Shown here: positions 1 through 64,000 of the stretch, piece after piece | Numbering within the stretch: position 1 is the first letter of the stretch | Layout of the letters: each line of letters starts with the position of its first letter | Assembly (NCBI GenBank): GCA_963745025.1 | Contig: CAVUWD010000013.1 | Location: 160,001 to 224,000 of the forward strand | Length of the DNA stretch: 64,000 nt | Direction: 5' to 3' | Source: an uncultured delta proteobacterium | GTDB lineage: Bacteria > Desulfobacterota > Binatia > JACPRU01 | Program-made: the position numbers and the translations under genes | Notes under the pieces: model-generated | Database searches by the model: none | Told to the model about the DNA's origin: nothing | Seen by the model: the letters and a program-made list of their open reading frames with translations, nothing else

Positions 1-1
1 G

Positions 2-457
2 CCGCTCATCGACGTCGACGGCAAGGTCGTCGGCGTGAACAGCGCGATCTACAGCCGCAGCGGCGGTTCGGTCGGCATCGGTTTCGCGATCCCGATCAAT
101 CTGGTCATGCAGGTCGTCGGCGAGCTGCGAGCGCACCGCCGCATCGTGCGGGGCTGGCTCGGTGTGGCGATGCAGGACGTGACGCCGGAGCTCGCCCGTT
201 CCTTCGGGCTCTCGAGCGACGAGGGCGCGCTGGTCTCGGACATCTATCGGGGCGGTCCAGCGCACCGCGCGGGTGTTCGCCGGGGAGACGTCATCGTCGC
301 CTTCAACGGCCGGCCCGTGAAGAACTCGCGCGAACTCTCGCGCTGGGCCGCGGAGGTGCCGATCGGCACGTCGGTGAAGGTGGAGGTGGTGAGGGAGGGC
401 GGGCGGCGGAGCTTCGAAGCGGTCATCGAGGAGGCACCGGTCGAGCGCGGCGCGTGA
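2..457 (+). CDS. DegP/HtrA family serine protease, C-terminal part with PDZ domain (5' truncated by window edge)
   Basis: PLIDVDGKVVGVNSAIYSRSGGSVGIGFAIP followed by RGWLGV...GPAHRAGVRRGDVIVAFNG PDZ motif. Confidence 0.9.
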   Translation, partial: PLIDVDGKVVGVNSAIYSRSGGSVGIGFAIPINLVMQVVGELRAHRRIVRGWLGVAMQDVTPELARSFGLSSDEGALVSDIYRGGPAHRAGVRRGDVIVAFNGRPVKNSRELSRWAAEVPIGTSVKVEVVREGGRRSFEAVIEEAPVERGA

Positions 458-461
458 AGAG

Positions 462-538
462 CGGCTACCGGCTACCGGCTTCCGACTACCGGCAAAGACA
501 TCGCGAAATCTTTTGCGGTAGCCGGTAGCCGGCAGCCG
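462..538. repeat. Heptamer-unit (CGGCTAC)n / (GTAGCCG)n palindromic repeat, copy A
   Basis: CGGCTAC CGGCTAC CGGCTTC CGACTAC CGGCAAA-core-TTTTGCG GTAGCCG GTAGCCG GCAGCCG; related copies at 15605 and 51693. Confidence 0.85.
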
Positions 539-554
539 TATTAGGATCGCCACC

Positions 555-1418
555 ATGGCCGAACACGACCTGAAGATTCTCGATTCGACGATCCACTACC
601 GCGAGTCCGGCGCTGGCGATCCGATCGTCTTCCTGCACGGCAATCCCACCTCGTCGTACCTCTGGCGGAACGTCATTCCGCGTCTCGAGGGCGAAGGGCG
701 CTGTCTGGCGCCCGATCTCATCGGCATGGGCCAGTCCGGGAAGCCGGACATCGCCTATCGCTTCGTCGATCATGCGCGCTATCTCGATGAATGGTTCGAC
801 GCCCTGGCGCTCTCGCGGTTGACGCTCGTCGTTCACGACTGGGGCTCCGCGCTCGGCTTCCACTGGGCGAGTCGTCACGCCGAGCGGGTGGCCGCCATCG
901 CCTTCATGGAAGCGATCGTCAAGCCGCTCACCTGGAGCGAGTGGCCGGAGAAGGCGCGCGAGGTGTTTCGCGGCTTTCGCACGCCGGGTGTCGGTGAGAC
1001 GCTCATCTTCGAGAGGAACGTGTTCATCGAGAACGTGCTGCCGGGATCGATCCTGCGAACGCTCACCGCCGAGGAGATGGACGCTTACCGTGCCCCGTTT
1101 CGCGACCCGAAGTCGCGGACTCCCGTGTGGCGCTGGCCGAACGAGATCCCGCTCGAAGGCGAGCCGAAGGACGTGGTCGAGAGCGTGACGACTTATGGCC
1201 GATGGCTCGCGGTGAGCGAGGTTCCGAAGCTCCTGCTGGCATTCGAACCAGGCGCGATCCTCGGGCCGGAGCTGGTCGACTATTGCCGGGTGCATTTCCG
1301 CAACCTCGAGATTCGCCATCTCGGCCGGGGCAGCCACTTCGTCCAGGAGGACCAGCCCGAGGCGATCGGCGACGCGATCCGCGAATGGCGTCGGCGCATT
1401 CTACCGCCGCGCTCGTGA
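555..1418 (+). CDS. dhaA: Haloalkane dehalogenase
   Basis: FLHGNPTSSYLWRNVIP, nucleophile motif VHDWGSALG, FMEAIV, WPNEIPLEGEP, HFVQED. Confidence 0.9.
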   Translation: MAEHDLKILDSTIHYRESGAGDPIVFLHGNPTSSYLWRNVIPRLEGEGRCLAPDLIGMGQSGKPDIAYRFVDHARYLDEWFDALALSRLTLVVHDWGSALGFHWASRHAERVAAIAFMEAIVKPLTWSEWPEKAREVFRGFRTPGVGETLIFERNVFIENVLPGSILRTLTAEEMDAYRAPFRDPKSRTPVWRWPNEIPLEGEPKDVVESVTTYGRWLAVSEVPKLLLAFEPGAILGPELVDYCRVHFRNLEIRHLGRGSHFVQEDQPEAIGDAIREWRRRILPPRS

Positions 1419-2940
1419 GCCATCCCCGTCTCGCTGGAATCTCCGTGCCGCTGTCCTCGCTCCGTTCCGAGAGCGACTGCGGCATCGGCGATTTCGAAGA
1501 CCTGACGATACTAATCGACTGGGCCGCGCGCTCGGGGCAGCGGATCATCGCGCTGCTTCCGCTCGGCGAGTCCGGGCCCGGCGAGGCGAGTCCCTACAAC
1601 GCGCTCTCGTCCTTCGCCCTCGATCCGATCTACCTGCGACCCTCGGCGATCGAGGAGATCGGACCGGATCGGAGCACGCCTCCGTCACCGCCACGCTCGG
1701 CGGTCGTCGACCACGCGCGCGTGCGCGCCTGGAAGAAGCCGCTCTTTCAAGAGGCGTTCCGGCGCTTTCACGCCCGCGGCGCCGTCGATCCACGGCGCGA
1801 GCGATTCGAGGAGTTCCGCCACGCAAGCGCGGCGTGGCTCTCCGACTACGCGATCTTCCGCGCCCTTTTCGAGGAGCAGCACGGGCGCTCGTGGAAGCAC
1901 TGGCCCGAGCCGCTTCGCCATCGCGACGCGGCTGCGCTCGCCAAGGCGCGCGTTCGGCTGCGCGAGCGGATTGCCTTCTTCGAGTTCCTGCAATTCGCGG
2001 CCGAGGAGACGTGGCTCGCCGTGCGCCGCGTCGCCGCCGGGCGCGGCGTGCTGCTCATGGGGGATCTGCCGTTCGCTCCGTCCGAGAACAGCGCCGACGT
2101 CTGGGCCAATCCCGAGATCTTCGACCTCTCGCGCTCGATCGGTGCGCCGCCCGATGCCTTCAGCGAGACGGGGCAGCGCTGGGGCCTGCCGATGTACCGC
2201 TGGCAGGCGATGCGCGCGGGCGGATGGCGCTGGTTTCGCGCCCGCGCGCGGCGAATGGCCGAGCTCTACGACCTCTTCCGAATCGACCACGTGGTCGGGC
2301 TCTTTCGCACGTTCAACTTCGTCGGCGAGTCGCCGAACGGCTTCGATCCACCCGAGGAGGCGGCCGAGATCGCTCAAGGGCGCGAGATCCTCGGCATCGT
2401 CGCCGAGGAAGCCCATCCGGCGAAGCTCGTCGCCGAGGATCTCGGCGTGATCCCGCCGTTCGTTACCGCGATACTCTCCGCGCTCGACGTTCCTGGATAC
2501 AAGGTGCTGCGCTGGCAGCGCGACGACGAGGGCTTCGAAGACACCGAGCGCTATCCGGAGTGCTCGATCGCAACTACCGGAACCCACGACACCGAGACGC
2601 TCGCCGCCTGGTGGGACGACCTGCCTCCGGCCGATCGCCGCTCGCTCGTGGACCTAGTCGGTGCGCCTCCCGAGGCCGCGCGCGGGACGCTCGCGCGTCC
2701 GCTTCGCCACGCGATCCTCGAACGACTCTACCGTTCGCCCTCGCGCTACGTGATTTTGCCGATTCAGGACCTCTTCGGCTGGCGCGAGCGGATCAACACG
2801 CCGGCCACCATGACGGAGGACAACTGGGTGTTTCGCTTGCCGCTGCCGCTCGAGCGCTTCGCGACCGACACGGGGGTCGCCACCGAGACGGCGGCTCTGC
2901 GAGCCTTGATTGACGCGTCGAGACGATTGCGGAAAATAGA
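1415..2940 (+). CDS. malQ: 4-alpha-glucanotransferase (amylomaltase, GH77); end approximate because it reads in-frame into the next gene as assembled
   Basis: GTG overlapping dhaA stop; GIGDFEDL, SPYNALSSFALDPIY, GDLPF..SADVW, GAPPDAFSETGQRWGLPMY, FRIDHVVG, AEDLG, TGTHDT, RINTP..NW. Confidence 0.85.
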
Positions 2941-3010
2941 CCGGACGACCCCCCGCGAGCCGTCTCGTCGCGGAAGCCGCGTGAAGACGCGAGAAAGTCC
3001 CGAGGGCGCA

Positions 3011-3892
3011 ATGGGCGAATTCAAAGCCGCAAGCGTACGAGCCGGCGGGCTCACATTCCACTACCTCGAAGCCGGCACCGGCCCACTCGTGCTCTGTCTG
3101 CACGGCTTTCCCGATCATGCGCGCTCGTTCCGGTTTCAGTTGCCGGCGCTGGCCAAGGCGGGCTTCCGAGCGGTTGCCCCGTACTTGAGGGGGTACGCGC
3201 CGAGCGACGTGCCCGCCAATGGCCCCTACCAGTCGGCGGCGCTCGCCAAAGACGCGGTCGCGCTGATCGAGGCGCTCTCGCCGAAGGAGCCTGCATTCGT
3301 TTTCGGCCACGACTGGGGCGCGCTCGCGACGTATGGCGCGGCGCAGATCGCGCCGCAGCGCGTTCGCAAGATCGCGACAGCCGCCGTGCCTCACGGCCCG
3401 CAGCTCATGCAAGCGATCGTCGCGAACTATTCGCAGATGAAGCGGTCCTGGTACATGTTCATGTTCCAGATGCCGACCGCCGAAGCCGCCGTTTCCAACA
3501 ACGGGTTCGAGTTTCTCGACCGGATGTGGGCGGATTGGTCGCCCGGCTGGACGCTGCCGCGCGAAGAGATGGCGGCGCTCAAGGCGACGTTCGAAAAGCC
3601 CGGAGTCCTCGCCGCGGCGCTCGGCTATTACCGGCATGCCTTCAACCCTGCCCTCCAGGTCGCCGAGCTCGCCGATCTGCAGGCGAAGCTGATGACCGAT
3701 CCGATCCCGGTTCCCGCCCTGGTGTTCCACGGGCAGCGCGACGGGTGCATTGGCGCCGAAACGCTCGAGGGTATGGAGGCCCTGTTCCCGAAAGGCTTGA
3801 AGAAGGTGGTTCTTCAGGACGCCGGGCACTTCCTCCACCAGGAGAAGCCGGAGCGCGTCAACGAGGAGCTGATCGCGTTCCTGAAGGCATGA
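3011..3892 (+). CDS. Alpha/beta hydrolase, epoxide-hydrolase-like
   Basis: ATG with upstream GAGGG; LHGFPD, GHDWGA, GHFLHQEKP motifs. Confidence 0.85.
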   Translation: MGEFKAASVRAGGLTFHYLEAGTGPLVLCLHGFPDHARSFRFQLPALAKAGFRAVAPYLRGYAPSDVPANGPYQSAALAKDAVALIEALSPKEPAFVFGHDWGALATYGAAQIAPQRVRKIATAAVPHGPQLMQAIVANYSQMKRSWYMFMFQMPTAEAAVSNNGFEFLDRMWADWSPGWTLPREEMAALKATFEKPGVLAAALGYYRHAFNPALQVAELADLQAKLMTDPIPVPALVFHGQRDGCIGAETLEGMEALFPKGLKKVVLQDAGHFLHQEKPERVNEELIAFLKA

Positions 3893-6653
3893 ACGTCCTC
3901 GACTTCATCGCCCGCGCCAATCCGGAATACGTCGAAACGCTCTATCGGCAGTTCAAGGGCGATCCGAAGTCCGTAGACGAGCGCTGGGCGCTGGTCTTCG
4001 CCGGCTACGAGTTCGCCGAGCAGAACGGCGCGAGGACGACGGAGGCGGGTCCCGCGCTGCGCGTATCGGACCTCGTGGACGCGTATCGGCACTTCGCTCA
4101 CCTGATCGCCGACCTCGATCCGCTCGGTCACAGCGAGCGCTCGCACCCGTTCCTCGAGCTCGGGCGCTTCGGGTTTAGCGACGATGACCTCGGCCGCATC
4201 GTGTCGTCGTCGACGTTCTTGGTCTCGACGACGTGCCGCTCGGCGAGCTGATCGCTACGCTGCGCGAGACGTATTGCGGGACGCTCGGCGTCGAGCTCGT
4301 CGACATCCGCGAGCGCGAGCAGCGCGACTGGCTCGTCGAGCGCATGGAGTGCTGCCGCAACCGGCCGGATCTTCGCCCCGAAGAGCGCGTTCGGCTTCTC
4401 GAGCGGCTGATCGCGGCCGAGACCTTCGAGCAGTTCCTGCAGACCAAATACGTCGGCCAGAAGCGCTTCTCGCTCGAGGGCGGGGAGGCGCTGATCACGG
4501 TTCTCGACACGATCGTCGAGGACGCCGCGACCTCTGGTGTCGAAGAGATGGTCATAGGGATGCCGCACCGCGGGCGCCTCAACGTCCTCGCCCACATTCT
4601 CCACAAGCCCTACGAGATGATTCTCTCCGAGTTCGAGGGCGTGTTCCTGCCGGCGGGAATCCAGGGGGACGGAGACGTCAAGTACCATCTCGGCTACTCG
4701 CGCGACCACCAGGCGCGCGGTGGCCGAAAGATTCACCTCTCGCTCAGCTCGAACCCGAGCCACCTCGAGGCGATCGACCCGGTGGTCGAAGGCATCGTGC
4801 GCGCCAAGCAGTCATATCTTGGCGATCGCGAGCGGCGGCGCGTCGTTCCCGTGCTCATGCACGGCGACGCTGCGTTCACCGGGCAAGGGTTGGTGTACGA
4901 GACGCTCGCGCTCTCGGAGCTCCAGGCGTTCACCACGGGAGGGACGATCCATCTCATCGTCAACAACCAGATCGGTTTCACCACCTCGCCGCGCGAGTTC
5001 CGTTTCACGCGCTATCCCTCGGATCTCGCCTCGGTGATCCAGGTTCCGATCTTCCACGTCAACGCCGACGACCCCGAAGCCGCGCTGCAGGCGGCGCGGC
5101 TCGCCATGGCGTTCCACCGCCGGTTCGGTGTCGACGTGGTGATCGATCTCGTCTGCTACCGCCGCCATGGTCACAGCGAGCTCGACGATCCGACGTTCAC
5201 CCAACCGGTGATGTATCGCGAGATCCGCGAGCAGCCGACCGTGGTGGCGCGCTACGCGGAGCGGCTGGAGAGGGAAGGCGTCATCGACGGCGCGCGTGCG
5301 GGCGAGATCCGCGCCGAGATCAAGGGGACGCTCGAAGACGCGCTCAGCTACGCCCGCGACTTCATGCCGCGCCAGCAGGTGTTCGCGCTCGGCGGCGTCT
5401 GGAAGGGATTCGGCTGGGCGGGGGCGGATTGGAGCGCGGATACGCGCTTCGACGCGTCCCGGCTGCTCGAAGCCGCCGAGGCGCTGCGCCGGTTTCCAGA
5501 GGATTTCACGCCCCATCCGCGCCTCGTGAAGCTCCTCGAGCAACGATACGAGATGGTGAAGAAAGGCGAAGGGATCGACTGGGGTGCGGCGGAAACCCTG
5601 TGCTACGCGAGCTTGCTGCTCGAGGGCACGCCGATCCGGCTGACCGGTCAGGACACCGGTCGCGGCACGTTCAGTCACCGACACGCGATTCTCTACGATG
5701 CTCAGAGCGGCGCCGAGTACGTTCCGCTCAACCATCTCGCCTCCGGTCAGGCCGAGATCGAGGTCGTCAACAGCCTGCTCAGCGAGGCGGCCGTGCTCGG
5801 GTTCGAGTACGGGATGTCGAGCGCGGATCCGCGCCGGCTGGTGATCTGGGAGGCGCAGTTCGGCGATTTCGCCAACGAGGCGCAGGTCATCATCGACCAG
5901 TTCGTGTCGAGCGCGGAGTCGAAGTGGCAGCGCATGAGCGGACTGGTGATGCTGCTGCCGCACGGCTACGAAGGCCAAGGTCCGGAGCACTCGAGCGCCC
6001 GCCTGGAGCGCTTTCTGCAGCTGTCGGCCGACCAGAACATGCAGGTTGTCAACTTGACCACTCCGGCGCAGCTTTTCCATGCGCTGCGCCGCCAGATCCA
6101 TCGCCCGTTTCGGAAACCGCTCGTCGTGATGAGCCCGAAGAGCCTGCTGCGGCATCCGCGCGCGGTGTCGACGCTCGCAGACCTGGCCGAGCAGACGTTC
6201 CAGACGGTGTTCGCCGACCCGGCCGCGCCGAATCCTTCGGGGGTGCAGCGCGTGCTGATGTGCTCGGGGAAGATTTTCTACGCGCTCGACAACGAGCGCC
6301 ACGAGCGGGAGCGAAACGACGTGGCCATCGTGCGCGTCGAGCAGCTCTACCCTTTTCCGGCTACCGAGCTCGGCGCACTCGTTCGCGGCTACCCGAACGC
6401 GACCGAGGTTCGCTGGGTCCAGGACGAGCCCAAGAATCAGGGGAGCTGGCAGTTCGTTGCGCCGCTCTTGCGCGCCATGCTCGGCGGGGACGGCAATCTC
6501 GGCTACATCGGGCGAGACGAAGCCGCCAGCCCGGCGACGGGCAGCTACAAGATCCATCAAGGCGAAGAGTCGGCGATTCTCGACGAGGCGCTGAAGCGTC
6601 CACGTCCGTACGCCGCAGAGACGCCGCGGCGCGCGGATCGTGCCGCGGGGTGA
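3889..6653 (+). CDS. sucA: 2-oxoglutarate dehydrogenase E1 (frameshift near 4219, probably a sequencing error)
   Basis: N-terminus MNVLDF..YVETLYRQF..DPKSVD in one frame; KRFSLEGGE, GMPHRGRLNVL, HGDAAF, WEAQFGDF, GQGPEHSSARLERFLQL in another. Confidence 0.93.
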
Positions 6654-6662
6654 GGTCTCAAC

Positions 6663-7907
6663 ATGACGGTGGAGGTACGGATTCCTTCGTTGGGCGAATC
6701 GGTGAGCCAGGGTGTCATCGCCCGCTGGCTGAAGGAGAACGGCGAGGCCATCGCGGTTGACGACGCGCTTTTCGAGCTAGAGACCGATAAGGCCACGATG
6801 GAGATTCCCGCCGAAGCGGCGGGGCGGCTCGAAATCTTGAAGGCCGCCGGCGAAACGGTCGCGGTTGGCACGATCGTCGCGCGCATCGCCGACGGCGCGG
6901 GCGCCGCGGCCGCGAAGCCGAAGCCCGCTGCGCCAGCGCCGGCCGCGGCGCCGAGCCCGCCCGCCGAGTCGGAGGAGAAGGAGGACGTGCAGCTGAGCCC
7001 CGCGGTGCGAAAGCTATTGGTCGAGAACGGCATCGACGCGGCCGAGGTTCGCGGAACGGGAAGGGGCGGACGGCTCACCAAAGAGGACGTGCTCAAGGCG
7101 ATCGAGGACGGCAAGAAGGCCGCGGCGGGGGAGCCGTCGGCGCCGAGGCCCCCCGAAGCGCCTGCCACGGCTCGTCCCTCCGCTCCGGCGCCGCCCGCGT
7201 CCGCCGGAGCCGACGTCGAGCGCGTCGCGATGACGCGTCTTCGCAAGCGCATCGCCGAGCGGCTGGTCGAGGCACAGCGTACGGCGGCCATCCTCACCAC
7301 CTTCAACGAAATCGACATGTCGGCGGTGATCGTGCTCCGCAAGCGCTACAAGGAGCGCTTCGAGAAGGCGCACGGCGTCGGGCTCGGCTTCATGTCGCTC
7401 TTCGGGCGAGCGTGCATTCAAGCCCTTCGCGAGCTGCCGATCGTCAACGCCTCGATCGAAGGTGACGACGTCGTCTATCACAAGCGCGTGCATCTCGGCA
7501 TTGCCGTCGGCACCCCGCGCGGCTTGGTCGTACCGGTGGTGCGGAGCGCCGATTCGCTCTCGGTTGCGGGTCTGGAGAAAGCGATCGGCGAGCTCGCCGC
7601 GCTGGCACGCGACGGGAAGCTGCTTCCCGATCATCTCGCCGGCGGCACTTTCACGATCTCGAACGGCGGCGTCTACGGCTCGCTGATGTCGACGCCGATC
7701 TTGACGCCGCCCCAGTCGGCGATCCTCGGCATGCACAAGATCGAGGAGCGGCCGGTGGCGATCGACGGGCAGGTGGTGATCCGGCCGATGATGTACGTCG
7801 CGCTCTCCTATGATCATCGTTTGGTCGATGGCGAGCAGGCGGTGACCTTCCTCATCCGCGTCAAGGAGCGGCTGGAGGATCCGTCGCGCATGGTGCTAGA
7901 GGTCTGA
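6663..7907 (+). CDS. sucB: Dihydrolipoyllysine-residue succinyltransferase E2
   Basis: Lipoyl motif ELETDKAT, E3-binding [13 protein letters not shown], catalytic [10 protein letters not shown]. Confidence 0.95.
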
Positions 7908-7914
7908 AGGAGCA

Positions 7915-8100
7915 AGTCCTCGTGATCAACGCGGTCCAGACGAAGTGGCGCATCGCCAGTGAAGAGGCCGTGTCGTGCAACTGTGCGCGACGACGCTCGC
8001 CGGTCTGCGCTTCGCGCGGGTGATCTCCTGGCCGGACCGCATCGACCACGGCAACGGCACCGACTGCTGGTGATCGACGAGCAGGCTTCGCCGCAGCAGC
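7915..8100 (-). pseudogene. Possible decayed PIN/VapC toxin fragment
   Basis: Minus-frame VDAVRPGDHPREAQ...LHDTASSLAMRHF resembles the VapC C-terminal S-x-x-D-x-x-S-F-x-x-M-R motif; no intact ORF. Confidence 0.3.
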
Positions 8101-8180
8101 GGAGGTGCTGGTGGGGCGGCTCCTACCTCGAGATCTTCGCGGCCATAGAACTGGGTGGCCGCCCACGCTAGAAATCGTCC

Positions 8181-9581
8181 ATGGCGAAGAACGGTATCCA
8201 TGACCTCGTGGTGATCGGCGCGGGGCCGGGCGGCTACGTCGCCGCCATCCGCGCGGCGCAGCTCGGCATGAAGGTGGCCTGCGTCGAGAAGGAGCCCGCG
8301 CTCGGCGGCACGTGCCTGCGCATCGGCTGCATTCCATCGAAAGCGCTGCTCGATTCGAGCGAGCTCTACGAGCAAGCGCGCGAGCGGCTCGGAGCGCACG
8401 GCGTGAAGGTGTCCGGCGTCGAGCTCGATCTCGCGGCGATGATGCGCCGCAAGGACAAGGTCGTGAAGGGGCTGACGGCCGGCGTCGCGTCCTTGTTCAA
8501 GAAGAACGGCGTCGCGCACGTGCGCGGCAGCGCGAGGATCGCCGCTCCCGGCTCGGTGTCCGTGGACGGCGCCGACGCCGGCACGCTGCCGACCAAGGCG
8601 ATTCTGATCGCCACCGGCTCCGAGCCGACGCCTCTTCCCGGCGTCGACTTCGACGGCCGGATCATCGTCAGCTCCGAGCAGGCGCTGTCTTTCACGGACG
8701 TACCCGCGCGGCTTCTCGTCGTCGGTGCCGGCGCGATCGGCCTCGAGCTCGGCTCGGTCTGGGCGAGGCTTGGATCGAAGGTGAAGGTCGTCGAGTTCAT
8801 GGATCGGATTCTGCCGATCATGGACAAGGAGCTCGGCGCGACGCTGAAGAAGGTGCTCGAAAGGCAGGGTCTCTCCTTCCAGCTCTCGGCGAGCGCGAAG
8901 AGCGCGACGATCGAAGGCAAGGAAGCGCGCGTGACGATCGAAGGGGGCGACAAGAGCTCCACCGAGTCGTTCGACATGGTGCTGGTGGCGATCGGCAGGC
9001 GCCCGTATACGGCCGGCCTCGGTCTCGACGCGGTCGGCGTCACGCTGGACAAGAAGGGGCGCGTCGAGGTGGACGAGCATTTCCAGACCTCGGTCGCCGG
9101 CATCTACGCGGTCGGTGATGCGATCCGAGGTCCCATGCTCGCGCACAAAGCGGGGGACGAGGGCGTGGCGTGCGTCGAGATGCTCGCCGGCCAGGCAGGT
9201 CACGTGAACTACGAGGCGGTTCCGAGCGTCGTCTACACTTGGCCCGAGTTCGCCTCCGTCGGCAAGTCCGAAGAGGAGTGCGCCGAGCAAGGCCGCGAGG
9301 TGAAGATCGGCAAGTTTCCCTTCTTCGCCAACGGGCGGATGCGCGCCATGGAGGAGCGCGACGGCCTCGTCAAGGTGATCGCCGACGCCAAGACCGACAG
9401 GGTCCTCGGCGTCCACATCCTCGGGCCGCGCGCCTCTGACCTGATCGCCGAAGGGGCGCTGGCGATCGAGTTCGGCTCGAGCGCCGAGGACATCGCCCGC
9501 ACCTGTCACGCGCATCCAACCCTGCCCGAGGCCGTCAAGGAGGCGGCGCTCGGCGTGGCCGGGCGGAGCATCCACATTTGA
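8181..9581 (+). CDS. lpdA: Dihydrolipoyl dehydrogenase E3
   Basis: GAGPGGY, GGTCLRIGCIPSK, GAGAIGLE, HAHPTLPE. Confidence 0.96.
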   Translation: MAKNGIHDLVVIGAGPGGYVAAIRAAQLGMKVACVEKEPALGGTCLRIGCIPSKALLDSSELYEQARERLGAHGVKVSGVELDLAAMMRRKDKVVKGLTAGVASLFKKNGVAHVRGSARIAAPGSVSVDGADAGTLPTKAILIATGSEPTPLPGVDFDGRIIVSSEQALSFTDVPARLLVVGAGAIGLELGSVWARLGSKVKVVEFMDRILPIMDKELGATLKKVLERQGLSFQLSASAKSATIEGKEARVTIEGGDKSSTESFDMVLVAIGRRPYTAGLGLDAVGVTLDKKGRVEVDEHFQTSVAGIYAVGDAIRGPMLAHKAGDEGVACVEMLAGQAGHVNYEAVPSVVYTWPEFASVGKSEEECAEQGREVKIGKFPFFANGRMRAMEERDGLVKVIADAKTDRVLGVHILGPRASDLIAEGALAIEFGSSAEDIARTCHAHPTLPEAVKEAALGVAGRSIHI

Positions 9582-9590
9582 GGTACGGTC

Positions 9591-10562
9591 TCACCACGCG
9601 TACGCTTCCGGCGCTTCTCCGCCCGGGCCCGGCCAGATCTCGTCGAGCGTCGCGAGCGCTTCCTTCGAGAGCTTGACCTCGAGGCCACGCAGGCTCCCTT
9701 CGAGCTGCGCGACCGTGCGCGGTCCGATGATCGGCGCGGTGATCGCCGGATTGGCGAGCATCCAGGCGATCGCGACGTCCGCCGGCTCGGCGGCGAGCTC
9801 GGCGCAGAAGCGCTCCCAGCGCTCGAGCTGGGGGCGCTTCTCCGCGATCCGCTTCTGGATGCGCTCGGCCGAGCGCCTGCCCTCGCGAATCTTCCTGAGC
9901 GCGCCGCCGAGGAGGCCGCTCCCGAGCGGGCTCCAGGGAAGGATCGCGACGCCGTGCGCCCGGCAGGCCGGGATCACCTCGAGCTCGATCGTCCGCGCAT
10001 TGAGATTGTAGAGGCTCTGCTCCGAGACGATGCCGAGGAAGTTCCGCCGCGCGGCGGCGGCGTTCGCATCCACGATGTGCCACGCCGCGAAATTGCTGCT
10101 GCCGACGTACAGCACCTTCCCCTGCGCGACGAGCTGCTCCATCGCCTGCCAGATCTCGTCCCATGGCGTGTCGCGATCGACGTGATGCATCTGGTAGAGA
10201 TCGATGTGATCGGTCGCGAGCCGCCGCAGGCTCTGCTCGCAGGCGCGGCGGATGTGAGCGGCGGAGAGCCGCGAATCGTTTGGACCGCCACCCATCCGTC
10301 CGTACACCTTGGTCGCGAGCACGATCTTCTCGCGCCTGCCTCCGCCCTGCGCCAGCCAGCGGCCGAGGATCTGCTCGGTCACGCCCTCGCCCGTCTTCCA
10401 CCCGTAGACGTTGGCGGTGTCGAAGAAGTTGAAGCCGCAATCGAGCGCGCGATCCATGATCGCGAAGCTTTCCGGCTCGGACGTCTCCGGCCCGAAGTTC
10501 ATCGTGCCGAGGCAGAGCCGGCTCACCTTGAGTCCCGTGCGACCGAGTTTCACGTACTCCAT
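9591..10562 (-). CDS. Aldo/keto reductase
   Basis: MEYVKLGRTGLKVSRLCLGTMNFG, FFDTANVYG, IDLYQMH, WSPLGSGLL. Confidence 0.92.
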   Translation of the reverse strand: MEYVKLGRTGLKVSRLCLGTMNFGPETSEPESFAIMDRALDCGFNFFDTANVYGWKTGEGVTEQILGRWLAQGGGRREKIVLATKVYGRMGGGPNDSRLSAAHIRRACEQSLRRLATDHIDLYQMHHVDRDTPWDEIWQAMEQLVAQGKVLYVGSSNFAAWHIVDANAAAARRNFLGIVSEQSLYNLNARTIELEVIPACRAHGVAILPWSPLGSGLLGGALRKIREGRRSAERIQKRIAEKRPQLERWERFCAELAAEPADVAIAWMLANPAITAPIIGPRTVAQLEGSLRGLEVKLSKEALATLDEIWPGPGGEAPEAYAW

Positions 10563-10578
10563 CGTCGTCACCCCCTGT

Positions 10579-11286
10579 TCACCACTCGAGCGGCTTTCGA
10601 TCCTGAAACAGCCGACCCGAGGGACCGTCGTCGGGCAGCATCGCGAGCCAAACCGCAGTATCGGCTCCTTCCTCCACGGAGCGAGGCGCGCCGGAGCCGC
10701 CCATGCGCGTGCGCACCCAGCCCGGGACCGCCGCATTGACGAGGATGTTCTCGCCGCGGAGCTCTGACGCGAGCAGGATCGTCAGCGCGTCGAGCGCCGC
10801 CTTCGACAGCCGGTAGGCGGGCGAGCCGCCGCCGCTTCGCTCGAGATCGTCGAGTGTCCCCATGGCGCTCGAGACGTTGACGATCCGGCCGTAGCCGCCT
10901 TGGCGCATCTGTGGGATGACGGCCTGGCTCAGGCGCCAGGCGCCGAGGAGATTGATCTCGAGCGTCTTTGCGACGACGTCGAGGCTCACCGTCGATGCTG
11001 TCTTGCCAGCGTCGATCAGGATTCCCGCGTTGTTGACCAAGACGTCGAGGCGGCCGAAGCGGTCGCCGATCGCCCGAAGCGCGCGCTCGACGCCGGCGGC
11101 ATCGGTCACGTCGAGGGGCTCCGCCGCGACTGTTCCGCCGAGCTCGGCCGCCGCCGCTTCGCCGCTCTTCGCGTCGCGCGCGCCGATCACGACCGTGAGG
11201 CCATGTCGGGCGAGCTGGCGCGCGATCTCCAAACCGATCCCGCGGTTGGCGCCGGTGACGAGCGCGACACGCGAAGAATTCTGCAT
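10579..11286 (-). CDS. SDR oxidoreductase, carbonyl-reductase-like
   Basis: VTGANRGIG, LVNNAG, YRLSK, PGWVRTRMGG. Confidence 0.9.
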   Translation of the reverse strand: MQNSSRVALVTGANRGIGLEIARQLARHGLTVVIGARDAKSGEAAAAELGGTVAAEPLDVTDAAGVERALRAIGDRFGRLDVLVNNAGILIDAGKTASTVSLDVVAKTLEINLLGAWRLSQAVIPQMRQGGYGRIVNVSSAMGTLDDLERSGGGSPAYRLSKAALDALTILLASELRGENILVNAAVPGWVRTRMGGSGAPRSVEEGADTAVWLAMLPDDGPSGRLFQDRKPLEW

Positions 11287-11298
11287 CGTTCGACTCCC

Positions 11299-12030
11299 TC
11301 AGCTCATGTACATGCCGCCGTTGACGTTGATCGTCTGTCCGGTGATGTAACCGTTGACGGCGAGCAACGCGGCCACTTCGCCGACTTCTTCGCTGGTGCC
11401 GAACCGGCCGACTGGAATCATCTCCGGGCGCACCCGTGGATTGTCGCCGATCATGTCCGTTGCGACTAGCGCCGGAGCGATCGCGTTCACCGTGATCCCT
11501 TGTTGCGCGAGTCGTGCCGCATACCCGTGCGTGAGCCCGAGAATGCCCGCCTTGGACGCGGCATAGTGCGGCCCGACGACTCCGCCGAGCTGGGCCGCGG
11601 TCGACGACACGTTGATGATGCGTCCCCAGCGCCGCGCGCGCATCCCGGGAAGCACCGCCTGGGTCACGAGGAAGATCGACGTCAAGTTGACCGCGAGCGT
11701 CTCCTCCCAGTCGCGGAGGGAGATCTGTTCGATGGCGAGTGGGCGCGCAATCCCAGCGTTGTTGACGAGGATGTCGATAGCTCCGAGCCCCTGCTCGACC
11801 GCGGCGACGGCGCGAGTCACCTCCTCGGCGACCGATACGTCCGCGCCGACGACGATCGACCGCCGCCCGAGCGCCCGGATGGCGGCGGCGACTTCTTCCG
11901 CCTTTTCGAGCTGGCGGCGGGCGTTCACGGCCACGTCCGCGCCCTTTCGCGCGAGCGCCATGGCGATCGCCCGTCCGATGCCTCGGCTTGCGCCCGTCAC
12001 CAGCGCCACGCGTCCGTTCAAACCATCCAT
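11299..12030 (-). CDS. SDR oxidoreductase, FabG-like
   Basis: MDGLNGRVALVTGASRGIG, LVNNAG, YAASK, YITGQTINVNGG; last 243 aa of the long shadow ORF. Confidence 0.9.
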   Translation of the reverse strand: MDGLNGRVALVTGASRGIGRAIAMALARKGADVAVNARRQLEKAEEVAAAIRALGRRSIVVGADVSVAEEVTRAVAAVEQGLGAIDILVNNAGIARPLAIEQISLRDWEETLAVNLTSIFLVTQAVLPGMRARRWGRIINVSSTAAQLGGVVGPHYAASKAGILGLTHGYAARLAQQGITVNAIAPALVATDMIGDNPRVRPEMIPVGRFGTSEEVGEVAALLAVNGYITGQTINVNGGMYMS

Positions 12031-12105
12031 GACGTTATTTCTTCTCCTGGCCTTTCGTAATAACTTTCTCGGATCGGCGAAGAAAGACGAAGGGGAGGAC
12101 TCCTC

Positions 12106-14802
12106 ATGACCGTTCGTTCGAAAGACAGCTTCCACGCCCGGCAAACGCTGACCGTCGGCGGGCGCCGCTACACGATCTACAGCCTCGAGCGGCTCGAGGC
12201 CGCCGGCCTCGCCGTTCAGCGACTGCCCTATTCGCTGAAGGTCCTGCTCGAGAACCTGCTCCGGCACGAGGACGGCAAGGCCGTCGATGCCGACGACGTG
12301 AAGGCGCTCGCCGGGTGGCAGCCGAAGAGCGTCTCGGAGCGAGAGATCTCCTTCCTGCCCGCGCGCGTGCTGTTGCAGGACTTCACCGGGGTTCCCTGCG
12401 TCGTCGACCTCGCCGCCATGCGCGACGCCATGAAGAGCATGGGCGGAGACCCCAGGAAGATCAACCCGCTGTTTCCCGCGGAGCTGGTGATCGATCACTC
12501 CGTGCAGGTGGATTTCTTCGGCTCGCCGGATGCGCTGCGCAAGAATGCGGAGATCGAATTCGAGCGCAATCAGGAGCGCTACGCGTTCTTGCGCTGGGGG
12601 CAATCGGCGTTTGCGAACTTCAAGGTCGTGCCTCCGGATACCGGCATCGTTCACCAGGTGAATCTCGAATATCTCGCGCGGGTCGTGTTCGAAGGCGTCG
12701 AGGACGGAGCACCCACCGCCTATCCTGATACGCTCGTCGGCACGGACAGTCACACGACGATGGTGAACGGTCTCGGCGTGCTCGGCTGGGGCGTCGGCGG
12801 CATCGAGGCGGAGGCGGCGATGCTCGGCCAGCCGATGCCGCTGCTGATCCCGGAGGTCGTCGGCTTCAAGCTCGCCGGCACGCTCGCCGAGGGCGCGACG
12901 GCGACCGACCTCGTGCTCACGGTCACGCAGATGCTGCGCAAGAAGGGTGTCGTCGGGAAGTTCGTCGAGTTCTACGGCGCCGGGTTGTCGAGCCTCTCGC
13001 TCGCCGACCGCGCCACGCTCGGCAACATGGCGCCCGAATACGGCGCGACGTGCGGCATCTTTCCGATCGACGAGGAGACGCTCGAGTATCTGCGCTTCAC
13101 GGGCCGGAGCCCGGAGCGGGTCGCACTGGTCGAGGCGTATGCCAAGGCGCAGGGGATGTTCCGAAGCACGGCCAGTGTGGATCCCGACTATTCCGATACC
13201 CTCGAGCTCGACCTCGCCACGGTGGAGCCGAGCCTCGCCGGCCCGCGCCGGCCGCACGACCGCGTGTCGCTGCGGCTCTCGAAGCGGGTCTGGCTCGATG
13301 CGCTCCCCGAGCTGAAGGCCGCCGCCGGCGCGAAGGGCGAGGTGAAGGACGGGGTGGGCACGCGGCTCGACGGGGAGGAGGTGGAGATCCGCAACGGGGC
13401 GGTCGTCGTCGCGGCGATCACGTCCTGTACGAACACGTCCAACCCCTCGGTGATGATCGGCGCGGGGCTGCTCGCCAAGAAGGCCGTCGAGCGCGGCCTC
13501 GCCGCCAAGCCCTGGGTGAAGACGAGCCTCGCACCCGGGTCGAAGGTCGTGACCGAGTATCTGCGCGAGTCGGGCCTTCTGCAATCGCTCGAGGCGCTGA
13601 AGTTTCACCTCGTCGGTTACGGCTGCACGACCTGCATCGGCAACAGCGGGCCGCTTCCGGAGCCGGTATCGAAGGCGATCGCCGACGGAAATCTCGTGGT
13701 CGCTTCCGTGCTCTCGGGGAACCGGAACTTCGAGGGACGCATCCAGCCGCAGGTGCGCGCGAACTATCTCGCCAGCCCGCCGCTGGTCGTTGCCTACGCG
13801 CTCGCCGGCCGCATGGACGTCGATCTCTACGGCGAGCCGCTCGGCCTCGATCGCAGCGGCAACCCGGTCTACCTGAAGGACATCTGGCCGTCTCCCGAGG
13901 AGATCCGTTCGACCGTTCGCAAGGTCGTGAAGACCGAGATGTTCCAGAAGCAGTACGGCGAGGTCTTCCGCGGCGACGAGCGCTGGCAGGCGATCCGCGT
14001 CCCGGAAGGGGATCGTTTCGCCTGGGATGGAGACTCGACCTACGTTCGCAAGCCCACGTTCTTCGAGGGCATCGCACCGATGCCGTCGCCGGTCACCGAC
14101 CTCGTCGGCGCGCGCGTGCTCGTCAAGCTCGGTGACTCCGTGACCACCGACCACATCTCTCCCGCGGGCTCGATCGCCAAGGAGTCGCCTGCGGGCCGCT
14201 ATCTGATCGAGCACGGCGTCGAGCTCAAAGACTTCAATTCCTACGGCGCGCGTCGCGGCAATCACGAGGTGATGATGCGCGGCACGTTCGCCAACATCCG
14301 CCTCCGGAACGAGCTCGTGCCGGGGATGGAAGGAGGCTGGACGCGGCACCTCCCCGATGGCGAGAAGATGACGATCTACGACGCCGCCGTGCGCTACGAG
14401 AAGGATCGCGTGCCGCTCTTGGTGATTGCCGGCAAGGAATACGGCTCCGGCTCGTCGCGCGACTGGGCCGCCAAGGGCACGATGATGCTCGGCGTCCGCG
14501 CCGTGATCGCCGAATCGTACGAGCGTATCCACCGCTCGAATCTGATCGGCATGGGGGTGCTGCCGCTCGAGTTCCGGGCCGGCGACCGCCGGGAGACGAT
14601 CGGGCTCAGCGGCGAAGAAACCTACGAGATCACGGGGATTGCGGACGGTCTTTCGCCGCGAACGCTCCTCACCGTCAACGCCGTCTCGGCGGACGGCAAA
14701 AAGAAGAGCTTTCAAGCGCTCTGCCGGATCGATACGCCGGTCGAGCTCGATTATTATCGCCACGGCGGCATCCTGCCGTTCGTGCTGCGACAGCTCCGTT
14801 AG
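12106..14802 (+). CDS. acnA: Aconitate hydratase A
   Basis: [52 protein letters not shown]. Confidence 0.97.
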
Positions 14803-14967
14803 CGCATTCGCGTTCTGGGACGCTCCTGCTTCGCAGGAGCCCCCTACGCAGCACGCCTCCCCCGTCCCTGGCCCCGCTTCGCGGAGCCTCTTGGCGGTTT
14901 CCGTGGCGTGATTGTCATTGCCGCCGGACCTGCGCGCGCGGATAGTTCCGGGCGAGGGACGTGAACC

Positions 14968-15600
14968 ATGGAACAGAACGACCGCCGGCGCACCCTCGGT
15001 GTCCTGCTGTTTCCGGGCTTCGAATTGCTCGACGTGTTCGGGCCGCTCGAAGCGTTCGGCATCCGTCTCGCGAAGGATCACTTCGACACGGTTCTCGTCG
15101 CCGAGCGTGTGGGGCCGGTCGAGAGCGCTCAGGGGCCGAAGGCTTTGGCCGAGGCGGCCCTCGACGACATCCGCCGACTCGATCTGATTCTCGTGCCTGG
15201 CGGCTTCGGCACGCGCAAAGCGGTCGACGATCGCGGGCTCCGTGACTGGATCGTACGGCGCGCGGCGGACGCGGAGCTGGTGATGTCGGTCTGCACGGGC
15301 GCGGCGATGCTCGCCCGCGCGGGAGTGCTCGACGGCCGGCGCGCGACCACCAACAAAGCCGCCTTCCAATGGGTGCTCGGGCAGGGCCCGCGCGTCGAGT
15401 GGGTGAAGGAGGCGCGCTGGGTCGAGGACGGGAAGTTCTACACGTCCTCCGGCGTATCGGCGGGAATCGACATGGCGCTCGCCGTCATCGGCAAACTCAC
15501 CAGCCGTGAGCTCGCCGAGCAGATCGCCGTCTTCATGGAATACGACTGGCACCGCGACGCGAGCTGGGACCCGTTCGCGAAGATCCACGGGTTGGTCTGA
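14968..15600 (+). CDS. DJ-1/PfpI family protein
   Basis: GFELLDVFGPLEAF, LVPGG, SVCTGA, TSSGVSAGIDMAL. Confidence 0.9.
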   Translation: MEQNDRRRTLGVLLFPGFELLDVFGPLEAFGIRLAKDHFDTVLVAERVGPVESAQGPKALAEAALDDIRRLDLILVPGGFGTRKAVDDRGLRDWIVRRAADAELVMSVCTGAAMLARAGVLDGRRATTNKAAFQWVLGQGPRVEWVKEARWVEDGKFYTSSGVSAGIDMALAVIGKLTSRELAEQIAVFMEYDWHRDASWDPFAKIHGLV

Positions 15601-15604
15601 AAGA

Positions 15605-15673
15605 CGGCTACCGGCTACGGCTACCGAGAGAGACGCCGTGGCTTCTCTTGCGGAAGCCGGTAGCCGGTAGCCG
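15605..15673. repeat. Heptamer-unit palindromic repeat, copy B
   Basis: CGGCTAC CGGCTAC GGCTAC CGAGAGAG...CTTCTCTTGCG GAAGCCG GTAGCCG GTAGCCG, 4 nt after the DJ-1 stop codon. Confidence 0.85.
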
Positions 15674-15699
15674 TTCCTCCACCGCGTCGAGTAGCGCCT

Positions 15700-16208
15700 C
15701 GAAGTGCGGGAAGAAAACGCGGTAGTCTTGCCCGATTCGATCGAGGCTTCACGACGGGAATCGGATGATCGCATCGATCGCGCTCCGATCTTCGGAACGG
15801 AGGCTCGGTAGTCGCTTCCGGGTCGGCTCGATGTGCTCGAAGGGATCGCCTTGCCGCGAGCGATCGCCTGCAGGAGCCCTTGTCGGAGAACGGCGAGAGC
15901 AGACCGACGATGAGTTGGTGATCGCCCATGCGGAGCGATGCTCGCGCATCGCTCCGCGCAGGTCAACGCATCCGGCGAGCGTGAAAGAGGATGGCGAGGG
16001 CAGCGCAGAATCGCTAGAAAAAGGCGGGGGGGTTGCGATGAAGCGTTGCGGTGTGAAGGCGAAGGTGCTCGCGGTCGCCGCGGGCGCGGACATTCGCGAG
16101 ATCGCTTCCGCGGTTACGTCCGACATCCGCGGCGACGTGACGGGGCGGCCGCCATGCGCCGTCGTGCACTTCGACGTCGAAGCCGACTTCGACGTCTCGC
16201 TGCTCTGA
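15700..16208 (+). pseudogene. Decayed toxin-antitoxin fragments (PIN-like, then nucleotidyltransferase-like)
   Basis: AGRKRGSLA...MIASIALR (PIN-like); TDDELVIAHAER; KVLAVAAGADIRE...DVEADFDVSLL (MNT-antitoxin-like); frames broken. Confidence 0.35.
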
Positions 16209-17426
16209 GTGTCCCCGCGGCGCCTCGACCGGAACGTCGTTGCGCTCGGCGTCGCGAGCCTTTTGAACGACGTCTCGAGCGAGATGATCTTTCCTCTGTT
16301 GCCGGCGTTCCTGACCTCGGTGCTCGGTGCGGGCCCGACGTTTCTCGGCGCAATCGAGGGTACGGCGGACAGCGTCTCGAGCCTGCTGCGCATCCCGTCG
16401 GGTTGGCTCGCCGACCGGCACCGCCGGAAACCGCTCGTCGTCGCGGGATACGCGGTAGCGAACCTCGTGCGGCCGGCCGTGGCGGTGGCGACGGCGCCGT
16501 GGCACGTGCTCGCGATCCGCCTGCTCGACCGCGTGGGCAAGGGAGTTCGGACGGCGCCTCGCGATGCGCTGCTCGCCGATTCGGCTCCGCCGGAAGATCG
16601 GGGTCGCGCCTTCGGCTTTCACCGTTCCATGGACCATATCGGGGCGGTCGTCGGTCCTCTGCTGGCGAGCGTGCTTTTCGCCGCCGTCGGCCGAAGCTAT
16701 CGTTGGCTCTTCTTGCTCGCGTCGTTGCCCGGGCTCGCGACCGTGCTCTTCACGATGACTCTCGTCCGCGAGCCGCGAACGGCTCTCGGCGATCGGTCCT
16801 CTGCGGTTGGCGAAGAGCCGGCGGCGCCTGTCGCCGTGGGCCGAAAACCGGCGGCCGCGAGCCGGCGCTTCTATGGGCTGCTGTTGGCGATTCTCTTCTT
16901 CGGGCTCGGCAACTCGACCGACGCCTTCCTGCTCCTCCGTCTCGAGCAGGCGGGTGTGGACGTCGTGCTGCTACCGTTCCTCTGGTCGGCGCTCCACGTC
17001 GTGAAGGTTGCGAGCGCCTACCCGCTCGGTCGCCTCTCCGATCGGGTGGGTCGGGTACCGATCATCGTCGCGGGCTGGAGCTACTACGCGATCATCTACG
17101 CGGGATTCGCCGCGGCCTCGAGCCCGCTCCTGCTGTCGGTCGTCTTCGTCGCCTACGGACTCTTCTATGGATTCACCGAAGGGGCCGAGCGGGCTCTGGT
17201 GAGCGACCTCGCCCCGGCCGAGCGCCGCGGCGCGGCCTTCGGGCTCTACAATGCGGCGGTCGGCATCGTGGCGCTGCCGGCGAGCCTCGCCATGGGGGCC
17301 ATCTGGCAGGCATACGGGCAGGCGGCGGCCTTCGGCTTCGGCGCGACGATGGCCGTGCTCGGAGCCGTCGTGCTGATCGCCGCTATTGGCCCGCGCCGTA
17401 GTCGAAGCAGGCGACCTGCCGAGTGA
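16209..17426 (+). CDS. MFS transporter
   Basis: SLLNDVSSEMIFPLLP, GWLADRHRRK, DRVGKGVRTAPRDALLA, about 12 hydrophobic segments. Confidence 0.9.
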   Translation: MSPRRLDRNVVALGVASLLNDVSSEMIFPLLPAFLTSVLGAGPTFLGAIEGTADSVSSLLRIPSGWLADRHRRKPLVVAGYAVANLVRPAVAVATAPWHVLAIRLLDRVGKGVRTAPRDALLADSAPPEDRGRAFGFHRSMDHIGAVVGPLLASVLFAAVGRSYRWLFLLASLPGLATVLFTMTLVREPRTALGDRSSAVGEEPAAPVAVGRKPAAASRRFYGLLLAILFFGLGNSTDAFLLLRLEQAGVDVVLLPFLWSALHVVKVASAYPLGRLSDRVGRVPIIVAGWSYYAIIYAGFAAASSPLLLSVVFVAYGLFYGFTEGAERALVSDLAPAERRGAAFGLYNAAVGIVALPASLAMGAIWQAYGQAAAFGFGATMAVLGAVVLIAAIGPRRSRSRRPAE

Positions 17427-17429
17427 AGA

Positions 17430-17596
17430 GTCGGCGACCGGAGCGCTTCGCGAGCTCGCTCTCGGAACGTCCGAGAGCGTCGGCCGTCCTCGGCGAACGT
17501 TTTGCACCCCTTCGTCGAATCGGGCGCTGCCGAAAAAGAAGCAATCGCGGGCGAGAGCTCGCGAATGACTTCTTTGTCCCTGAGCACGTCGGACAT
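17430..17596 (-). pseudogene. SnoaL/NTF2-like protein remnant
   Basis: Across frameshifts reads MSDVLRDKEVIREL(L)ARDCFFFGSARFDEGVQ(T)FAEDG, similar to SnoaL_4 N-termini. Confidence 0.4.
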
Positions 17597-17605
17597 CGCA
17601 CCCCG

Positions 17606-17660
17606 GAAGAGGGACCCGGCCGCTCTTTTACGAGCCAGAAAAGGGACCGGATCCGTTTTC
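17606..17660. repeat. Inverted doublet of REP-like palindromes
   Basis: GAAGAGGGACCCGGCCGCTCTTT (17606-17628) versus reverse complement of GAAAAGGGACCGGATCCGTTTTC (17638-17660), 16/23 identical. Confidence 0.5.
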
Positions 17661-18809
17661 TGCATTGAGCGTGATCGCTTCGAGCAAAACCTCCGCCGCG
17701 AGCACCATGTCGTTGACGTCGAGCCACTCCTTGACCGTGTGAATGTCACGCATGCCCGTGCCGAGATTGGCGACTTCGAAGCCGCGACGGTTGAGGATGT
17801 TGGCATCGCAGCCGCCCCCCATGCCGGTCACGGTCACCCGGGCATCGACACGCTCCCCCGCGGCGACGATCAGCCGCACGATGGCCGAGGCGTCGGGCAC
17901 GTTCATCGCCTCGTATTCGCGTATCGCGGTGAACTCGACGCGCGCTCTCTCGGTCTTGCCGCCGATCGTCACGCTGTGGCGGGCGGCGGCGTCCTCGAAG
18001 CATTTTCGCATGTGCGCGGTTTGAGCCTCGAGCTTGTCGTCTCGGTGACTGCGTGCCTCGCCGCGAATCTCGACGAGATTGGGCACGATGTTCACGGCCG
18101 CGCCGCCGCGGATGATGCCGAGATTCGCGGTGGTCTCGTCGTCGATGCGGCCGAGGCGCATGCTTGCCACCGCCTCGGCGGCGATCTGGATCGCGCTCAT
18201 GCCCTTTTCGGGCGCCATTCCCGCGTGCGCCTCTAGGCCATGCACGCGCACGCTGATCGCGTTCGCGCCCGGCGCGCGCGTGAACAGAAAGCCCGGCGAG
18301 TCGCTGTCGAGGACCACGCCGCGCTTCGCCCGCAGCGGGCGGACATCGAGATGCTTGGCGCCGGCGAGGCCCTTTTCCTCGCAGATCGTGAACACGACAT
18401 CGATCGGCCCGTGCGGGATCTCGCGCTCGTGAAGCACCCGGAGGACCTCGCAGACGATCGCCACTCCGGACTTGTCGTCGCCGCCGAGCACCGTCGTGCC
18501 GTCGCTTCTCACGATGTCTCCGTCGACGATCGGCTTGACCCCCTCCCCGGGCACCACGGTGTCCATGTGTGCGGACACGAGGAGGGCCGGGGCTGCGGGC
18601 ACGGTCCCCGGAAAGAGGGCGATTAGGTTGCCGGTGTTGCCGCCGACCTTTTCACCCGCGTCGTCGAAGAGGATGCGGTCCGCGCCGAGATCGCGCATCT
18701 CGCGCTCGAGCCGCAGCGCCACGTCGCGCTCCTTCCGCGAGTGGCTGTCGATCCGCACGAGATCGAGAAGAAGGTCGCGGATTCTGGTCTTGTCGATGCG
18801 CGAGGTCAT
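17628..18809 (-). CDS. M20 family metallopeptidase, peptidase T-like
   Basis: SAHMDTV, LGGDDKSG, ICEEKGLAGAK, GGGCDAN, IHTVKE. Confidence 0.9.
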   Translation of the reverse strand: MTSRIDKTRIRDLLLDLVRIDSHSRKERDVALRLEREMRDLGADRILFDDAGEKVGGNTGNLIALFPGTVPAAPALLVSAHMDTVVPGEGVKPIVDGDIVRSDGTTVLGGDDKSGVAIVCEVLRVLHEREIPHGPIDVVFTICEEKGLAGAKHLDVRPLRAKRGVVLDSDSPGFLFTRAPGANAISVRVHGLEAHAGMAPEKGMSAIQIAAEAVASMRLGRIDDETTANLGIIRGGAAVNIVPNLVEIRGEARSHRDDKLEAQTAHMRKCFEDAAARHSVTIGGKTERARVEFTAIREYEAMNVPDASAIVRLIVAAGERVDARVTVTGMGGGCDANILNRRGFEVANLGTGMRDIHTVKEWLDVNDMVLAAEVLLEAITLNAENGSGPFSGS

Positions 18810-19556
18810 TCAAGGCCCGGTTGGCGCGAGGCGCTTCGCCGGGCGCACGACGACGAGAAAGCTGTTGCGCGCCGTCGCCCATTCACCGTCGATCGGAATG
18901 TGCAGCTCGCGGCGATCTCCCGGCGCGAAGCCTTCGTCGACTCGCCTGCGGTAAATGCGCAGGGCCTTTGCCTTCTCGGGTCCGAGTACCGTCACCGTGG
19001 CCGAAACCGCCGGGATGTGGAACATCGAGCGGTTCTCGACGACGGCGACCACGCTCGGAGGATGGGCCGCGAAGTCGGTGGAGATCTTCACGACCTCCAG
19101 CGCGTTGGGGTCGAAGCGAAAGGTGTCATAGACCCATGCTTGTGGCCCCGGCGGGAGCGAGATGCTGCGCAGAACGAGGCGGACCTCGTCGACGAGACCC
19201 TCGTCGACCTCGGAGTAGACGGGCGTAATCGCCACGATCTTGCCGTCGAGGTTGACGCCGAGGCGGATCTGCAGACGCCCTTCGAGCACGGAGTAATGGG
19301 TGAGAGAGACGTCGCTTTGTCGGTACGTCTCGTAGGCGGTCAGCACGTCTGGCTCGGCGGCGCGCAAGCCCTCTTCGATCTCGCGAACACGGCTCTCGGG
19401 GAGGGCGTCTCCGTAGATACGGATCTTCCCCGGGACGGCATCGGGAGGCGGCGGCACCGCGAGTGACATCGGTGTTGGCGGTGGGGCCTCGGCGAATCGG
19501 GCGCATGCGCCGAAGAAGACGAGTCCGACCCACCAAGCCCTCCGCAGGGATCGCAT
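18810..19556 (-). CDS. Hypothetical lipoprotein (TonB-C/AgmX-like domain plus FxLYD-like Ig domain)
   Basis: Lipobox-like FFGAC, Pro-rich linker, LEGRLQIRLGVNLDGKI, then VAVVENRS...VTVLG...FAPGDRRE. Confidence 0.55.
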   Translation of the reverse strand: MRSLRRAWWVGLVFFGACARFAEAPPPTPMSLAVPPPPDAVPGKIRIYGDALPESRVREIEEGLRAAEPDVLTAYETYRQSDVSLTHYSVLEGRLQIRLGVNLDGKIVAITPVYSEVDEGLVDEVRLVLRSISLPPGPQAWVYDTFRFDPNALEVVKISTDFAAHPPSVVAVVENRSMFHIPAVSATVTVLGPEKAKALRIYRRRVDEGFAPGDRRELHIPIDGEWATARNSFLVVVRPAKRLAPTGP

Positions 19557-19592
19557 CATCGAGGGACGGGATAGTTCAGCGGGGCGCCGGGG

Positions 19593-19745
19593 TCAAATCG
19601 GCTTCCGTTCGCGATCGAACCAGTCGATGGCGAGCTTCGCCGACTCGTCGAGCCAGGGGGGTAGATCTCGTCGTGCGTGATCGGCAAGCCGACGAGCTTC
19701 TCCGGCTCGCGGGAGCGCTCGTAGAGCCCCCGGTAGCCCTCGAAC
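19593..19745 (-). pseudogene. C-terminal remnant of an alpha/beta hydrolase
   Basis: LYERSREPEKLVGLPITHDEIY and PPWLDESAKLAIDWFDRE in adjacent frames; no N-terminus. Confidence 0.4.
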
Positions 19746-19894
19746 TTGCAGAGTGACCCTGTTCCCGTCCTCCCTAGCGCGACGTCCCCGCAACCCAAAA
19801 CGCGCCATGGTGACGATGCCTCCTATCTACACATGTTCGTCGAAAAACGAGAATTCCTACCGTGGTAGCTCGGATGCCTCCGCGCGCAGCATGC

Positions 19895-19923
19895 TTGACG
19901 CTACTCCCCGCCGCGACTACGGT
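19895..19923 (+). promoter_or_regulatory. Sigma70-type promoter upstream of the copper module
   Basis: TTGACG-N17-TACGGT. Confidence 0.55.
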
Positions 19924-19932
19924 CCGCACGCT

Positions 19933-20052
19933 AGCTCGGTAGGCTGCGTCGGTCGGAGATGGTTCGCGACCAACGGGAGCGATCCGTGGCGCAGTCTCCC
20001 AGCTCGGTAGGATACTGGAGCCGAAGGTGGTTCGCGACCGACGGGAGCGATC
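19933..20052 (+). repeat. Tandem 52-nt direct repeat (period 68) in the predicted leader
   Basis: AGCTCGGTAGG-N16-TGGTTCGCGACC(A/G)ACGGGAGCGATC at 19933-19984 and 20001-20052. Confidence 0.85.
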
Positions 20053-20071
20053 TCTGACAAACCTCATCGCC

Positions 20072-20440
20072 ATGTCGCGCTACCGCTCGCTCGCGATCCT
20101 CGTGCTCGCGCTGATGCTCTCGACGGGCTCCGCCGGCCTCACTTCGCTGGCGCTTCGCTGCGCGCGCTGCGGCCCGCACTGCCCGATGTCGGCGAAGCAC
20201 CTCGGATGCCACGATCGCGACAAGCCTGCGCACACCTGCCACGACCGAGGTGGAGCGCGGCTGACGTCCTGTGTGCACTCGGGCGAGACCGCGCCCGGTC
20301 TCGCCTGGCTGGCGATTCCGACGCCCGGCGCTGAGGCGCGGCCCCTCGTCGCGCTTCGCGAGCACCTGTCTCCGACCGATTCTCGCGGCGGCCGCGACGT
20401 TCCCGAGCCGCCGACCGAGCCACCGCGCCTTCTCGCGTAG
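20072..20440 (+). CDS. Secreted Cys/His-rich small protein with Pro-rich C-terminus (CutF/CruR/DUF2946-like regulatory upstream ORF)
   Basis: Signal-like N-terminus, CARCGPHCPM..GCH..TCH..SCVH, C-terminal PEPPTEPPRLLA; first gene of the copCD cluster. Confidence 0.7.
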   Translation: MSRYRSLAILVLALMLSTGSAGLTSLALRCARCGPHCPMSAKHLGCHDRDKPAHTCHDRGGARLTSCVHSGETAPGLAWLAIPTPGAEARPLVALREHLSPTDSRGGRDVPEPPTEPPRLLA

Positions 20441-20500
20441 CCGCCCAATCCACCACTACGAACCCGGGCCGCGGAAGGAGCGGCCCGCGAGGAGGATCTC

Positions 20501-21385
20501 ATGCGGAAGGCCGTTCTCGGCCCCGCCGCGGCGCTCGTCTTGGGGATTTACGCTCCCCGAGCGGATGCCCACGGCGTGGTCGGACAGAGGACGTTCATCG
20601 AGCCGTTCATCACCGAAGACGTGAACCCGAAGAACGAGTTCGTGATCGCGCGGCCCGAGTGGCACGACTCACGCGAGGGTCACGACCTGAGCGAAGGATT
20701 CAGCCTGGAAAAGAAGCTTGCCGACCGTCTCAGCCTGACGCTCGACTCGGCGTGGATCCACATCGCGCCCGAGGCCTCCGACGAGCCGAGCGAGAGCGGC
20801 TTCGACAACCTCGGGATCACGCTGAAGTATGCATTCTTCGAGAATCCCGATCACGAATCGATCGTGTCATTCGCCGTCGAATCCACGGCCCCGACCGGCG
20901 GCGCGGATGTGGGGGCCGAGGAGTACTGGGCGTTCAAGCCGTTCTTCCTCTATGGTAGAGGATTCGGCGACCTACCCGACTCCCTCCGGTATCTACGGCC
21001 GTTCGCCGTGCAGGGAGACTTCGGGCCCGAGGTGTCGACCGGGCCGGGAACGGCGACGACGTTCGCTCACAACATCTGTCTGGAATACAGCATCCCGTAC
21101 CTCCAAGCTGTGGTCCGGGATCTCGGCATCGGCTGGCCGTTCAACGACATCATCGCCGTCACGGAGTTCAACTTCGAGCACGGAGTCCACGGAGAAGAGG
21201 CCGGCAGGGACGTCATCAGCATGACGCCGGGCATCGTGTACATGGATCGCTACGTGGAGATCGGCTTCGGGGGGCGGGTTCCGCTTAGCGACGGCGCTCG
21301 CGACGACTTCGATTGGGGCCTCATCGGCATCGTCGATCTCTTCATCGACGACCTCTTTCCCTGGTCGCGATGGCAACCGTTTTGA
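20501..21385 (+). CDS. Putative outer-membrane beta-barrel, likely metal uptake
   Basis: Signal peptide ending ADA-H, amphipathic strands (GFDNLGITLKYAF, SMTPGIVYMDRYVEIGFGGRVPL), terminal Phe; upstream of copC. Confidence 0.6.
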   Translation: MRKAVLGPAAALVLGIYAPRADAHGVVGQRTFIEPFITEDVNPKNEFVIARPEWHDSREGHDLSEGFSLEKKLADRLSLTLDSAWIHIAPEASDEPSESGFDNLGITLKYAFFENPDHESIVSFAVESTAPTGGADVGAEEYWAFKPFFLYGRGFGDLPDSLRYLRPFAVQGDFGPEVSTGPGTATTFAHNICLEYSIPYLQAVVRDLGIGWPFNDIIAVTEFNFEHGVHGEEAGRDVISMTPGIVYMDRYVEIGFGGRVPLSDGARDDFDWGLIGIVDLFIDDLFPWSRWQPF

Positions 21386-21395
21386 AGGAGTCGCG

Positions 21396-21764
21396 ATGAG
21401 GGCACACCCGCTTCTGATCGGCAGTCTTTACGTTGCGGCACTGCTGTCGCACCCCCGTCCCGGCAACGCTCACGCATTTCTCGATCATGCGGAGCCGAAG
21501 GTGGGCTCGACCGTCCGCTCGCCGCCTGCTTCGGTGATGCTCACGTTCACCGAAGATGTCGAGCCGGCCTTCTCCAAGATCGAAGTCGTCGACGGCCAGG
21601 GAAAGGGACTCGCCATCGGCACTCTCGAGCATCCCGAGGCGCCGACGCTACGGGTATCACTGCCCGCCCTGTCGAGCGGGAAGTACCAGGTGCGGTGGAA
21701 AGTCGTCTCGGAGGACACCCACGAGACGCAAGGGACCTTCGAATTCTCGGTGGAGGCCCCATGA
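21396..21764 (+). CDS. copC: Copper resistance protein CopC
   Basis: GNA-HAFLDHAEP, LTFTEDVEP, YQVRWKVVSEDTHETQG. Confidence 0.9.
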   Translation: MRAHPLLIGSLYVAALLSHPRPGNAHAFLDHAEPKVGSTVRSPPASVMLTFTEDVEPAFSKIEVVDGQGKGLAIGTLEHPEAPTLRVSLPALSSGKYQVRWKVVSEDTHETQGTFEFSVEAP

Positions 21765-22585
21765 GCGTCGTCGAGGTCGCGATCGGCTGGGCCGACATCG
21801 CTGCGGCCACGGTTCTGGTGGGCGGATCGGCCTACGCGGCTCTGGTGGAAACGCCGCAAGCCTCGGGACGACGATGCCTCCGCTCAGCGGCGTCGGTTCT
21901 CGCTGCTGCGCTGGTGCTCGAGATCACCGTGAATTCGTTGCGCATGCACCGCCTCTTGGGGATGGGCGGCGCGACGCTCCTCGCGGACGTGCTCGAGATG
22001 AAGTGGACGCGTTGGTGGGCGCTGCGCAGCGTGGCGCTCGCCGCGCTCGCCATCGGCCTCCGTGCCGCTCGTCCGCGCTGGAGCTTGCTCGCGGGGATCG
22101 GCACCGTGTCGCTGCTGGCGCGTAGCCTCCAGGGCCACGCGGGCGCACACGGGATCCTTCCCGCCCTGATCGATTGGGCGCATCTCTCTGCGGCGACCGT
22201 CTGGGTCGGTGGCCTCGTCCAGCTCGCCCTCCTCCCGACCATCCCCCCGGCGGTCGCGTTGCGGGCGAGTAGGATGTTCACGCTGGCGCTTTGCCCGCTG
22301 GTCGCCGGCGGAGTCTATGGATCTCTTCTCCACGTCGCGGCGATAGAGCAGCTGGTCGCCACGCCCTACGGTCGAGTGCTGCTGGCGAAGATCACGCTTG
22401 CCGCCGTGGCGATCACGCTCGGGGCGATGAATCACTACCGCCACGTTCCGTGGTTGGTGCAAGGGAAGGCGGATGCGAGCGGGCTGCTGCGCGCCGTGAG
22501 GGCGGAAGTCGTCGTGCTCGCCGTCGTCTTGTTGCTGAGCGCTCTGCTCGGCAGCCTGCCGATGCCGCACGCGATGGCTCCGTGA
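21761..22585 (+). CDS. copD: Copper resistance protein CopD
   Basis: SLQGHAGA, DWAHLSAATVWVGGL, TPYGRVLLAK, LGAMNH. Confidence 0.85.
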   Translation: MSVVEVAIGWADIAAATVLVGGSAYAALVETPQASGRRCLRSAASVLAAALVLEITVNSLRMHRLLGMGGATLLADVLEMKWTRWWALRSVALAALAIGLRAARPRWSLLAGIGTVSLLARSLQGHAGAHGILPALIDWAHLSAATVWVGGLVQLALLPTIPPAVALRASRMFTLALCPLVAGGVYGSLLHVAAIEQLVATPYGRVLLAKITLAAVAITLGAMNHYRHVPWLVQGKADASGLLRAVRAEVVVLAVVLLLSALLGSLPMPHAMAP

Positions 22586-22597
22586 GCCGCCGCGCTC

Positions 22598-24478
22598 TCA
22601 ATTGCACAGAATCAGGTGGCAATTCTTGGGCAGCCGCCGCGCGAGCCCCTTGACGACCTGGCCGCGCAGCAGCCGATAGAGCGCGTTTCGCCGGCTGACG
22701 CCGACCATCACGCCGTCGACGGCGAGCGCGTGGGCCGCGCGCGCGATGGCCTCGGCGGCATTGTACGAGATCATCCAGATCGGGATCAGCTCCACGCCGA
22801 GCTTGTGCGCCTCCTCGAACGCGTGGTGCAGGCTCACCACGCCGTCGGGATTCGGCTCGAGCGGCTCGTTGCTGAGGAACAAGCCCGGCACCTCCTCGAC
22901 GTACACGCAGTAGAGAGCGAGCTCATCGCGCCCCTTGACACGAGTCACGGCCTCGCGGATGAGCGTCGGCGCCTTGCCGCGCACCGCGACCAGCGTGTGG
23001 CTCGGGAAGAGCGGCTTCAGTTCCTTGGCCTGGGCGAGACTGACGATCTCGACCGCGGCTTCTTCGGCCTGACGCTCCGCCTCGGCGGCGGCTCGGGCCG
23101 CGAGCCGGCCGACGAAGCCGACGCGATAGACCGCTTCGGTGAGCCAGCCTTCGCGCATGCCGAGGGCGATCGCCATGCCGATCAACGTGACGGTTCCGCC
23201 GAACAGGGTCGCCAACGGCTTGGCGAAGAGGTTTACCGTCCACGCGAGCGAGACCATCGCCGTGGTGAGGAGACCGAGGTAGAAGTTTGGCCCCCGTCGC
23301 CGCAGGCGCCAACGCATCACGTCGAGGCCGAAGGATGACAGCACGAAGGCGCCGAGCAGGCCGAAGGCGTACATGTCGCCGAGCAAGACCATCTGGCCTT
23401 GCGTGGCGATCACCACCGCTACCGGAACGGCGGTGGTGATGGCGATGGCGATGTGCGGCGTGCCGAACGTGCGGTTGCGCGCCAGGATCGGCTTCGGCAG
23501 GAACCCTTGATGCGCGAGCGCCAGAAACACGTGGTAACCGCCTATGATCGCCGTGTTGGCGGCGAAGATGAGCAGCGTGGTGGCGGTCAGCACGACCGCC
23601 GCTTTGGTGGTCGTCCCCCCTACGACCTGACCGAGCTCCGAGATGAATCGCTCGGTCGCCACGTTGCCGGGCGTCAGCAACCCGATCGAGAAGAGCGTCA
23701 AGACCGGCGCCGTGAGGATCACGGTGACGATCACCGCCAGCATCGCCGTGCCGACGTTGCGACGGAGCGGCTGGCGCATCGTCGGTGACAGCTGGGCGAT
23801 GCTCTCGAGACCGGAAAACGCGAGCCAGGCGCCGGCGAAGCCGATCAGCGCGCTCCGCGGCGTCAGCCCCTCGGTGTGGTGGAGCGTGGCCATGATGCGA
23901 TGGAATTCGGCTGGTCCGAGCCGGAAAAGGGTGCAGAGGATCACCCAAGCGTCGGCGGAGAGCGCCGCGACCGCCATGCACAGGGCCACGCCGGCGCTCT
24001 CGCGGATTCCCACGACGTTGAGCATCGCCAGAAGGACGATCCCGAGGCACGAAAACGCGACGACGTGCTCTTCGAACATCGGAAAGAGGCTTCCTGCGTA
24101 GTAGAACGCCGAAGTCGACGAGATCGACGAGGTGAGGAAATAGTCGACCGTGATGAGCATCCCGCCGAGAGCGCCCCAGCGCGGGCTGAACGCCTTGCTG
24201 GCGACGGTGACGACGCCTCCGCCCTCCGGGTTTCGCCAGCTGATCTCGACGTACTTCAGCGCCAGCAGCACGAAGCCGACCGTCACCATGGTGACGAAGA
24301 GCGGCGCGTATTGGCCCACTTGCTCGTAGAGGATGCCCGGAACGTAATAAACCGACGTGCCGATGTCGCAGAACACGACGGCCCAGGCGAGGACCCAGGT
24401 CAGCTGCTGGGCGTGAACCGTCGGACGGGGCGTGGCCGTGATGGCGACGGACGGCGCCGGCTGAGTCACCTGATCCAT
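22598..24478 (-). CDS. APC-family permease with C-terminal universal stress (USP) domain
   Basis: DIGTSVYYVPG, EGGGVV, AFSGLESIAQ, YAFGLLGAF, C-terminal GVSRRNALYRLLRGQVVKGL. Confidence 0.8.
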   Translation of the reverse strand: MDQVTQPAPSVAITATPRPTVHAQQLTWVLAWAVVFCDIGTSVYYVPGILYEQVGQYAPLFVTMVTVGFVLLALKYVEISWRNPEGGGVVTVASKAFSPRWGALGGMLITVDYFLTSSISSTSAFYYAGSLFPMFEEHVVAFSCLGIVLLAMLNVVGIRESAGVALCMAVAALSADAWVILCTLFRLGPAEFHRIMATLHHTEGLTPRSALIGFAGAWLAFSGLESIAQLSPTMRQPLRRNVGTAMLAVIVTVILTAPVLTLFSIGLLTPGNVATERFISELGQVVGGTTTKAAVVLTATTLLIFAANTAIIGGYHVFLALAHQGFLPKPILARNRTFGTPHIAIAITTAVPVAVVIATQGQMVLLGDMYAFGLLGAFVLSSFGLDVMRWRLRRRGPNFYLGLLTTAMVSLAWTVNLFAKPLATLFGGTVTLIGMAIALGMREGWLTEAVYRVGFVGRLAARAAAEAERQAEEAAVEIVSLAQAKELKPLFPSHTLVAVRGKAPTLIREAVTRVKGRDELALYCVYVEEVPGLFLSNEPLEPNPDGVVSLHHAFEEAHKLGVELIPIWMISYNAAEAIARAAHALAVDGVMVGVSRRNALYRLLRGQVVKGLARRLPKNCHLILCN

Positions 24479-24560
24479 TGCGACGAGATTGCGAGCGCGC
24501 CGGGCTGGCTTGCCGGCTCGGTCTGGCGCTGCTTATATGGCGGGAGCCGTTTTTGCCAGT

Positions 24561-24845
24561 ATGACTACAAGTGAGGGAAGCGTCGGTGTCGAAGAGAATG
24601 GCCCGGAAGGCTTCGAGCGCTTCCGCCGCCGTCTCTCCTGGGTCTGCATCGCCGTGTTCACCCTGTCCTTCGCCGGGCTTCTCGGCTTGAGCGCGACCGT
24701 TTACTGGACGTCGGACAACGCCTGTATCACCCTTCTCGACCGCGCGTGGAGGATCTCGGGCTTCACCGGTCTCTGTCTTTGGGCGGTTCCTTACGTCGTT
24801 CGCGGCGGCCGCTGGGTCGGAGAGGTCTTCTCCGGCAAGAGCTAG
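24561..24845 (+). CDS. Small two-TM membrane protein
   Basis: Two hydrophobic segments; fills the gap between the two transporters; start uncertain. Confidence 0.45.
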   Translation: MTTSEGSVGVEENGPEGFERFRRRLSWVCIAVFTLSFAGLLGLSATVYWTSDNACITLLDRAWRISGFTGLCLWAVPYVVRGGRWVGEVFSGKS

Positions 24846-24855
24846 GCTTCCGCGG

Positions 24856-26877
24856 TCAAATCGCCGCTTGGATCGGCATCACCACCGTGTGCAGACCGAC
24901 GAGCTGCAGGCGCCGCTCGATCTTTCCGGCGGTCTGGTTGTGGAGGTAGCGCTCGAAGAAGGTCTCGCGTCCGAGGATCAGCTTGCCGGCAAAGAACGTG
25001 ACGCGCGGGAAGCGCGTCGCGGCTTCGAGGCAGAGCTGCTCGAGCTCCGCCACCGCGTCCGTGCCGAGCCGGTAGCTCGACTCCGCGTAAAAACCCATGT
25101 TGCGGGCGAACTTCTCGTACTCCTGGAGGTCGTCCTGCACCGCCTTTTCGAGCCGGCGCACCTCGTGGCGGCCCTTGAACCGGCTGGAGTCGATGATGCC
25201 GACCTCGAGGAGGACGATGTTCTTGAAGTAGTTTGGAAAACAGCGGTGGATGGAGAGCAGCGAATGGAGGCCGAGACCGTTGAAGCCGCCCACCATGAGC
25301 ACGGCGGTCGACGCCTTGCGATCGCAATCGCGCGCTGGCGGGATCACCTCCGGCGGAAAGGCCACGTTGATCAGCGTGTCGTCGAGCTTGCGAAACGCAC
25401 GGTGCACGCTCCTGTAGTGGCTCTTCACGAGCAGGCAAAGGGTGATCGTCGCTCCCGTCATCACCGACGTCACCCAGCCGCCCGCGCCGAACTTGAGGAC
25501 GAGCGTCACCACCAAGATGAGCGCGGTGAAGGAGAGCCCAAATCCGTTCAGGGCGAGCTTTCGCAGCCACGACCGCTCTTCTCCGCGTACCTGCCACCAG
25601 TGGATCACCATGCCGAGCTGAGAGAGCGAGAACGTGAGGAAGACGTTGATCGAATAAAGGACGACGAGCACGTGGACGTCGCCCTCGGTGAAGAAGAGAA
25701 CCGCGAGCGCCGAAGCGCCCATCACCAGCACGCCGTCCTGGGTCACTAGCCGATCGGAGAGATGGGCGAACCGCGTCGGCACCCAGAAGTCGACGGCCAT
25801 GTTCGCCAGCACGCGCGGGCCGTCGAGGAATCCGGCTTGCGCGGCGACGAAGAGGAGCGCCGACTCCGAGAGCAGCGTGAACATCACGAGGAAGTGCCCG
25901 GGGTGAAGGCTTCCGACCGCCCAGTTCTCGGTCAACCCGTAGAAGAGCGTCGCGTTCAGCGTGCGGCCCGTCTCCCCCCTTACGCCGATCAGCAGGAAGG
26001 AAATCAACAACCCCGCTGCGGTGAACGCCAACGAAGTCGCCATGTAACGCATCGTGCGCTTGCCGGTCTCGACCTTCGGCGCTCGTAGGATCTGCAGGCC
26101 GTTGCTCACCGCCTCGATCCCGGTGAAGGTGCCGCCGCCGAGGCTGAAGGCGCGGAGCAGGATGACGATCGTCGCGAACAAGCCGAGCTGTGAGACGCTG
26201 CGGTGCGTCTCGGCCGCCGTCGCCGTCACCACCTGCGGCAGGTTTCCCACGTTCACCACGAGCGAGTAGGCGATCATCAGCGCGTGAGTGATGACGAAGG
26301 CGACGAAGATCGGCACGAGCGTCAATACCGATTCGCGCACTCCGCGGAGATTGAGCACGATCAGGAACACGATCGCCGCCGTCGAAGTCCACAGCTTCGT
26401 GTGGTGCCACCCGACCGGCAGGAAGCTGAAGAGCGCGTCCGAGCCGCTGGCGATCGAGATCGTGATCGTCAGCACGTAATCGACGAGCAGGGCGCAGCCG
26501 GAGACCAGGCCGACGTGAGGGCCGAGAAGGTGCGAGGCGACGAGGTAACCGCCGCCGCCCGACGGAAAGAGCTCGATGATTTGCGAGTAGCTTGCCGAGA
26601 TGACGAACACCGTGACGGCGGTGAGGATCGCCAGGAACAGTGCCAAGTACTGATGCTGCCCGAGCGCGAGAAAAGCCTCTTCGGGACCGTAGCAGGAGGA
26701 CGAGAGGCCGTCGGCTCCGAGGCCGACCCAGGCGAGGAACGCGATTAGAGAGACGTGGTGAAAGACTCGGGGGTCGCGGATGTCCTTCGGCGGCCCGAAG
26801 AGCACCTTGCGGAGCCGGCCGAGCGCACTCGCTCCTCCCGGCGTCGCGGCCGCCCTCTGCGGCCTGGGCGAATCCAT
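24856..26877 (-). CDS. APC-family permease, KimA/YdaO-like putative K+ transporter
   Basis: GADGLSSSCYGPEE, SYSQIIELFPSGGGGY, ALLVDYVLT, TGIEAVSNG, LYSINVFLTFSLSQLGM, LHNQTA. Confidence 0.85.
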   Translation of the reverse strand: MDSPRPQRAAATPGGASALGRLRKVLFGPPKDIRDPRVFHHVSLIAFLAWVGLGADGLSSSCYGPEEAFLALGQHQYLALFLAILTAVTVFVISASYSQIIELFPSGGGGYLVASHLLGPHVGLVSGCALLVDYVLTITISIASGSDALFSFLPVGWHHTKLWTSTAAIVFLIVLNLRGVRESVLTLVPIFVAFVITHALMIAYSLVVNVGNLPQVVTATAAETHRSVSQLGLFATIVILLRAFSLGGGTFTGIEAVSNGLQILRAPKVETGKRTMRYMATSLAFTAAGLLISFLLIGVRGETGRTLNATLFYGLTENWAVGSLHPGHFLVMFTLLSESALLFVAAQAGFLDGPRVLANMAVDFWVPTRFAHLSDRLVTQDGVLVMGASALAVLFFTEGDVHVLVVLYSINVFLTFSLSQLGMVIHWWQVRGEERSWLRKLALNGFGLSFTALILVVTLVLKFGAGGWVTSVMTGATITLCLLVKSHYRSVHRAFRKLDDTLINVAFPPEVIPPARDCDRKASTAVLMVGGFNGLGLHSLLSIHRCFPNYFKNIVLLEVGIIDSSRFKGRHEVRRLEKAVQDDLQEYEKFARNMGFYAESSYRLGTDAVAELEQLCLEAATRFPRVTFFAGKLILGRETFFERYLHNQTAGKIERRLQLVGLHTVVMPIQAAI

Positions 26878-26886
26878 CGGCGCGGG

Positions 26887-26915
26887 AGGTTAGCCCCTGC
26901 CGAGGCACGGGGCAA
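26887..26915 (-). promoter_or_regulatory. Sigma70-type promoter, near-leaderless
   Basis: TTGCCC-N17-TAACCT, 9 nt before the ATG at 26877. Confidence 0.5.
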
Positions 26916-27105
26916 TCGGTCTCCGCAAGGGGTTGTTGATGGGGAAGTTGAGGCACTAGCGGAATGATCATCCGTACTCACCCCTCCTCGGCGCGGTGGA
27001 TCTCTCGCCCCGGATCGCGCCCGAACGCGAGCGCCGCGCAGTCAAGCGCCAGCGGAACACCGCCGGGATGGAGAACGTAGACCCGAGACCCGCGGACGGA
27101 GAAGC

Positions 27106-27522
27106 TCAGCGTTCGACGCAGTCGAAGCCGAGGGCGCGTGCGGCGAGGGCCTGGCGGGCGTCGTGCGTCGCAAAGATGACGGAGGCACCCGCGCGCTCTT
27201 GGAAGAGAAGGGCACTCGCCAGATGAACCGCATCGAGCGTCTTCACCTGGGTGGCCATCGGCTGCGAGGCGCGCCGAAGCACCGGGCGGTTGACTGCGAT
27301 TCGTCGGATCGCGACCTCCACCATGCGAAGCTCCTGCTGCGCCTGTGCGACACCGTCGTCGTCGAGCGCGGCAGCCAGGCGGAGTCGATCGATCGACCGC
27401 CTCGCTTCGACTCCCATCAACTCGCTCGAGCAGGCTTCCTGCCAGTTTCCCCAGATGGAAAGCCGGCCCGCCTGACGCAGGATCACGCGCAGGACGATGC
27501 TCGTATCGAGGTAGAGGGTCAC
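27106..27522 (-). CDS. VapC-family PIN toxin
   Basis: LYLDTSIVL, SSEL..VEARR, VKTLDAVHLASAL, FATHD..QALAARALGF. Confidence 0.88.
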   Translation of the reverse strand: MTLYLDTSIVLRVILRQAGRLSIWGNWQEACSSELMGVEARRSIDRLRLAAALDDDGVAQAQQELRMVEVAIRRIAVNRPVLRRASQPMATQVKTLDAVHLASALLFQERAGASVIFATHDARQALAARALGFDCVER

Positions 27523-27776
27523 CGCTGATCGCGACTCTCTCGCAGCAGACGCACGACGTCCACCCGCTTTCGCAAGCGGACCCCGCGTACCCGCTTGAGG
27601 CTCGCCGTCGGAGCGGTGGGCTCTTCGATCGCCAGGGCGTCGCTTCCGGCGTCATAGGGAACGAGGACCGCGATCGGTGTCCTCCGGTCGGTGACGATTA
27701 CGCTCTCCCCCTGACGAACGGCCGCCAGGAACCCGCTGAGGTGAGCCTTCAGTTCCGAGACCTTCGCGCGTTTCAT
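27519..27776 (-). CDS. Phd/YefM family antitoxin
   Basis: MKRAKVSELKAHLSGFLAAVRQGESVIVTDRRTPIAVLVP; overlaps the toxin start. Confidence 0.9.
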   Translation of the reverse strand: MKRAKVSELKAHLSGFLAAVRQGESVIVTDRRTPIAVLVPYDAGSDALAIEEPTAPTASLKRVRGVRLRKRVDVVRLLRESRDQR

Positions 27777-27848
27777 GACCCTGTTATGTCCTGATCTAGT
27801 CTCAGCAGCAAGAGACGGTCCGGGCGGATGAGAATCAACATCCGGTCG

Positions 27849-28862
27849 TCACCTTTCCTCGACGGAACAGGAATCGAGAATTCGGATCCAGCGGTCACGC
27901 TGGTCGCGTCCGCGTTTTGCGGCTTTGTAGACCGACTCCGGCTTCAAGCCGAGGTCAAGTGCGAGCTCGCGTCCGCTCCGACCAAGGAATTCGACCCAGA
28001 GGTATGCAAGCCCTTCGCGGGCCTCCGAGATGACGCGAGTCCGGCCAGGCTCGCAGATAGCGCGAGGGCTCACGCCGCATGCGGCACAAACCACGTCCTT
28101 CACGGAGGAGAGGTCGGATGGGGTCAGGGCCGCTGAGCGGCTTCGCTTGGCGGCCTCGCCGCGGATCTTGTCGACGAATCGACTGCTTCCGAGCACGCGT
28201 TCATCTGAGGTAAAGTCTTCGCGTCGCCGTCTCGACTCCGACACGGCTGTCCAACCACCCGCGCTCCGGACGAGCCGGCCGCCGCTGAGTTCCGATCGCT
28301 TGCCGAGAAGCGCCCCTTCGCAAACGAACTTCCGGTATGCCGCACGCGCCCAACCAAGATACCTACCGAAGCGCGCGAGCACCTCTTGGGTGGACTGCCA
28401 GGCACGCGGAACCGTCGATAACAGAGCCGAATGGCCCGTGTAGGGATAGTCATCGAGCTCGTCGACGTGACCGACGATGCCCGCGCGTAGCGGATTCAGA
28501 TGGATGTAACGAACCAGCTCGAGGAAGTAGCGCTCGGCTTCGCAAGCAACCGATTTGTAGCGATTCTGAAAGAGGTGGCCGACTCGCTCGTGCCGTCGAT
28601 TGAACACACTCGCGAAGCCGGTGAGAAGCGAGCACATCGAGCGCTCGAGTGGGAGCTCGTCGATTCCGACGAGGAGATGGAAGTGGTTCGGCATCAGCAC
28701 CCAGGCGTAGACCCTCAGTTGGCGATCCTGGACGAGCTTGGAAACGCGTAGCAAAAGGTCCTCGCGATCCGCGTCGTCACGAAAGATCGTTTGTCGGTCG
28801 ATTCCGCGCGCCATGACGTGGTGGAGCACGCCGGGCGCGTCGAGTCGGGGTCCGCGAGGCAC
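27849..28862 (-). mobile_element. REP-associated tyrosine transposase (RAYT, HUH/Y1) with C-terminal DnaA-C-like HTH
   Basis: PGVLHHVMARG..RQTIFRDD.DRE, VLMPNHFHLLV (HUH), GHLFQNRYKS, LVRYIHLNPLRAG. Confidence 0.88.
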
Positions 28863-28972
28863 GATTCCTCCACAACCCTAGCGGGGCCGTGGAGGGCAGC
28901 GAGTTACACGTTAGCAGTTCTCGTTCGTCGAGATCACGCGAAATCCGGCTGCGCAGGGCAGCAACGATTCCG

Positions 28973-30415
28973 TTAATGCCGCAACGTCCCCGTCGCTTCG
29001 GCGAAGCGCCGCGGCAGCCCCCCAAAGGACCCGTTAGACATAAAGACGACGACGTCGCCCGGGCGAACGGAGCGGCCTAGATGGTCGAGGATGGCGTCGT
29101 TGTCGGGAAGCGTCTCCGCCTCGCGTCCCGCCACGCGCAAGTCCTCGACGATACGACTGACCGAAAGGCGATCTGACTCCGGCAGCGGATCGGTTTCCTT
29201 GAAGAAGACGGATGCCACGACCCCCGCGTCCGCGCCGCGGAGAGCCTCGGCGAACTCCTTCTGAAAGGTGCGCCGGCGGCTCGTGTTCGAGCGGGGCTCG
29301 AACACCGCCCAAAGCTTCCTTCCTGGATAACGGCGGCGCACAGCTTCCAAGGTCCCGGCGATCGCCGTCGGATGGTGCGCGAAGTCGTCGATCACGATGA
29401 CCGGTTCCTCGCGGACCACTTCCTGGCGCCGACGCACGCCGCGGAACGACTCGAGCCCGGGTCGAATGTCAGTCGCGGACAAACCGAGCCTCCGGCAGAG
29501 CGCGAAGACGCCGAGCGCGTTCCGCACGTTCATCTCGCCCATCGGCGAGATCGCGAGCTCGGCCTCGGCCGCCCCGTCGAAGCGCACCGTGAAGCGGGTT
29601 CGCCCGCCCTCGTCGCGGACGTCGACGGCTCGCCAGCTTGCGCTCGGCGCGAGGCCGAAGCGCTCGACGCTGCGGCCGCTCTCGCGCACCGTTTCTTCGG
29701 TCTGGGGAAAGTCCGTGCAGGCGAGGACGGGCGCGCCGCGGGGCACGATCTTCAAGAGCTTCACGAACGCCGCCTTCACCTGCTCGAGATCGCGGTAGAT
29801 GTCGGCGTGGTCGAATTCGACCGCCGTCAGGATCAGGCCGTGCGGCTGGTAGTGCAGGAACTTGGGCCCCTTGTCGAAAAAGGCCGTGTCGTACTCGTCG
29901 CCCTCGATGACGAAGTCCTGCCCCTTGCCCAGGCGGAAGTTGCCACCGAAGTCGAGCGCTTCGCCGCCCACCATCAGGCCCGGATCACGCCCCGCCGAAA
30001 CCAGCACCCACGCGAGCATGGCGGTCGAGGTGGTCTTGCCGTGCGTGCCGGCGACGACCAGCGAGCGCTTGCCGGCGAGAAAGAAGCGGCGGATCGCGTC
30101 GGGCATGGAGATGTACGGCAGGCCCCGCTCGAGCATGGCGGCGACCTCGGGGTTGGTGCGCGAGACGGCGTTGCCGACCACGACGAGGTCGGGCGGGGGG
30201 TCGAGATTCTCGGCGCGATAGCCGATCCGCACGGGAACGCCGAGCCGTTCGAGCAGCGTGCTCGCCGGCGGGTAGATGTCTTGGTCCGAGCCGCGGACCT
30301 CGAGCCCTCGGCTCTTCAGCATGCCGGCGAGCGAGGTCATCGCTACGCCGGAGATCGCGATGAGGTGCACCCTGCGGATAGCGCTCAAATCGCCGACGAT
30401 CCCCGGCTCGTTCAC
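28973..30415 (-). CDS. mpl: UDP-N-acetylmuramate:tripeptide ligase
   Basis: VHLIAISGVAM, VAGTHGKTTST, EGDEYDTAFFDKGPKF, DDFAHHPTAI, FEPRSNT, MSNGSFGG. Confidence 0.92.
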   Translation of the reverse strand: MNEPGIVGDLSAIRRVHLIAISGVAMTSLAGMLKSRGLEVRGSDQDIYPPASTLLERLGVPVRIGYRAENLDPPPDLVVVGNAVSRTNPEVAAMLERGLPYISMPDAIRRFFLAGKRSLVVAGTHGKTTSTAMLAWVLVSAGRDPGLMVGGEALDFGGNFRLGKGQDFVIEGDEYDTAFFDKGPKFLHYQPHGLILTAVEFDHADIYRDLEQVKAAFVKLLKIVPRGAPVLACTDFPQTEETVRESGRSVERFGLAPSASWRAVDVRDEGGRTRFTVRFDGAAEAELAISPMGEMNVRNALGVFALCRRLGLSATDIRPGLESFRGVRRRQEVVREEPVIVIDDFAHHPTAIAGTLEAVRRRYPGRKLWAVFEPRSNTSRRRTFQKEFAEALRGADAGVVASVFFKETDPLPESDRLSVSRIVEDLRVAGREAETLPDNDAILDHLGRSVRPGDVVVFMSNGSFGGLPRRFAEATGTLRH

Positions 30416-30555
30416 CGGCGTCGTCGTAGCGTAACGACGCCCCTCGAACAACCGTCGTGCTCTGTGCCGACGACGGCTCCCATCACTACGAGCGGTCGTT
30501 CACCTAGCGGGCGGCGGAGTTTTTCCACCGGCAGTCGGCGCGTCGAGCCTTAACC

Positions 30556-31821
30556 TCAGTGCCGGACTTCGTGCCAGCTGACGAGCGCCGTGGTGGCCCC
30601 AGGCAAGCCCGCAAGAGCCTCGTCGTAGTGGAAGTTCGCGGCGCCCATCGAGATGGTTCCGCCGATCGCCGCGCCGTAGTAGTCCGTCACGCTGCCCTGG
30701 AAGTTGAGCGCCGCTTCGGGAGCATAGATTGCCGCGTAGACGGCGCTACCGCCCGCGAAGGTAATTCCCTGATTCCCGTTCGGGCCCGCGTTGTACGTGG
30801 AGAAGATCTGGAGGTTCGAGGGAATCGGATACGAGTTGCCCGGAGGCACGTAGTTGATGATGCCTCCACCCCCGAAGTTGCTTGGGCTCGTGAGATAGAT
30901 CTGTACCTGCCCTTGCAGTGACACCGTGGCCTGCCCGGTGATCGTGATGCTGCTGAAGCAGTAGGTCCCCCCGGTGAGTATGATGTTGTCGCTGCCGTTG
31001 CCTCTGAGCTGCCCATTGCCGCTGTTGAAGCTTCCGCCGCCGATGCTACCCCCATCGTACGCGCCGTAGCCGCTCTGCGGGCACGACGGCGCGGGTGGCA
31101 TCGCCACCTGCGGCGCACCGCTCGTCGTGTCTCCGGTCACCGTAGATTGCCCGATCGACATATTACCGCCGGCTGTCGCTTCGCCGTTGATCGTCGTCGG
31201 CGAGCCGTTGTTGGTGATGTTGCCGTTGCTGCCGACGTTGCCGTTGCTGCCGGGATTGCTCGGATCGTAGGGCCCGTTGTTGGAATTGTAGCTGTCGGTG
31301 TACGCGCCTCCGCCGAACGTATCGCCATATTTGCCGAAAAGACCGTTTCCGAACAGCGGGTACTGTTGCAGCCGGGCCTTCAATTCGCGCTGCGCGCTCG
31401 CGAGGGAGCCGGGAACGGAACCGATCGACGTGATCACGAGGCTCGTCCGGTTCGGGCCCGGGTCGTCGGAGCTGCCGTCGAGCCGAACGTAATAGCCGTT
31501 TCCCGATGCTCCGCCGAAGGAGACGAATCGATAATTGGTGCCGTTCAGTGACTGATCGCTGCCGGTGCCGAGGAAGCCCGTAGGGTTTGCCAGTGCTGTA
31601 TCGAGCGTGACGCCCGCCGTGAGCTGCGCCTCGATCTTCCGCCAGGCGTGATCGAGGCCGGCCTCGGCGACCTGCAGGGCCTGTTTTCGCAGGTAGTCGT
31701 TGCGCGCGATGCCGATCTCGACCCGCGTGCTCCGTGCGGCGAAGGCGGCGATCGCCAGCAGAATCGACGTCAGAAGGAGGATTTCTACGAGCGCGATGCC
31801 CTGTTGCCCGAACTTCTGCAC
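30556..31821 (-). CDS. PilX-like minor pilin with a large Gly/Asn-rich C-terminal domain
   Basis: QQG-IALVE prepilin site, QALQVAEAGL, ITSIGSV, C-terminal YDEAL...VSWHE. Confidence 0.8.
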   Translation of the reverse strand: MQKFGQQGIALVEILLLTSILLAIAAFAARSTRVEIGIARNDYLRKQALQVAEAGLDHAWRKIEAQLTAGVTLDTALANPTGFLGTGSDQSLNGTNYRFVSFGGASGNGYYVRLDGSSDDPGPNRTSLVITSIGSVPGSLASAQRELKARLQQYPLFGNGLFGKYGDTFGGGAYTDSYNSNNGPYDPSNPGSNGNVGSNGNITNNGSPTTINGEATAGGNMSIGQSTVTGDTTSGAPQVAMPPAPSCPQSGYGAYDGGSIGGGSFNSGNGQLRGNGSDNIILTGGTYCFSSITITGQATVSLQGQVQIYLTSPSNFGGGGIINYVPPGNSYPIPSNLQIFSTYNAGPNGNQGITFAGGSAVYAAIYAPEAALNFQGSVTDYYGAAIGGTISMGAANFHYDEALAGLPGATTALVSWHEVRH

Positions 31822-31823
31822 AT

Positions 31824-32669
31824 TCAGTTCCTGAGCGTGATCGTGCTTGCGAGCGACCGCTGCAGGGGAGCGCCGATCATCGGATCGTTTCCCTCGGAAC
31901 GGCCGCGGAGGGTCACCTGGTAGGTCTTGGGAGGCGTCAACGTAATCTGCAGGTCGTTGATCCCCTCCGCCGCTGGCTGCGCGCCGCCTCCTTGGTTCTC
32001 GTCGCGCAGCAGCCGCGGCAGGCCGGTGGTCGGGTCGTTGCCGATGCTGAACGTGATCACGTCCACGCGACAGATCTGCGCGCTGGCGGGATGCGCCTTC
32101 TGAATGCCCTGCGCACCGGCGGCGGTACCCGTGTCGACACCGATCGATGTGCTGTTGACGCTCGTGACGAACGCGAACTCGGTCTCGCCGACACGGATGA
32201 GACCTTTGTCGCTGGTGTCGAGGAGATCTGTGAGGTTTGTGTTGGGGTCCCTAGGAGTGACCGAAACGCTCGTGACGCCGATGGCGGCCGGGCAGCCAGG
32301 CATACCAACACAATCGGACAGTTCCGCCACCGGCTCTTGAAAGCACGCGGCGACCGAGAGCGAATCGGGATTCGACCCGCTTCCCTGGGTGACAAGAGGA
32401 TTGCTCGTGAAGTTCGCCACCGACGTGATCCACGACGATGGGTTGCTCCCCCCCGGTGCCGCATACCGAGCGTTGCGTAGCGTGTCGCCGATCATGGCCG
32501 ATGCGAGGCGCAGGTTCTCTTCCAACGTCACGCTCTGGTCTTGCTGCGTGTTCGTGCGGCTCTGCACCAGATACAACCGGACGGCCCCGGCCATCATCGT
32601 GGCGACCATGATCATGCTGACCAGCAGCTCGATCAGCGTGAAGCCGCAGCTCTCGTCAGCTCGTGACAT
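31824..32669 (-). CDS. PilW-like minor pilin
   Basis: G-FTLIELLVSM, ENLRLA..LRNARY, AEGINDLQI, terminal ITLRN. Confidence 0.85.
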   Translation of the reverse strand: MSRADESCGFTLIELLVSMIMVATMMAGAVRLYLVQSRTNTQQDQSVTLEENLRLASAMIGDTLRNARYAAPGGSNPSSWITSVANFTSNPLVTQGSGSNPDSLSVAACFQEPVAELSDCVGMPGCPAAIGVTSVSVTPRDPNTNLTDLLDTSDKGLIRVGETEFAFVTSVNSTSIGVDTGTAAGAQGIQKAHPASAQICRVDVITFSIGNDPTTGLPRLLRDENQGGGAQPAAEGINDLQITLTPPKTYQVTLRGRSEGNDPMIGAPLQRSLASTITLRN

Positions 32670-33018
32670 AGGTCGTGAGCTGAACCGCTTCCGGCTGGGG
32701 CTCCCGCCAAGTGACGCGCACGGTCACCTGCGTCGTCCCGGGAACGGGACCGGCGGCCACGGTCCAGGTTCGCGTGTACACTGCGTTGTCGAGCGTGACC
32801 GTGTCGTTGCCGTTGGTCGGAGCCGTTGGCGAGCTACGGAACGCCTCGATCCGACTCTGCGCGACGCTGGTCGCGGCAGTCATTTCTTTTGCGATGCGAT
32901 TGGCGCGGACGTTGAGGAGCAGCATGGAGGTGAGCGCTGCTGCCATGGCGCCGAAGACGAGAAGGGCGACCAGCACCTCGGGGAAAGTAAAGCCCTCGCA
33001 CGAGGCGGGGCGTCTCAC
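32656..33018 (-). CDS. PilV-like minor pilin
   Basis: GTG overlapping the upstream stop; EG-FTFPEVLVAL, AQSRIE, YTRTWTV, VTVRVTW. Confidence 0.82.
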   Translation of the reverse strand: MRRPASCEGFTFPEVLVALLVFGAMAAALTSMLLLNVRANRIAKEMTAATSVAQSRIEAFRSSPTAPTNGNDTVTLDNAVYTRTWTVAAGPVPGTTQVTVRVTWREPQPEAVQLTTYVTS

Positions 33019-33482
33019 TGGATTCGAACCCTCCCCGCCGGCGAAACGGCCACTCCAGCGGTGTCGCCAGCGGAGTTCGTAATCGTCACCGTCGCCGTGG
33101 TCGAAGCGGTGCCTGTCGAGGTGAACGTCAGCGCGTTCGGTGCGGAGATCGTCACGCCCTGGCTGGCGACATCGAGAGGCTTGCTGACCGTCGCCCCGGT
33201 CGGCCCAATGGAATAGCTCGCGCCGCCGCCGTCGACCGTGAACGTGTAGGGGCGGTTCTCCGTCACCGCTGCCATGCGTACGGACTGGAGCTCCGAGTAG
33301 ACCTGCCGAGCGGCGGAGCGCACTCCGTAAATTCGTGTTACGCTGGCGATGTTCGGGCTCGCCGCGGCCAGAAGGATCCCGACGATGCCTATCGTCACCA
33401 GCAGGCGTATGAGGGTGAAGCCGTCTCCGTTGCGCAAAAGGCCGACACCTGGGCGCGAAGTCTGACAGCATGCCGATTTCAT
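33015..33482 (-). CDS. FimT/FimU/GspH-like minor pilin
   Basis: DG-FTLIRLLVTIGIVGIL, SAARQVYSELQSVRMAAV, LTFTSTGT, VSPAGRVRI. Confidence 0.8.
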   Translation of the reverse strand: MKSACCQTSRPGVGLLRNGDGFTLIRLLVTIGIVGILLAAASPNIASVTRIYGVRSAARQVYSELQSVRMAAVTENRPYTFTVDGGGASYSIGPTGATVSKPLDVASQGVTISAPNALTFTSTGTASTTATVTITNSAGDTAGVAVSPAGRVRIQ

Positions 33483-33504
33483 CTTTTGAACCTCACTAGA
33501 GGTA

Positions 33505-33520
33505 CGCATCCTGCGTGCCA
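33505..33520 (-). promoter_or_regulatory. Sigma54 (-24/-12) promoter for the minor pilin operon
   Basis: Minus strand TGGCACG-CAGG-ATGC; AT-rich upstream region with IHF-like ATTCAGATAGTTA (33549-33561). Confidence 0.65.
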
Positions 33521-33820
33521 GATGCACTCTTCAACGAAAATACAATGAATTCAGATAGTTAACTGTTTACGCACTCTCGATATGCGCCCTCGAGTAACGA
33601 AAACGAACAAAAGGACGCGGAATAGACCGTTCACCACGGCGATGCCCATCACGATTCACCGCCAATCATAATCTTAGGCGTTCAATTGAGGTGAACGATT
33701 CGTTCGCTCCGGCGCGCAACCACGAACGAAATGTTGGCTGATACCTAGAAACTGCGCGTTGTCGGCCCGCTGACGAAGGTGCCATCCCCGGCAGGGGAAC
33801 CGATCCCCGCGCTCAAATTC

Positions 33821-34391
33821 CTAGGACAGCGACACGCTCTTCAGAATCATCGGACCCGTCGGTGCCGTCACGCCGTCTGCAGGTTCGAGGGTGACGGCAA
33901 AGACGGACGCACCGCGACCTTCCGGCGGAACTTCCTCGCTCCACCGGCCACGGCCGGTCACGTCGGGCTCGAAGACGAGTCCCGGCAGCGGCGTTTCCGC
34001 CGGCGATGAACCAGAGCTGGTAGCCCTTGCCCTCCGGCGCCGGCGGCACGTCGTAAGCAAAGAGCAGCGCGCGCCCGGTGCGGCGATCGTAGGCGATCTT
34101 CAGTCGCGCTTTCGACGCTTGTTCCGTGCCCGCCAGCAGGATCGTCGCGGTGTCGGGTGATGCGAGGAATCTCGCTACCTCGCGTTCCGCCGCGAGCTGG
34201 GTCTCCATGGCCCGAACCCGCGCTGCGAGGCCCAACGCATACATCGTCAGCGCGATGACGGCGGCCGCGGCGGCGAGCCCGCAGACGGCGCCGACGGTCC
34301 TCGAGAGCGTACCCGACGTCTTGCCCTGCGTTGGACTCGAAGTCGCACTCTCCAGAATGCGCGCCTTCTGCTGTTCGGCCGAGGAGCTCAA
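33821..34391 (-). pseudogene. RskA-like anti-sigma factor, truncated and frameshifted
   Basis: GLAAAAAVIAL TM segment, PPAPEGKGYQLWFI, then FAVTLEPADGVTAPTGPMIL in another frame; N-terminus missing. Confidence 0.7.
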
Positions 34392-34489
34392 CGGGCGCGC
34401 CTTACACTAGGCTTCACTTTGGGGTCAACGAAGATCGCAGCGCGAAGATCGCAACCGGAAACCCACGAATCCGCCCGCCACGCGCCGAC

Positions 34490-34690
34490 GTAGCGTTCGC
34501 GCCCAGGCGCCGCGACCGTTGTTGCCGCGCACGGCGGACGACCGGCGCGATCGTCTGGAGTGCCGCGATCACGTGCGGAGCACCGCACGTCGCCGGCGTG
34601 CAAGATCCGCTCGACGCCGCGTAGCGCCTCGAGCGCTTCTGGGCGAACGAGTCCGTGCGTGTCGGAGACGAGGCCGAGAGAACGGGGCAT
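34490..34690 (-). pseudogene. YfcE-like metallophosphoesterase remnant
   Basis: LGLVSDTHGLVRPEALEALRGVERILHAGDV, then frameshifts and truncation. Confidence 0.7.
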
Positions 34691-34813
34691 GAACGCCGCA
34701 CGCGAAGCGATCGAGGAAGGCTCGGGGCGAGACGATCCGCACGTCAGTCTTTTTCGAACTCGCTGCGAGAGTCGTGACCGCTCACGGTTGGCGCGACTCT
34801 CGCGACCCGAGGT

Positions 34814-35944
34814 TCAACAGCCGATCGCCTCCATGACGAGATCGTGAATCACCGGCCGAAAGTCCTTGATCTTGTCGTTGTTCCGACTCGGGTGCACCCG
34901 ATTCGACAGCAAGACCACGTGCACGGCCTTGTCGAGATCGAGCCACACCGACGTCCCGGTGAATCCGAGGTGACCGATCGTGTTCTTGGAAAACCGAGTG
35001 CCGGCGGCGGAGCCGGTCGGCGAGGGCGTGTCCCAGCCGAGCGTACGAGGCGATTGCGCAACCGTCTTGTCGCGTGTGAACGCCTCACGCACGATCGCTT
35101 CGGGAAGGAACGAGTTCCTGCCGAAGTAGGCATCGCGGAGGCTCGAGAGCAGCAGGTTGACGTCCGCAGCCGACGAGAACAGGCCCGAATGACCGGCGAC
35201 CCCGCCCATGGCGTAGGCGTTGTCGTCGTGGACCTCGCCGCAGAGAATCTTCTTTCGCCATTCGCATCGCTCCGTCGGCGCGATCATTTCGGTCACGGGT
35301 ACGAGTCGACGAGTGCGAACGAGTGATAGGTCGATGAACGACGTCGAGCGCAAGCCGAGCGGCTTGAACATCCGATCCTGGCAGAAGCGGTCGAGGTTGA
35401 GTCCCGAGATCTCTTCGATCGCTTCGCCGAGAAGCATGAACCCGAGGTCGCTGTAGACCATGCTCAGCCCTGGACCGCCGTCGGGCTTCTCGCGGTGGAT
35501 CATCTCGAAAACGTGCTGCTTCGCGCCCTGGCTGCAGAGAAAGTTCACGCGGCCGCCGCGCTCGACCTTGATGAGCTCCTTGTAGTACGGACGCCAGCCC
35601 GGCAAGCCCGAGCAGTGCGCGAGCAGGTGACGGAATGTGACGTGCGTTTTTCCGTGCACGCCGAAGTTGTGGAAGAGGCGCGTCACGCGATCGTCGATGC
35701 GCAGCTTCCGCTCCCGCACCAGATGGAGGAACGCGGTCGCCGTCGCCAGGGGCTTGGTGAGGGAGGAGAGGTCGAAGATCGTGTCTTCGGAGACCGGGGT
35801 GACCTCGGGCTCGAGGCTCCGATGTCCGAACGCTCGGTGGTAGACGACCTGCCCTTCCTTGTTGACGAGCAGCACCGCTCCCGGAAAGATGCGGGTCGCG
35901 ACGGCATCGTCCATCGCCTTTTCGACGTGAGTGAAGCCGGTCAT
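34814..35944 (-). CDS. Beta-lactamase-fold serine hydrolase, peptidoglycan-recycling associated
   Basis: FDLSSLTK (SxxK), YSDLGF, GEVHDDNA..MGGVAGHSGLFS, GHLGFTGTS, LSNRVHP. Confidence 0.88.
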   Translation of the reverse strand: MTGFTHVEKAMDDAVATRIFPGAVLLVNKEGQVVYHRAFGHRSLEPEVTPVSEDTIFDLSSLTKPLATATAFLHLVRERKLRIDDRVTRLFHNFGVHGKTHVTFRHLLAHCSGLPGWRPYYKELIKVERGGRVNFLCSQGAKQHVFEMIHREKPDGGPGLSMVYSDLGFMLLGEAIEEISGLNLDRFCQDRMFKPLGLRSTSFIDLSLVRTRRLVPVTEMIAPTERCEWRKKILCGEVHDDNAYAMGGVAGHSGLFSSAADVNLLLSSLRDAYFGRNSFLPEAIVREAFTRDKTVAQSPRTLGWDTPSPTGSAAGTRFSKNTIGHLGFTGTSVWLDLDKAVHVVLLSNRVHPSRNNDKIKDFRPVIHDLVMEAIGC

Positions 35945-36042
35945 CGGGCGGAGTTTACGACAGAGCAAACGGTATGGCTATGCAGTGTTCGTCCGAGTGG
36001 GCCATTTCGGCCACCATCTGCTCAGATCGCCGAAATGACCCG

Positions 36043-37002
36043 CTACCCGGATGATCTGCGACCACTCGAAACGCCGGACTCGAGGATCTCGAGCGTTCGC
36101 CGGCCAGTGTCCAGGCGAGCGCGTACGCCGAGCGGAACGGTGCGCTTGCCGCGGCCGTGGCCGCTCGGCAGACCGAACGCGACGGGTATGCCGAGGTCGG
36201 CGGTTCGCTCGCGCAGCACGCCGAGCAGCTCGCGCCGCGTGCCGCAGTTCGACATCTCGCCGAAGACGATGCCGCGTGCCTTGGCGAGCTGGCCCGTCTG
36301 TCGGAGCTGGGTCAGCATGCGGTCGAGCGAATAGGGCTCTTCGTTCACGTCCTCGAGAAACACGATGCGGTTCGACAGGTCGACCGCGTACGGTGTGCCG
36401 AGCAACGAGACGAGGATCGAAAGGCAGCCGCCGAAGATCTTGCCTTCGACCACACCACGACGAAGCGTCACGCCGAGGCGAATGGGTGGCGGGCGCTCGC
36501 CGCGCAGCGCACCGAGCAGCGAGACACGGTCGACGGCGGCGAGTCTCGGAAAGTCCGTAGCAACCATCGGCCCGTGAAACGTCACCCAGCCGAGCTTGCC
36601 GGTCGCGAACGTGAGCAGCGACGTTGCATCGCTGTAGCCGACCAGTATCTTCGGCCCGCTCTCGGCGAGATCGCGGCCGACGAGCGGCAGCAGACGTGCC
36701 GCACCAAATCCTCCGCGCGTGAGAAAGATCGCCCGGACCGATCGGTCGCCGAGCGCCTGACGCAGCGCGGCCGCGCGGCGATCGTCCGTGCCGGCGAAGT
36801 GGCCGTTGCGGGCAAAGGCCTGCGGAAGCACCCGCACGTGGAAGCCGAGCCGTTCGAGGTTTCGCGCCCCGCGAAGGATGCGCGCTCGTTTGGCGGCGGA
36901 AGCGGGGGCGATCACGGCGATCGTGTCGCCGGGCGCGAGAGCGGGGGGGCGGCGGGGCGGACGGCGCCAGTCGGGAAGAGGGCCGCTTCTGCTCCGCCTC
37001 AC
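36043..37002 (-). CDS. ldcA: LD-carboxypeptidase (S66)
   Basis: [42 protein letters not shown]. Confidence 0.88.
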
Positions 37003-38018
37003 AGCGTTCGACCCGCGGCCTCGGCGAACTTCTTGAGCCCCTGCATCAAGCTCTCGAAGCGGGCAGGCTTGAGGGATTGACCGCCGTCCGAGAGCGCATG
37101 CGCGGGATCGGGATGGACCTCGATCATCAGCCCGTCGGCGCCCGCCGCGATGCCGGCGTAGGCCATCGGCGTCACGTATTGCCAGTAGCCCGTGCCGTGG
37201 CTCGGATCGACGATCACCGGCAAGTGCGTCCATTCCTTGAGGACCGGAATCGCGTTCAGGTCGAGCGTGTTCCGCGTCGCCGTCTCGAACGTGCGGATCC
37301 CCCGCTCGCAGAGGATCACCCGCGGATTCCCTTCGGAGAGGATGTACTCGGCCGCCATCAGAAACTCCTGGAGCGTCGTCATCATGCCGCGCTTCAAGAG
37401 CACGGGCTTGCGGAGCTTGCCGAGCCTGCGCAGGAGCGCGAAGTTCTGGACGTTCCGCGCGCCCACCTGAAGGATGTCCGCATGCTCGGCCACGAGCTCG
37501 GCGTCGTGGGGGTCCAACACCTCCGTGACGACCGGCAAGCCGGTTTCCGCGCGCGCCTTTGCGAGGAGCTTCAGACCATCCACCTCCATGCCCTGGAAGC
37601 TGTAGGGTGAGGTGCGCGGCTTGTATGCGCCTCCTCGGAGAATGTTCGCCCCGGCCGCTTTGACCGCTCGTGCCGACTGCATGATCTGCGACTCGCTCTC
37701 GACCGAGCAAGGCCCGGCCATGACCGCGAGGCGCGTGTCACCCACGCAGACGCCGAGCCCGACGTCGATCACCGAGTTTTCCTTGCGTACTTCGCGGCTC
37801 GCGAGTTTGAAAGGCTTGAGGATCGGAACACAGGCCTCCACTCCCGGCATCGACTCGAGCGCGGTGAGGCGCGCCTTGCCCCGCTCGTCCCCGATGCAGC
37901 CGATGATCGTTCGCTCGACGCCGTGAATCGGGTGCGATCGGTAGCCGAGGCGCTCGATCTCGGCGATCACGCCGTCGATCGCAGCGTTTGTCGCTCCCGC
38001 GTGCATTACGACGATCAT
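36999..38018 (-). CDS. aroF: DAHP synthase class I-beta with N-terminal regulatory domain
   Basis: [47 protein letters not shown]. Confidence 0.93.
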
Positions 38019-38084
38019 TCGTCCGAAGTAACGGCCGCTCCGGAAGATTGTCAAGCGACGCCTGCCGGGATATCTAGGACGATT

Positions 38085-38360
38085 GTGACTCCGAGCGACA
38101 AGAACCTGCATCGCGCCGCGGGACGGGTGACCAAGGCGTTCGTGGACGGGAAGATCGTGGCGGCGAAGGCACCGTCGGCCGAGATCGAGAAGCGCATCTT
38201 CGAGGCGCTGCGGGCGAATTTCCAGGAGGAAGCAGCGATTCAGCGCGAGGCCGAGCGCATTCTCGAGGAGAACAAGCACCAGACCACCGGCATGGACCAA
38301 CGCACGCTTCTCGTGAAAATCAAGGAGAAGCTCGCGCGCGAGCGCGGCTTCGTCCTGTGA
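38085..38360 (+). CDS. DUF507-like protein
   Basis: [14 protein letters not shown]...[14 protein letters not shown]; start uncertain. Confidence 0.7.
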
Positions 38361-38372
38361 CCGGTCGCTTCG

Positions 38373-38636
38373 ATGGCGCGGCTTTCCGACGATCGCATCT
38401 CCCATCTCGCGCGCAAGGTGGTCGAGGCGGCGCGCACGAGCGGCGAGATCAAAGACGAACGCCGGGCGCTCACCCTAGCGAAGCAGGCACTGGCGGAATG
38501 CTTCCAGCTCGAGGACCGACTTGACGGGGTGGTGCGGTCAAGGATACCTCATAGAGTCTACCCCGGGACGGCGGAATGGGAAATCCTCTACCGCCGCTAC
38601 ATGGACGAGGAGATAAGGAAGGTTCAGGGAAACTAG
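38373..38636 (+). CDS. DUF507-like protein
   Basis: [11 protein letters not shown]...[17 protein letters not shown]. Confidence 0.75.
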
Positions 38637-38673
38637 CCGCCGCTGCAAAACCTCGTTAGTTCACCACCCGCCG

Positions 38674-38701
38674 TTGACAAGCCCATATCGATGATTAGTT
38701 T
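38674..38701 (+). promoter_or_regulatory. Putative groESL promoter
   Basis: TTGACA-N16-TAGTTT. Confidence 0.45.
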
Positions 38702-38775
38702 TCGTCCGCTGTTTTCCAAACAGCGTCAAGTCGATCGAGAGAAACTGCCAGAGAGCGAAAGGGGAGGTCGTTGTC

Positions 38776-39066
38776 ATGAAGATCAGGCCGCTGGGTGACC
38801 GAGTGCTGATCAAGCGCGTCGCCGAAGAAGAGAAGACCAAGGGAGGGATCATCATCCCCGATACCGCCAAGGAGAAGCCCCAAGAGGGCAAGGTGATCGC
38901 GGTCGGGAAGGGCAAAACGAACGAGGACGGGAAAGTAACGCCGCTAGACGTCAAGGCGGGCGATCGCATCCTGTTCGGCAAGTACTCTGGCACCGAGATC
39001 AAGCTGATCGGTGAAGAGCATCTCATTCTGCGCGAGGAAGACATCCTCGGCATCATCGAAGGATAA
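38776..39066 (+). CDS. groES: Co-chaperonin GroES
   Basis: [26 protein letters not shown]. Confidence 0.97.
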
Positions 39067-39125
39067 GACCTCGCCCACACGCGGCCCAACGGGCCGGGTG
39101 CAGAGGCGGATTCGACAAGCTCTAA

Positions 39126-40784
<1,659 letters not shown>

Positions 40785-40809
40785 GCAGCTCGCGCCCAAG
40801 ACCATCGTT

Positions 40810-40850
40810 CGAAGAGCCCTCTTCTACCGGGGAGAGGGCTCTTCGTTTTT
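40810..40850 (+). terminator. Intrinsic terminator after groEL
   Basis: CGAAGAGCCCTCT / AGAGGGCTCTTCG 13-bp stem followed by TTTTT. Confidence 0.85.
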
Positions 40851-40884
40851 CGGCCGCCTTGGGATAAAGTCGCCCGCTTATCCG

Positions 40885-42215
40885 ATGCTGGAATCCCTGA
40901 GCGACAAGTTCGAGGCCATCTTCAAGAAGCTTCGCGGCGAGGCGAGGGTCCGCGAGCGCACACATCGAGGAGACGCTGCGCGAAGTGCGGCTCGCGCTCC
41001 TCGAGGCCGACGTCAACCTCCAGGTCGTCAAGCAGTTCACGGAGGCGATCCGCCGCCAGGCGCTCGGCCAAGAAGTCCTCCAGTCGCTCACACCGGCCCA
41101 GCAGATCATCAAGATCGTTCACCAGGAGCTGGTGACGCTGATGGGGGAGGCGGGGCGCGGCCTCGACCTTTCCGCCGCTCCGCCGGTGCCAGTCATGCTC
41201 GTCGGCCTGCAGGGCTCGGGAAAGACCACCACGGTCGGCAAGCTCGCCCGTTACCTGAAGCTCGAAAAAAACCGTAATCCCTACCTCGTGCCCGCCGACG
41301 TGCAGAGGCCGGCGGCGATCGAGCAGCTTCGGCTGCTCGGAGAGCAGGTGGGCTGCGCGGTGCACCCGTCGACGAGCGATCAAAATCCGGTTGCGATCTG
41401 CCGCGCCGCGCTGACGGCGGCGAAGAATCAGGGATATGACGTCTGCCTCTTCGACACCGCGGGACGGCTCCACATCGACGAGGAGCTGATGCAGGAGCTC
41501 GCCGACATCCGCACTGCGGTGTCGCCGCACGAGATCGTGCTCGTGGCCGACGCGATGACGGGTCAGGACGCGGTCAACGTCGCGCAGTGGCTTCCACGAG
41601 CGCCTGGGTTTGACCGGCGTGATTCTCTCCAAGATGGAGGGCGACGCCCGCGGCGGCGCCGCGCTCTCCATCCGCGCGATATCGGGGGCGCCGATCGTGT
41701 TTCTCGGCGTGGGCGAGAAGCTCGATGCCCTCGAGCCGTTCTATCCCGACCGCCTCGCGTCACGCATTCTCGGCATGGGCGACGTGCTGTCGCTCATCGA
41801 GCGCGCCGAGCGTGCCTTCGATCAGAAGGAGGCGGAGAAGCTCGAACGGAAGCTTCGCCGCGCCGAGTTCTCGCTCGAGGACTTCCGCGACCAGCTACGG
41901 GCGATGAAGAAGATGGGCTCGGTCGGAGATCTCCTCGGCATGATCCCCGGCCTCGGCAAGATGGCCCGTGCGGTGGATGCCGGCAAGGCAGAAAGGGATC
42001 TTGCGCGCGTCGAGGCGATCATCAACTCCATGACTCGACAGGAGCAGCAGAATCCGAACATCCTGAATGCGGGCCGGCGCCGGCGCATCGCCCTCGGCAG
42101 CGGCACCTCCGTCGCCGACATCAACCGCTTCTTGAAGCAATACGCGCAAATGAAGAAGATGATGAAGAAGTTCACCAGCGGCGGTCGTGGGCTCGGGATC
42201 GGCCTGCCGATCTGA
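40885..42215 (+). CDS. ffh: Signal recognition particle protein (two frameshifts near 40955 and 41587, probably errors)
   Basis: RLALLEADV, GLQGSGKTTT, DTAGRL, DARGGAALS, RILGMGDV, EAIINSMT, RIALGSG spread over three frames. Confidence 0.93.
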
Positions 42216-42245
42216 GCCGCGAGCCGTCAGGAGGAGCGAAGAGAA

Positions 42246-42518
42246 ATGCCTGTTACGATTCGACTGTCCCGGCACGGGGCGAAGAAGCACCCATTTTACC
42301 GGATCGTGGTCGCCGACTCGCGCTTCCCGCGTGACGGCCGTTACGTCGAGCAGCTCGGTACCTACGATCCCGCCCCCAACCCTGCTCGCGTGACGGTCAA
42401 GCGCGAGAAGCTCGAGGGTTGGCTCGCGCGTGGCGCAAAGCCGACCGACACGGTGGCGCACGTGCTCAAGCGCGCTGGCTTTCCCGCGCGTGCTCCGGCT
42501 GCGCCCAAGGCGGCCTGA
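42246..42518 (+). CDS. rpsP: 30S ribosomal protein S16
   Basis: IRLSRHGAKKHPFYRIVVADSRFPRDGR. Confidence 0.97.
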   Translation: MPVTIRLSRHGAKKHPFYRIVVADSRFPRDGRYVEQLGTYDPAPNPARVTVKREKLEGWLARGAKPTDTVAHVLKRAGFPARAPAAPKAA

Positions 42519-42530
42519 GCTCCGGCTTCC

Positions 42531-42782
42531 GTGGTGAAGGAACTCGTCGAATACGTGGCGCGGTTCCTGGTTCGGAATCCCGAGGCGGTCAGCGTGACCG
42601 AAACGCTGCGCGACGGAGTGCCGACGCTCGAGCTGCGCGTCGCGGATGAGGATCTCGGCAGGGTGATCGGCAAGGAGGGGCGCACGGCGAAAGCGCTGCG
42701 CGCGATCCTCAACGTCGCGGCCGCGAGAAAGAACCAGCGCGTCATTCTCGACATCGTCGAGAGGGATCGACCGAAGGCTTGA
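42531..42782 (+). CDS. khpA: KH-domain RNA-binding protein
   Basis: DLGRVIGKEGRTAKALR. Confidence 0.9.
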   Translation: MVKELVEYVARFLVRNPEAVSVTETLRDGVPTLELRVADEDLGRVIGKEGRTAKALRAILNVAAARKNQRVILDIVERDRPKA

Positions 42783-43412
42783 TTGGAGCCTCGGACCGTC
42801 GGGGCTCTTGGAGTCGCTAGTCGGAACGAGGAAGTCGTGAGACCCGCGCCATCCGCCTCGGCAAGCAAGCCGCCGCCGGCGGGAGTCGTTCCCGGCCCTG
42901 ATGGCGAGCGGCTCGTCGTCATTGGCGAGCTCGTCGGCGCGCACGGGGTGCGTGGCGAGGCGCGCCTGAGGCCGTTCAATCCGGATTCGTCCGTGTTGGC
43001 CGGCGTCTCCGAGGTCTTCCTTCTCGGCAGCGAACCGGCGACACGCCGGTTGCGGCTCGAGCATGCTCGCCCGCACGGTGGCGTCTGGTTGGTGAGCCTG
43101 GAGAACCTGACGACTCCGGAAGCGGTGCGCTCGTTGCAAGGGCGCCGGGTGGCGGTTCGTGAGCAGGAGCTTCCTGTCTTGGAGGCCGGGCAGTTCTACT
43201 GCTACCAGCTCATCGGCCTCGAAGTCTTGGATGATTCGGGCCGCTTACTCGGCAGAGTCTCGGAAGTTCTCTCGACGAGCGGCAACGACGTCCTGGTCGT
43301 CCGGGGGAGTGGGAAGGAGCGGCTCATCCCGATGATCGACCGGACGGTCCGCGAGATCGCTCTCGACGTTGGGCGCATCGTCGTTCACCCCATCGAGGGG
43401 TTGCTCGACTGA
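42783..43412 (+). CDS. rimM: Ribosome maturation factor RimM (start uncertain)
   Basis: IGELVGAHGVRGE, FYCYQLIGL, GNDVLVV, LIPMI. Confidence 0.9.
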   Translation: MEPRTVGALGVASRNEEVVRPAPSASASKPPPAGVVPGPDGERLVVIGELVGAHGVRGEARLRPFNPDSSVLAGVSEVFLLGSEPATRRLRLEHARPHGGVWLVSLENLTTPEAVRSLQGRRVAVREQELPVLEAGQFYCYQLIGLEVLDDSGRLLGRVSEVLSTSGNDVLVVRGSGKERLIPMIDRTVREIALDVGRIVVHPIEGLLD

Positions 43413-43424
43413 CCCCGGTCGCTG

Positions 43425-44156
43425 ATGCGCTTTCAAATCCTCACGTTGTTTCCCGATTTCTTTCCCTCGCCGCTGGCGGCGAGCTTGATCGGCAAAGCGA
43501 TCCGCCGTGGACTCATCGAAGTCGAAGTTCTCGACATCCGCGATTTCGCTATTGGTGCGCATCGCGTCGCGGATGATGCTCCCTACGGCGGCGGACAAGG
43601 AATGGTGATGAAGGTCGAGCCTGTGGTGGCGGCGATCGAGGCGGCGGCTCGAAGCGCTTCCTCCGCCCGCCGGCTGCTGCTCTCTCCGCGCGGGCGACCC
43701 CTGACCCAGCCGCTCGCCGCGGAACTCGCCCGCGAAGCGGCGGTCCTGCTTCTCTGCGGCCACTACGAGGGCCTCGACGAGCGCGTGCGGCAGTTCGTCG
43801 ACGACGAGCTGTCGATTGGCGATTACGTGCTCGCCGGCGGCGAGGCCGCCGCGCTGGTCGTGATCGATGCGGTCGCGAGGCTCGTGCCCGGGTTCGTCGG
43901 CAACGCGGGATCGCTCGCCGAGGAGTCGTTCGACGACGGGCTTCTCGAGTACCCGCAGTACACGCGCCCGGAGGTCTTCCGGACGATCGCCGTGCCGCCC
44001 GTTCTCCTCTCCGGGAATCATGCGGCAATCGCCCGTTGGCGGAGGAAGGAGCGGCTGCGCCTGACCCGCAGGCGACGACCTGATCTGCTCGTGCACGCCG
44101 ATCTCGGCGAGGAAGACCGCAAGCTCCTTCGCGAGATCGAGGAAGAAGAGAAGTGA
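43425..44156 (+). CDS. trmD: tRNA (m1G37) methyltransferase
   Basis: DDAPYGGGQGMVM, CGHYEGLDER, SIGDYVLAGGE, LEYPQYTRP. Confidence 0.96.
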   Translation: MRFQILTLFPDFFPSPLAASLIGKAIRRGLIEVEVLDIRDFAIGAHRVADDAPYGGGQGMVMKVEPVVAAIEAAARSASSARRLLLSPRGRPLTQPLAAELAREAAVLLLCGHYEGLDERVRQFVDDELSIGDYVLAGGEAAALVVIDAVARLVPGFVGNAGSLAEESFDDGLLEYPQYTRPEVFRTIAVPPVLLSGNHAAIARWRRKERLRLTRRRRPDLLVHADLGEEDRKLLREIEEEEK

Positions 44157-44719
44157 CGTCGGCACCGCTCTACGTGGTGCTGCTTCACCATCCGGTCTAC
44201 GACAAGCACGGCGACGTCGTGGCCACCGCCGTCACCAACATGGACGTCCACGACCTCGCGCGGATCGGCAAGACCTACGGGGTGAGCGGCGTGTACATCG
44301 CCACGCCGGTGCGAGCGCTACGCCTGCTCGCGGAAAAGATCCTCGAGCACTGGCGGAGCGGTTTCGGCGCCGAGTACAACGAGACCCGGCGCGAGGCGCT
44401 CGCTCTGGTGCACACCGTGGTCGATCTCGATGCGGCGATTCTCGAGGTCGAGCGCAGCGCGGGTGATCGGCCCGTGCTGGTCGCGACCAGTGCCAGGGAT
44501 GCCGACGAACGGATCTCCTTCGCCGATCTTCGTTCGCGTCTGGCGACGAGCGGAGCGCCGCATCTGCTGATTCTCGGGACCGGCTGGGGACTGACGAAGG
44601 AGATTCTCGAGCGTGCCGACCTGATCCTCGAGCCGATCCATGGGGTAGCCGGCTACAACCACTTGCCGGTCCGAGCCGCCGCGGCGATCATGCTCGATCG
44701 GCTGCTCGGCTCGGCCTGA
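44153..44719 (+). CDS. SPOUT-type SAM-dependent RNA methyltransferase (DUF2168-like)
   Basis: TAVTNMDVHDLAR, GTGWGL, YNHLPVRAAAAIMLDRL. Confidence 0.85.
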   Translation: MTSAPLYVVLLHHPVYDKHGDVVATAVTNMDVHDLARIGKTYGVSGVYIATPVRALRLLAEKILEHWRSGFGAEYNETRREALALVHTVVDLDAAILEVERSAGDRPVLVATSARDADERISFADLRSRLATSGAPHLLILGTGWGLTKEILERADLILEPIHGVAGYNHLPVRAAAAIMLDRLLGSA

Positions 44720-44791
44720 TCCCTTTCCTTCATGGGGATTCTTCGCTACGATCGATGGGTTGCGAAGTTCCACCCGAGGGACGGAGAAGGC

Positions 44792-45142
44792 ATGGCCATG
44801 GCAAATCTCATCGACAAGATCGAAGCCGAGCAGCTCAAGGCCAAGGTGCCTGATCTCAAGGCCGGGGATACGGTGCGAGTCCACGTGAAGGTCGTCGAGG
44901 GTGAGAAAGAGCGAATCCAGGTGTTCGAGGGGATGGTGATTCGGCGCACTCGCGGATCGAACCGCGCGACGTTCACCGTCCGCAAGGTGTCCTACGGGGT
45001 CGGCGTCGAGCGTACGTTTCCGCTGCACTCGCCTCGCCTCGACAAGATCGAGGTGATGTCACACGGTCTGGTACGACGCGCCCGGCTCTATTACCTTCGC
45101 GAGCTTTCGGGGAAAGCGGCGCGCGTCGAAGAGGCTCCGTAG
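44792..45142 (+). CDS. rplS: 50S ribosomal protein L19
   Basis: [42 protein letters not shown]. Confidence 0.97.
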
Positions 45143-45146
45143 CCGG

Positions 45147-45639
45147 CTAACGCTTCGCGGCCCCGATTCCCGTTTGCACGGGCTCGTCCGCGAACCAGGC
45201 CTCCGGGCCCACGGCGCTCTCGCCCTCGAGCACGCCACCTTCACGGACGACGAGTAGCCGCGCCGTCACTCTGCCGACGAACCTCCCCCTCTCGCAAATT
45301 TCGACCTTGCGCGTCTCCGTGATCTCGCCCCGGACGACGCCCTCGATGCGCAACTCGTCGGCCTTCACGCAGCCTTCGACGATGGCGGTCGCGCCGATGA
45401 TGAGCAGCTCGGTGCAACGGAGCTCACCCTTGAGCTTGCCTTCGATCCGAGTCGGGGTGTTGAACGAGAGCTTGCCGTTGATGATCGCGTCGGCGCCGAT
45501 CGACGTGCGCACCTCGGTCTCACGGAGGAATTGCGGAGGCGGCGCCGGCGGCGCCATCGGCTGCGGTAGGCGCTGCTGGCGGCGGTGGCTGAAGACTCGC
45601 GAGCGGGTTCTCGGGGGATCGCTTTTGGAAAAACGCCAT
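45147..45639 (-). CDS. Bactofilin (polymer-forming cytoskeletal protein); true start MAFFQK is offset by one frameshift
   Basis: GGAGG then ATG GCG TTT TTC at 45639; core TSIGADAIINGKLSF..RIEGKLKGEL..LIIG..VEG. Confidence 0.82.
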
Positions 45640-45657
45640 GAGAAGCTCCTCCCAATC

Positions 45658-46652
45658 CTACGATGCTTCCGGGTCCGGTGGGAAGACGTGGCATGCGACG
45701 GCGTGGCCGCGCCTCCCGGTCACGAGCTCCGGCTCTTCCTTACGGCACACGTCTTGTGCGTGCGGGCAGCGTGGATGGAACGCGCAGCCGGCGGGTGGCG
45801 TGATCGGGCTCGGCACGTCACCCGCGAGCGGAATCCGCTGTCGTTTCCCTCGGGGGGTCGGCATCGGCACCGCCGAGAGCAGCGCCCGGGTGTAGGGATG
45901 TCGCGGTGAGGCGTAGATCTCTTCGCTCGGCGCCAGCTCGACGACCTTGCCGAGATACATGATGGCGACGCGGTGACTGATGTGCTCGACCACGCGAAGA
46001 TCGTGGGCGATGAACAAATAGGCGAGATCCAGCTGCTGCTGCAAATCCTGTAGCAGGTTCACGATCTGCGCTTGAATCGACACGTCGAGGGCCGAGACCG
46101 GCTCGTCGGCCACGATGAAGCGGGGCTCGACCGCGAGCGCGCGGGCAATCCCGATCCGCTGCCGTTGCCCGCCGCTGAATTCGTGCGGGTAGCGCTCGTA
46201 GGCGTCTTCGTGGAGCCCGACCTTGGAGAGGAGCTCGACGACGCGGCGACGTCGCTCCGGCCCGCGGGCGAGACCGTGGATCGCCAAGCCCTCGCCGACG
46301 ATCGCGCCCACGCGCATGCGTGGGTTCAGCGACGAATACGGATCCTGGAAGATGATCTGCATGAAACGGCGCTTGCGGCGCATCTCGGCGGCGGAGAGCG
46401 AGGCGAGATCGGTCCCCTCGAAGCGGACCGTCCCGGCCGTCGGCTCGATCAAGCGCAGGATGCACCGACCGAGCGTGGATTTGCCGCAGCCCGACTCGCC
46501 GACCACTCCGAGCGTTTCGCCGCGGCGGACATCGAGGTCCACGCCGCGAACCGCGTGCACGAATTCCTTGGCGGCGAAGAGACCGCCTCCGACCGCATAG
46601 TTCTTGACGAGACCGCGCACCTCGAGGAGCGGCGCTCCGTTCGTGGCGTGGC

Positions 46653-46656
<4 letters not shown>
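45658..46656 (-). CDS. Oligopeptide/dipeptide ABC ATPase, OppF-like
   Basis: [35 protein letters not shown]-terminal CxFHPRC. Confidence 0.92.
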
Positions 46657-47660
<1,004 letters not shown>

Positions 47661-47694
47661 CACGTGCGTAGGTACACTTCCCGTCGCGCCCGGA

Positions 47695-47822
47695 CAAGGA
47701 GGGTAACGGGGACGTTCTTAACCTTCGTAACCTTCATCGCGTTCCTCGCCCTAGGAAATCCTCGAAGCAGAGAGGCGCGATGAAGGTTACGAAGGTTAAG
47801 AACGTCCCCGTTACCCTCCTTG
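47695..47822. repeat. Perfect 47-bp inverted repeat with 34-nt spacer (REPIN/MITE-like)
   Basis: CAAGGAGGGTAACGGGGACGTTCTTAACCTTCGTAACCTTCATCGCG (47695-47741) and its exact reverse complement (47776-47822). Confidence 0.92.
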
Positions 47823-47855
47823 CCCCGCGAGGGACGACCCGGCATTAGACCGGGG

Positions 47856-49643
47856 GTGTCTCGGCGGCTTGTGCGCTTGTTGGCGACCCTGGTGGGGCTC
47901 TGCCTGCTGATCGAGTGCTCCAATCGCGAACCGTCCGCCCCGCCCGCCGAGGAGCCCGAATCGACCCGCGAAGGCGCGGGACCGCCGGTGCGCGGCGACT
48001 GGCTGGTGCAGTGGATGCTCGCCGATCCCCAGAGCTTGAATCCGCTCACGTCGACCGACGCGGCCTCCGCCGAGCTCCAGGGCTGGGTCCTTTCGTCGCT
48101 CACCACGCTAGACCCCCAAACCTTGGAGCAGCGGCCCGTGATCGCGACCGAGCTGCCGCAGGTTGCCCCGGATCATTTGACGTACACGTTTCACATCCGC
48201 AACGACGCGACGTTTTCCGACGGCAAGCCGTTGACCGCCGCAGACGTCCTCTTCTCGATCAAGGCGATCAAGGACCCCGAAGTGAACGCGCCGTCGCTGC
48301 GCAACTACTATTTGTCCGTGGCCGATGCGCGGGCGGTCGACGATTCGACGGTCGAATTTCGCTGCTCGGAGCCGTATTTTCGCAACGACGTCATCCTCGG
48401 CGGAATCTCGATTCTCGCCAGGCACTTCTACGACCCACACGGCGAGCTGGACGGCGTCTCCGTCGCCGACTTGAACCGCTGGGATACGCTCGCGCCCGAC
48501 AAGAAGCAGCGAGCGCTGCGCTTCGCGCAATCGTTCAACCGCGACTTCCATCGCAAGATCCTCGGTTCGGGGGCGTATGATCTGGCCGACCCCGACCGCG
48601 ACCTGATCACCGGCGAGCGCATCGTTCTCCGTCATCGCAACGACTTCTGGGCGCCAGGAGACGTCATGCGTGGCGACGGCTACGTCGACCGACTGCTGTT
48701 CCGGGTCATCAACAACCCGGATGCAGCGCTCATCGCGCTCAAAGCCGGGACGCTCGACATCATGGGACTACTGCCGCTGCAGCACTTGAAGCAAACCGAC
48801 ACTCCGGGTTTCCGCAAGCGCTTCGCCAAGCAAATCGCGTTCACGCCTTCGTACACGTACGTTGGCTGGAATGAGCTACGGCCGATGTTCCGCGAGACGG
48901 CCGTGCGCCAGGCGCTGTCGCGCCTGGTCGACCGTGACCGCATCATCTCCAAGGTGCTCTTCGGTTACGGGGAGAAGATCGACTCGCCCGTCTATCGATT
49001 CAGCCCCGAATACGACGCCGACTTGAAGAGCTATACGTTCGATCCCGAGCGGGCGAAAAAACAGCTCGACGACGCAGGATGGACGGACCATGACGGTGAC
49101 GGAATTCGCGACAAGGTCGTCGATGGCGTGCGCACGCCGCTTGGCTTCGAGATCATCTCGAACTCCGGAAACACCACGCGCAAGAACATCGGCTTGATCG
49201 TCATCGACGAGATGCGTCGCGCCGGAATCGATGCGACGTTTCGCGAAGTGGACTGGTCGATCATGCTCGAGAAGGTGGAGAAATTCGACTACGACGCGGT
49301 GATCCTCGGCTGGCAATTCTCGCCCGCCGACCCCGATCTGTATCAGGTCTGGCATTCGAGCCAGGCGGTGCCCGGCGGTGGAAACATGGTCGCCTTCAAG
49401 AATGCCGCGGCCGACGAGATCTTGGTGGACTATCGGCGCGAGTTCGACAAGGACAAGCGCATCGCGCTCTATCGCCGCCTTCAAGAGATCATCCTCGAGG
49501 AGGCTCCCTACACGTTTCTCTACATGCCGAAGTCGATCACCGCCTTCGATCGGCGGTTTCGCGATACGAAGTGGTATCCCACCGGCGGTCCTCGCTTGAG
49601 CGAGTGGTGGGTGCCGCGTGTCGCTCAGAAGTACGGGATGTAA
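47856..49643 (+). CDS. Peptide ABC transporter substrate-binding protein (family 5)
   Basis: DPQSLNP, TYTFHIR..ATFSDGKPLTAADV, VRQAL, AGWTDHDGDGIRDK. Confidence 0.9.
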   Translation: MSRRLVRLLATLVGLCLLIECSNREPSAPPAEEPESTREGAGPPVRGDWLVQWMLADPQSLNPLTSTDAASAELQGWVLSSLTTLDPQTLEQRPVIATELPQVAPDHLTYTFHIRNDATFSDGKPLTAADVLFSIKAIKDPEVNAPSLRNYYLSVADARAVDDSTVEFRCSEPYFRNDVILGGISILARHFYDPHGELDGVSVADLNRWDTLAPDKKQRALRFAQSFNRDFHRKILGSGAYDLADPDRDLITGERIVLRHRNDFWAPGDVMRGDGYVDRLLFRVINNPDAALIALKAGTLDIMGLLPLQHLKQTDTPGFRKRFAKQIAFTPSYTYVGWNELRPMFRETAVRQALSRLVDRDRIISKVLFGYGEKIDSPVYRFSPEYDADLKSYTFDPERAKKQLDDAGWTDHDGDGIRDKVVDGVRTPLGFEIISNSGNTTRKNIGLIVIDEMRRAGIDATFREVDWSIMLEKVEKFDYDAVILGWQFSPADPDLYQVWHSSQAVPGGGNMVAFKNAAADEILVDYRREFDKDKRIALYRRLQEIILEEAPYTFLYMPKSITAFDRRFRDTKWYPTGGPRLSEWWVPRVAQKYGM

Positions 49644-49649
49644 CTCACG

Positions 49650-50678
49650 ATGCTGCGCTACGCGCTGCGGCGAGTGCTGTTGATGATCCCGACGTTCGTC
49701 GGGATCACCTTCATTGCCTTTTTGATTATGCACCTCGCACCCGGTGATCCGGTCGAGCTCTATTTCCACGGGGGCCTCGCGGCGGGAATCCAGGGGGCGA
49801 GCACGGAGCGCTTGGCCGACATCCAGAAAGCCAAGGAGGCCGAGCGCCGCCGCCTCGGTCTCGATCGGCCGCTGCCCGTGCAGTACGCGGTCTGGTTCGA
49901 GCGGCTGGTGACGCTGGATCTCGGCGAGAGCTTCAAGGACAACCGCCCCGTCTGGGACAAGATCCGCGAGCGGCTGCCGGTGACGATCACGCTCAATCTG
50001 GTCTCGATCTTCCTCACGTACCTGATCGCCATCCCGCTCGGCATCTATTCCTCGGTGCGCGCCGGATCGTGGCTGGACTCGCTGTCGACGACCTCGGTCT
50101 TCATGCTCTACTCGCTGCCGTCGTTCTGGGTGGGGACGTTGATCCTCATCTACTTCTGCGGCGGCGACTATTTTCTGTGGTTCCCGCCGGCCGGCCTTCA
50201 TTCGCTCGACTACGATCCTTCCTGGCCGCTGTTGCGGCAGCTGCGCGACTACTCGTGGCACATCGCCATGCCGGTCGTGTGCGAGACCTACGCGGCGTTC
50301 GCGGCGCTCTCGCGTTACATGCGGAGCTCGATGCTCGAGAACGCGCTGCAAGACTACGTGCGCACCGCGCGCGCCAAAGGTCTCCCCGAGCGCGTGGTGA
50401 TTCTCAAGCACATTCTGCGCAACTCGTTGATCCCGATGGTGACCATGCTGGCCGATCTGTTGCCGTCACTCATCGGCGGATCGGTGATCATCGAGACGAT
50501 CTTCTCGATTCCCGGCATCGGCCAGCTCGGCTATCAGGCGGTGCTGGCGCGCGACTACCCGGTGGTGCTCGGCCTCTTCGCGATCAGCTCGGCGCTCACG
50601 CTGGTCGGCATCCTGCTCGCCGATCTGCTGCTCGCGGTCGTCGATCCGCGCATCAGCTTTGGAAGGGCGGAGCAATGA
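49650..50678 (+). CDS. Peptide ABC transporter permease, OppB-like
   Basis: HLAPGDPV, GLDRPLPVQY, DYVRTARAKGL, VDPRI. Confidence 0.92.
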   Translation: MLRYALRRVLLMIPTFVGITFIAFLIMHLAPGDPVELYFHGGLAAGIQGASTERLADIQKAKEAERRRLGLDRPLPVQYAVWFERLVTLDLGESFKDNRPVWDKIRERLPVTITLNLVSIFLTYLIAIPLGIYSSVRAGSWLDSLSTTSVFMLYSLPSFWVGTLILIYFCGGDYFLWFPPAGLHSLDYDPSWPLLRQLRDYSWHIAMPVVCETYAAFAALSRYMRSSMLENALQDYVRTARAKGLPERVVILKHILRNSLIPMVTMLADLLPSLIGGSVIIETIFSIPGIGQLGYQAVLARDYPVVLGLFAISSALTLVGILLADLLLAVVDPRISFGRAEQ

Positions 50679-51688
50679 GCAACGAGCGGTCGCAGAGCTA
50701 CCGCGCGCTCGTCTGGCGGCAGTTCCGCAAGAACCGCCGCGCCGTGGCGAGCCTCTACGGCATCTTCGCGCTGCTCGGCGTTGCGCTCTTTGCCGACCTC
50801 ATCGCCAACGACATGCCGTACTACGTCGTGATGAACGGCCGCACGTACTTCCCGATCGCGATCGACTACGGCGCGCGCCTCGGCCTCGTCTCGTGGCCCG
50901 GGGCGCTTCGCGGGGTGGACTTCAAGAAGCTCCCGAACGAAGGGGCGCTGTTTCCGCCGATTCCGTACTTGCCCCGGCGCGCGGATCTGTCGGAGGAATC
51001 GTTCTCACCGCCGACGGCCCGACATTGGCTCGGCACCGATCAGCTCGGCCGCGACGTGGCGAGCGGCATGGTCCACGGCGCTCGCATCTCGCTGACGATC
51101 GGCATCGTCGTGGCGGGCATCCAGCTCACGGTTGGGATCCTCCTCGGCGGACTCGCCGGGTACTACGGCGGCTGGGTCGACCTGGCGCTCTCGCGCGTCT
51201 TCGAGCTCATGCTGGCGATCCCGACTTTCTTCCTGATCCTCACGGTCGCGGCGGTGCTGCCGCCATCGATCTACAACGTGATGGCGATCCTCGGGCTCAC
51301 TGGCTGGATCGGCGTCGCGCGGTTCGTGCGGAGCGAGTTCTTCAAGCTGCGCGGCCTCGATTTCGTCACCGCGGCGCGCGGGCTCGGCGTGTCGAACTCG
51401 GCCGTGATGTTCCGCCACATCCTGCCGAACGCGCTGGCGCCGGTGCTCGTCTCCGCGTCGTTCAGCGTGGCTTCCGCGATCCTTGCCGAGTCGGCGCTGT
51501 CGTTTCTAGGCATCGGCGTTCCCGCCGACCTCGTCACCTGGGGATCGATCCTCGCCGTGTCGGAGCAGAACACGTTTGCGTGGTGGCTGGCAGTGTTTCC
51601 CGGATTCGCGATCTTCGCGACCGTGACGGCCTACAATCTGTTCGGCGACGGCCTGCGCGACGCGCTGGATCCGCGGCTGAAGGTCTGA
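50675..51688 (+). CDS. Peptide ABC transporter permease, OppC-like
   Basis: HWLGTDQLGRDV, RHILPNAL, ESALSFLGIG, GDGLRDALDP. Confidence 0.92.
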   Translation: MSNERSQSYRALVWRQFRKNRRAVASLYGIFALLGVALFADLIANDMPYYVVMNGRTYFPIAIDYGARLGLVSWPGALRGVDFKKLPNEGALFPPIPYLPRRADLSEESFSPPTARHWLGTDQLGRDVASGMVHGARISLTIGIVVAGIQLTVGILLGGLAGYYGGWVDLALSRVFELMLAIPTFFLILTVAAVLPPSIYNVMAILGLTGWIGVARFVRSEFFKLRGLDFVTAARGLGVSNSAVMFRHILPNALAPVLVSASFSVASAILAESALSFLGIGVPADLVTWGSILAVSEQNTFAWWLAVFPGFAIFATVTAYNLFGDGLRDALDPRLKV

Positions 51689-51692
51689 GAGA

Positions 51693-51767
51693 CGGCTACC
51701 GGCTACACGGCTACCGACTACCGCAAGCGACCTCGCGAATTCTGCCGGTAGCCGGAAGTCGGTAGCC
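51693..51767. repeat. Heptamer-unit palindromic repeat, copy C (inverted relative to copy A)
   Basis: CGGCTAC CGGCTAC ACGGCTAC CGACTAC CGCAAGCGACCTCGCGAATTCTGCCG GTAGCCG GAAGTCG GTAGCC. Confidence 0.85.
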
Positions 51768-51772
51768 TCTTT

Positions 51773-52603
51773 TCAGCCCGGAGGCTCGCCCGCGATCTCG
51801 TCGAGGTCCACGATCTTGGAGCCGGGCGGCGGGGCGAACGAAAAAAGCTCGGGTGGAAAGTGGCCGTTCAGCGAGATCTCCGAATAACGTAGGTCGATCT
51901 TCGCCGACTGCTCGGGCACCTCGAAGCGCACTTCCCTCGGAATCGCCACACCCGAGACGGTCGTGTAGCTCGCATAGGTCGCCCTGTAGAGCACGTTCCC
52001 TTGCCGATCGGACTCTTCGGCTCGCACCGGGAAGAGCGTGTCCGGGTCGAACCAGACCGTCTGCGATCCGCCCTCGGCGACCGTCGCGGTCACGCGCCAA
52101 AGCCCCTGCGGCGGCTCGAAGGCGATCGACGGATGCCCGAGTCGCTGCCGCCCGGGCGGGAGGCCGATCAGCAGGTCGGCGACGTCGCGAAGAGCGAGCT
52201 CGAGGCGCGTGAAGCGCGCGAGATTGTCCTTGGTCGCCCTGCCCCGGTAGTACGTTCGCTCACCCCGGTGATACGCGGACAAGCGTTCGCCATCCGAAGC
52301 GATCTGCAGGGCGACGCCGAAGGCCGACATCATCTCGATGCGCAAGCGATCCGGCCGCTCGACGGCGACGATTTCCTTCACCGCGAGCTTGTCCTTGGGG
52401 CCAACGTAATGCATGTCGGCGAGAGCGCGAAACGAGTGGAGCGAGGCGGAGCGGTCGTCGACCGTGCCGAGAAGACCCTCCGCGGAGACCGCGGAGGGCG
52501 GCGCCGCGCGGGGTGGTGTTGGCCGCGCCCGCAGCGCCGTGCAGCCGGCGAGCAGCGCGACGACAGCAAGCGGCAGCAGCGGTCGAGCGTGAGCTCGGCT
52601 CAC
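51773..52603 (-). CDS. LolA/LolB-fold lipoprotein (DUF4292-like)
   Basis: Lipobox LLAGC, RPDRLRIE, C-terminal PELFSFAPPPG. Confidence 0.7.
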   Translation of the reverse strand: MSRAHARPLLPLAVVALLAGCTALRARPTPPRAAPPSAVSAEGLLGTVDDRSASLHSFRALADMHYVGPKDKLAVKEIVAVERPDRLRIEMMSAFGVALQIASDGERLSAYHRGERTYYRGRATKDNLARFTRLELALRDVADLLIGLPPGRQRLGHPSIAFEPPQGLWRVTATVAEGGSQTVWFDPDTLFPVRAEESDRQGNVLYRATYASYTTVSGVAIPREVRFEVPEQSAKIDLRYSEISLNGHFPPELFSFAPPPGSKIVDLDEIAGEPPG

Positions 52604-54357
52604 GCGCCGGTCAGATACTGCTCGACCACGCTGATCTTCCGCTTCAGCCGCTCCATCTGGTCGGCGTCCTTGGAGCGGGCGAGCGCATCACGGTAGATGC
52701 GCAGGGCGTCCGCCCGTCGTCCGAGCTTCCGGTATGCGTCCGCCAGGTGCTCCGTCACGGTCGGGTCCTCGCCGGCGAGCTCGATCGCGTGCTCGAGCTG
52801 CTCGACCGCCTTCTTGAAGTCGCCGCGCTGGTAGTAGACCCACGCGAGGCTATCGAGATAGAAGCCGTCGTTCGGCTCGAGGGCGATCGCCTGACGGATC
52901 AATTTCTCCGCCTTGTCGAGATCCACGCCGATCTCCGCCCATGTATAGCCGAGGTAATTCAACGCCGCGGCGTTCTTGGGATTCAGCTCGATCGCCTTCT
53001 CCATCGCGCCGATGGCTTCTTCCTTTTGCTTGCTCTCGTCGTAGACCGCGCCGAGCGTAAACCAGAGCTTGTCGTTGTTCGGCTCGAGCTCCACGGTCCG
53101 TTTGAGCACGGCGATGGCCGAGTCGTTGTCCTTCTTCTCGCGGTAAAGCGAAGCGAGGAATCCAAGCAGATCGACCGAATCCTTCTTGATCTCGAGAGCG
53201 CGCTTGATCTCGACGATTGCCTCGTCGGTCTTCTCGTCCCGCTGCTTCACATAGGCCGAGTGGATCCGAGAATCGACGTAGTAATCCGAGGTCGCCGGGA
53301 TCTGATCGAACTCGCCGGCGGCCTTCTGGTACTCCTTGTTTTCCGCATAGACTGCGCCGAGATAGTACCGCACGCGGTCGTTCTGGGGCTCGGCCGCGAG
53401 CACGAGGTTCAGCTCGGTCGCCGCTTTGTCGTAATCGCCCTTCTCGAAGTAGATGAGCCCGATCTTGACGCGCGCCTCTTGCGGATCGTTCTCGATCTTC
53501 TCGAGTTCGCGGAACTGCTCGAGCGCGTTGTCGAGCTTCTTCGCGCCGACGTAGAGGCCGGCGAGACGCTTGCGCGCGACGGTGCTCCGCGGGTTCATGG
53601 CGAGCACCTTCTGATAGATCTCGACCGCCTTGTCGGTTCGCTTCTGCATCTCGTAGACAAGCGCGAGGTCGAGCAGCACGAGCTCCGACTGCGGATTGAG
53701 TTGCAGCGCCTGCTGGTAGAACGCCTCGGCTGCGTCGAAGCGCTGCGCGGCGGCGTTCACGCGACCGAGGTAGTAGTAGCCGAGGATCGAGTTCGGGTTC
53801 AGCGCGATCAGCTTCTGAAGCGTCTCGACCGCCTGCTCGGACTTCCCCTGCTTTCCGTAGAGCGCACCGAGGTAGAGGTAGGCCTCCTGGTTCTCGGGGT
53901 CGAACTCGAGCACCTTCTCGTACGCCGCGATCGAGCCGGCCTCGTCTCCGGTGGACGAGAGCAGGCCGGCGAAGAGCAATCGGGCGTCGGTGTTCTTGGG
54001 ATCTTGTTCGACGACCTTGCGGCATTGCTCGAGCGCCTTGTCGAGCATGCCCTTGCGCACGTAGAGCGTCGCCAGGCGCAAGCGCAGCATCGGCGTTTCG
54101 GGATCTTCCTGGACCGCCGCCTCGTATTCCCCAAGCGCGGCGTCGTAGTCGTTCTGGTTGAGCGCGATCTGGCCCTTGAGGAAATGGCCGAGCGCGCGAT
54201 CGTCGGACGTGAGCGCCGTCGGCTGCGCGGTGAGCGCGGCTGTCGCGGGTGACCAACCCTGCAACGCGGGTTGCGGCGTGCCCGCTCGCGGCTGGAGCGC
54301 GCAGGAGGCGAGGATCAAGAATGGGAGCAGAGACCAGATGCGGATGCGATCGTGCAT
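52600..54357 (-). CDS. TPR-repeat lipoprotein
   Basis: Lipobox LASC, many TPR repeats, ALNYLGYTWAE, YLDSLAWVYY. Confidence 0.88.
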   Translation of the reverse strand: MHDRIRIWSLLPFLILASCALQPRAGTPQPALQGWSPATAALTAQPTALTSDDRALGHFLKGQIALNQNDYDAALGEYEAAVQEDPETPMLRLRLATLYVRKGMLDKALEQCRKVVEQDPKNTDARLLFAGLLSSTGDEAGSIAAYEKVLEFDPENQEAYLYLGALYGKQGKSEQAVETLQKLIALNPNSILGYYYLGRVNAAAQRFDAAEAFYQQALQLNPQSELVLLDLALVYEMQKRTDKAVEIYQKVLAMNPRSTVARKRLAGLYVGAKKLDNALEQFRELEKIENDPQEARVKIGLIYFEKGDYDKAATELNLVLAAEPQNDRVRYYLGAVYAENKEYQKAAGEFDQIPATSDYYVDSRIHSAYVKQRDEKTDEAIVEIKRALEIKKDSVDLLGFLASLYREKKDNDSAIAVLKRTVELEPNNDKLWFTLGAVYDESKQKEEAIGAMEKAIELNPKNAAALNYLGYTWAEIGVDLDKAEKLIRQAIALEPNDGFYLDSLAWVYYQRGDFKKAVEQLEHAIELAGEDPTVTEHLADAYRKLGRRADALRIYRDALARSKDADQMERLKRKISVVEQYLTGA

Positions 54358-54379
54358 GGATTGGGCGGCGAAGGGCGAT

Positions 54380-54826
54380 TCAGGTCGCGAACCGCTCGCG
54401 CGCGGGGGGTGGCCCCCCTTGCTGAGGGCCGATCCAGATCTCTCCACCGCGGTAGTGCTCCTTCTTCCAGATCGGCACGATTTCCTTGAGGCGATCGATC
54501 GCGAAGCGACACGCGGCGAACGCGGCGTCACGGTGGGCCGCGGACACCGCAATCGCGACGCTCGTTTCGCCAATCTCGACGACGCCTACACGGTGGACGA
54601 TGGCGACTGCCTTGGCGGAGAATCGCTCGATCGCCTGGTCGCCGATCCGCCGCATCTCGCGAAGCGCCATCTCCGGATACGCTTCGTACTCGAGACGGAT
54701 CACTTGCCGCCCGGCATTGTGATCGCGCGTGGTGCCGAGAAAGGTCGCGATCGCGCCCGCGTCCGGTCTGCCGACGGCGACGATCAAGCGGGAGAGCTCG
54801 ATCGGATGTTCGACGACTTCAAACAT
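54380..54826 (-). CDS. moaE: Molybdopterin synthase catalytic subunit
   Basis: GAIATFLGTTR, LEYEAYPEMA, HRVG, PIWKKE. Confidence 0.93.
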   Translation of the reverse strand: MFEVVEHPIELSRLIVAVGRPDAGAIATFLGTTRDHNAGRQVIRLEYEAYPEMALREMRRIGDQAIERFSAKAVAIVHRVGVVEIGETSVAIAVSAAHRDAAFAACRFAIDRLKEIVPIWKKEHYRGGEIWIGPQQGGPPPARERFAT

Positions 54827-55082
54827 GGCATCGCGGGCACCCGCCGCTCACCGGGGGAATGAACGCAATCTCGTCATTATCTTGGAGGGTCCTTTTGCTG
54901 TCAACGTACTCCTGGTTGACGGCGAAGGCGACGGCGCCGCGAAACTCCGCCAGCCGGGGGCGTTCGCGGCGGAGATCGTCCCAGAGCGCGCCGACGGTGG
55001 TCGGCCGAGCAAGCTCGCGGGTGAGCTCCGAGGCTCCCGCGCGCTCGCGCAACGCCGCAAAGAAGCGAAGCCGAACCCGCAC
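54819..55082 (-). CDS. moaD: Molybdopterin synthase sulfur carrier
   Basis: FFAALRE, AVNQEY, PPVSGG (followed by a 6-aa extension CPRCHV). Confidence 0.88.
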   Translation of the reverse strand: MRVRLRFFAALRERAGASELTRELARPTTVGALWDDLRRERPRLAEFRGAVAFAVNQEYVDSKRTLQDNDEIAFIPPVSGGCPRCHV

Positions 55083-55084
55083 GG

Positions 55085-55588
55085 CTATCCCTCAAGCAGA
55101 CCGAGCGCGTGGCCGAGCTCGGGAAGCGCGAGCTTCTGCATGGCGAGCTCGACGGCAGCGGTCGAGCCCGGCATCGAGAACAGGATCTTGCCCGCGACGA
55201 TTCCCGCGGTGGCCCGCGACAGCATCGCCGCCGCGCCGATCTCCGCGTAGCTGAGCATGCGGAAGAGCTCGCCGAAGCCCTCGATCTCCTTCTCGAACAG
55301 CTCGCGCACGGCTTCGAAGGTCGTGTCGCGCGGCGCGATCCCAGTGCCGCCGGAAAGAAAGATCGCCTGGATGCTGGAGTCGGCGAAGAGGGGCTGCAGC
55401 GCGTCGCGGATTCGCAAGGGATCGTCAGGAACGATCGTGTAGGCGAGAACCTGGTGGCCGGCGCCGGCGAGCAGCTCCTTGAGTCGCGCTCCGCTCTTAT
55501 CGTCCGCCTCCGTGCGGGTGTCGCTGATCGTCAAGACCGCGCACCTCGCGCGCTGCTTACCTTTGCGGTGATGCTCCCCAACGCTCAT
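55085..55588 (-). CDS. moaB: Molybdenum cofactor biosynthesis protein B
   Basis: LTISDTR..DKSG, SGGTGIAPRDTT, GFGELFR, AAMLSRA, MPGS. Confidence 0.9.
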   Translation of the reverse strand: MSVGEHHRKGKQRARCAVLTISDTRTEADDKSGARLKELLAGAGHQVLAYTIVPDDPLRIRDALQPLFADSSIQAIFLSGGTGIAPRDTTFEAVRELFEKEIEGFGELFRMLSYAEIGAAAMLSRATAGIVAGKILFSMPGSTAAVELAMQKLALPELGHALGLLEG

Positions 55589-55650
55589 CGGAGAAATCGT
55601 ATCAGCCAAGCCGCGCCGCGCAAGCCGATTCGCGAGGCTCGCGGCAGGAT

Positions 55651-55855
55651 CGCTGCGAATTCCGAGAAGCGCTGGAGTTTCCGGTCGGGACGTACTTGGC
55701 CCGACCGGAAACTCCAGCCACCGCGCGGAGCGCGGAAAACAATAACCCACGGAAGTGGTCTATCGCCTTCCGCGCTTGCGCGCGGTTGCGGTCGGTTTGC
55801 ATCGACCCGAGTACGGCTCGATGCAAACCGACCGCGCACTGCGGATTGCCGAGCG
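55651..55855. other. 205-bp structured inverted element: two homologous 48-nt hairpins flanking a central long hairpin
   Basis: Hairpins at 55671-55718 and 55788-55835 with CGTACT loops; central stem 55721-55785. Confidence 0.8.
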
Positions 55856-55895
55856 TGCTAATGAAACTGAAGGCCTTCCGGACCAGGTCGCCTCG

Positions 55896-57661
55896 CTACC
55901 GTCCGGCCGTCACTCTCCGCGCCAGCGCTTCGTGCTCCTCGCGGATGGCCCGCGGAAGATGATCGCCGAATTTCTCGAAGTACTCACGCTGGCCGTGCAC
56001 GGCTTCGATCCAGTCGGCGCGATCGACCCGCAGAACCTCGCGCATCGCGTCGCCCGAGAGGTCGAGGCCCTCGCTATCGATGGCCTTCTGCGTTGGAACG
56101 TAGCCGATCGGGGTTTCCTCCCCCGATCCGCCTCCCCGGCAGCGGTCGAGCACCCACTCGAGGACGCGCAGGTTCTCGCCGAAGCCCGGCCAGAGAAACT
56201 TGCCGTTTTCCCCCGTGCGGAACCAGTTCACACGGAAGATCTTGGGCGGGTTCGACGTGCGGCGACCCATGTCGAGCCAGTGCGCCCAGTAGTCGGCCAT
56301 GTTGTAGCCGCAGAACGGGACCATCGCCATGGGATCTCGTCGCAGGACACCGACCTTGCCGACTGCCGCCGCGGTCGTCTCCGACGCGAGGGTTGCGCCG
56401 AGGAAGGTGCCGTGCTGCCAGTCGAACGACTGGTATACCAGTGGCACGACGCGCTGCCGCCGCGCACCGAATAGAATGGCGCTGATCGGTACGCCCTTCG
56501 GATTTTCCCACTCCGGCGAGATCACGGGACACTGCGAGGCCGGCGCCGTGAACCGGCTGTTCGGGTGCGCTGCAACCTGCCCGCCGGAAGCGTGCCAGGG
56601 CTTCCCTTGCCAATCCAGCATGCCGTCGCCGGGCGGATCGTCGTGACCCTCCCACCACACCGTGCCGTCGGGCTTGAGGGCGACGTTGGTAAAGATCGCA
56701 TTGTGGTTGATCGTCGCCATCGCGTTGCGGTTGGTCTTCGTTCCGGTGCCCGGCGCCACGCCGAAAAATCCAGCCTCGGGATTCACCGCCCACAGCCGCC
56801 CGTCGTCGCCGATGCGGAGCCAAGCGATGTCGTCGCCGACGGTCCACACCTTCCACCCTCTGGCCGCCAATGGAGCGGGCGGCACCAGCATCGCCAGGTT
56901 GGTCTTGCCGCATGCGGAAGGAAACGCCGCCGTGACGTAGTGGATGTCGCCGTCGGGTGTCTGGACCCCGAGGATCAGCATGTGCTCCGCCATCCACCCT
57001 TCCTTCCAGCCGAGGTAGGAGGCGATGCGCAGCGCGAGGCACTTCTTGCCGAGGAGAGCGTTGCCGCCGTAGCCGGAGCCGATCGACCAGATTTCGTTGT
57101 CTTGCGGGAAAGTGCAGGATGTAGCGGCGATCCGGGGACAGATCCCCGAGCGAGTGCAGGCAGCGGGTGAAGTCGGACCCGGTGCCGAGCTCGCGCCAGC
57201 GCGATCGTCCCCATGCGGGTCATGATCCGCATGTTGAGCACCACGTAGATGCTGTCCGTGATCTCGACCCCCACCTTGGCGAAGGGCGAGCCGGCCGGTC
57301 CCATGAGGAACGGGACGACGTACATCGTCCGCCCACGCATCGAGCCCTCGAACAGCTTCCCGACCTTGTCGCGCGCCTCGCCGGGATCCATCCAGTTGTT
57401 GGTGGGACCCGACTCGTCCTTCGTCGGCGTACAGATGAAGGTGAGATGCTCGGTGCGCGCCACGTCCGACGGATGGCTACGGTGCAGATAGCAACCGGGA
57501 AGCTTTTGCGGGTTCAACCGAATCAGCTCTCCCCGCCGGACCGCCTCTTGCGTGAGGCGTTCCTTTTCCGCCTCCGAGCCGTCGCACCACACCACGGCAT
57601 CGGGCTTGGTTCTCGCTGCGATCTCGGTGACCCACCTCTCGACAGCTGCGTTCTCGCTCAT
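55896..57661 (-). CDS. pckG: Phosphoenolpyruvate carboxykinase (GTP); two frameshifts near 57195 and 57105
   Basis: [64 protein letters not shown]. Confidence 0.93.
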
Positions 57662-57781
57662 GGGTTGGGAGTCTAGCGCAAATGGCAGAGGGTGTTGAAG
57701 ATGGCGTGTGCTCGTGGGAGTGGACCCGCTCCCGCGCCTGTTTCGCTCGGTTCGAGCATTCGATATGCTGTTTGTTTACCC

Positions 57782-59116
57782 ATGGGCCGGCGCGTCTACC
57801 TCGAAACCTACGGCTGCCAGATGAATCTGGCGGACAGCGAGATCGTGCTCGGCCATCTCGGCCGTCATGGCTTCGTCGAGGCGGGCTCGGAGCTGGAGGC
57901 GGACATCATTCTGCTGAACACGTGCGCGATCCGCGAGCACGCCGAGGAGCGCGTCGTCGGGCGGCTCACCCAGCTCCTGCCGCTGAAGCTTCGCGATCCG
58001 CGCGTGAAAATGGGCGTCCTCGGCTGCATGGCCCAGCATCACCGCGCGCACCTGCTCGACCGTCTGCCGTTTCTCGATTTCGTGCTCGGCCCGGACGAAT
58101 ACCGGCGGCTGCCGGCGATTCTCGAGCGGCAAGGCTTCGACGATCCGACGATCGAGGTTCGGCTCGGCCGCGAGGAGACCTATGCGGACGTGGCGCCGGC
58201 GCGTCGCGACGGCGTGCGCGCGTGGGTGAGCGTCATGCGCGGCTGCGACAAGTTCTGCAGCTTCTGCATCGTCCCCTACGTCCGCGGACGGGAGCGGAGC
58301 CTGCCGCTACCGCTGCTTCTCGGGCAGGTGAGCGAAGCCGCGCGCGCGGGCTTTCGCGAGGTCGTATTCCTCGGCCAGACCGTCAACGCGTACCGCGACG
58401 GCGATCTCGATTTTGCCGACCTGCTACGCGCCGCGGCGCGCGTGGCGGGCATCCTACGGGTCCGCTTCACCTCGCCACACCCGAGCGGCATGACCGAACG
58501 AATCCTCGAGGTCATCGCCAGCGAAGAGACGATCTGCCCGCAGGTTCACCTGCCGCTGCAATCGGCGTCCAATCGCGTGCTCGAGCGCATGGAGCGTGGC
58601 TACACGATCGAGCAGTACGACCGTTTGCTCGAGCGACTGCGCCGCGCCAGGCCGGGAATCGAGTTCTCGACCGACATCATCGTCGGCTTTCCAGGCGAGA
58701 CCGAGCACGACTTCCAAACGACCGTGGATTACCTGCACCACGCGGGCTACGACCACGCATTCTCGTTCGCGTATTCGCCGCGGGAGGGAACCCGCGCGGC
58801 GCGCTGGCCGGAGACCGTCGATCGCGAGGAGAAGCGCCGGCGGCTGCAAGCCGTCATCGAGCTTCAGGAACGGATCTCCCTGGAGCGGAGCCGCGCCTGG
58901 TGCGGGCGAGCGGTCGAGGTGCTGGTGGAGGGACCTGCCAAGCGAGGGCAGGGTTGGCTCTCCGGAAAGAGTGCGCAATTCAAGACGACGGTCTTTCCAT
59001 CGACTCGACATGCCCCGGGCGACCTGGTCTCGGTCGGGGTGCGTGACGCGACCGCCCACACGCTCATCGGAGAGGTCGCAGACGGCCCGCGTCTGGAGCC
59101 TTCCGCGAATGCGTAG
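57782..59116 (+). CDS. miaB: tRNA methylthiotransferase MiaB
   Basis: TYGCQMN..DSE, LNTCAIRE, GCDKFCSFCIVP, DIIVGFPGET, TRAM domain. Confidence 0.93.
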   Translation: MGRRVYLETYGCQMNLADSEIVLGHLGRHGFVEAGSELEADIILLNTCAIREHAEERVVGRLTQLLPLKLRDPRVKMGVLGCMAQHHRAHLLDRLPFLDFVLGPDEYRRLPAILERQGFDDPTIEVRLGREETYADVAPARRDGVRAWVSVMRGCDKFCSFCIVPYVRGRERSLPLPLLLGQVSEAARAGFREVVFLGQTVNAYRDGDLDFADLLRAAARVAGILRVRFTSPHPSGMTERILEVIASEETICPQVHLPLQSASNRVLERMERGYTIEQYDRLLERLRRARPGIEFSTDIIVGFPGETEHDFQTTVDYLHHAGYDHAFSFAYSPREGTRAARWPETVDREEKRRRLQAVIELQERISLERSRAWCGRAVEVLVEGPAKRGQGWLSGKSAQFKTTVFPSTRHAPGDLVSVGVRDATAHTLIGEVADGPRLEPSANA

Positions 59117-59774
59117 CCTCGCGAAGCGCTCCATGTCGGCGATTGCCGCTTCGCTGGCGCTTGTGGCAGCCAGTTCCTGTGCGGCCGTTCCTTCGGTCGG
59201 AGGGAAGCCGCCTTTGTTTTCCGGTAGCGGCAACGTGCAGAGGATCGACTTCGAGGACGGCGCCCTGCACGAGCCGCCCGAAGGCTTCGAGACGCGCCTC
59301 GGACGCTGGTCGGTCGCCGACTCGCCGACCGCGGCCTCGGGCACGCAAGTCCTGGTGCGCGGCGGCGACGGCGCCGCGGTGCTGGTCCTGAAGGATGCGG
59401 CGGGCGTGGCCGCCGCCGCTGGCGAGGTGGCGGTACGCGTGTTCCTGGGCACCTCGGGAGCGGGCATCTGGTGTGATGCCGATCAGGGAAACGGGGGATA
59501 CCTGTTGAAGCTCGAGCCCGACGCGCACCGGATTGCGCTGTACCGCAAGTCGGGCGACTCGATGACGGCGGTCGATCAGGCTACGGTATCCGCGCAAAAA
59601 GGCGAGTGGACCCGGCTCGGCATCCTCTGCGAGAACGATCGCGTGATCGGCTATCTCGACGGAACGCCGGCGGTGATGAATCGTGGGCCGATGTCGGCGT
59701 TCGATCTTGCGCTCTACGCCGATCCCGGCGTGACGGTTCAGTTCGACGATTTCAAGTACTGGGCGGCCCGCTAG
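59109..59774 (+). CDS. Hypothetical lipoprotein, concanavalin/DUF1080-like beta-sandwich
   Basis: Signal ending ASSC; GRWSV, GGYLLKL, EWTRLGI, GYLDG, VQFDDF. Confidence 0.55.
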   Translation: MRSLAKRSMSAIAASLALVAASSCAAVPSVGGKPPLFSGSGNVQRIDFEDGALHEPPEGFETRLGRWSVADSPTAASGTQVLVRGGDGAAVLVLKDAAGVAAAAGEVAVRVFLGTSGAGIWCDADQGNGGYLLKLEPDAHRIALYRKSGDSMTAVDQATVSAQKGEWTRLGILCENDRVIGYLDGTPAVMNRGPMSAFDLALYADPGVTVQFDDFKYWAAR

Positions 59775-59787
59775 CGGGTCGGTCGTA

Positions 59788-60249
59788 TCACCCGGCGACG
59801 ATCTCGACGGCGGCGAAGTCGCGCCGCTCGGGATCCCAGGCGACGGCGAGATGGTCGCGGACGCCACCGTCGACGACGGAGACGACGAGGTAGAAAGTCC
59901 CCGGGTAGGCGGGCTCGTCCCATGCCATGGCGCGTGCCTTGTCCTCGGCGGAGAAGTACGCGTCGTGATCGGGATGAGAATGGTAGAGGACGCGGAGCGG
60001 GCGGTTCCGCTCCTCGGTCTCGCGAAGCACGGAGTAGAGCTCCTTCGGATCCATGAAATAGGCGGTGCGAGCATCGCGCGGATGCTTGCTGGGATCCTCG
60101 GAGTGCAGGCGGTCCTGGATGTTGGTGATCCGCCGCACGATCTCACGCCTATCCTCGGCGAGCACTGCTCCGCAGCATTCGTTCGGATAGGACTCCGCAG
60201 CGTGGCGGTCGATGTCCTCGAGCGTCGACTGGCGAAGGCGAAGCACCAC
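59788..60249 (-). CDS. JAB/MPN+ (M67) metallopeptidase
   Basis: HAAESYPNECCG, YHSHPDHDAYFSAED. Confidence 0.88.
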   Translation of the reverse strand: MVLRLRQSTLEDIDRHAAESYPNECCGAVLAEDRREIVRRITNIQDRLHSEDPSKHPRDARTAYFMDPKELYSVLRETEERNRPLRVLYHSHPDHDAYFSAEDKARAMAWDEPAYPGTFYLVVSVVDGGVRDHLAVAWDPERRDFAAVEIVAG

Positions 60250-60620
60250 GCTCGGCTCTGTAGCGAACTTCGATCGCTGCAGGAAGCGAGCAGAGCAGAT
60301 CCTTCCTGGTGCCTCAGTCTTGGCTACGAAGCTCCGGTGGAGGGATAGCGGTGGATGTTCCCGTCGATCCGGGAAGGATCCGCTCCGCTTGCCACGCGAG
60401 ACGGAAGCGGCACGCGCTTCGGGCCTGCTCGCCAGCATGGAAGAGGCGGCGCGGTGGGCTCGCGCCTGGCGCAGGCCGCGTCACGAGCGCCAGGTGTACC
60501 ACGCTGCCGTCTCTTGGGGCATGAAAGGCTTCGAGAACGAAGCTCGTGGCGGACAAGCCAGGCGCGCGCTCGCCGCGTTCAGGTCACGGAGGAAATTTCG
60601 GATCGAGACTGAGTTCTGCT

Positions 60621-62090
60621 TCACTCGTGCAGGATCTCGTCTTTGGCGTTCCACCATCCGCCGCCGAGCGCCACGAAGAGAGCCACGCTATCCTGCAAAA
60701 CGTGGGCCCGTCCCCCAATGCTCGCGATCATCGCCTGATTCTGTTGGACGTCGCTGATCAAGACCTCGAGATAGTTGGCCACCCCTGATTGATAGTTCAC
60801 CGAGGTCAGCCGCAGCGCTTCATGCGCTGTCGCTTCTTGCCGCGCCTGCGCTTCGACCTGCTGTGCGTCGTGCTCCAACGCGCGGAGCAAGTCGGCGACT
60901 TGGGCGAGGCCGGTAAGGACCGTCTGGCGATACGTGGCGAACGACTGCTCGTAGCTGTCGATCGCGGAGCGGCGCTTGAACCAGAGAGCGCCGCCGTGGA
61001 ACAGCGGCGCGGCGAGCTGCGCACCGTAGAGCCAGATCGCGTTCGGCCCGGCAAAGAGCGGCGACGGGGATGTGTTGCTCCAGCCGTAGGTGCCCGTCAA
61101 CGTGAGGTGGGGGTAGAGTGCTGCCGTGGCGACGCCGATCTGGGCGCTTGCCTGGTGCAGCTGCGCCTCGGCTGCGAGGATGTCGGGGCGTTGCTGTACG
61201 AGCTCGGATGGCAGGGCCACCGGCACCTCGCGCGGCAGCTCGAGCGCGGTCAGCGTGACGGGAGGAGAGGCCCACGTGGCCGGCTCTTCCCCGAGCAGCG
61301 TCGCCAGCAGGTGCCGGGTCTCGGCGAGCTTCTGCTCGAGCGGCGGCAGTTGTGCCTCGGTGGCGGCGAGCTGCGTCTCGAGGACGAGCATGCTCGAGTA
61401 GGGGATCGTCCCGGCATCGGCCTGCGTCTGGAGGATATGGACTTGATCCCGCTCCGTGGCGATGAGCCTTTGCGTCGCATCGATCTGTGCCGCATAGGCG
61501 GCCTCGGCGATCGTCGCGTTCACGACGTTTCCGATCAGCGTGAGGTATGCCGCCGCGGTCTCGTACCTCTGAAAGTCGACCTGAGCGCCCTCGCTCTCTA
61601 CGGTCCGCCGCTCTTCGCCGAACACGTCGAGCGCATAGTCGACGGTCGCGGTCACCGTGTAGAGATCGAACGTTTGCCTCGGCACGGCGATCCCGGTGAA
61701 GGGATGCTGCCGCGACGCGGACGAGCCTGCGTCGATCTGCGGCAGGAACACCCCGTAGCCTGCGCTCAAGTCGTCCTTGCTCCGCCGTAGGCTTGCCCGC
61801 GCCGCCTGAAGGGTCGGATTCGCTGCAAGGGCTCGCTCGATCCGAGCCTGCAGCTCGGGGGAGTGAAAGAGTTGATACCAATCGGTCGGCACGACGGCTC
61901 CGGGTGCAAACCGTTGGCTGCGGCCATCGGCGAGGACGGTCTCCGGCGGAAGACCGCTCGGCGTGTATTGGGTCGTAGCCGGGGGCTTCGGCGATACGAA
62001 ATCCGGTCCCACGGCGCACCCGAATGCGAAAACGAGCGCCGCCGCCGCAAGGGCGGAGCGAAGCCTCCCGAGGTCATCGCGCGCGCACAT
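60621..62090 (-). CDS. Outer-membrane efflux lipoprotein (NodT/OprM type)
   Basis: FGCAVGPDF lipobox, LPSELVQQRPDILAAE, ALFVALGGGW. Confidence 0.9.
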   Translation of the reverse strand: MCARDDLGRLRSALAAAALVFAFGCAVGPDFVSPKPPATTQYTPSGLPPETVLADGRSQRFAPGAVVPTDWYQLFHSPELQARIERALAANPTLQAARASLRRSKDDLSAGYGVFLPQIDAGSSASRQHPFTGIAVPRQTFDLYTVTATVDYALDVFGEERRTVESEGAQVDFQRYETAAAYLTLIGNVVNATIAEAAYAAQIDATQRLIATERDQVHILQTQADAGTIPYSSMLVLETQLAATEAQLPPLEQKLAETRHLLATLLGEEPATWASPPVTLTALELPREVPVALPSELVQQRPDILAAEAQLHQASAQIGVATAALYPHLTLTGTYGWSNTSPSPLFAGPNAIWLYGAQLAAPLFHGGALWFKRRSAIDSYEQSFATYRQTVLTGLAQVADLLRALEHDAQQVEAQARQEATAHEALRLTSVNYQSGVANYLEVLISDVQQNQAMIASIGGRAHVLQDSVALFVALGGGWWNAKDEILHE

Positions 62091-63045
62091 ATACGTCTAC
62101 CAGCTGGCCCGGATAAAGCTCGATCTCTGTGCTTCGCTTGAAGCGAAAGACGACCGGCAGCACGCGGAGATCCACCCTCTCGGTCCGCGCGTTCGACAGC
62201 TCGATCTTGGGGGAGACGTAGGGCTGCACGCGCACGAACTCGAGGGGAATTCGCGCGTCGGTGCCACGCACGTACATCGTCGCCTCGAGGCGGTCCAATT
62301 TGCCGAGCTTGGCTATCAGGATCTCGTCGATGAAGGCGCGGACGGCCAGCGTGCTCTCCTGACGGCCCATCACCGCGATCGGCGTCGCGCTCCGCGTGTA
62401 CGTGTCGAGCGTTCCTTGCGGCGAGACGTAGCTGCCGACCGCGACGCTGAGCGACAGGACCGTCCCGTCGATCGGCGCGCGGATCGTATACTTGGCGAGC
62501 AGAGCTTCGGCCGTCGCGCCCGCCCTCGCCTGCGCCGCGCGCTGGCGCTCGGCGACCCCGAGGTTCGCCTGGGCGACCCGCACGGCATTGGCCGCGTCGT
62601 CGAAAACGGCCTTGCTCACCGAGCGCGGATCCGCCTCGAAGGAGCGCTGCTGTTTGGCGAGCTGATCGCTCGCGGTCTTGAGAGTTGCGCGGGCGGCGAC
62701 CACTTGAGCCTCGGCGACCTCGACCTGAGCCTCCTGCTGCGCGACCGTGGCCCGCTGGACGGAGTCTTCGATGTGTAGGAGCGGCGTCCCGCGGCTCACT
62801 TTCCGTCCCTCTTGGACGGAGACCTCGGTGACGGTGCCGGCCACTTCGGGAAAAACGTTGACGTTGGCGCCGCTCGCTTGCTCGCTCTCGATGATGCCGT
62901 TGGCGTACACCCCGTGCTCGTACGGGTTCGAGGCAGGATTGAAGACCGGCGGATTCACCTTGGCATGAACGGCGAAGAATGCGGCGCCGCCGACGGCGGC
63001 GAAGACACCGAGGATCGACAGCAGGAAGAGGAACCGCGTCCGCAT
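62074..63045 (-). CDS. Periplasmic adaptor (HlyD/MFP)
   Basis: N-terminal TM, VAGTVTEVSVQEG, IRAPIDGTVL, LYPGQLVDV. Confidence 0.88.
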   Translation of the reverse strand: MRTRFLFLLSILGVFAAVGGAAFFAVHAKVNPPVFNPASNPYEHGVYANGIIESEQASGANVNVFPEVAGTVTEVSVQEGRKVSRGTPLLHIEDSVQRATVAQQEAQVEVAEAQVVAARATLKTASDQLAKQQRSFEADPRSVSKAVFDDAANAVRVAQANLGVAERQRAAQARAGATAEALLAKYTIRAPIDGTVLSLSVAVGSYVSPQGTLDTYTRSATPIAVMGRQESTLAVRAFIDEILIAKLGKLDRLEATMYVRGTDARIPLEFVRVQPYVSPKIELSNARTERVDLRVLPVVFRFKRSTEIELYPGQLVDVYVRAR

Positions 63046-63046
63046 T

Positions 63047-63739
63047 TCAGGCCGCTTCGGCCGTACCCGTGATGCGGCCGTCCTCCATCGTGATCGTGCG
63101 GTCGGCGAACTCGGCGATCCGGCTGTCGTGCGTGACGATCACGATCGCCCGCGCGTCGGTCAGCACGTGCCTGCGAACGAACTCGACGATCTTCCGTCCC
63201 GTCTCGCCGTCGAGCGACGCGGTCGGCTCGTCGAGGATCATGATGTCGGGCTCGCTGACGATTGCGCGCGCGATTGCCACGCGCTGTTGCTCGCCACCGG
63301 AGAGCTTGATCGGCGGCAGCTCGGCCCGGTCCTTGAGCCCCACGATCTCGAGGTAACGGAGTGCCGCGGCGATCGAGTCGGCCCACGGCCGGCGCTTGAG
63401 GATCAGCGGCAGGGCGACGTTTTCGGCGGTCGTGAGGCGCGGGAAGAGGTGGTAGTCTTGAAACACGAACCCGACGGTGTTCAGGCGGAACTCCGCGAGC
63501 GAGTCGTTGCTCAGTCGCCAGATGTCCTGGCCCATGACGGTGACGCTTCCTTCGTTCGGCCGCAGGATTCCCGAGAGGATGCTCAGGAGCGTGGTCTTCC
63601 CGCTGCCCGACGGCCCGACGACGTAGAGCATCTCTCCGAAATACGCATCGAGATCCACGGAGCGTACCGCCACGGTCTTCGTGGCTCCCTCCCCGAACCA
63701 CTTGACGAGCGCGCGTGCTTGGATCGCCGGTGTCTTCAT
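63047..63739 (-). CDS. ABC transporter ATP-binding protein (LolD/MacB type)
   Basis: GPSGSGKTT, LSGGEQQRVAIARA, DEPTASLD, VTHD. Confidence 0.92.
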   Translation of the reverse strand: MKTPAIQARALVKWFGEGATKTVAVRSVDLDAYFGEMLYVVGPSGSGKTTLLSILSGILRPNEGSVTVMGQDIWRLSNDSLAEFRLNTVGFVFQDYHLFPRLTTAENVALPLILKRRPWADSIAAALRYLEIVGLKDRAELPPIKLSGGEQQRVAIARAIVSEPDIMILDEPTASLDGETGRKIVEFVRRHVLTDARAIVIVTHDSRIAEFADRTITMEDGRITGTAEAA

Positions 63740-63742
63740 CCT

Positions 63743-64000
63743 CTAGCCTCGGAAAATGTCGAACGGTTCGACACGGATCACCTTGCGCACGCCGACGTAG
63801 CCGGAGACCCCCGCGATCACGACGACCATCAGAAGCGCAATCGACAGGTTCCAGTACGAGACGATCGCCGCGTAAGCGGGAAGCCGGAGCTTGGCGAGCG
63901 CGATCACGAGCGTGCAGAGGCCCACGCCGAGGCCGTAACCGGTCAGGCTCGTGAGCGACGCCTGAAAGAGGATGACGTAGACGAGCTCGCGCGACTTCGC
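63743..64000 (-). CDS. ABC permease, FtsX-like (5' truncated by window edge)
   Basis: Hydrophobic C-terminus ending GVRKVIRVEPFDIFRG, upstream of the ATPase. Confidence 0.75.
   Translation of the reverse strand, partial: AKSRELVYVILFQASLTSLTGYGLGVGLCTLVIALAKLRLPAYAAIVSYWNLSIALLMVVVIAGVSGYVGVRKVIRVEPFDIFRG

Follow-up and report, generated by a model that had tools for sequence, protein, structure and literature searches.

A candidate CutF/CruR-type copper-sensing leader peptide ahead of an outer-membrane barrel, CopC and CopD operon in an uncultured soil lineage

The window considered here, the whole 64,000-nt stretch of DNA that was analysed, comes from an uncultured 'delta proteobacterium' of a Binatia-type class and contains, on its + strand, a leader ORF of 122 aa (20072-20440), whose ATG (20072) and TAG (20438-20440) were read directly. 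Within the encoded protein, a signal-like part (residues 1-24) is followed by a Cys/His cluster (residues 29-69; 20156-20278) comprising C29-x-x-C32-x-x-H35-C36, C46-H47, C56-H57 and C67-x-H69. The protein ends in the tail PEPPTEPPRLLA, where the conserved EPPTEPPR (residues 112-119; 20405-20428) is followed by variable codons for L-L-A and the TAG stop, and P117-P118 lies four residues from the C-terminal end. The ORF, its signal-like N-terminus, its motifs and its tail had been described in an earlier note on this DNA, and that description is correct to the base. By inspection, the N-terminus consists of a basic n-region (MSRYR), a 12-residue hydrophobic run and GSAG; AlphaFold places a helix at residues 2-18 and, with a shallow alignment, gives no confident fold past this signal helix (pLDDT 50.8). 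The ORF listing also offers a longer, 137-aa version of the frame from an upstream GTG (20027), but the ATG at 20072, which on inspection has no recognisable Shine-Dalgarno (SD) sequence of its own, is preferred because the residues upstream of it vary among homologs.

Sixty nucleotides separate the leader stop from the ATG (20501) of a gene for an outer-membrane beta-barrel protein (20501-21385, +; 294 aa, with a signal peptide). Across this junction, the 10-bp helix claimed in the earlier note, 20428-20437 with 20486-20495, was recovered with one U-G pair and with CCTTCTCGCG and CGCGAGGAGG at their given places. The anti-SD arm, CCUUCUCGCG (20428-20437, +), is formed by the last base of the Arg119 codon and the Leu-Leu-Ala codons, whereas the SD arm, CGCGAGGAGG (20486-20495, +), contains a GGAGG (20491-20495) that ends 5 nt upstream of the barrel ATG; between them lies an inner hairpin (20467-20485, +) of GGCCGC (20467-20472) and GCGGCC (20480-20485) with a 7-nt loop. 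Downstream of the barrel gene come copC (21396-21764, +), for a periplasmic copper-binding protein (PF04234, E 1.6e-23, 83.9 bits vs a cut-off of 23.3), with AGGAG 5 nt upstream of its ATG, and copD (21761-22585, +), for an inner-membrane copper protein (PF05425, E 4.8e-15, 56.3 bits vs a cut-off of 32.1). In NCBIfam, CopC scores 79.7 bits against copper_CopC, under the 95-bit cut-off, and CopD does not reach the equivalog cut-off. The likely copD start is ATG 21761, overlapping the copC stop (ATGA); the ORF listing gives an upstream GTG (21695).

The barrel protein, which has 417 homologs, carries an invariant H-G-x-V-G segment at its mature N-terminus. Its AlphaFold model (pLDDT 89.4, pTM 0.82) resembles, by Foldseek, FapF (5o68, E 3.5e-8) and a COG4313 channel (4rl8, E 1.8e-6), with TM scores of 0.58-0.60. 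By Foldseek its predicted fold is a 12-stranded barrel like theirs, and it has a weak match to PF13557 (18.5 bits, under the 22-bit cut-off), a domain that some of its homologs carry; its sequence identity to FapF and the channel is approximately 10%, and neither the H-G-x-V-G segment nor a copper context was found described for COG4313 channels or FapF in the parts of the literature consulted. The order leader, barrel, CopC, CopD on one strand is kept in two related genomes (G001 and G006), so that the leader is the first gene of a copper transport/homeostasis operon, as in the DUF2946 family. Among 31 related loci with the same 12-stranded barrel gene, 29 have it preceded by a short ORF whose N-terminus is hydrophobic and which carries a Cys-His motif, and PP near the stop; in several, the leader-barrel intergenic region is long (98-214 nt).

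Upstream of the leader, a promoter-like block (19895-19923, +) of TTGACG (19895-19900), 17 nt and TACGGT (19918-19923) is kept in all four aligned upstream regions (those of the window, G001, L009 and L010) while its flanks diverge, and in G001 it lies 13 nt upstream of the leader ATG. Its role as a promoter is putative; a consensus promoter scan called neither this block nor any other promoter-like site. The corresponding terminator scan returned two terminator-like sites, both on the minus strand and no more than in shuffled sequence, and none on the + strand. The 5' untranslated region holds two tandem copies (19933-20000 and 20001-20071, +) of a dispersed repeat of approximately 68 nt (family D1 of the repeat search, 19933-20071, 81% identity, spacing 68), which has >100 blastn-short matches across this genome's contigs, is absent from this place in G001 and is present once each in L009 and L010. 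As an operator or riboswitch this direct repeat was rejected, since its genome-wide dispersal makes it unspecific to the operon. An Rfam scan of 19500-20700 (E<=10) gave just two sub-threshold matches, to unrelated families on the minus strand.

The closest counterpart is CutF of Rhodobacter capsulatus, encoded in the cutFOG operon, which, according to the CutF papers (PMC8456105, PMC9973294, bioRxiv 10.1101/2025.02.05.636593), depends on signal peptide, Cys motif and Pro tail alike for the opening of an SD-masking stem-loop; it is cis-acting and is broken down once exported. The two proteins are alike in size (118 aa for CutF vs 122 aa), in an N-terminal Sec-type signal (here signal-like by inspection), in a Cys motif of the mature part that precedes, by a fixed distance of a few dozen residues, a C-terminal Pro run with Arg-Leu (...PEPEGPPPRL in CutF vs ...PEPPTEPPRLLA here), and in heading a copper operon whose next gene has its SD masked by a short intergenic structure, predicted in the present case. 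The ORF also falls within the CutF-like rule (<150 aa, PP in the last 15 residues), and within all the applicable rule-based CutF-like criteria of PMC9973294, the 60-nt distance to the next gene among them, with the signal peptide judged by inspection. C46, H47, C56, C67 and H69, invariant in 15 of 15 family members, provide the putative metal-binding residues expected of a CutF-like protein, and an SD-occluding RNA structure of the CutF type is predicted (P = 1.0), with an ordinary opening energy. There are also differences: no Pfam DUF2946 match is detectable in the leader; its metal motifs are CxxCxxxCPMH + CH + CxH rather than CxxxC; its tail has two PP pairs rather than PPP; the 5' arm of its masking helix lies in the last leader codons; its target is an outer-membrane barrel with CopC/CopD rather than a multicopper oxidase; and the lineage is an uncultured one.

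CruR (Bp2923) of Bordetella pertussis, a member of Pfam DUF2946 (PF11162), is likewise the upstream ORF at the head of a copper operon, one that includes an outer-membrane transporter; its Cys motif is conserved, and an arrest motif with Pro-Pro lies three residues from its C-terminus. According to PMC9426467, the spacing between its CXXC (90-93) and RAPP (139-142) is conserved and functionally required, and DUF2946 operons include CopC genes. From C93 to P141 in CruR is 48 residues, and from C67 to P117 in the leader is 50. CruR differs, according to that paper, in having RAPP in place of PPR (there is no RAPP here), in working by Rho-dependent termination across an intergenic region of 162 nt, in a dispensable signal peptide and in having no involvement of EF-P. 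The leader lacks the CXXC about 45 residues before RAPP that marks DUF2946, and it is C67-x-H69 that sits at a CruR-like distance. Nor does PF11162 itself match: not the window ORF, none of 15 family members at E<=10, none of 21 related leader ORFs at E<=1 and none of 301 genomes of the phylum, and a six-frame search of this genome had its best match, at E 0.2, away from the leader. In the ESM Atlas, one cluster is 25% DUF2946 (score 0.93), which is a lead only. SecM, VemP and MifM are also co-translationally exported leaders whose C-terminal arrest opens an SD-masking stem, as presented in the CutF and CruR papers, but they monitor the export machinery rather than metal and use other arrest sequences. 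What the earlier note had said of the CutF and CruR literature agrees with the available text of these papers. Its statement that the locus differs from the known examples was overstated: PPRLL is near CutF's ...PEPEGPPPRL, CopC/CopD are already listed beside CutF-like/DUF2946 genes, and the ORF falls within the CutF-like definition. What does set the locus apart is the lineage and the Cys/His motif set. In the available supplement text of PMC9973294, the terms CopC, CopD, PF04234, PF05425, PF13557 and Binat are absent.

We consider it probable, judging from sequence features, that the ORF at 20072-20440 encodes a cis-acting, copper-sensing, ribosome-stalling leader peptide of the CutF/CruR kind. 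The leader would be translated and exported co-translationally, and with the ribosome at the invariant Pro117-Pro118-Arg119 about 50 nascent residues would stretch from the peptidyl-transferase centre to C67-x-H69, a gap that would leave the metal-binding segment where tunnel plus translocon end, or slightly beyond. Copper binding, or disulfide formation, at the Cys/His segment would then set the dwell of the ribosome on the Pro-Pro-Arg codons. While a ribosome stood there it would keep 20428-20437, which is predicted to pair with the SD region of the barrel gene, in its mRNA channel and so free the SD, and translation of the barrel gene, and of CopC/CopD through tight coupling, would track dwell time. 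The stretch of mRNA that a ribosome covers generally extends roughly 15 nt to the 3' side, counted from the first base in the P site, so with Pro117 (20420-20422) there 20428-20435 would be inside it. The pause, the metal and the site of sensing are proposed, and either sign of the response is conceivable: copper may lengthen the pause (CutF-like, on) or shorten it (CruR-like, off). EF-P is encoded in this genome and, to our knowledge, PP-R is outside the strongest poly-proline stallers. The computed evidence comprises the gene and its motifs, selection of the tail as a peptide, the spacing, the conserved operon and a predicted covarying helix.

By sequence comparison, the leader ORF is a real conserved gene. 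Twelve homologs were found among 5.8 billion clustered proteins, relatives occur in G001 (71% identity) and G006 (47% identity), and a profile of the family, searched against 1.84 billion representatives, returned 51 relative clusters at E<=1e-3, which have CxxCxxxCPMH..CH..CxH and a C-terminal EPPT(D/E)PPR in common; scans of genome contigs and of metagenomes returned one and five loci, respectively. Most of the 43 profile relatives retrieved are 114-140 aa with the motif order of the leader. CxxC..CPM is present in 53 of 60 family proteins and PP in the last 15 residues in 56, the remaining four being fragments or misjoined. Neither Pfam nor NCBIfam has a family for the ORF (0 Pfam families at E<=0.1), and literature searches (Binatia + copper, CutF + CopD, COG4313 + copper) of a limited collection found no description of the leader family or operon. 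Invariant in all 15 sequences of the leader alignment are C46, H47, C56, C67, H69, W79, L80, A81, P113, P117, P118 and R119. Over 20 distinct DNA versions, the tail Pro codons vary among CCG, CCC, CCA and CCT, and the Arg codon is CGC in 11, AGA in eight and AGG in one, AGA being 1.6% of the Arg codons in this genome; this codon variation indicates that the tail is selected as a peptide.

Distance is conserved more tightly than sequence. In 56 family proteins, the last Cys lies a median of 50 residues (IQR 49.75-50.25) before the last PP, and the intervening stretch is poorly conserved in sequence yet fixed in length to about one residue; in 53 of these 56, PP is 3-7 residues from the stop. 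In the window leader the distance is 50 residues from C67 to P117, with the CxxC (C29, C32) 85 residues before the last PP. Leader ORFs in front of barrel genes across this taxonomic class have 50-53 residues from the last Cys-His to the last PP in 26 of 29 cases, vs 0 of 15 control frames from the same loci with Cys-His and a terminal PP. Counted among these leader ORFs are nine of the single-Cys type 'CHP...PDPPPPK', whose profile is not similar to that of the leader family (hhalign 1.1%).

These features bear on whether the leader may instead be a working copper-binding accessory protein, periplasmic or membrane-tethered, of the barrel, CopC and CopD, its Pro tail serving as a protein contact and the helix giving translational coupling without a metal-dependent pause. 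Six Cys and several His conserved in the mature part would suit such a protein, as would the strict co-occurrence of the ORF with the barrel gene, the ordinary SD opening energy and a length of 122 aa, which is large for a leader peptide, and the authors of the 2021 CutF paper first proposed a chaperone role with a polyproline-II contact surface. Yet no confident fold is predicted from the shallow alignment, the sequence between the motifs drifts at fixed length, ORFs with no detectable homology keep the same ruler, PP is held close to the stop, the rare AGA follows PP in eight of 20 versions, and CutF, of like build, is cis-acting and degraded after export; we regard an accessory protein as unlikely.

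Turning to the junction, the 10-bp helix is present in the minimum-energy folds both of 20400-20520 and of the segment from PPR to the barrel start. Comparisons with chance gave mixed results. The fold of the 121-nt junction is not unusual relative to shuffles (z = -1.39; 20 of 200 fold as well). As controls, 431 crudely called genes of this genome with GGAGG 5-12 nt before the start were used, and against these the cost of unpairing the barrel GGAGG is ordinary (4.6 kcal/mol vs a median of 3.8; at least as high in 160 of the 431). An uninterrupted helix of 10 bp or more over GGAGG is found in just nine of these controls, and the probability that the SD pairs with tail positions is 0.999 in the window and at least 0.9 in only 12 of them, while 300 have an SD predicted to pair somewhere at >=0.5. 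Across 34 loci, whose relatedness keeps the counts from being independent, pairing of the ORF tail with the SD core reaches >=0.5 in 19 (vs 60 of 431 controls) and >=0.9 in 12 (vs 12 of 431). In the other 15 loci the main SD partner is the intergenic region (11) or the SD is mostly free (four). Part of this enrichment may be a by-product, since Pro-rich tails are complementary to G-rich SDs by composition; in the window, the anti-SD arm lies in the variable Leu-Leu-Ala codons and not in Pro codons. Duplex energies between tail and SD favour cognate over non-cognate pairs (-17.3 vs -15.8 kcal/mol; permutation fraction 0.0022) but are weighed lightly because the tails and SD flanks of one genome have a common G+C content. 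Leu is encoded at 20429-20431 by the rare CTT (6.2% of Leu codons); this was considered as a sign of selection at the RNA level, an idea that was dropped since the common CTC would pair no worse.

Covariation of the anti-SD/SD helix in homologs, which the earlier note had named as a check, speaks for its interpretation, which overall is partly supported: the helix is kept, with compensatory changes, in six of the seven close homologs with complete junction DNA, at pairing probabilities of 0.74-1.0, the exception being L011 (0.01). Of 106 other segments of the leader ORF in the window, none matches the tail in binding to the SD. Junction DNA was examined for a minority of the 51 relative clusters. 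In a covariance-model alignment of 13 junctions, which was fitted to the structure and hence is biased towards the helix, eight of the 10 helix pairs are changed on both sides, 85.8% of cells are paired vs 44-59% with the partners slid, the covariation score is reached by 0 of 500 shuffles, and the inner hairpin, as the model's second helix, reaches 89.7% pairing. In an unfitted seven-sequence alignment the double-change count is reached by 32 of 500 shuffles.

This covarying SD helix, as the conserved element, speaks against a CruR-like arrangement, in which the pause would shield the transcript from Rho and release would bring Rho termination in the 60-nt intergenic region, so that polarity would act in place of, or in addition to, SD unmasking. 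This is the route taken by CruR, which besides CutF is the characterised member of the class; on inspection, the first 25 nt past the stop (20441-20465) are rich in C and poor in G, and several related loci have the 98-214-nt intergenic regions mentioned above; here, by contrast, the region is 60 nt and mostly structured, vs 162 nt in CruR, and no intrinsic terminator was called on the + strand, and a Rho route seems quite improbable. Least credible of all is that helix and tail are unrelated and that the pairing, with no regulatory role, is a by-product arising where Pro/Leu codons meet a G-rich SD in a genome of 66% G+C: the frequent pairing of control SDs, the opening-energy rank of 160 among 431 and the z-score of -1.39 speak for such an accident, but the tail is the SD partner in 19 of 34 loci vs 60 of 431 controls, the helix carries compensatory changes, and in the window its arm lies outside the Pro codons.

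The spacing in the candidate leader peptide invites a broader and more tentative suggestion: the 50-53-residue distance between Cys-His and Pro-Pro could possibly reflect a geometric rule that holds generally for arrest peptides that sense metals, set by tunnel plus translocon. The distance is kept, near CruR's 48, among leader ORFs with no detectable mutual relationship, and under such a rule the uncultured class would possess two or three sensors at the least, either evolved there or too diverged to be recognised, with EPPTDPPR, PDPPPPK and RPPxL-type tails, all gating one copper-uptake module of an outer-membrane barrel with an N-terminal His, CopC and CopD, and often recruiting the rare AGA codon for lengthening the pause. 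If it were true, metal-sensing leaders would be findable in any genome without homology.

As judged from its sequence, the leader is most likely a CutF-type one, outside Pfam DUF2946, in an uncultured soil lineage that had no previously recognised member. CutF and CruR were described just in 2021-2025 and almost wholly in Proteobacteria; by the account of both groups, how the many 'CutF-like' proteins act is not known, and PMC9973294 presents 29 cluster HMMs of CutF-like proteins. The locus would extend the CutF/CruR class to an uncultured soil/sediment lineage without DUF2946 in the 301 genomes searched, through a leader family that is unnamed in Pfam and NCBIfam. It offers testable handles in the invariant, peptide-selected PP-R tail, in the spacing of about 50 residues across non-homologous leaders and in the covarying helix between last codons and SD, and the comparative data suggest that in this lineage CopC/CopD usually have as their partner an outer-membrane barrel that is so far unstudied. 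The concept of the metal-sensing leader would be broadened by this locus rather than changed, and the locus itself would provide a compact experimental system.

The leader, a small, putatively exported Cys/His-rich ORF ahead of a barrel-copC-copD operon, runs on the forward strand from an ATG at 20072 to a TAG at 20438-20440 and encodes 122 aa. Direct reading of the sequence bears out the earlier note on this ORF, its motifs, the arms of a helix with the next gene's Shine-Dalgarno (SD) and the hairpin between them, all of which lie where that note had placed them. The protein opens with MSRYR and a hydrophobic run of 12 residues, carries the Cys/His motifs C29xxC32xxH35C36, C46H47, C56H57 and C67xH69, and ends in PEPPTEPPRLLA; its AlphaFold model, from a shallow alignment, has a signal helix and is otherwise without fold (pLDDT 50.8). 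The ORF listing also offers an upstream start, GTG 20027, giving 137 aa; residues before ATG 20072 are not conserved among homologs. No recognizable SD precedes this ATG in the window.

The 5' untranslated region (19933-20071) holds a tandem pair of a ~68-nt element that short BLAST matches more than 100 times across the contigs of the window's genome; it has no copy at the leader in G001 (same genus) and one each at leader loci L009 and L010, and looks like a dispersed repeat of the REP/MITE kind. A TTGACG-17 nt-TACGGT block (19895-19923) is kept in each of the four upstream regions that were aligned; its end in G001 is 13 nt short of the leader ATG, so that the transcript there would be nearly leaderless. 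On the minus strand, a gene for an M20-family peptidase and a 249-aa ORF without a known family form a divergent pair (17628-19559) that is syntenic in G001 and not in G006 (another genus of the family), which places the pair probably outside the leader/operon unit.

The leader matches no Pfam or NCBIfam family, and its homologs, where sources name them, are called 'hypothetical protein'. Of the eight genomes of the order, six-frame searches found it in three, G001 (71 % identity) and G006 (47 %) among them; of 401 genomes sampled from the phylum, its profile matches just 2. A word-indexed search returned 12 metagenomic homologs, and 51 proteins reached E<=1e-3 when 1.84 billion representatives were searched in full with HMMER. 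Nearly all of the 43 of these that were fetched for inspection are 114-140 aa long, with a hydrophobic N-terminus and the same motif order: CxxCxxxCPMH, then CH, then C(x)H as the third motif, and near the C-terminus EPPT(D/E)PPR with 3-7 residues after it. The first motif is present in 53 of 60 leader-family proteins, and Pro-Pro stands among the last 15 residues of 56; the remaining four are truncated or misjoined. Judged by these homologs, the leader gene codes for a conserved protein that has no family name.

Two copper-sensing leader peptides, CutF of Rhodobacter capsulatus and CruR of Bordetella pertussis, provide the points of comparison. PMC9973294 defines 'CutF-like' proteins as having fewer than 150 aa, a signal peptide, Pro-Pro in the last 15 residues, a same-strand neighbour within 1000 nt and a Cys/His motif; by these sequence rules, with the signal peptide judged by inspection, the window's ORF counts as CutF-like. 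Its tail is similar to the P109EPEGPPPRL118 of CutF itself, and its family may already be among the 29 clusters of that study. CruR belongs to DUF2946 (PF11162), a family matched by none of 15 leader-family members and none of 21 other leaders; searches of the window's genome and of 301 genomes from the phylum gave no match above cut-off. CruR and DUF2946 have a RAPP motif, whereas the window's leader is without it; by profile, the leader falls outside Pfam DUF2946. The target operon is not new in kind, since CopC, CopB and CopD are named as neighbours of CutF-like genes in Proteobacteria (PMC8456105; PMC9973294; bioRxiv 10.1101/2025.02.05.636593), and CopC and YcnI in DUF2946 operons (PMC9426467). 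The neighbour descriptions in the available text of these papers make no mention of the barrel.

The barrel gene (20501-21385) encodes a predicted outer-membrane beta-barrel of 294 aa with a confident AlphaFold model (pLDDT 89.4, pTM 0.82) that matches the 12-stranded barrels FapF and a COG4313 channel; against Pfam PF13557 it scores just under the cut-off. After a gap of 10 nt comes copC (21396-21764), whose stop overlaps the likely start of copD (21761-22585) as ATGA (21761-21764); an alternative copD start in the ORF listing, GTG 21695, would overlap copC by 70 nt. The barrel is much more widespread than the leader family, with 417 homologs at E<=1e-5 (under the names 'Candidatus Binatia bacterium' and 'Deltaproteobacteria bacterium'), and occurs in 4/401 sampled genomes of the phylum and in 76/301 genomes of the class, a tally that takes in G594 and G599, two unpublished genomes used for no other result. 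Its best-conserved stretch is the predicted mature N-terminus (residues 24-46; 20570-20640), where H24-G25-x-V27-G28...F32-x-E34-P35...D40..P43..E46 is invariant in 26/26 aligned homologs; a His directly behind the predicted signal cleavage site, an arrangement shared with CopC, hints at a copper site or a plug.

Thirty-two barrel loci were parsed, and 31 were left once G001 was set aside, its barrel gene (L002/L034) being split between two frames near residue 205 and without the search motif. In 29 of the 31, a same-strand small ORF with a hydrophobic N-terminus, Cys/His residues and Pro-Pro in the last 15 residues lies 39-214 nt upstream; the exceptions are L049 and L042, whose upstream region ends at a contig edge. 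The leader ORF of L027 (G031) is likewise split between two frames, and these split genes may be assembly errors or decaying copies. The leader ORFs come in three types. Type A is the window's family; type B has a single (L/I)(N/D)(I/V)CHP motif, a tail of PDPPPPK/R plus 3-7 residues and zero Pfam matches; and type C has several Cys/His and tails such as RPPPLFRV or KPPALSLS. Type B comprises L038, L039, L043, L045, L047, L048, L050, L020 and L021, with C-H-P invariant. Profile comparison indicates that types A and C are probably homologous (hhalign 70.8 %, E 3.8e-5), and it detects no homology between types A and B (1.1 %).

What most of the leaders share is a distance. In 56 leader-family proteins, the last Cys precedes the last Pro-Pro by a median of 50 residues (interquartile range 49.75-50.25), across a segment that is rich in Ala, Pro, Val and Arg and poorly conserved. 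The last Cys-His sits 50-53 residues ahead of the last Pro-Pro in 26 of the 29 leader ORFs, all three types included (exceptions: the split L027, L032 and L022), and in none of 15 other frames of the same loci with a terminal Pro-Pro and a Cys-His. Type B, at 51-53 residues, is in line with the window's family despite having no profile similarity to it. In CruR, according to PMC9426467, CXXC lies at 90-93 and RAPP at 139-142, this spacing is kept in more than 2000 DUF2946 proteins, and a five-residue change in it impairs regulation; for CutF the distance is 45 residues, which its authors tie to the ribosome tunnel plus SecY (PMC8456105; PMC9973294; bioRxiv 10.1101/2025.02.05.636593). For us, the spacing is the strongest argument that the leader ORFs are built to a nascent-chain geometry and not to a fold.

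The last eight conserved codons occur in 20 distinct DNA versions, in which all four Pro synonyms are used freely and the Arg codon (20426-20428 in the window) is CGC in 11, AGA in 8 and AGG in 1, a switch between the CGN and AGR families that conserves the amino acid and not the bases; by this codon evidence, the tail is under selection as a peptide. Because AGA makes up just 1.6 % of Arg codons in the window's genome, a slow codon often lies directly 3' of Pro-Pro, and it may mark a slow-decoding site at the proposed pause; the sites grouped under this observation are window 20426-20428, L024, L027-L031, L033 and L035. The residues after the Arg are variable (LLA, LLAVVA, FLAAVA, AAS, LSVAA, ASFVLA and others), and it is their codons that pair with the SD.

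In the window, CCTTCTCGCG (20428-20437) is complementary, with one U-G pair, to CGCGAGGAGG (20486-20495), which includes the SD (GGAGG, 20491-20495) that ends 5 nt ahead of the barrel start at 20501; GGCCGC/GCGGCC (20467-20485) lies between the two arms, and the helix belongs to the minimum-energy fold. On whether such a helix could be due to chance, the evidence points both ways. The 121-nt fold is not stabler than its shuffles (z = -1.39; 20/200 equally good). In a crude control set of 431 ORFs of the same genome, with high third-position G+C and GGAGG 5-12 nt ahead of the start, the median cost of unpairing GGAGG is 3.8 kcal/mol, versus 4.6 kcal/mol in the window; 160 of the 431 equal or exceed the latter, so the SD is not unusually locked. 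The unusual feature is its pairing partner. A contiguous helix of at least 10 bp covers GGAGG in just 9/431 controls, pairing with a segment at the tail's position reaches a probability of at least 0.9 in 12/431 (0.999 in the window), and 0 of 106 other segments of the leader ORF match the tail's binding to the SD; across loci, the tail is among the best 5 % or less of ORF segments in 9/29.

Junctions of homologous loci were folded from 9 nt before the last Pro-Pro to 21 nt inside the barrel gene. Pairing between SD core and leader tail has a probability of at least 0.5 in 19 of 34 loci and at least 0.9 in 12, versus 60 and 12 of the 431 controls folded in the window's geometry; in 11 further loci the intergenic region is the main partner, and in four the SD core is mostly free. 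Conservation of the helix in homologs, among the checks that the earlier note had proposed, holds in 6 of 7 complete junctions of the close family (the window, G001, G006, L009, L010 and L013) and fails in L011; L012, where the DNA ends inside the intergenic region, was left out. The anti-SD arm of G006 is shifted onto Pro codons, and in G011, which has a different tail type, the last codons contain CCUCCUCUC, a perfect complement of GAGAGGAGG at the SD. With an ordinary MAFFT alignment of the seven junctions, 85.1 % of cells are paired, versus 44-52 % with slid partners, and three pairs have changes on both sides, which 32/500 shuffles equal. When 13 type A junctions were aligned by a covariance model derived from these seven, 85.8 % of cells were paired, 8 of 10 helix pairs had changed on both sides, and the covariation score was 0.337 versus 0.09-0.15 for slid partners (reached by 0/500 shuffles), but this alignment is structure-fitted and the sequences are related, so the covariation is support, not proof, that the bases after the tail Arg are under selection as RNA.

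The best reading of the locus is the CutF model transposed to it. Translation and export of the leader would run together, such that C67-x-H69 would be ~50 residues out while Pro117-Pro118-Arg119 is decoded, and the dwell time of the ribosome would depend on whether the Cys/His segment is copper-bound, reduced or disulfide-bonded. A ribosome's footprint reaches roughly 15 nt past the first P-site base; once Pro117 occupied the P site, 20428-20435 would lie within the ribosome and the SD would be free for translation of the barrel, and of CopC and CopD through coupling. The helix would also be opened for a moment by each ribosome that completes the leader, so output would exist without the pause and be tuned by it. 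The genome encodes EF-P. The role usually considered for CopC/CopD systems is uptake, and a CruR-like shut-off by copper would be in keeping with that; in its SD-unmasking design, the locus resembles CutF. We consider a CutF-type regulatory role for the leader reasonably likely, and in silico support is good for its being a real, well-conserved CutF-type leader.

What the first reader, a model, noticed from the sequence alone, without database searches (positions are those of the whole stretch)
55651..55855. Inverted pair of hairpins with nine compensatory base-pair changes
Seen: halves 55651-55750 and 55755-55855 are inverted homologs. Each holds a 48-nt hairpin (GCTGGAGTTTCCGGTCGGG-ACGTACTTGG-CCCGACCGGAAACTCCAGC versus GCGGTCGGTTTGCATCGA-GCCGTACTCGGG-TCGATGCAAACCGACCGC) in which 9 of 18 stem pairs differ yet all remain Watson-Crick, and the loop CGTACTyGG is kept. 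The inner parts pair into a long central stem whose four A-C mismatches become G-U on the minus strand, the pckG-moaB sense. Inference: selection on structure plus a loop recognition sequence, i.e. an unrecognised structured RNA or an ssDNA substrate for an HUH enzyme or recombinase.
Basis: partly seen in the sequence, partly recalled or inferred. Interest (0 to 1): 0.75.

Follow-up and report, generated by a model that had tools for sequence, protein, structure and literature searches.

The report
Truncated MITE copy with paired hairpins
The two hairpins are the core of one worn copy of a small non-coding jumping element found about a hundred times in this bacterial genome, so this is an ordinary kind of mobile DNA whose self-pairing hairpin arms change in step.

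Summary
Window 55671-55718 and 55788-55835 are two near-perfect 22-bp hairpins with a TACT tetraloop on opposite strands, around a central stem. It is not a unique RNA gene. It is one copy of a ~252-254-bp repeat with 98 loci in this 5.65-Mb genome. Copies carry terminal inverted repeats (GTAATGCCTCAGTCT...) and 8-bp target duplications: 6 of 20 testable copies are perfect 8/8, against none in about 4000 control pairings. The same 15-nt termini (14/15) and an 8-bp duplication bound a 1,882-bp IS66-family insertion sequence present three times in the same genome. The element is missing from the pckG-moaB spacer of a congener. I read it as a MITE moved in trans by a DDE transposase, not by an HUH enzyme. 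The window copy has lost its left terminus. Hairpin covariation is strong: 96.5% of cells paired against 75.3% in shuffles, and 17 of 22 pairs changed on both sides. Flipped loops and mirrored multi-base changes fit arm-to-arm template switching as well as selection. I found no support for an RNA role. It is a new member of a known kind.

The parts
55639..55878 (+). One copy of the ~252-254-bp MITE, in family orientation + (A-type hairpin on the left). The left ~20 nt (left terminal inverted repeat) are missing or unrecognisable, and the left boundary is uncertain between 55639 and 55648.
   Evidence: nhmmer hit C13:215639-215873, profile positions 14-249 of 253, E 1.3e-57. The right terminus was read from the sequence against the consensus and the IS end. 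The congener's flank still aligns up to about 55638-55647.
55648..55670 (+). Left subterminal arm (GATCGCTGCGAATTCCGAGAAGC), shared with sister copies.
   Evidence: Alignment of doublets and of full copies.
55671..55718 (+). Hairpin L: 22-bp stem (20 of 22 Watson-Crick pairs), tetraloop TACT at 55693-55696.
   Evidence: (I2).
55719..55787 (.). Central stem-loop. Its base (CACCGCGCGgAGCGCGGAA / TTCCGCGCTtGCGCGCGGTT) is the most conserved part of the family. This copy has four A-C mismatches on the + strand.
55788..55835 (-). Hairpin R: 22-bp stem (21 of 22 pairs), TACT loop on the minus strand (AGTA at 55810-55813 on +). The stem variant GGTTTGCATCGA was seen only in this copy among the hairpins listed for this genome.
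   Evidence: (I1).
55836..55856 (+). Right subterminal arm.
55857..55878 (-). Right terminal inverted repeat (...GAAACTGAAGGCCTTC). Compare the IS end ...GGAGACTGAGGCCTTAC.
   Evidence: Sequence read.
55085..55588 (-). Flanking gene downstream in the minus sense: MoaB-like molybdopterin-binding protein, start codon at 55586-55588.
   Evidence: Pfam PF00994, E 3.1e-32.
55896..56993 (-). Flanking gene upstream in the minus sense: C-terminal part of GTP-dependent PEP carboxykinase, stop codon at 55896-55898.
   Evidence: Pfam PF00821, E 7.2e-165.

Best explanation
[quoted passage not shown] The intact element is ~252-254 bp. Its order is: terminal inverted repeat GTAATGCCTCAGTCT..., a ~25-nt arm, a 22-bp hairpin with TACT loop, a ~67-nt central stem-loop, the same kind of hairpin inverted, an arm, and the second terminal repeat. 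It carries no transposase. A DDE transposase of the IS66 family (ISBst12-like, a single 468-aa ORF) most likely moves it in trans. That transposase is encoded by a 1,882-bp IS that shares the terminal 15 nt and also makes 8-bp target duplications. The TIRs, the target duplications, the copy number, the insertion polymorphism and the shared termini are shown. That this particular transposase does the moving is inferred. The two hairpins are inverted copies of one subterminal palindromic module. The nine 'compensatory' differences between them are the difference between the left-type and right-type stems, which already existed in the family's ancestors. I think the arms stay complementary mainly because one arm is copied from the other (replication template switching or gene conversion within a quasipalindrome). 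This also flips loops and mirrors multi-base changes. Selection for a foldable hairpin during transposition may add to it. That last step is inferred, and I put it at roughly even odds against pure selection on structure. The window copy has lost its left terminus and is probably immobile. The confidence given (0.8) is for the MITE reading. I put the named IS as the driver at about 0.7, and template switching as the main keeper of the stems at about 0.5.
For: Repeat family. nhmmer finds 98 non-overlapping loci, 52 of them near full length under the cut used, on 15 of 20 contigs by my reading of the list. There are 96 TACT-looped hairpins with 17 or more of 22 pairs, after I set aside one unrelated 17-pair hit. 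Of 22 two-hairpin groups, 21 are '+-', 1 is '++' and 0 are '-+', mostly ~112-117 bp apart (others 94-176).

TIR and target duplication. At fixed boundaries, 6 of 20 testable copies have a perfect 8/8 flanking duplication, or 7 of 20 allowing +-1 nt. In about 4000 mismatched control pairings none reached 8/8: the strict maximum was 6, and 7 with slop at 0.3%.

Partner IS. Three copies are 99.9-100% identical. The C19 copy is flanked by an 8-bp duplication AACGATCG, and C6 copy 2 by CTTCTGGA. Its ORF matches PF03050 at 6.2e-38 and zf-IS66, and scores 218.5 bits on NCBIfam transpos_IS66 against a cut-off of 180. The MITE consensus and the IS share 14 of 15 terminal nt at both ends and nothing else. 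One subfamily's left end (GTAGGGCCTCAGTCTCTGTAGG) matches the IS end in 20 of 22 positions by my own count.

Literature. ISDge4 (IS66 family, ISBst12 group) has TIRs GTGACTACTCAGCA / GTAACTGCTCAGCA, an 8-bp direct repeat and a 449-aa transposase (PMC12898284, passages read).

Mobility. The congener G001 has 54 nt where this genome has 265 nt. Of 8 G001 element loci, 7 have both flanks on one G000 contig. G000 holds no full-length element at any of the 7: it has partial remnants at 2 and nothing detectable at 5. Metagenome contigs join 55625/55629 to 55893. This is weak evidence (short sides, 90% likeness).

Context. Copies sit in intergenic sites of all types, with no orientation bias.

Arm-to-arm copying. 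3 of 99 hairpins are flipped. Among 71 nearest-neighbour hairpin comparisons, 45 stem pairs changed on both sides against 6.2 expected at random. Four comparisons have runs of adjacent double changes, one with three adjacent mirrored changes and no other difference. Covariation is confined to the two tight hairpins: 13 and 9 of 22 pairs have two or more Watson-Crick types, against 1 of 26 in the central stem. Template switching is reported to homogenise inverted-repeat arms, invert spacers and give multi-base compensatory changes (PMC8794818, passages; PMC8604942, abstract only).
Against: The partner IS was found only in G000. G001 has many MITE copies (27 BLAST matches, 48 model matches), but its three IS66-family genes are only 31-32% identical and I saw no GCCTCAGTC-type end in their loci. 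G001 is 82% complete, so this is not decisive. The MITE and the IS share only 15 terminal nt. Only 6-7 of 20 copies keep a perfect duplication. The window copy itself has no left TIR and no recognisable duplication, so its own insertion is inferred from the family and from the empty site. The interior (identity to consensus 0.84-0.90) is better conserved than the TIRs and arms (0.62-0.67). That is unusual for a MITE and hints at a constraint on the core that I cannot name. A G-T mismatch at stem position 18 persists in about half of the hairpins (43 of 86 distinct rows), and unrestricted arm homogenisation should erase it. On the TACT strand, G-T outnumbers A-C 47 to 20 outside that position. 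This would fit selection on one folded strand, but it rests mostly on one subfamily and is not corrected for relatedness.
Confidence: 0.8

Rival explanations
1. REP/REPIN-like element. The inverted hairpin doublet is a single-strand DNA substrate of a RAYT-like Y1 (HUH) transposase, two of which the genome encodes, one of them in this window.
For: The genome has two PF01797 matches (42.4 and 39.8 bits; 39.8 and 36.7 bits on the translated ORFs; cut-off 23). One scores 74.6 bits on NCBIfam REP_Tyr_transpos. The hairpins occur as inverted doublets in intergenic DNA with a partly conserved loop. Wobble pairs lean to the TACT strand, 47 against 20.
Against: Copies have terminal inverted repeats and 8-bp target duplications, which Y1/HUH transposition is not expected to produce (established knowledge, recalled). 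Neither Y1 gene is flanked by the hairpins or by any family hit; the nearest copies are more than 5 kb away. The REP_Tyr_transpos score is below its cut-off of 80. The termini match a DDE-type IS instead.
Confidence: 0.06
2. A host-selected structured RNA or cis-regulatory RNA (mRNA stabiliser, RNase III site, terminator or insulator) in the pckG-moaB transcript, with the hairpins kept by selection on RNA folding.
For: Covariation is very strong. Predicted folds are very stable: -194.6 and -198.0 kcal/mol for the two strands of the consensus. In this copy the gene-sense strand folds better, -49.5 against -41.0 kcal/mol for the central stem. MITE transcripts are known to form stable stem-loops that can affect expression (review PMC10969869, passages).
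Against: The element is absent from the same spacer in the congener. Elements at shared loci decay or are missing. There is no orientation bias relative to flanking genes, 19 against 15. The central stem shows no family-wide G-T/A-C bias, 47 against 47. The wobble-tolerant strand is opposite for the two hairpins, so a single transcript cannot account for both. No Rfam family matches. There is no U-tract terminator or promoter-like site.
Confidence: 0.08
3. It is a MITE, but the hairpins are a functional part of transposition: a folded subterminal signal read on the strand whose 5' end is at each tip. The stems covary because only copies with intact hairpins amplify.
For: The module sits at the same distance from both ends and in mirror orientation. 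The core is better conserved than the TIRs. The left hairpin and the adjacent CACCGCGCG.AGCGCGGAA motif persist in another genus with different stems and loops. G-T is tolerated on the TACT strand in a recently amplified subfamily. The position-18 mismatch is retained.
Against: The autonomous IS has no such hairpin or core. Left-loop variants TGCT and GATT amplified well, 8 copies each. Mirrored multi-base changes and loop flips are more simply explained by mutation. No experiment bears on it.
Confidence: 0.2

Closest known systems
Prokaryotic MITEs in general (for example QMITE2 of Coxiella, shown in review PMC10969869; Correia elements of Neisseria, recalled)
   Same: Small non-coding element with terminal inverted repeats and short target duplications. 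Many intergenic copies, a long imperfect palindrome with a very stable predicted fold, termini shared with an autonomous IS, and insertion polymorphism between relatives.
   Different: GC-rich rather than AT-rich. It has IS66-type ends with an 8-bp duplication. It contains two internal 22-bp tetraloop hairpins whose stems covary between subfamilies. Its core is better conserved than its TIRs. No sequence relation to any named MITE was tested other than through Rfam.
IS66 family, ISBst12 group (for example ISDge4 of Deinococcus geothermalis, PMC12898284)
   Same: Ends of the form GT(A/G)A...CTCAG, an 8-bp direct repeat, and for the partner IS a single ~450-470-aa DDE_Tnp_IS66 transposase with a zf-IS66 domain.
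   Different: The element in the window has no transposase. The partner's transposase is only about 30% identical to the nearest annotated plasmid-borne relatives (Deinococcus). It also carries a small upstream ORF just under the DUF6788 cut-off (27.0 against 27.2 bits).
REP / REPIN elements with RAYT (Y1) transposases
   Same: Intergenic GC-rich hairpins arranged as inverted doublets. Y1_Tnp genes are present in the genome.
   Different: TIRs and 8-bp duplications are present. The Y1 genes are not flanked by the hairpins. The hairpins are 48 nt with a tetraloop, not a short imperfect palindrome with a conserved foot (that description of REP is recalled).
Hairpins created and maintained by replication template switching (PMC8794818; PMC8604942)
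   Same: Arms kept perfectly complementary, multi-base mirrored changes, and occasional inversion of the loop.
   Different: Those studies concern rRNA and microRNA genes and yeast coding inverted repeats. Here the pattern sits in a multi-copy mobile element, so amplification of master copies is confounded with in-place change.

Membership tests
MITE (non-autonomous DDE-type element) | Short, no transposase gene | tested here: met
   Consensus of 252-254 bp. The element is shorter than any transposase gene, and the ORFs listed across it are read-throughs of flanking frames. Coding potential was not scored.
MITE (non-autonomous DDE-type element) | Terminal inverted repeats | tested here: met
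   GTAATGCCTCAGTCTT... / ...AAGACTGAGGCGTTAC in the family. In the window copy only the right one is recognisable.
MITE (non-autonomous DDE-type element) | Target-site duplication of fixed length | tested here: met
   8 bp. 6 of 20 copies are perfect at fixed boundaries, 7 of 20 with +-1 nt, and 0 of about 4000 control pairings. It cannot be assessed for the window copy.
MITE (non-autonomous DDE-type element) | Many dispersed copies and presence/absence polymorphism | tested here: met
   98 loci. Empty site in G001. 0 of 7 G001 loci hold a full-length element in G000.
MITE (non-autonomous DDE-type element) | Termini shared with an autonomous IS that could act in trans | tested here: met
   14 of 15 nt at both ends match a 1,882-bp IS with the same 8-bp duplication length. 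Trans-mobilisation itself cannot be tested with these tools.
IS66 family (partner IS) | DDE_Tnp_IS66 transposase above curated cut-offs | tested here: met
   PF03050 131.3 bits (cut-off 23.1), zf-IS66 29.4 (27.3), NCBIfam transpos_IS66 218.5 (180).
IS66 family (partner IS) | 8-bp direct repeats and ends beginning GTAA | tested here: met
   AACGATCG and CTTCTGGA duplications, with ends GTAAGGCCTCAG. Compared with ISDge4 in PMC12898284. The family-wide rule is otherwise recalled.
REP/REPIN with RAYT | Y1 transposase gene flanked by the repeats | tested here: not met
   No family hairpin or nhmmer hit lies within 5 kb of either Y1_Tnp gene, and no flanking inverted repeats of the family were found.
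REP/REPIN with RAYT | No terminal inverted repeats and no target duplication (recalled property of Y1/HUH transposition) | tested here: not met
   Both are present.
Any Rfam RNA family | Match at or above the gathering score | tested here: not met
   Six matches at E up to 10 in 54500-57000, none near gathering. Those on the element are microRNA-precursor models at 16-18 bits against 50-106.
Intrinsic terminator | GC-rich hairpin followed by a T run | tested here: not met
   0 terminator-like sites in 55300-56200 on either strand.
IS1-family MITE (my own early idea, from recalled IS1 ends) | IS1-type transposase in the genome | tested here: not met
   PF03400 gave 0 matches in G000 (92.65% complete). 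The idea was dropped once the IS66-type partner was found.

The most novel reading that the evidence does not exclude
The two mirror-image 22-bp hairpins and the conserved central stem are a selected folded signal. They would be read as single-stranded or cruciform DNA at each end during IS66/ISBst12-type transposition, or spread as an RNA module. The MITE would then reveal a structure-dependent step in a transposase family whose mechanism is poorly known. The covariation would be true selection rather than a by-product of mutation.
Probability: 0.15. Interest if true: 0.6.

Novelty: new member of a known kind. Interest (0 to 1): 0.3.

Why it matters
The main value is as a correction. A textbook-looking case of nine compensatory base-pair changes turns out to be a difference between two ends of a mobile repeat. 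In tight DNA palindromes, such changes can arise by copying one arm from the other, so covariation alone is not proof of a selected RNA. For annotation, it defines a previously unlabelled repeat family (about 100 copies, found in 2 of 66 genera sampled in the class) and its likely IS66-family driver in an uncultured soil and sediment lineage. This explains many intergenic hairpins in these genomes, and probably assembly breaks too. If the core proves necessary for movement, it would give a handle on the little-studied IS66/ISBst12 transposition mechanism.

Tried and rejected
IS1-family origin. I recalled that IS1 ends look similar (GGTAATG...) and that IS1 makes 8-9-bp duplications. PF03400 gave no match in the genome, and an IS66-type partner with matching ends was then found, so I dropped the idea.

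RAYT/REP reading: tested and not met (see the membership test).

Terminator or promoter: none found by the consensus scan.

Rfam: nothing relevant.

Wider distribution by pattern. Only three loci, all from one MAG record set (CAVQIG01...), carried real hairpins (19-22 of 22 pairs). Three others had 15 of 22 and the rest fewer, so most hits were chance.

Clean target-site reconstruction at the window locus and at four G001 loci failed. The intergenic DNA of the two species is too diverged to place boundaries to the base.

In-place evolution of shared copies. The two loci where both species hold element DNA (L100/C11:119157 and L084/C14:92325) could not be shown to be the same insertion, so they say nothing firm about compensation in place.

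My first gene caller (GC3 thresholds) missed known genes and was replaced by a codon-usage one. That one is still crude: it over-extends starts and missed moaE and the PEPCK N-terminal ORF in the test region. The context counts are therefore approximate.

Singleton-substitution density by region was 0.23-0.61 per column in the regions of 22 or more columns (the two 4-column loops gave 0.25 and 1.00). This gave no clear sign of selection after insertion.

RNA evidence. One RNA run (X18) laid as contigs covered parts of the flanking genes and gave no cover on 55311-55865. Contigs cannot show absence, so this says nothing either way. The DNA contigs that skip 55625/55629-55893 have short sides (26-41 nt) at 90% likeness and may come from relatives.

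Five of the 104 hairpin positions were mis-located by my simple search (L231R, L242R, L253R, L256R, L257L). I left them out of alignment A2, which has 99 rows. In one search I dropped one 17-pair hit (C13:390741) whose sequence is unrelated to the family.

Supplementary files were not asked for; Figure S1 of PMC12898284 (ISDge4 ends) may hold detail that I did not see. I make no claim that an IS66-derived MITE is unreported. My searches listed none by title or abstract, and I read passages of only five papers.

Full report
WHAT IS AT THE COORDINATES. Window 55671-55718 is a hairpin with a 19-bp perfect stem; counted as a 22-bp stem around a TACT tetraloop, 20 of 22 positions are Watson-Crick. 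Window 55788-55835 is a second hairpin with 21 of 22 pairs, whose TACT loop lies on the minus strand. Nine of the first 18 stem positions differ between the two, while each stem stays self-complementary. The two halves are inverted homologs: 70 of 100 positions identical, score 29 against -10.3 +- 4.8 in shuffles. The stretch between them, 55719-55787, folds into a long stem with four A-C mismatches on the plus strand. These become G-U on the minus strand (-49.5 against -41.0 kcal/mol). A MoaB-like gene (55085-55588, minus) and the C-terminal part of a GTP-dependent PEP carboxykinase (55896-56993, minus) bracket a 307-nt spacer.

IT IS A DISPERSED REPEAT. The window is C13:160001-224000 of a 5.65-Mb, 20-contig, 66% G+C genome (92.65% complete, 7.6% contamination). 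Its nearest pckG relatives in the public species set are only 56-70% identical and are MAGs labelled Binatia, Myxococcales and the like. Of all long hairpins in the genome (19 or more of 22 pairs, loops of 3-6 nt; 264 hits with overlapping registers), TACT/AGTA loops are by far the commonest, at 45 + 43. Pair counts around every TACT are bimodal: 97 sites have 17-22 pairs, and otherwise nothing exceeds 15. Four control loops reach 15-18 at most. After setting aside one unrelated hit, the 96 hairpins form 52 singles and 22 two-hairpin groups. Of the groups, 21 are '+-', 1 is '++' and none is '-+', mostly 112-117 bp apart. A profile built from 15 doublets finds 98 non-overlapping loci by nhmmer, and the window copy is one of them (55639-55873, profile 14-249 of 253). 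Rfam has nothing.

IT HAS ENDS AND TARGET DUPLICATIONS. Aligning copies with their flanks shows that similarity extends about 45 nt beyond each hairpin. It ends in inverted repeats, GTAATGCCTCAGTCTT... and ...AAGACTGAGGCGTTAC. I fixed the boundaries from these ends and compared the 8 nt outside each end. This gave 6 perfect 8/8 matches among the 20 copies in which both ends could be located, or 7 allowing one base of slop. Pairing left flanks with right flanks of other copies gave none in about 4000 trials; the strict maximum was 6 of 8. A subfamily with a slightly longer right end also shows 7-9-bp duplications by eye.

A LIKELY AUTONOMOUS PARTNER. I searched for the terminal word outside the repeat loci. 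This turned up three pairs of inverted ends about 1.86 kb apart. They bound a 1,882-bp element: one copy on C19 flanked by AACGATCG on both sides, and two tandem copies on C6, the second flanked by CTTCTGGA. The three are 99.9-100% identical. The 468-aa ORF matches DDE_Tnp_IS66 (6.2e-38) and zf-IS66, and passes NCBIfam's IS66 equivalog cut-off (218.5 against 180 bits). A 105-aa upstream ORF falls just under the DUF6788 cut-off. The MITE consensus and this IS share 14 of 15 nt at each tip and nothing inside. A published ISBst12-group member of the IS66 family, ISDge4, has ends GTGACTACTCAGCA / GTAACTGCTCAGCA, an 8-bp direct repeat and a 449-aa transposase (PMC12898284, passages read). That is the same pattern as here. 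The nearest annotated plasmid relatives of the transposase are Deinococcus IS66-family genes at about 30% identity. An earlier idea of mine, an IS1-type origin, failed because the genome has no PF03400 match.

MOBILITY AND DISTRIBUTION. In the only other species of the genus held (G001), the moaB and pckG flanks align at 86-89%. The spacer, however, is 54 nt where this genome has 265 nt, so the element is missing. The converse also holds. Of 8 element loci fetched from G001, 7 have both flanks on one G000 contig. None of these holds a full-length element in G000: two hold partial remnants and five hold nothing detectable. By BLAST the family is in 3 of 41 genomes, counting G000. With a covariance model of the hairpin it is in 3 of 121 genomes of the class: G000, G001 (48 matches) and G005 of another genus (7 matches). 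It was not found in the other 118 genomes, including all 108 of high quality. G005 copies keep the ends, the left hairpin and the CACCGCGCG.AGCGCGGAA motif, but with other stems and other loops. Copies lie between tandem (34), divergent (17) and convergent (7) gene pairs. In tandem contexts the orientation is 19 the same as the genes and 15 opposite. My gene caller is crude, so these counts are approximate. Metagenome DNA contigs pile up on the element and a few join 55625/55629 to 55893. The one RNA run gave no usable information on the element.

THE WINDOW COPY. Its right end (...GAAACTGAAGGCCTTC, to about 55878) matches the family and the IS. Its left arm matches sister copies only from about 55648 inward. 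Left of that, the DNA still aligns with the congener's flank. So about 20 nt, including the left terminal repeat and any duplication, are gone, and this copy is probably immobile.

THE COVARIATION, AND WHAT IT MEANS. I used 99 hairpins from 52 near-full-length copies, each read on its TACT strand; 5 of 104 positions were mis-located and left out, and 86 rows are distinct. In these, 96.5% of cells form a standard pair, against 75.3 +- 0.7% when 3' partners are shuffled (0 of 500 shuffles reach it) and 24-48% when partners are slid. Seventeen of 22 pairs show changes on both sides, in 368 cells against 122.8 expected. These controls do not remove relatedness. Covariation is confined to the two tight hairpins: 13 and 9 of 22 pairs have two or more Watson-Crick types. 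The central stem is simply conserved (1 of 26), and the outer 'stem' formed by the ends is only 51% paired. They are the standing difference between a left-type stem (GCTGGA...) and a right-type stem (GCGGTCGG...) that most copies share.

Three observations point to a mutational cause.
- Three of the 99 hairpins have the apex inverted (loop AGTA or AGTC where TACT is expected).
- Between nearest-neighbour hairpins, 45 pairs changed on both sides against 6.2 expected if changes fell at random, and 84 changed on one side.
- Four comparisons show runs of adjacent mirrored changes, one with three adjacent pairs changed and nothing else. The window's own right stem (TTTGCAT) is such a case and was seen only in this copy among the hairpins listed for this genome.

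Template switching between the arms of an inverted repeat is described as doing exactly this. It homogenises arms, inverts spacers and makes multi-base compensatory changes in one event (PMC8794818, passages; PMC8604942, abstract).

Some things argue against a purely mutational reading. A G-T mismatch five pairs from the loop persists in about half the hairpins. G-T outnumbers A-C on the TACT strand 47 to 20 elsewhere, though mostly through one subfamily. The core is better conserved than the ends. The loop is not essential for amplification, because subfamilies with TGCT or GATT in the left loop have 8 copies each and clean duplications. The favoured strand is opposite for the two hairpins. 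That fits the mirror symmetry of a transposon's two ends, or common descent by inverted duplication, better than it fits one transcript.

RIVALS. The HUH/RAYT idea was worth testing. The genome has two Y1_Tnp genes, one in this window at 27849-28862. But they are not flanked by the repeats, they fall short of the REP-transposase cut-off (74.6 against 80 bits), and the repeats carry TIRs and duplications. An RNA function at this locus is not excluded as a side effect of insertion. However, the absence from the congener, the decay of shared copies, the lack of orientation bias, the lack of a terminator tail and the lack of an Rfam match all speak against a selected RNA gene.

VERDICT. The feature is a left-truncated copy of a MITE with IS66-type ends. 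It is a new member of a known kind, with an instructive pattern of paired change in its internal hairpins, which I think owes as much to arm-to-arm copying as to selection.

Noticed in passing
window 55896-57661 (minus strand): The PEP carboxykinase gene is split into two overlapping ORFs in different frames: PEPCK_N at 56975-57661, matching only positions 1-148 of 218, and PEPCK_GTP at 55896-56993. This is a frameshift, a pseudogene or an assembly error.
   Followed up: no
window 27849-28862 (minus strand); second copy at G000:C11, L002:868-1956: A 337-aa protein with an N-terminal Y1_Tnp (IS200-like) domain and a weak C-terminal DnaA_C-like helix-turn-helix (23.1 bits, below its cut-off of 31.5). 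It is close to but below the NCBIfam REP-transposase cut-off, and it is not flanked by any repeat.
   Followed up: partly
window about 60450-60610, with end-like words at 60309 and 60606: A second dispersed repeat of about 155 nt, with about ten near-full-length matches elsewhere in the genome at 86-92% identity. It lies inside a ~300-nt stretch that begins GGTGCCTCAGTCTTGG and ends GAGACTGAG. It may be another non-autonomous family using the same terminal word.
   Followed up: partly
L110 (G000:C6:484100-488500): Two copies of the IS66-family IS sit head to tail, separated by exactly 8 nt (CTTCTGGA). The same 8 nt follow the second copy, while the first copy's left flank is unrelated. Either this is an insertion right beside an existing end, or it is a tandem-dimer intermediate.
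   Followed up: no
G000 copies L235 (right hairpin), L247 (left hairpin), L265 (right hairpin): The apex of the hairpin (loop plus the adjacent mismatched pair) is inverted relative to all other copies, a flip-flop of the palindrome.
   Followed up: partly
L088, L091, L094, L085 (G005, another genus): Diverged relatives of the element keep the GTAACGCCTCAGTCTC end, the left hairpin stem GCTGGAT(A/T)TTCC and the CACCGCGCG.AGCGCGGAA motif. Their loops differ (GAGTGT, AAGTGT, CTTTTT) and the right half is largely different.
   Followed up: partly
G001 loci L213, L216: The congener carries a different IS66-family element: 2,436 bp shared between two copies at 99.7%, with a transposase 31-32% identical to the one in G000. 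I saw no GCCTCAGTC-type end in it, although that genome is rich in the MITE.
   Followed up: partly
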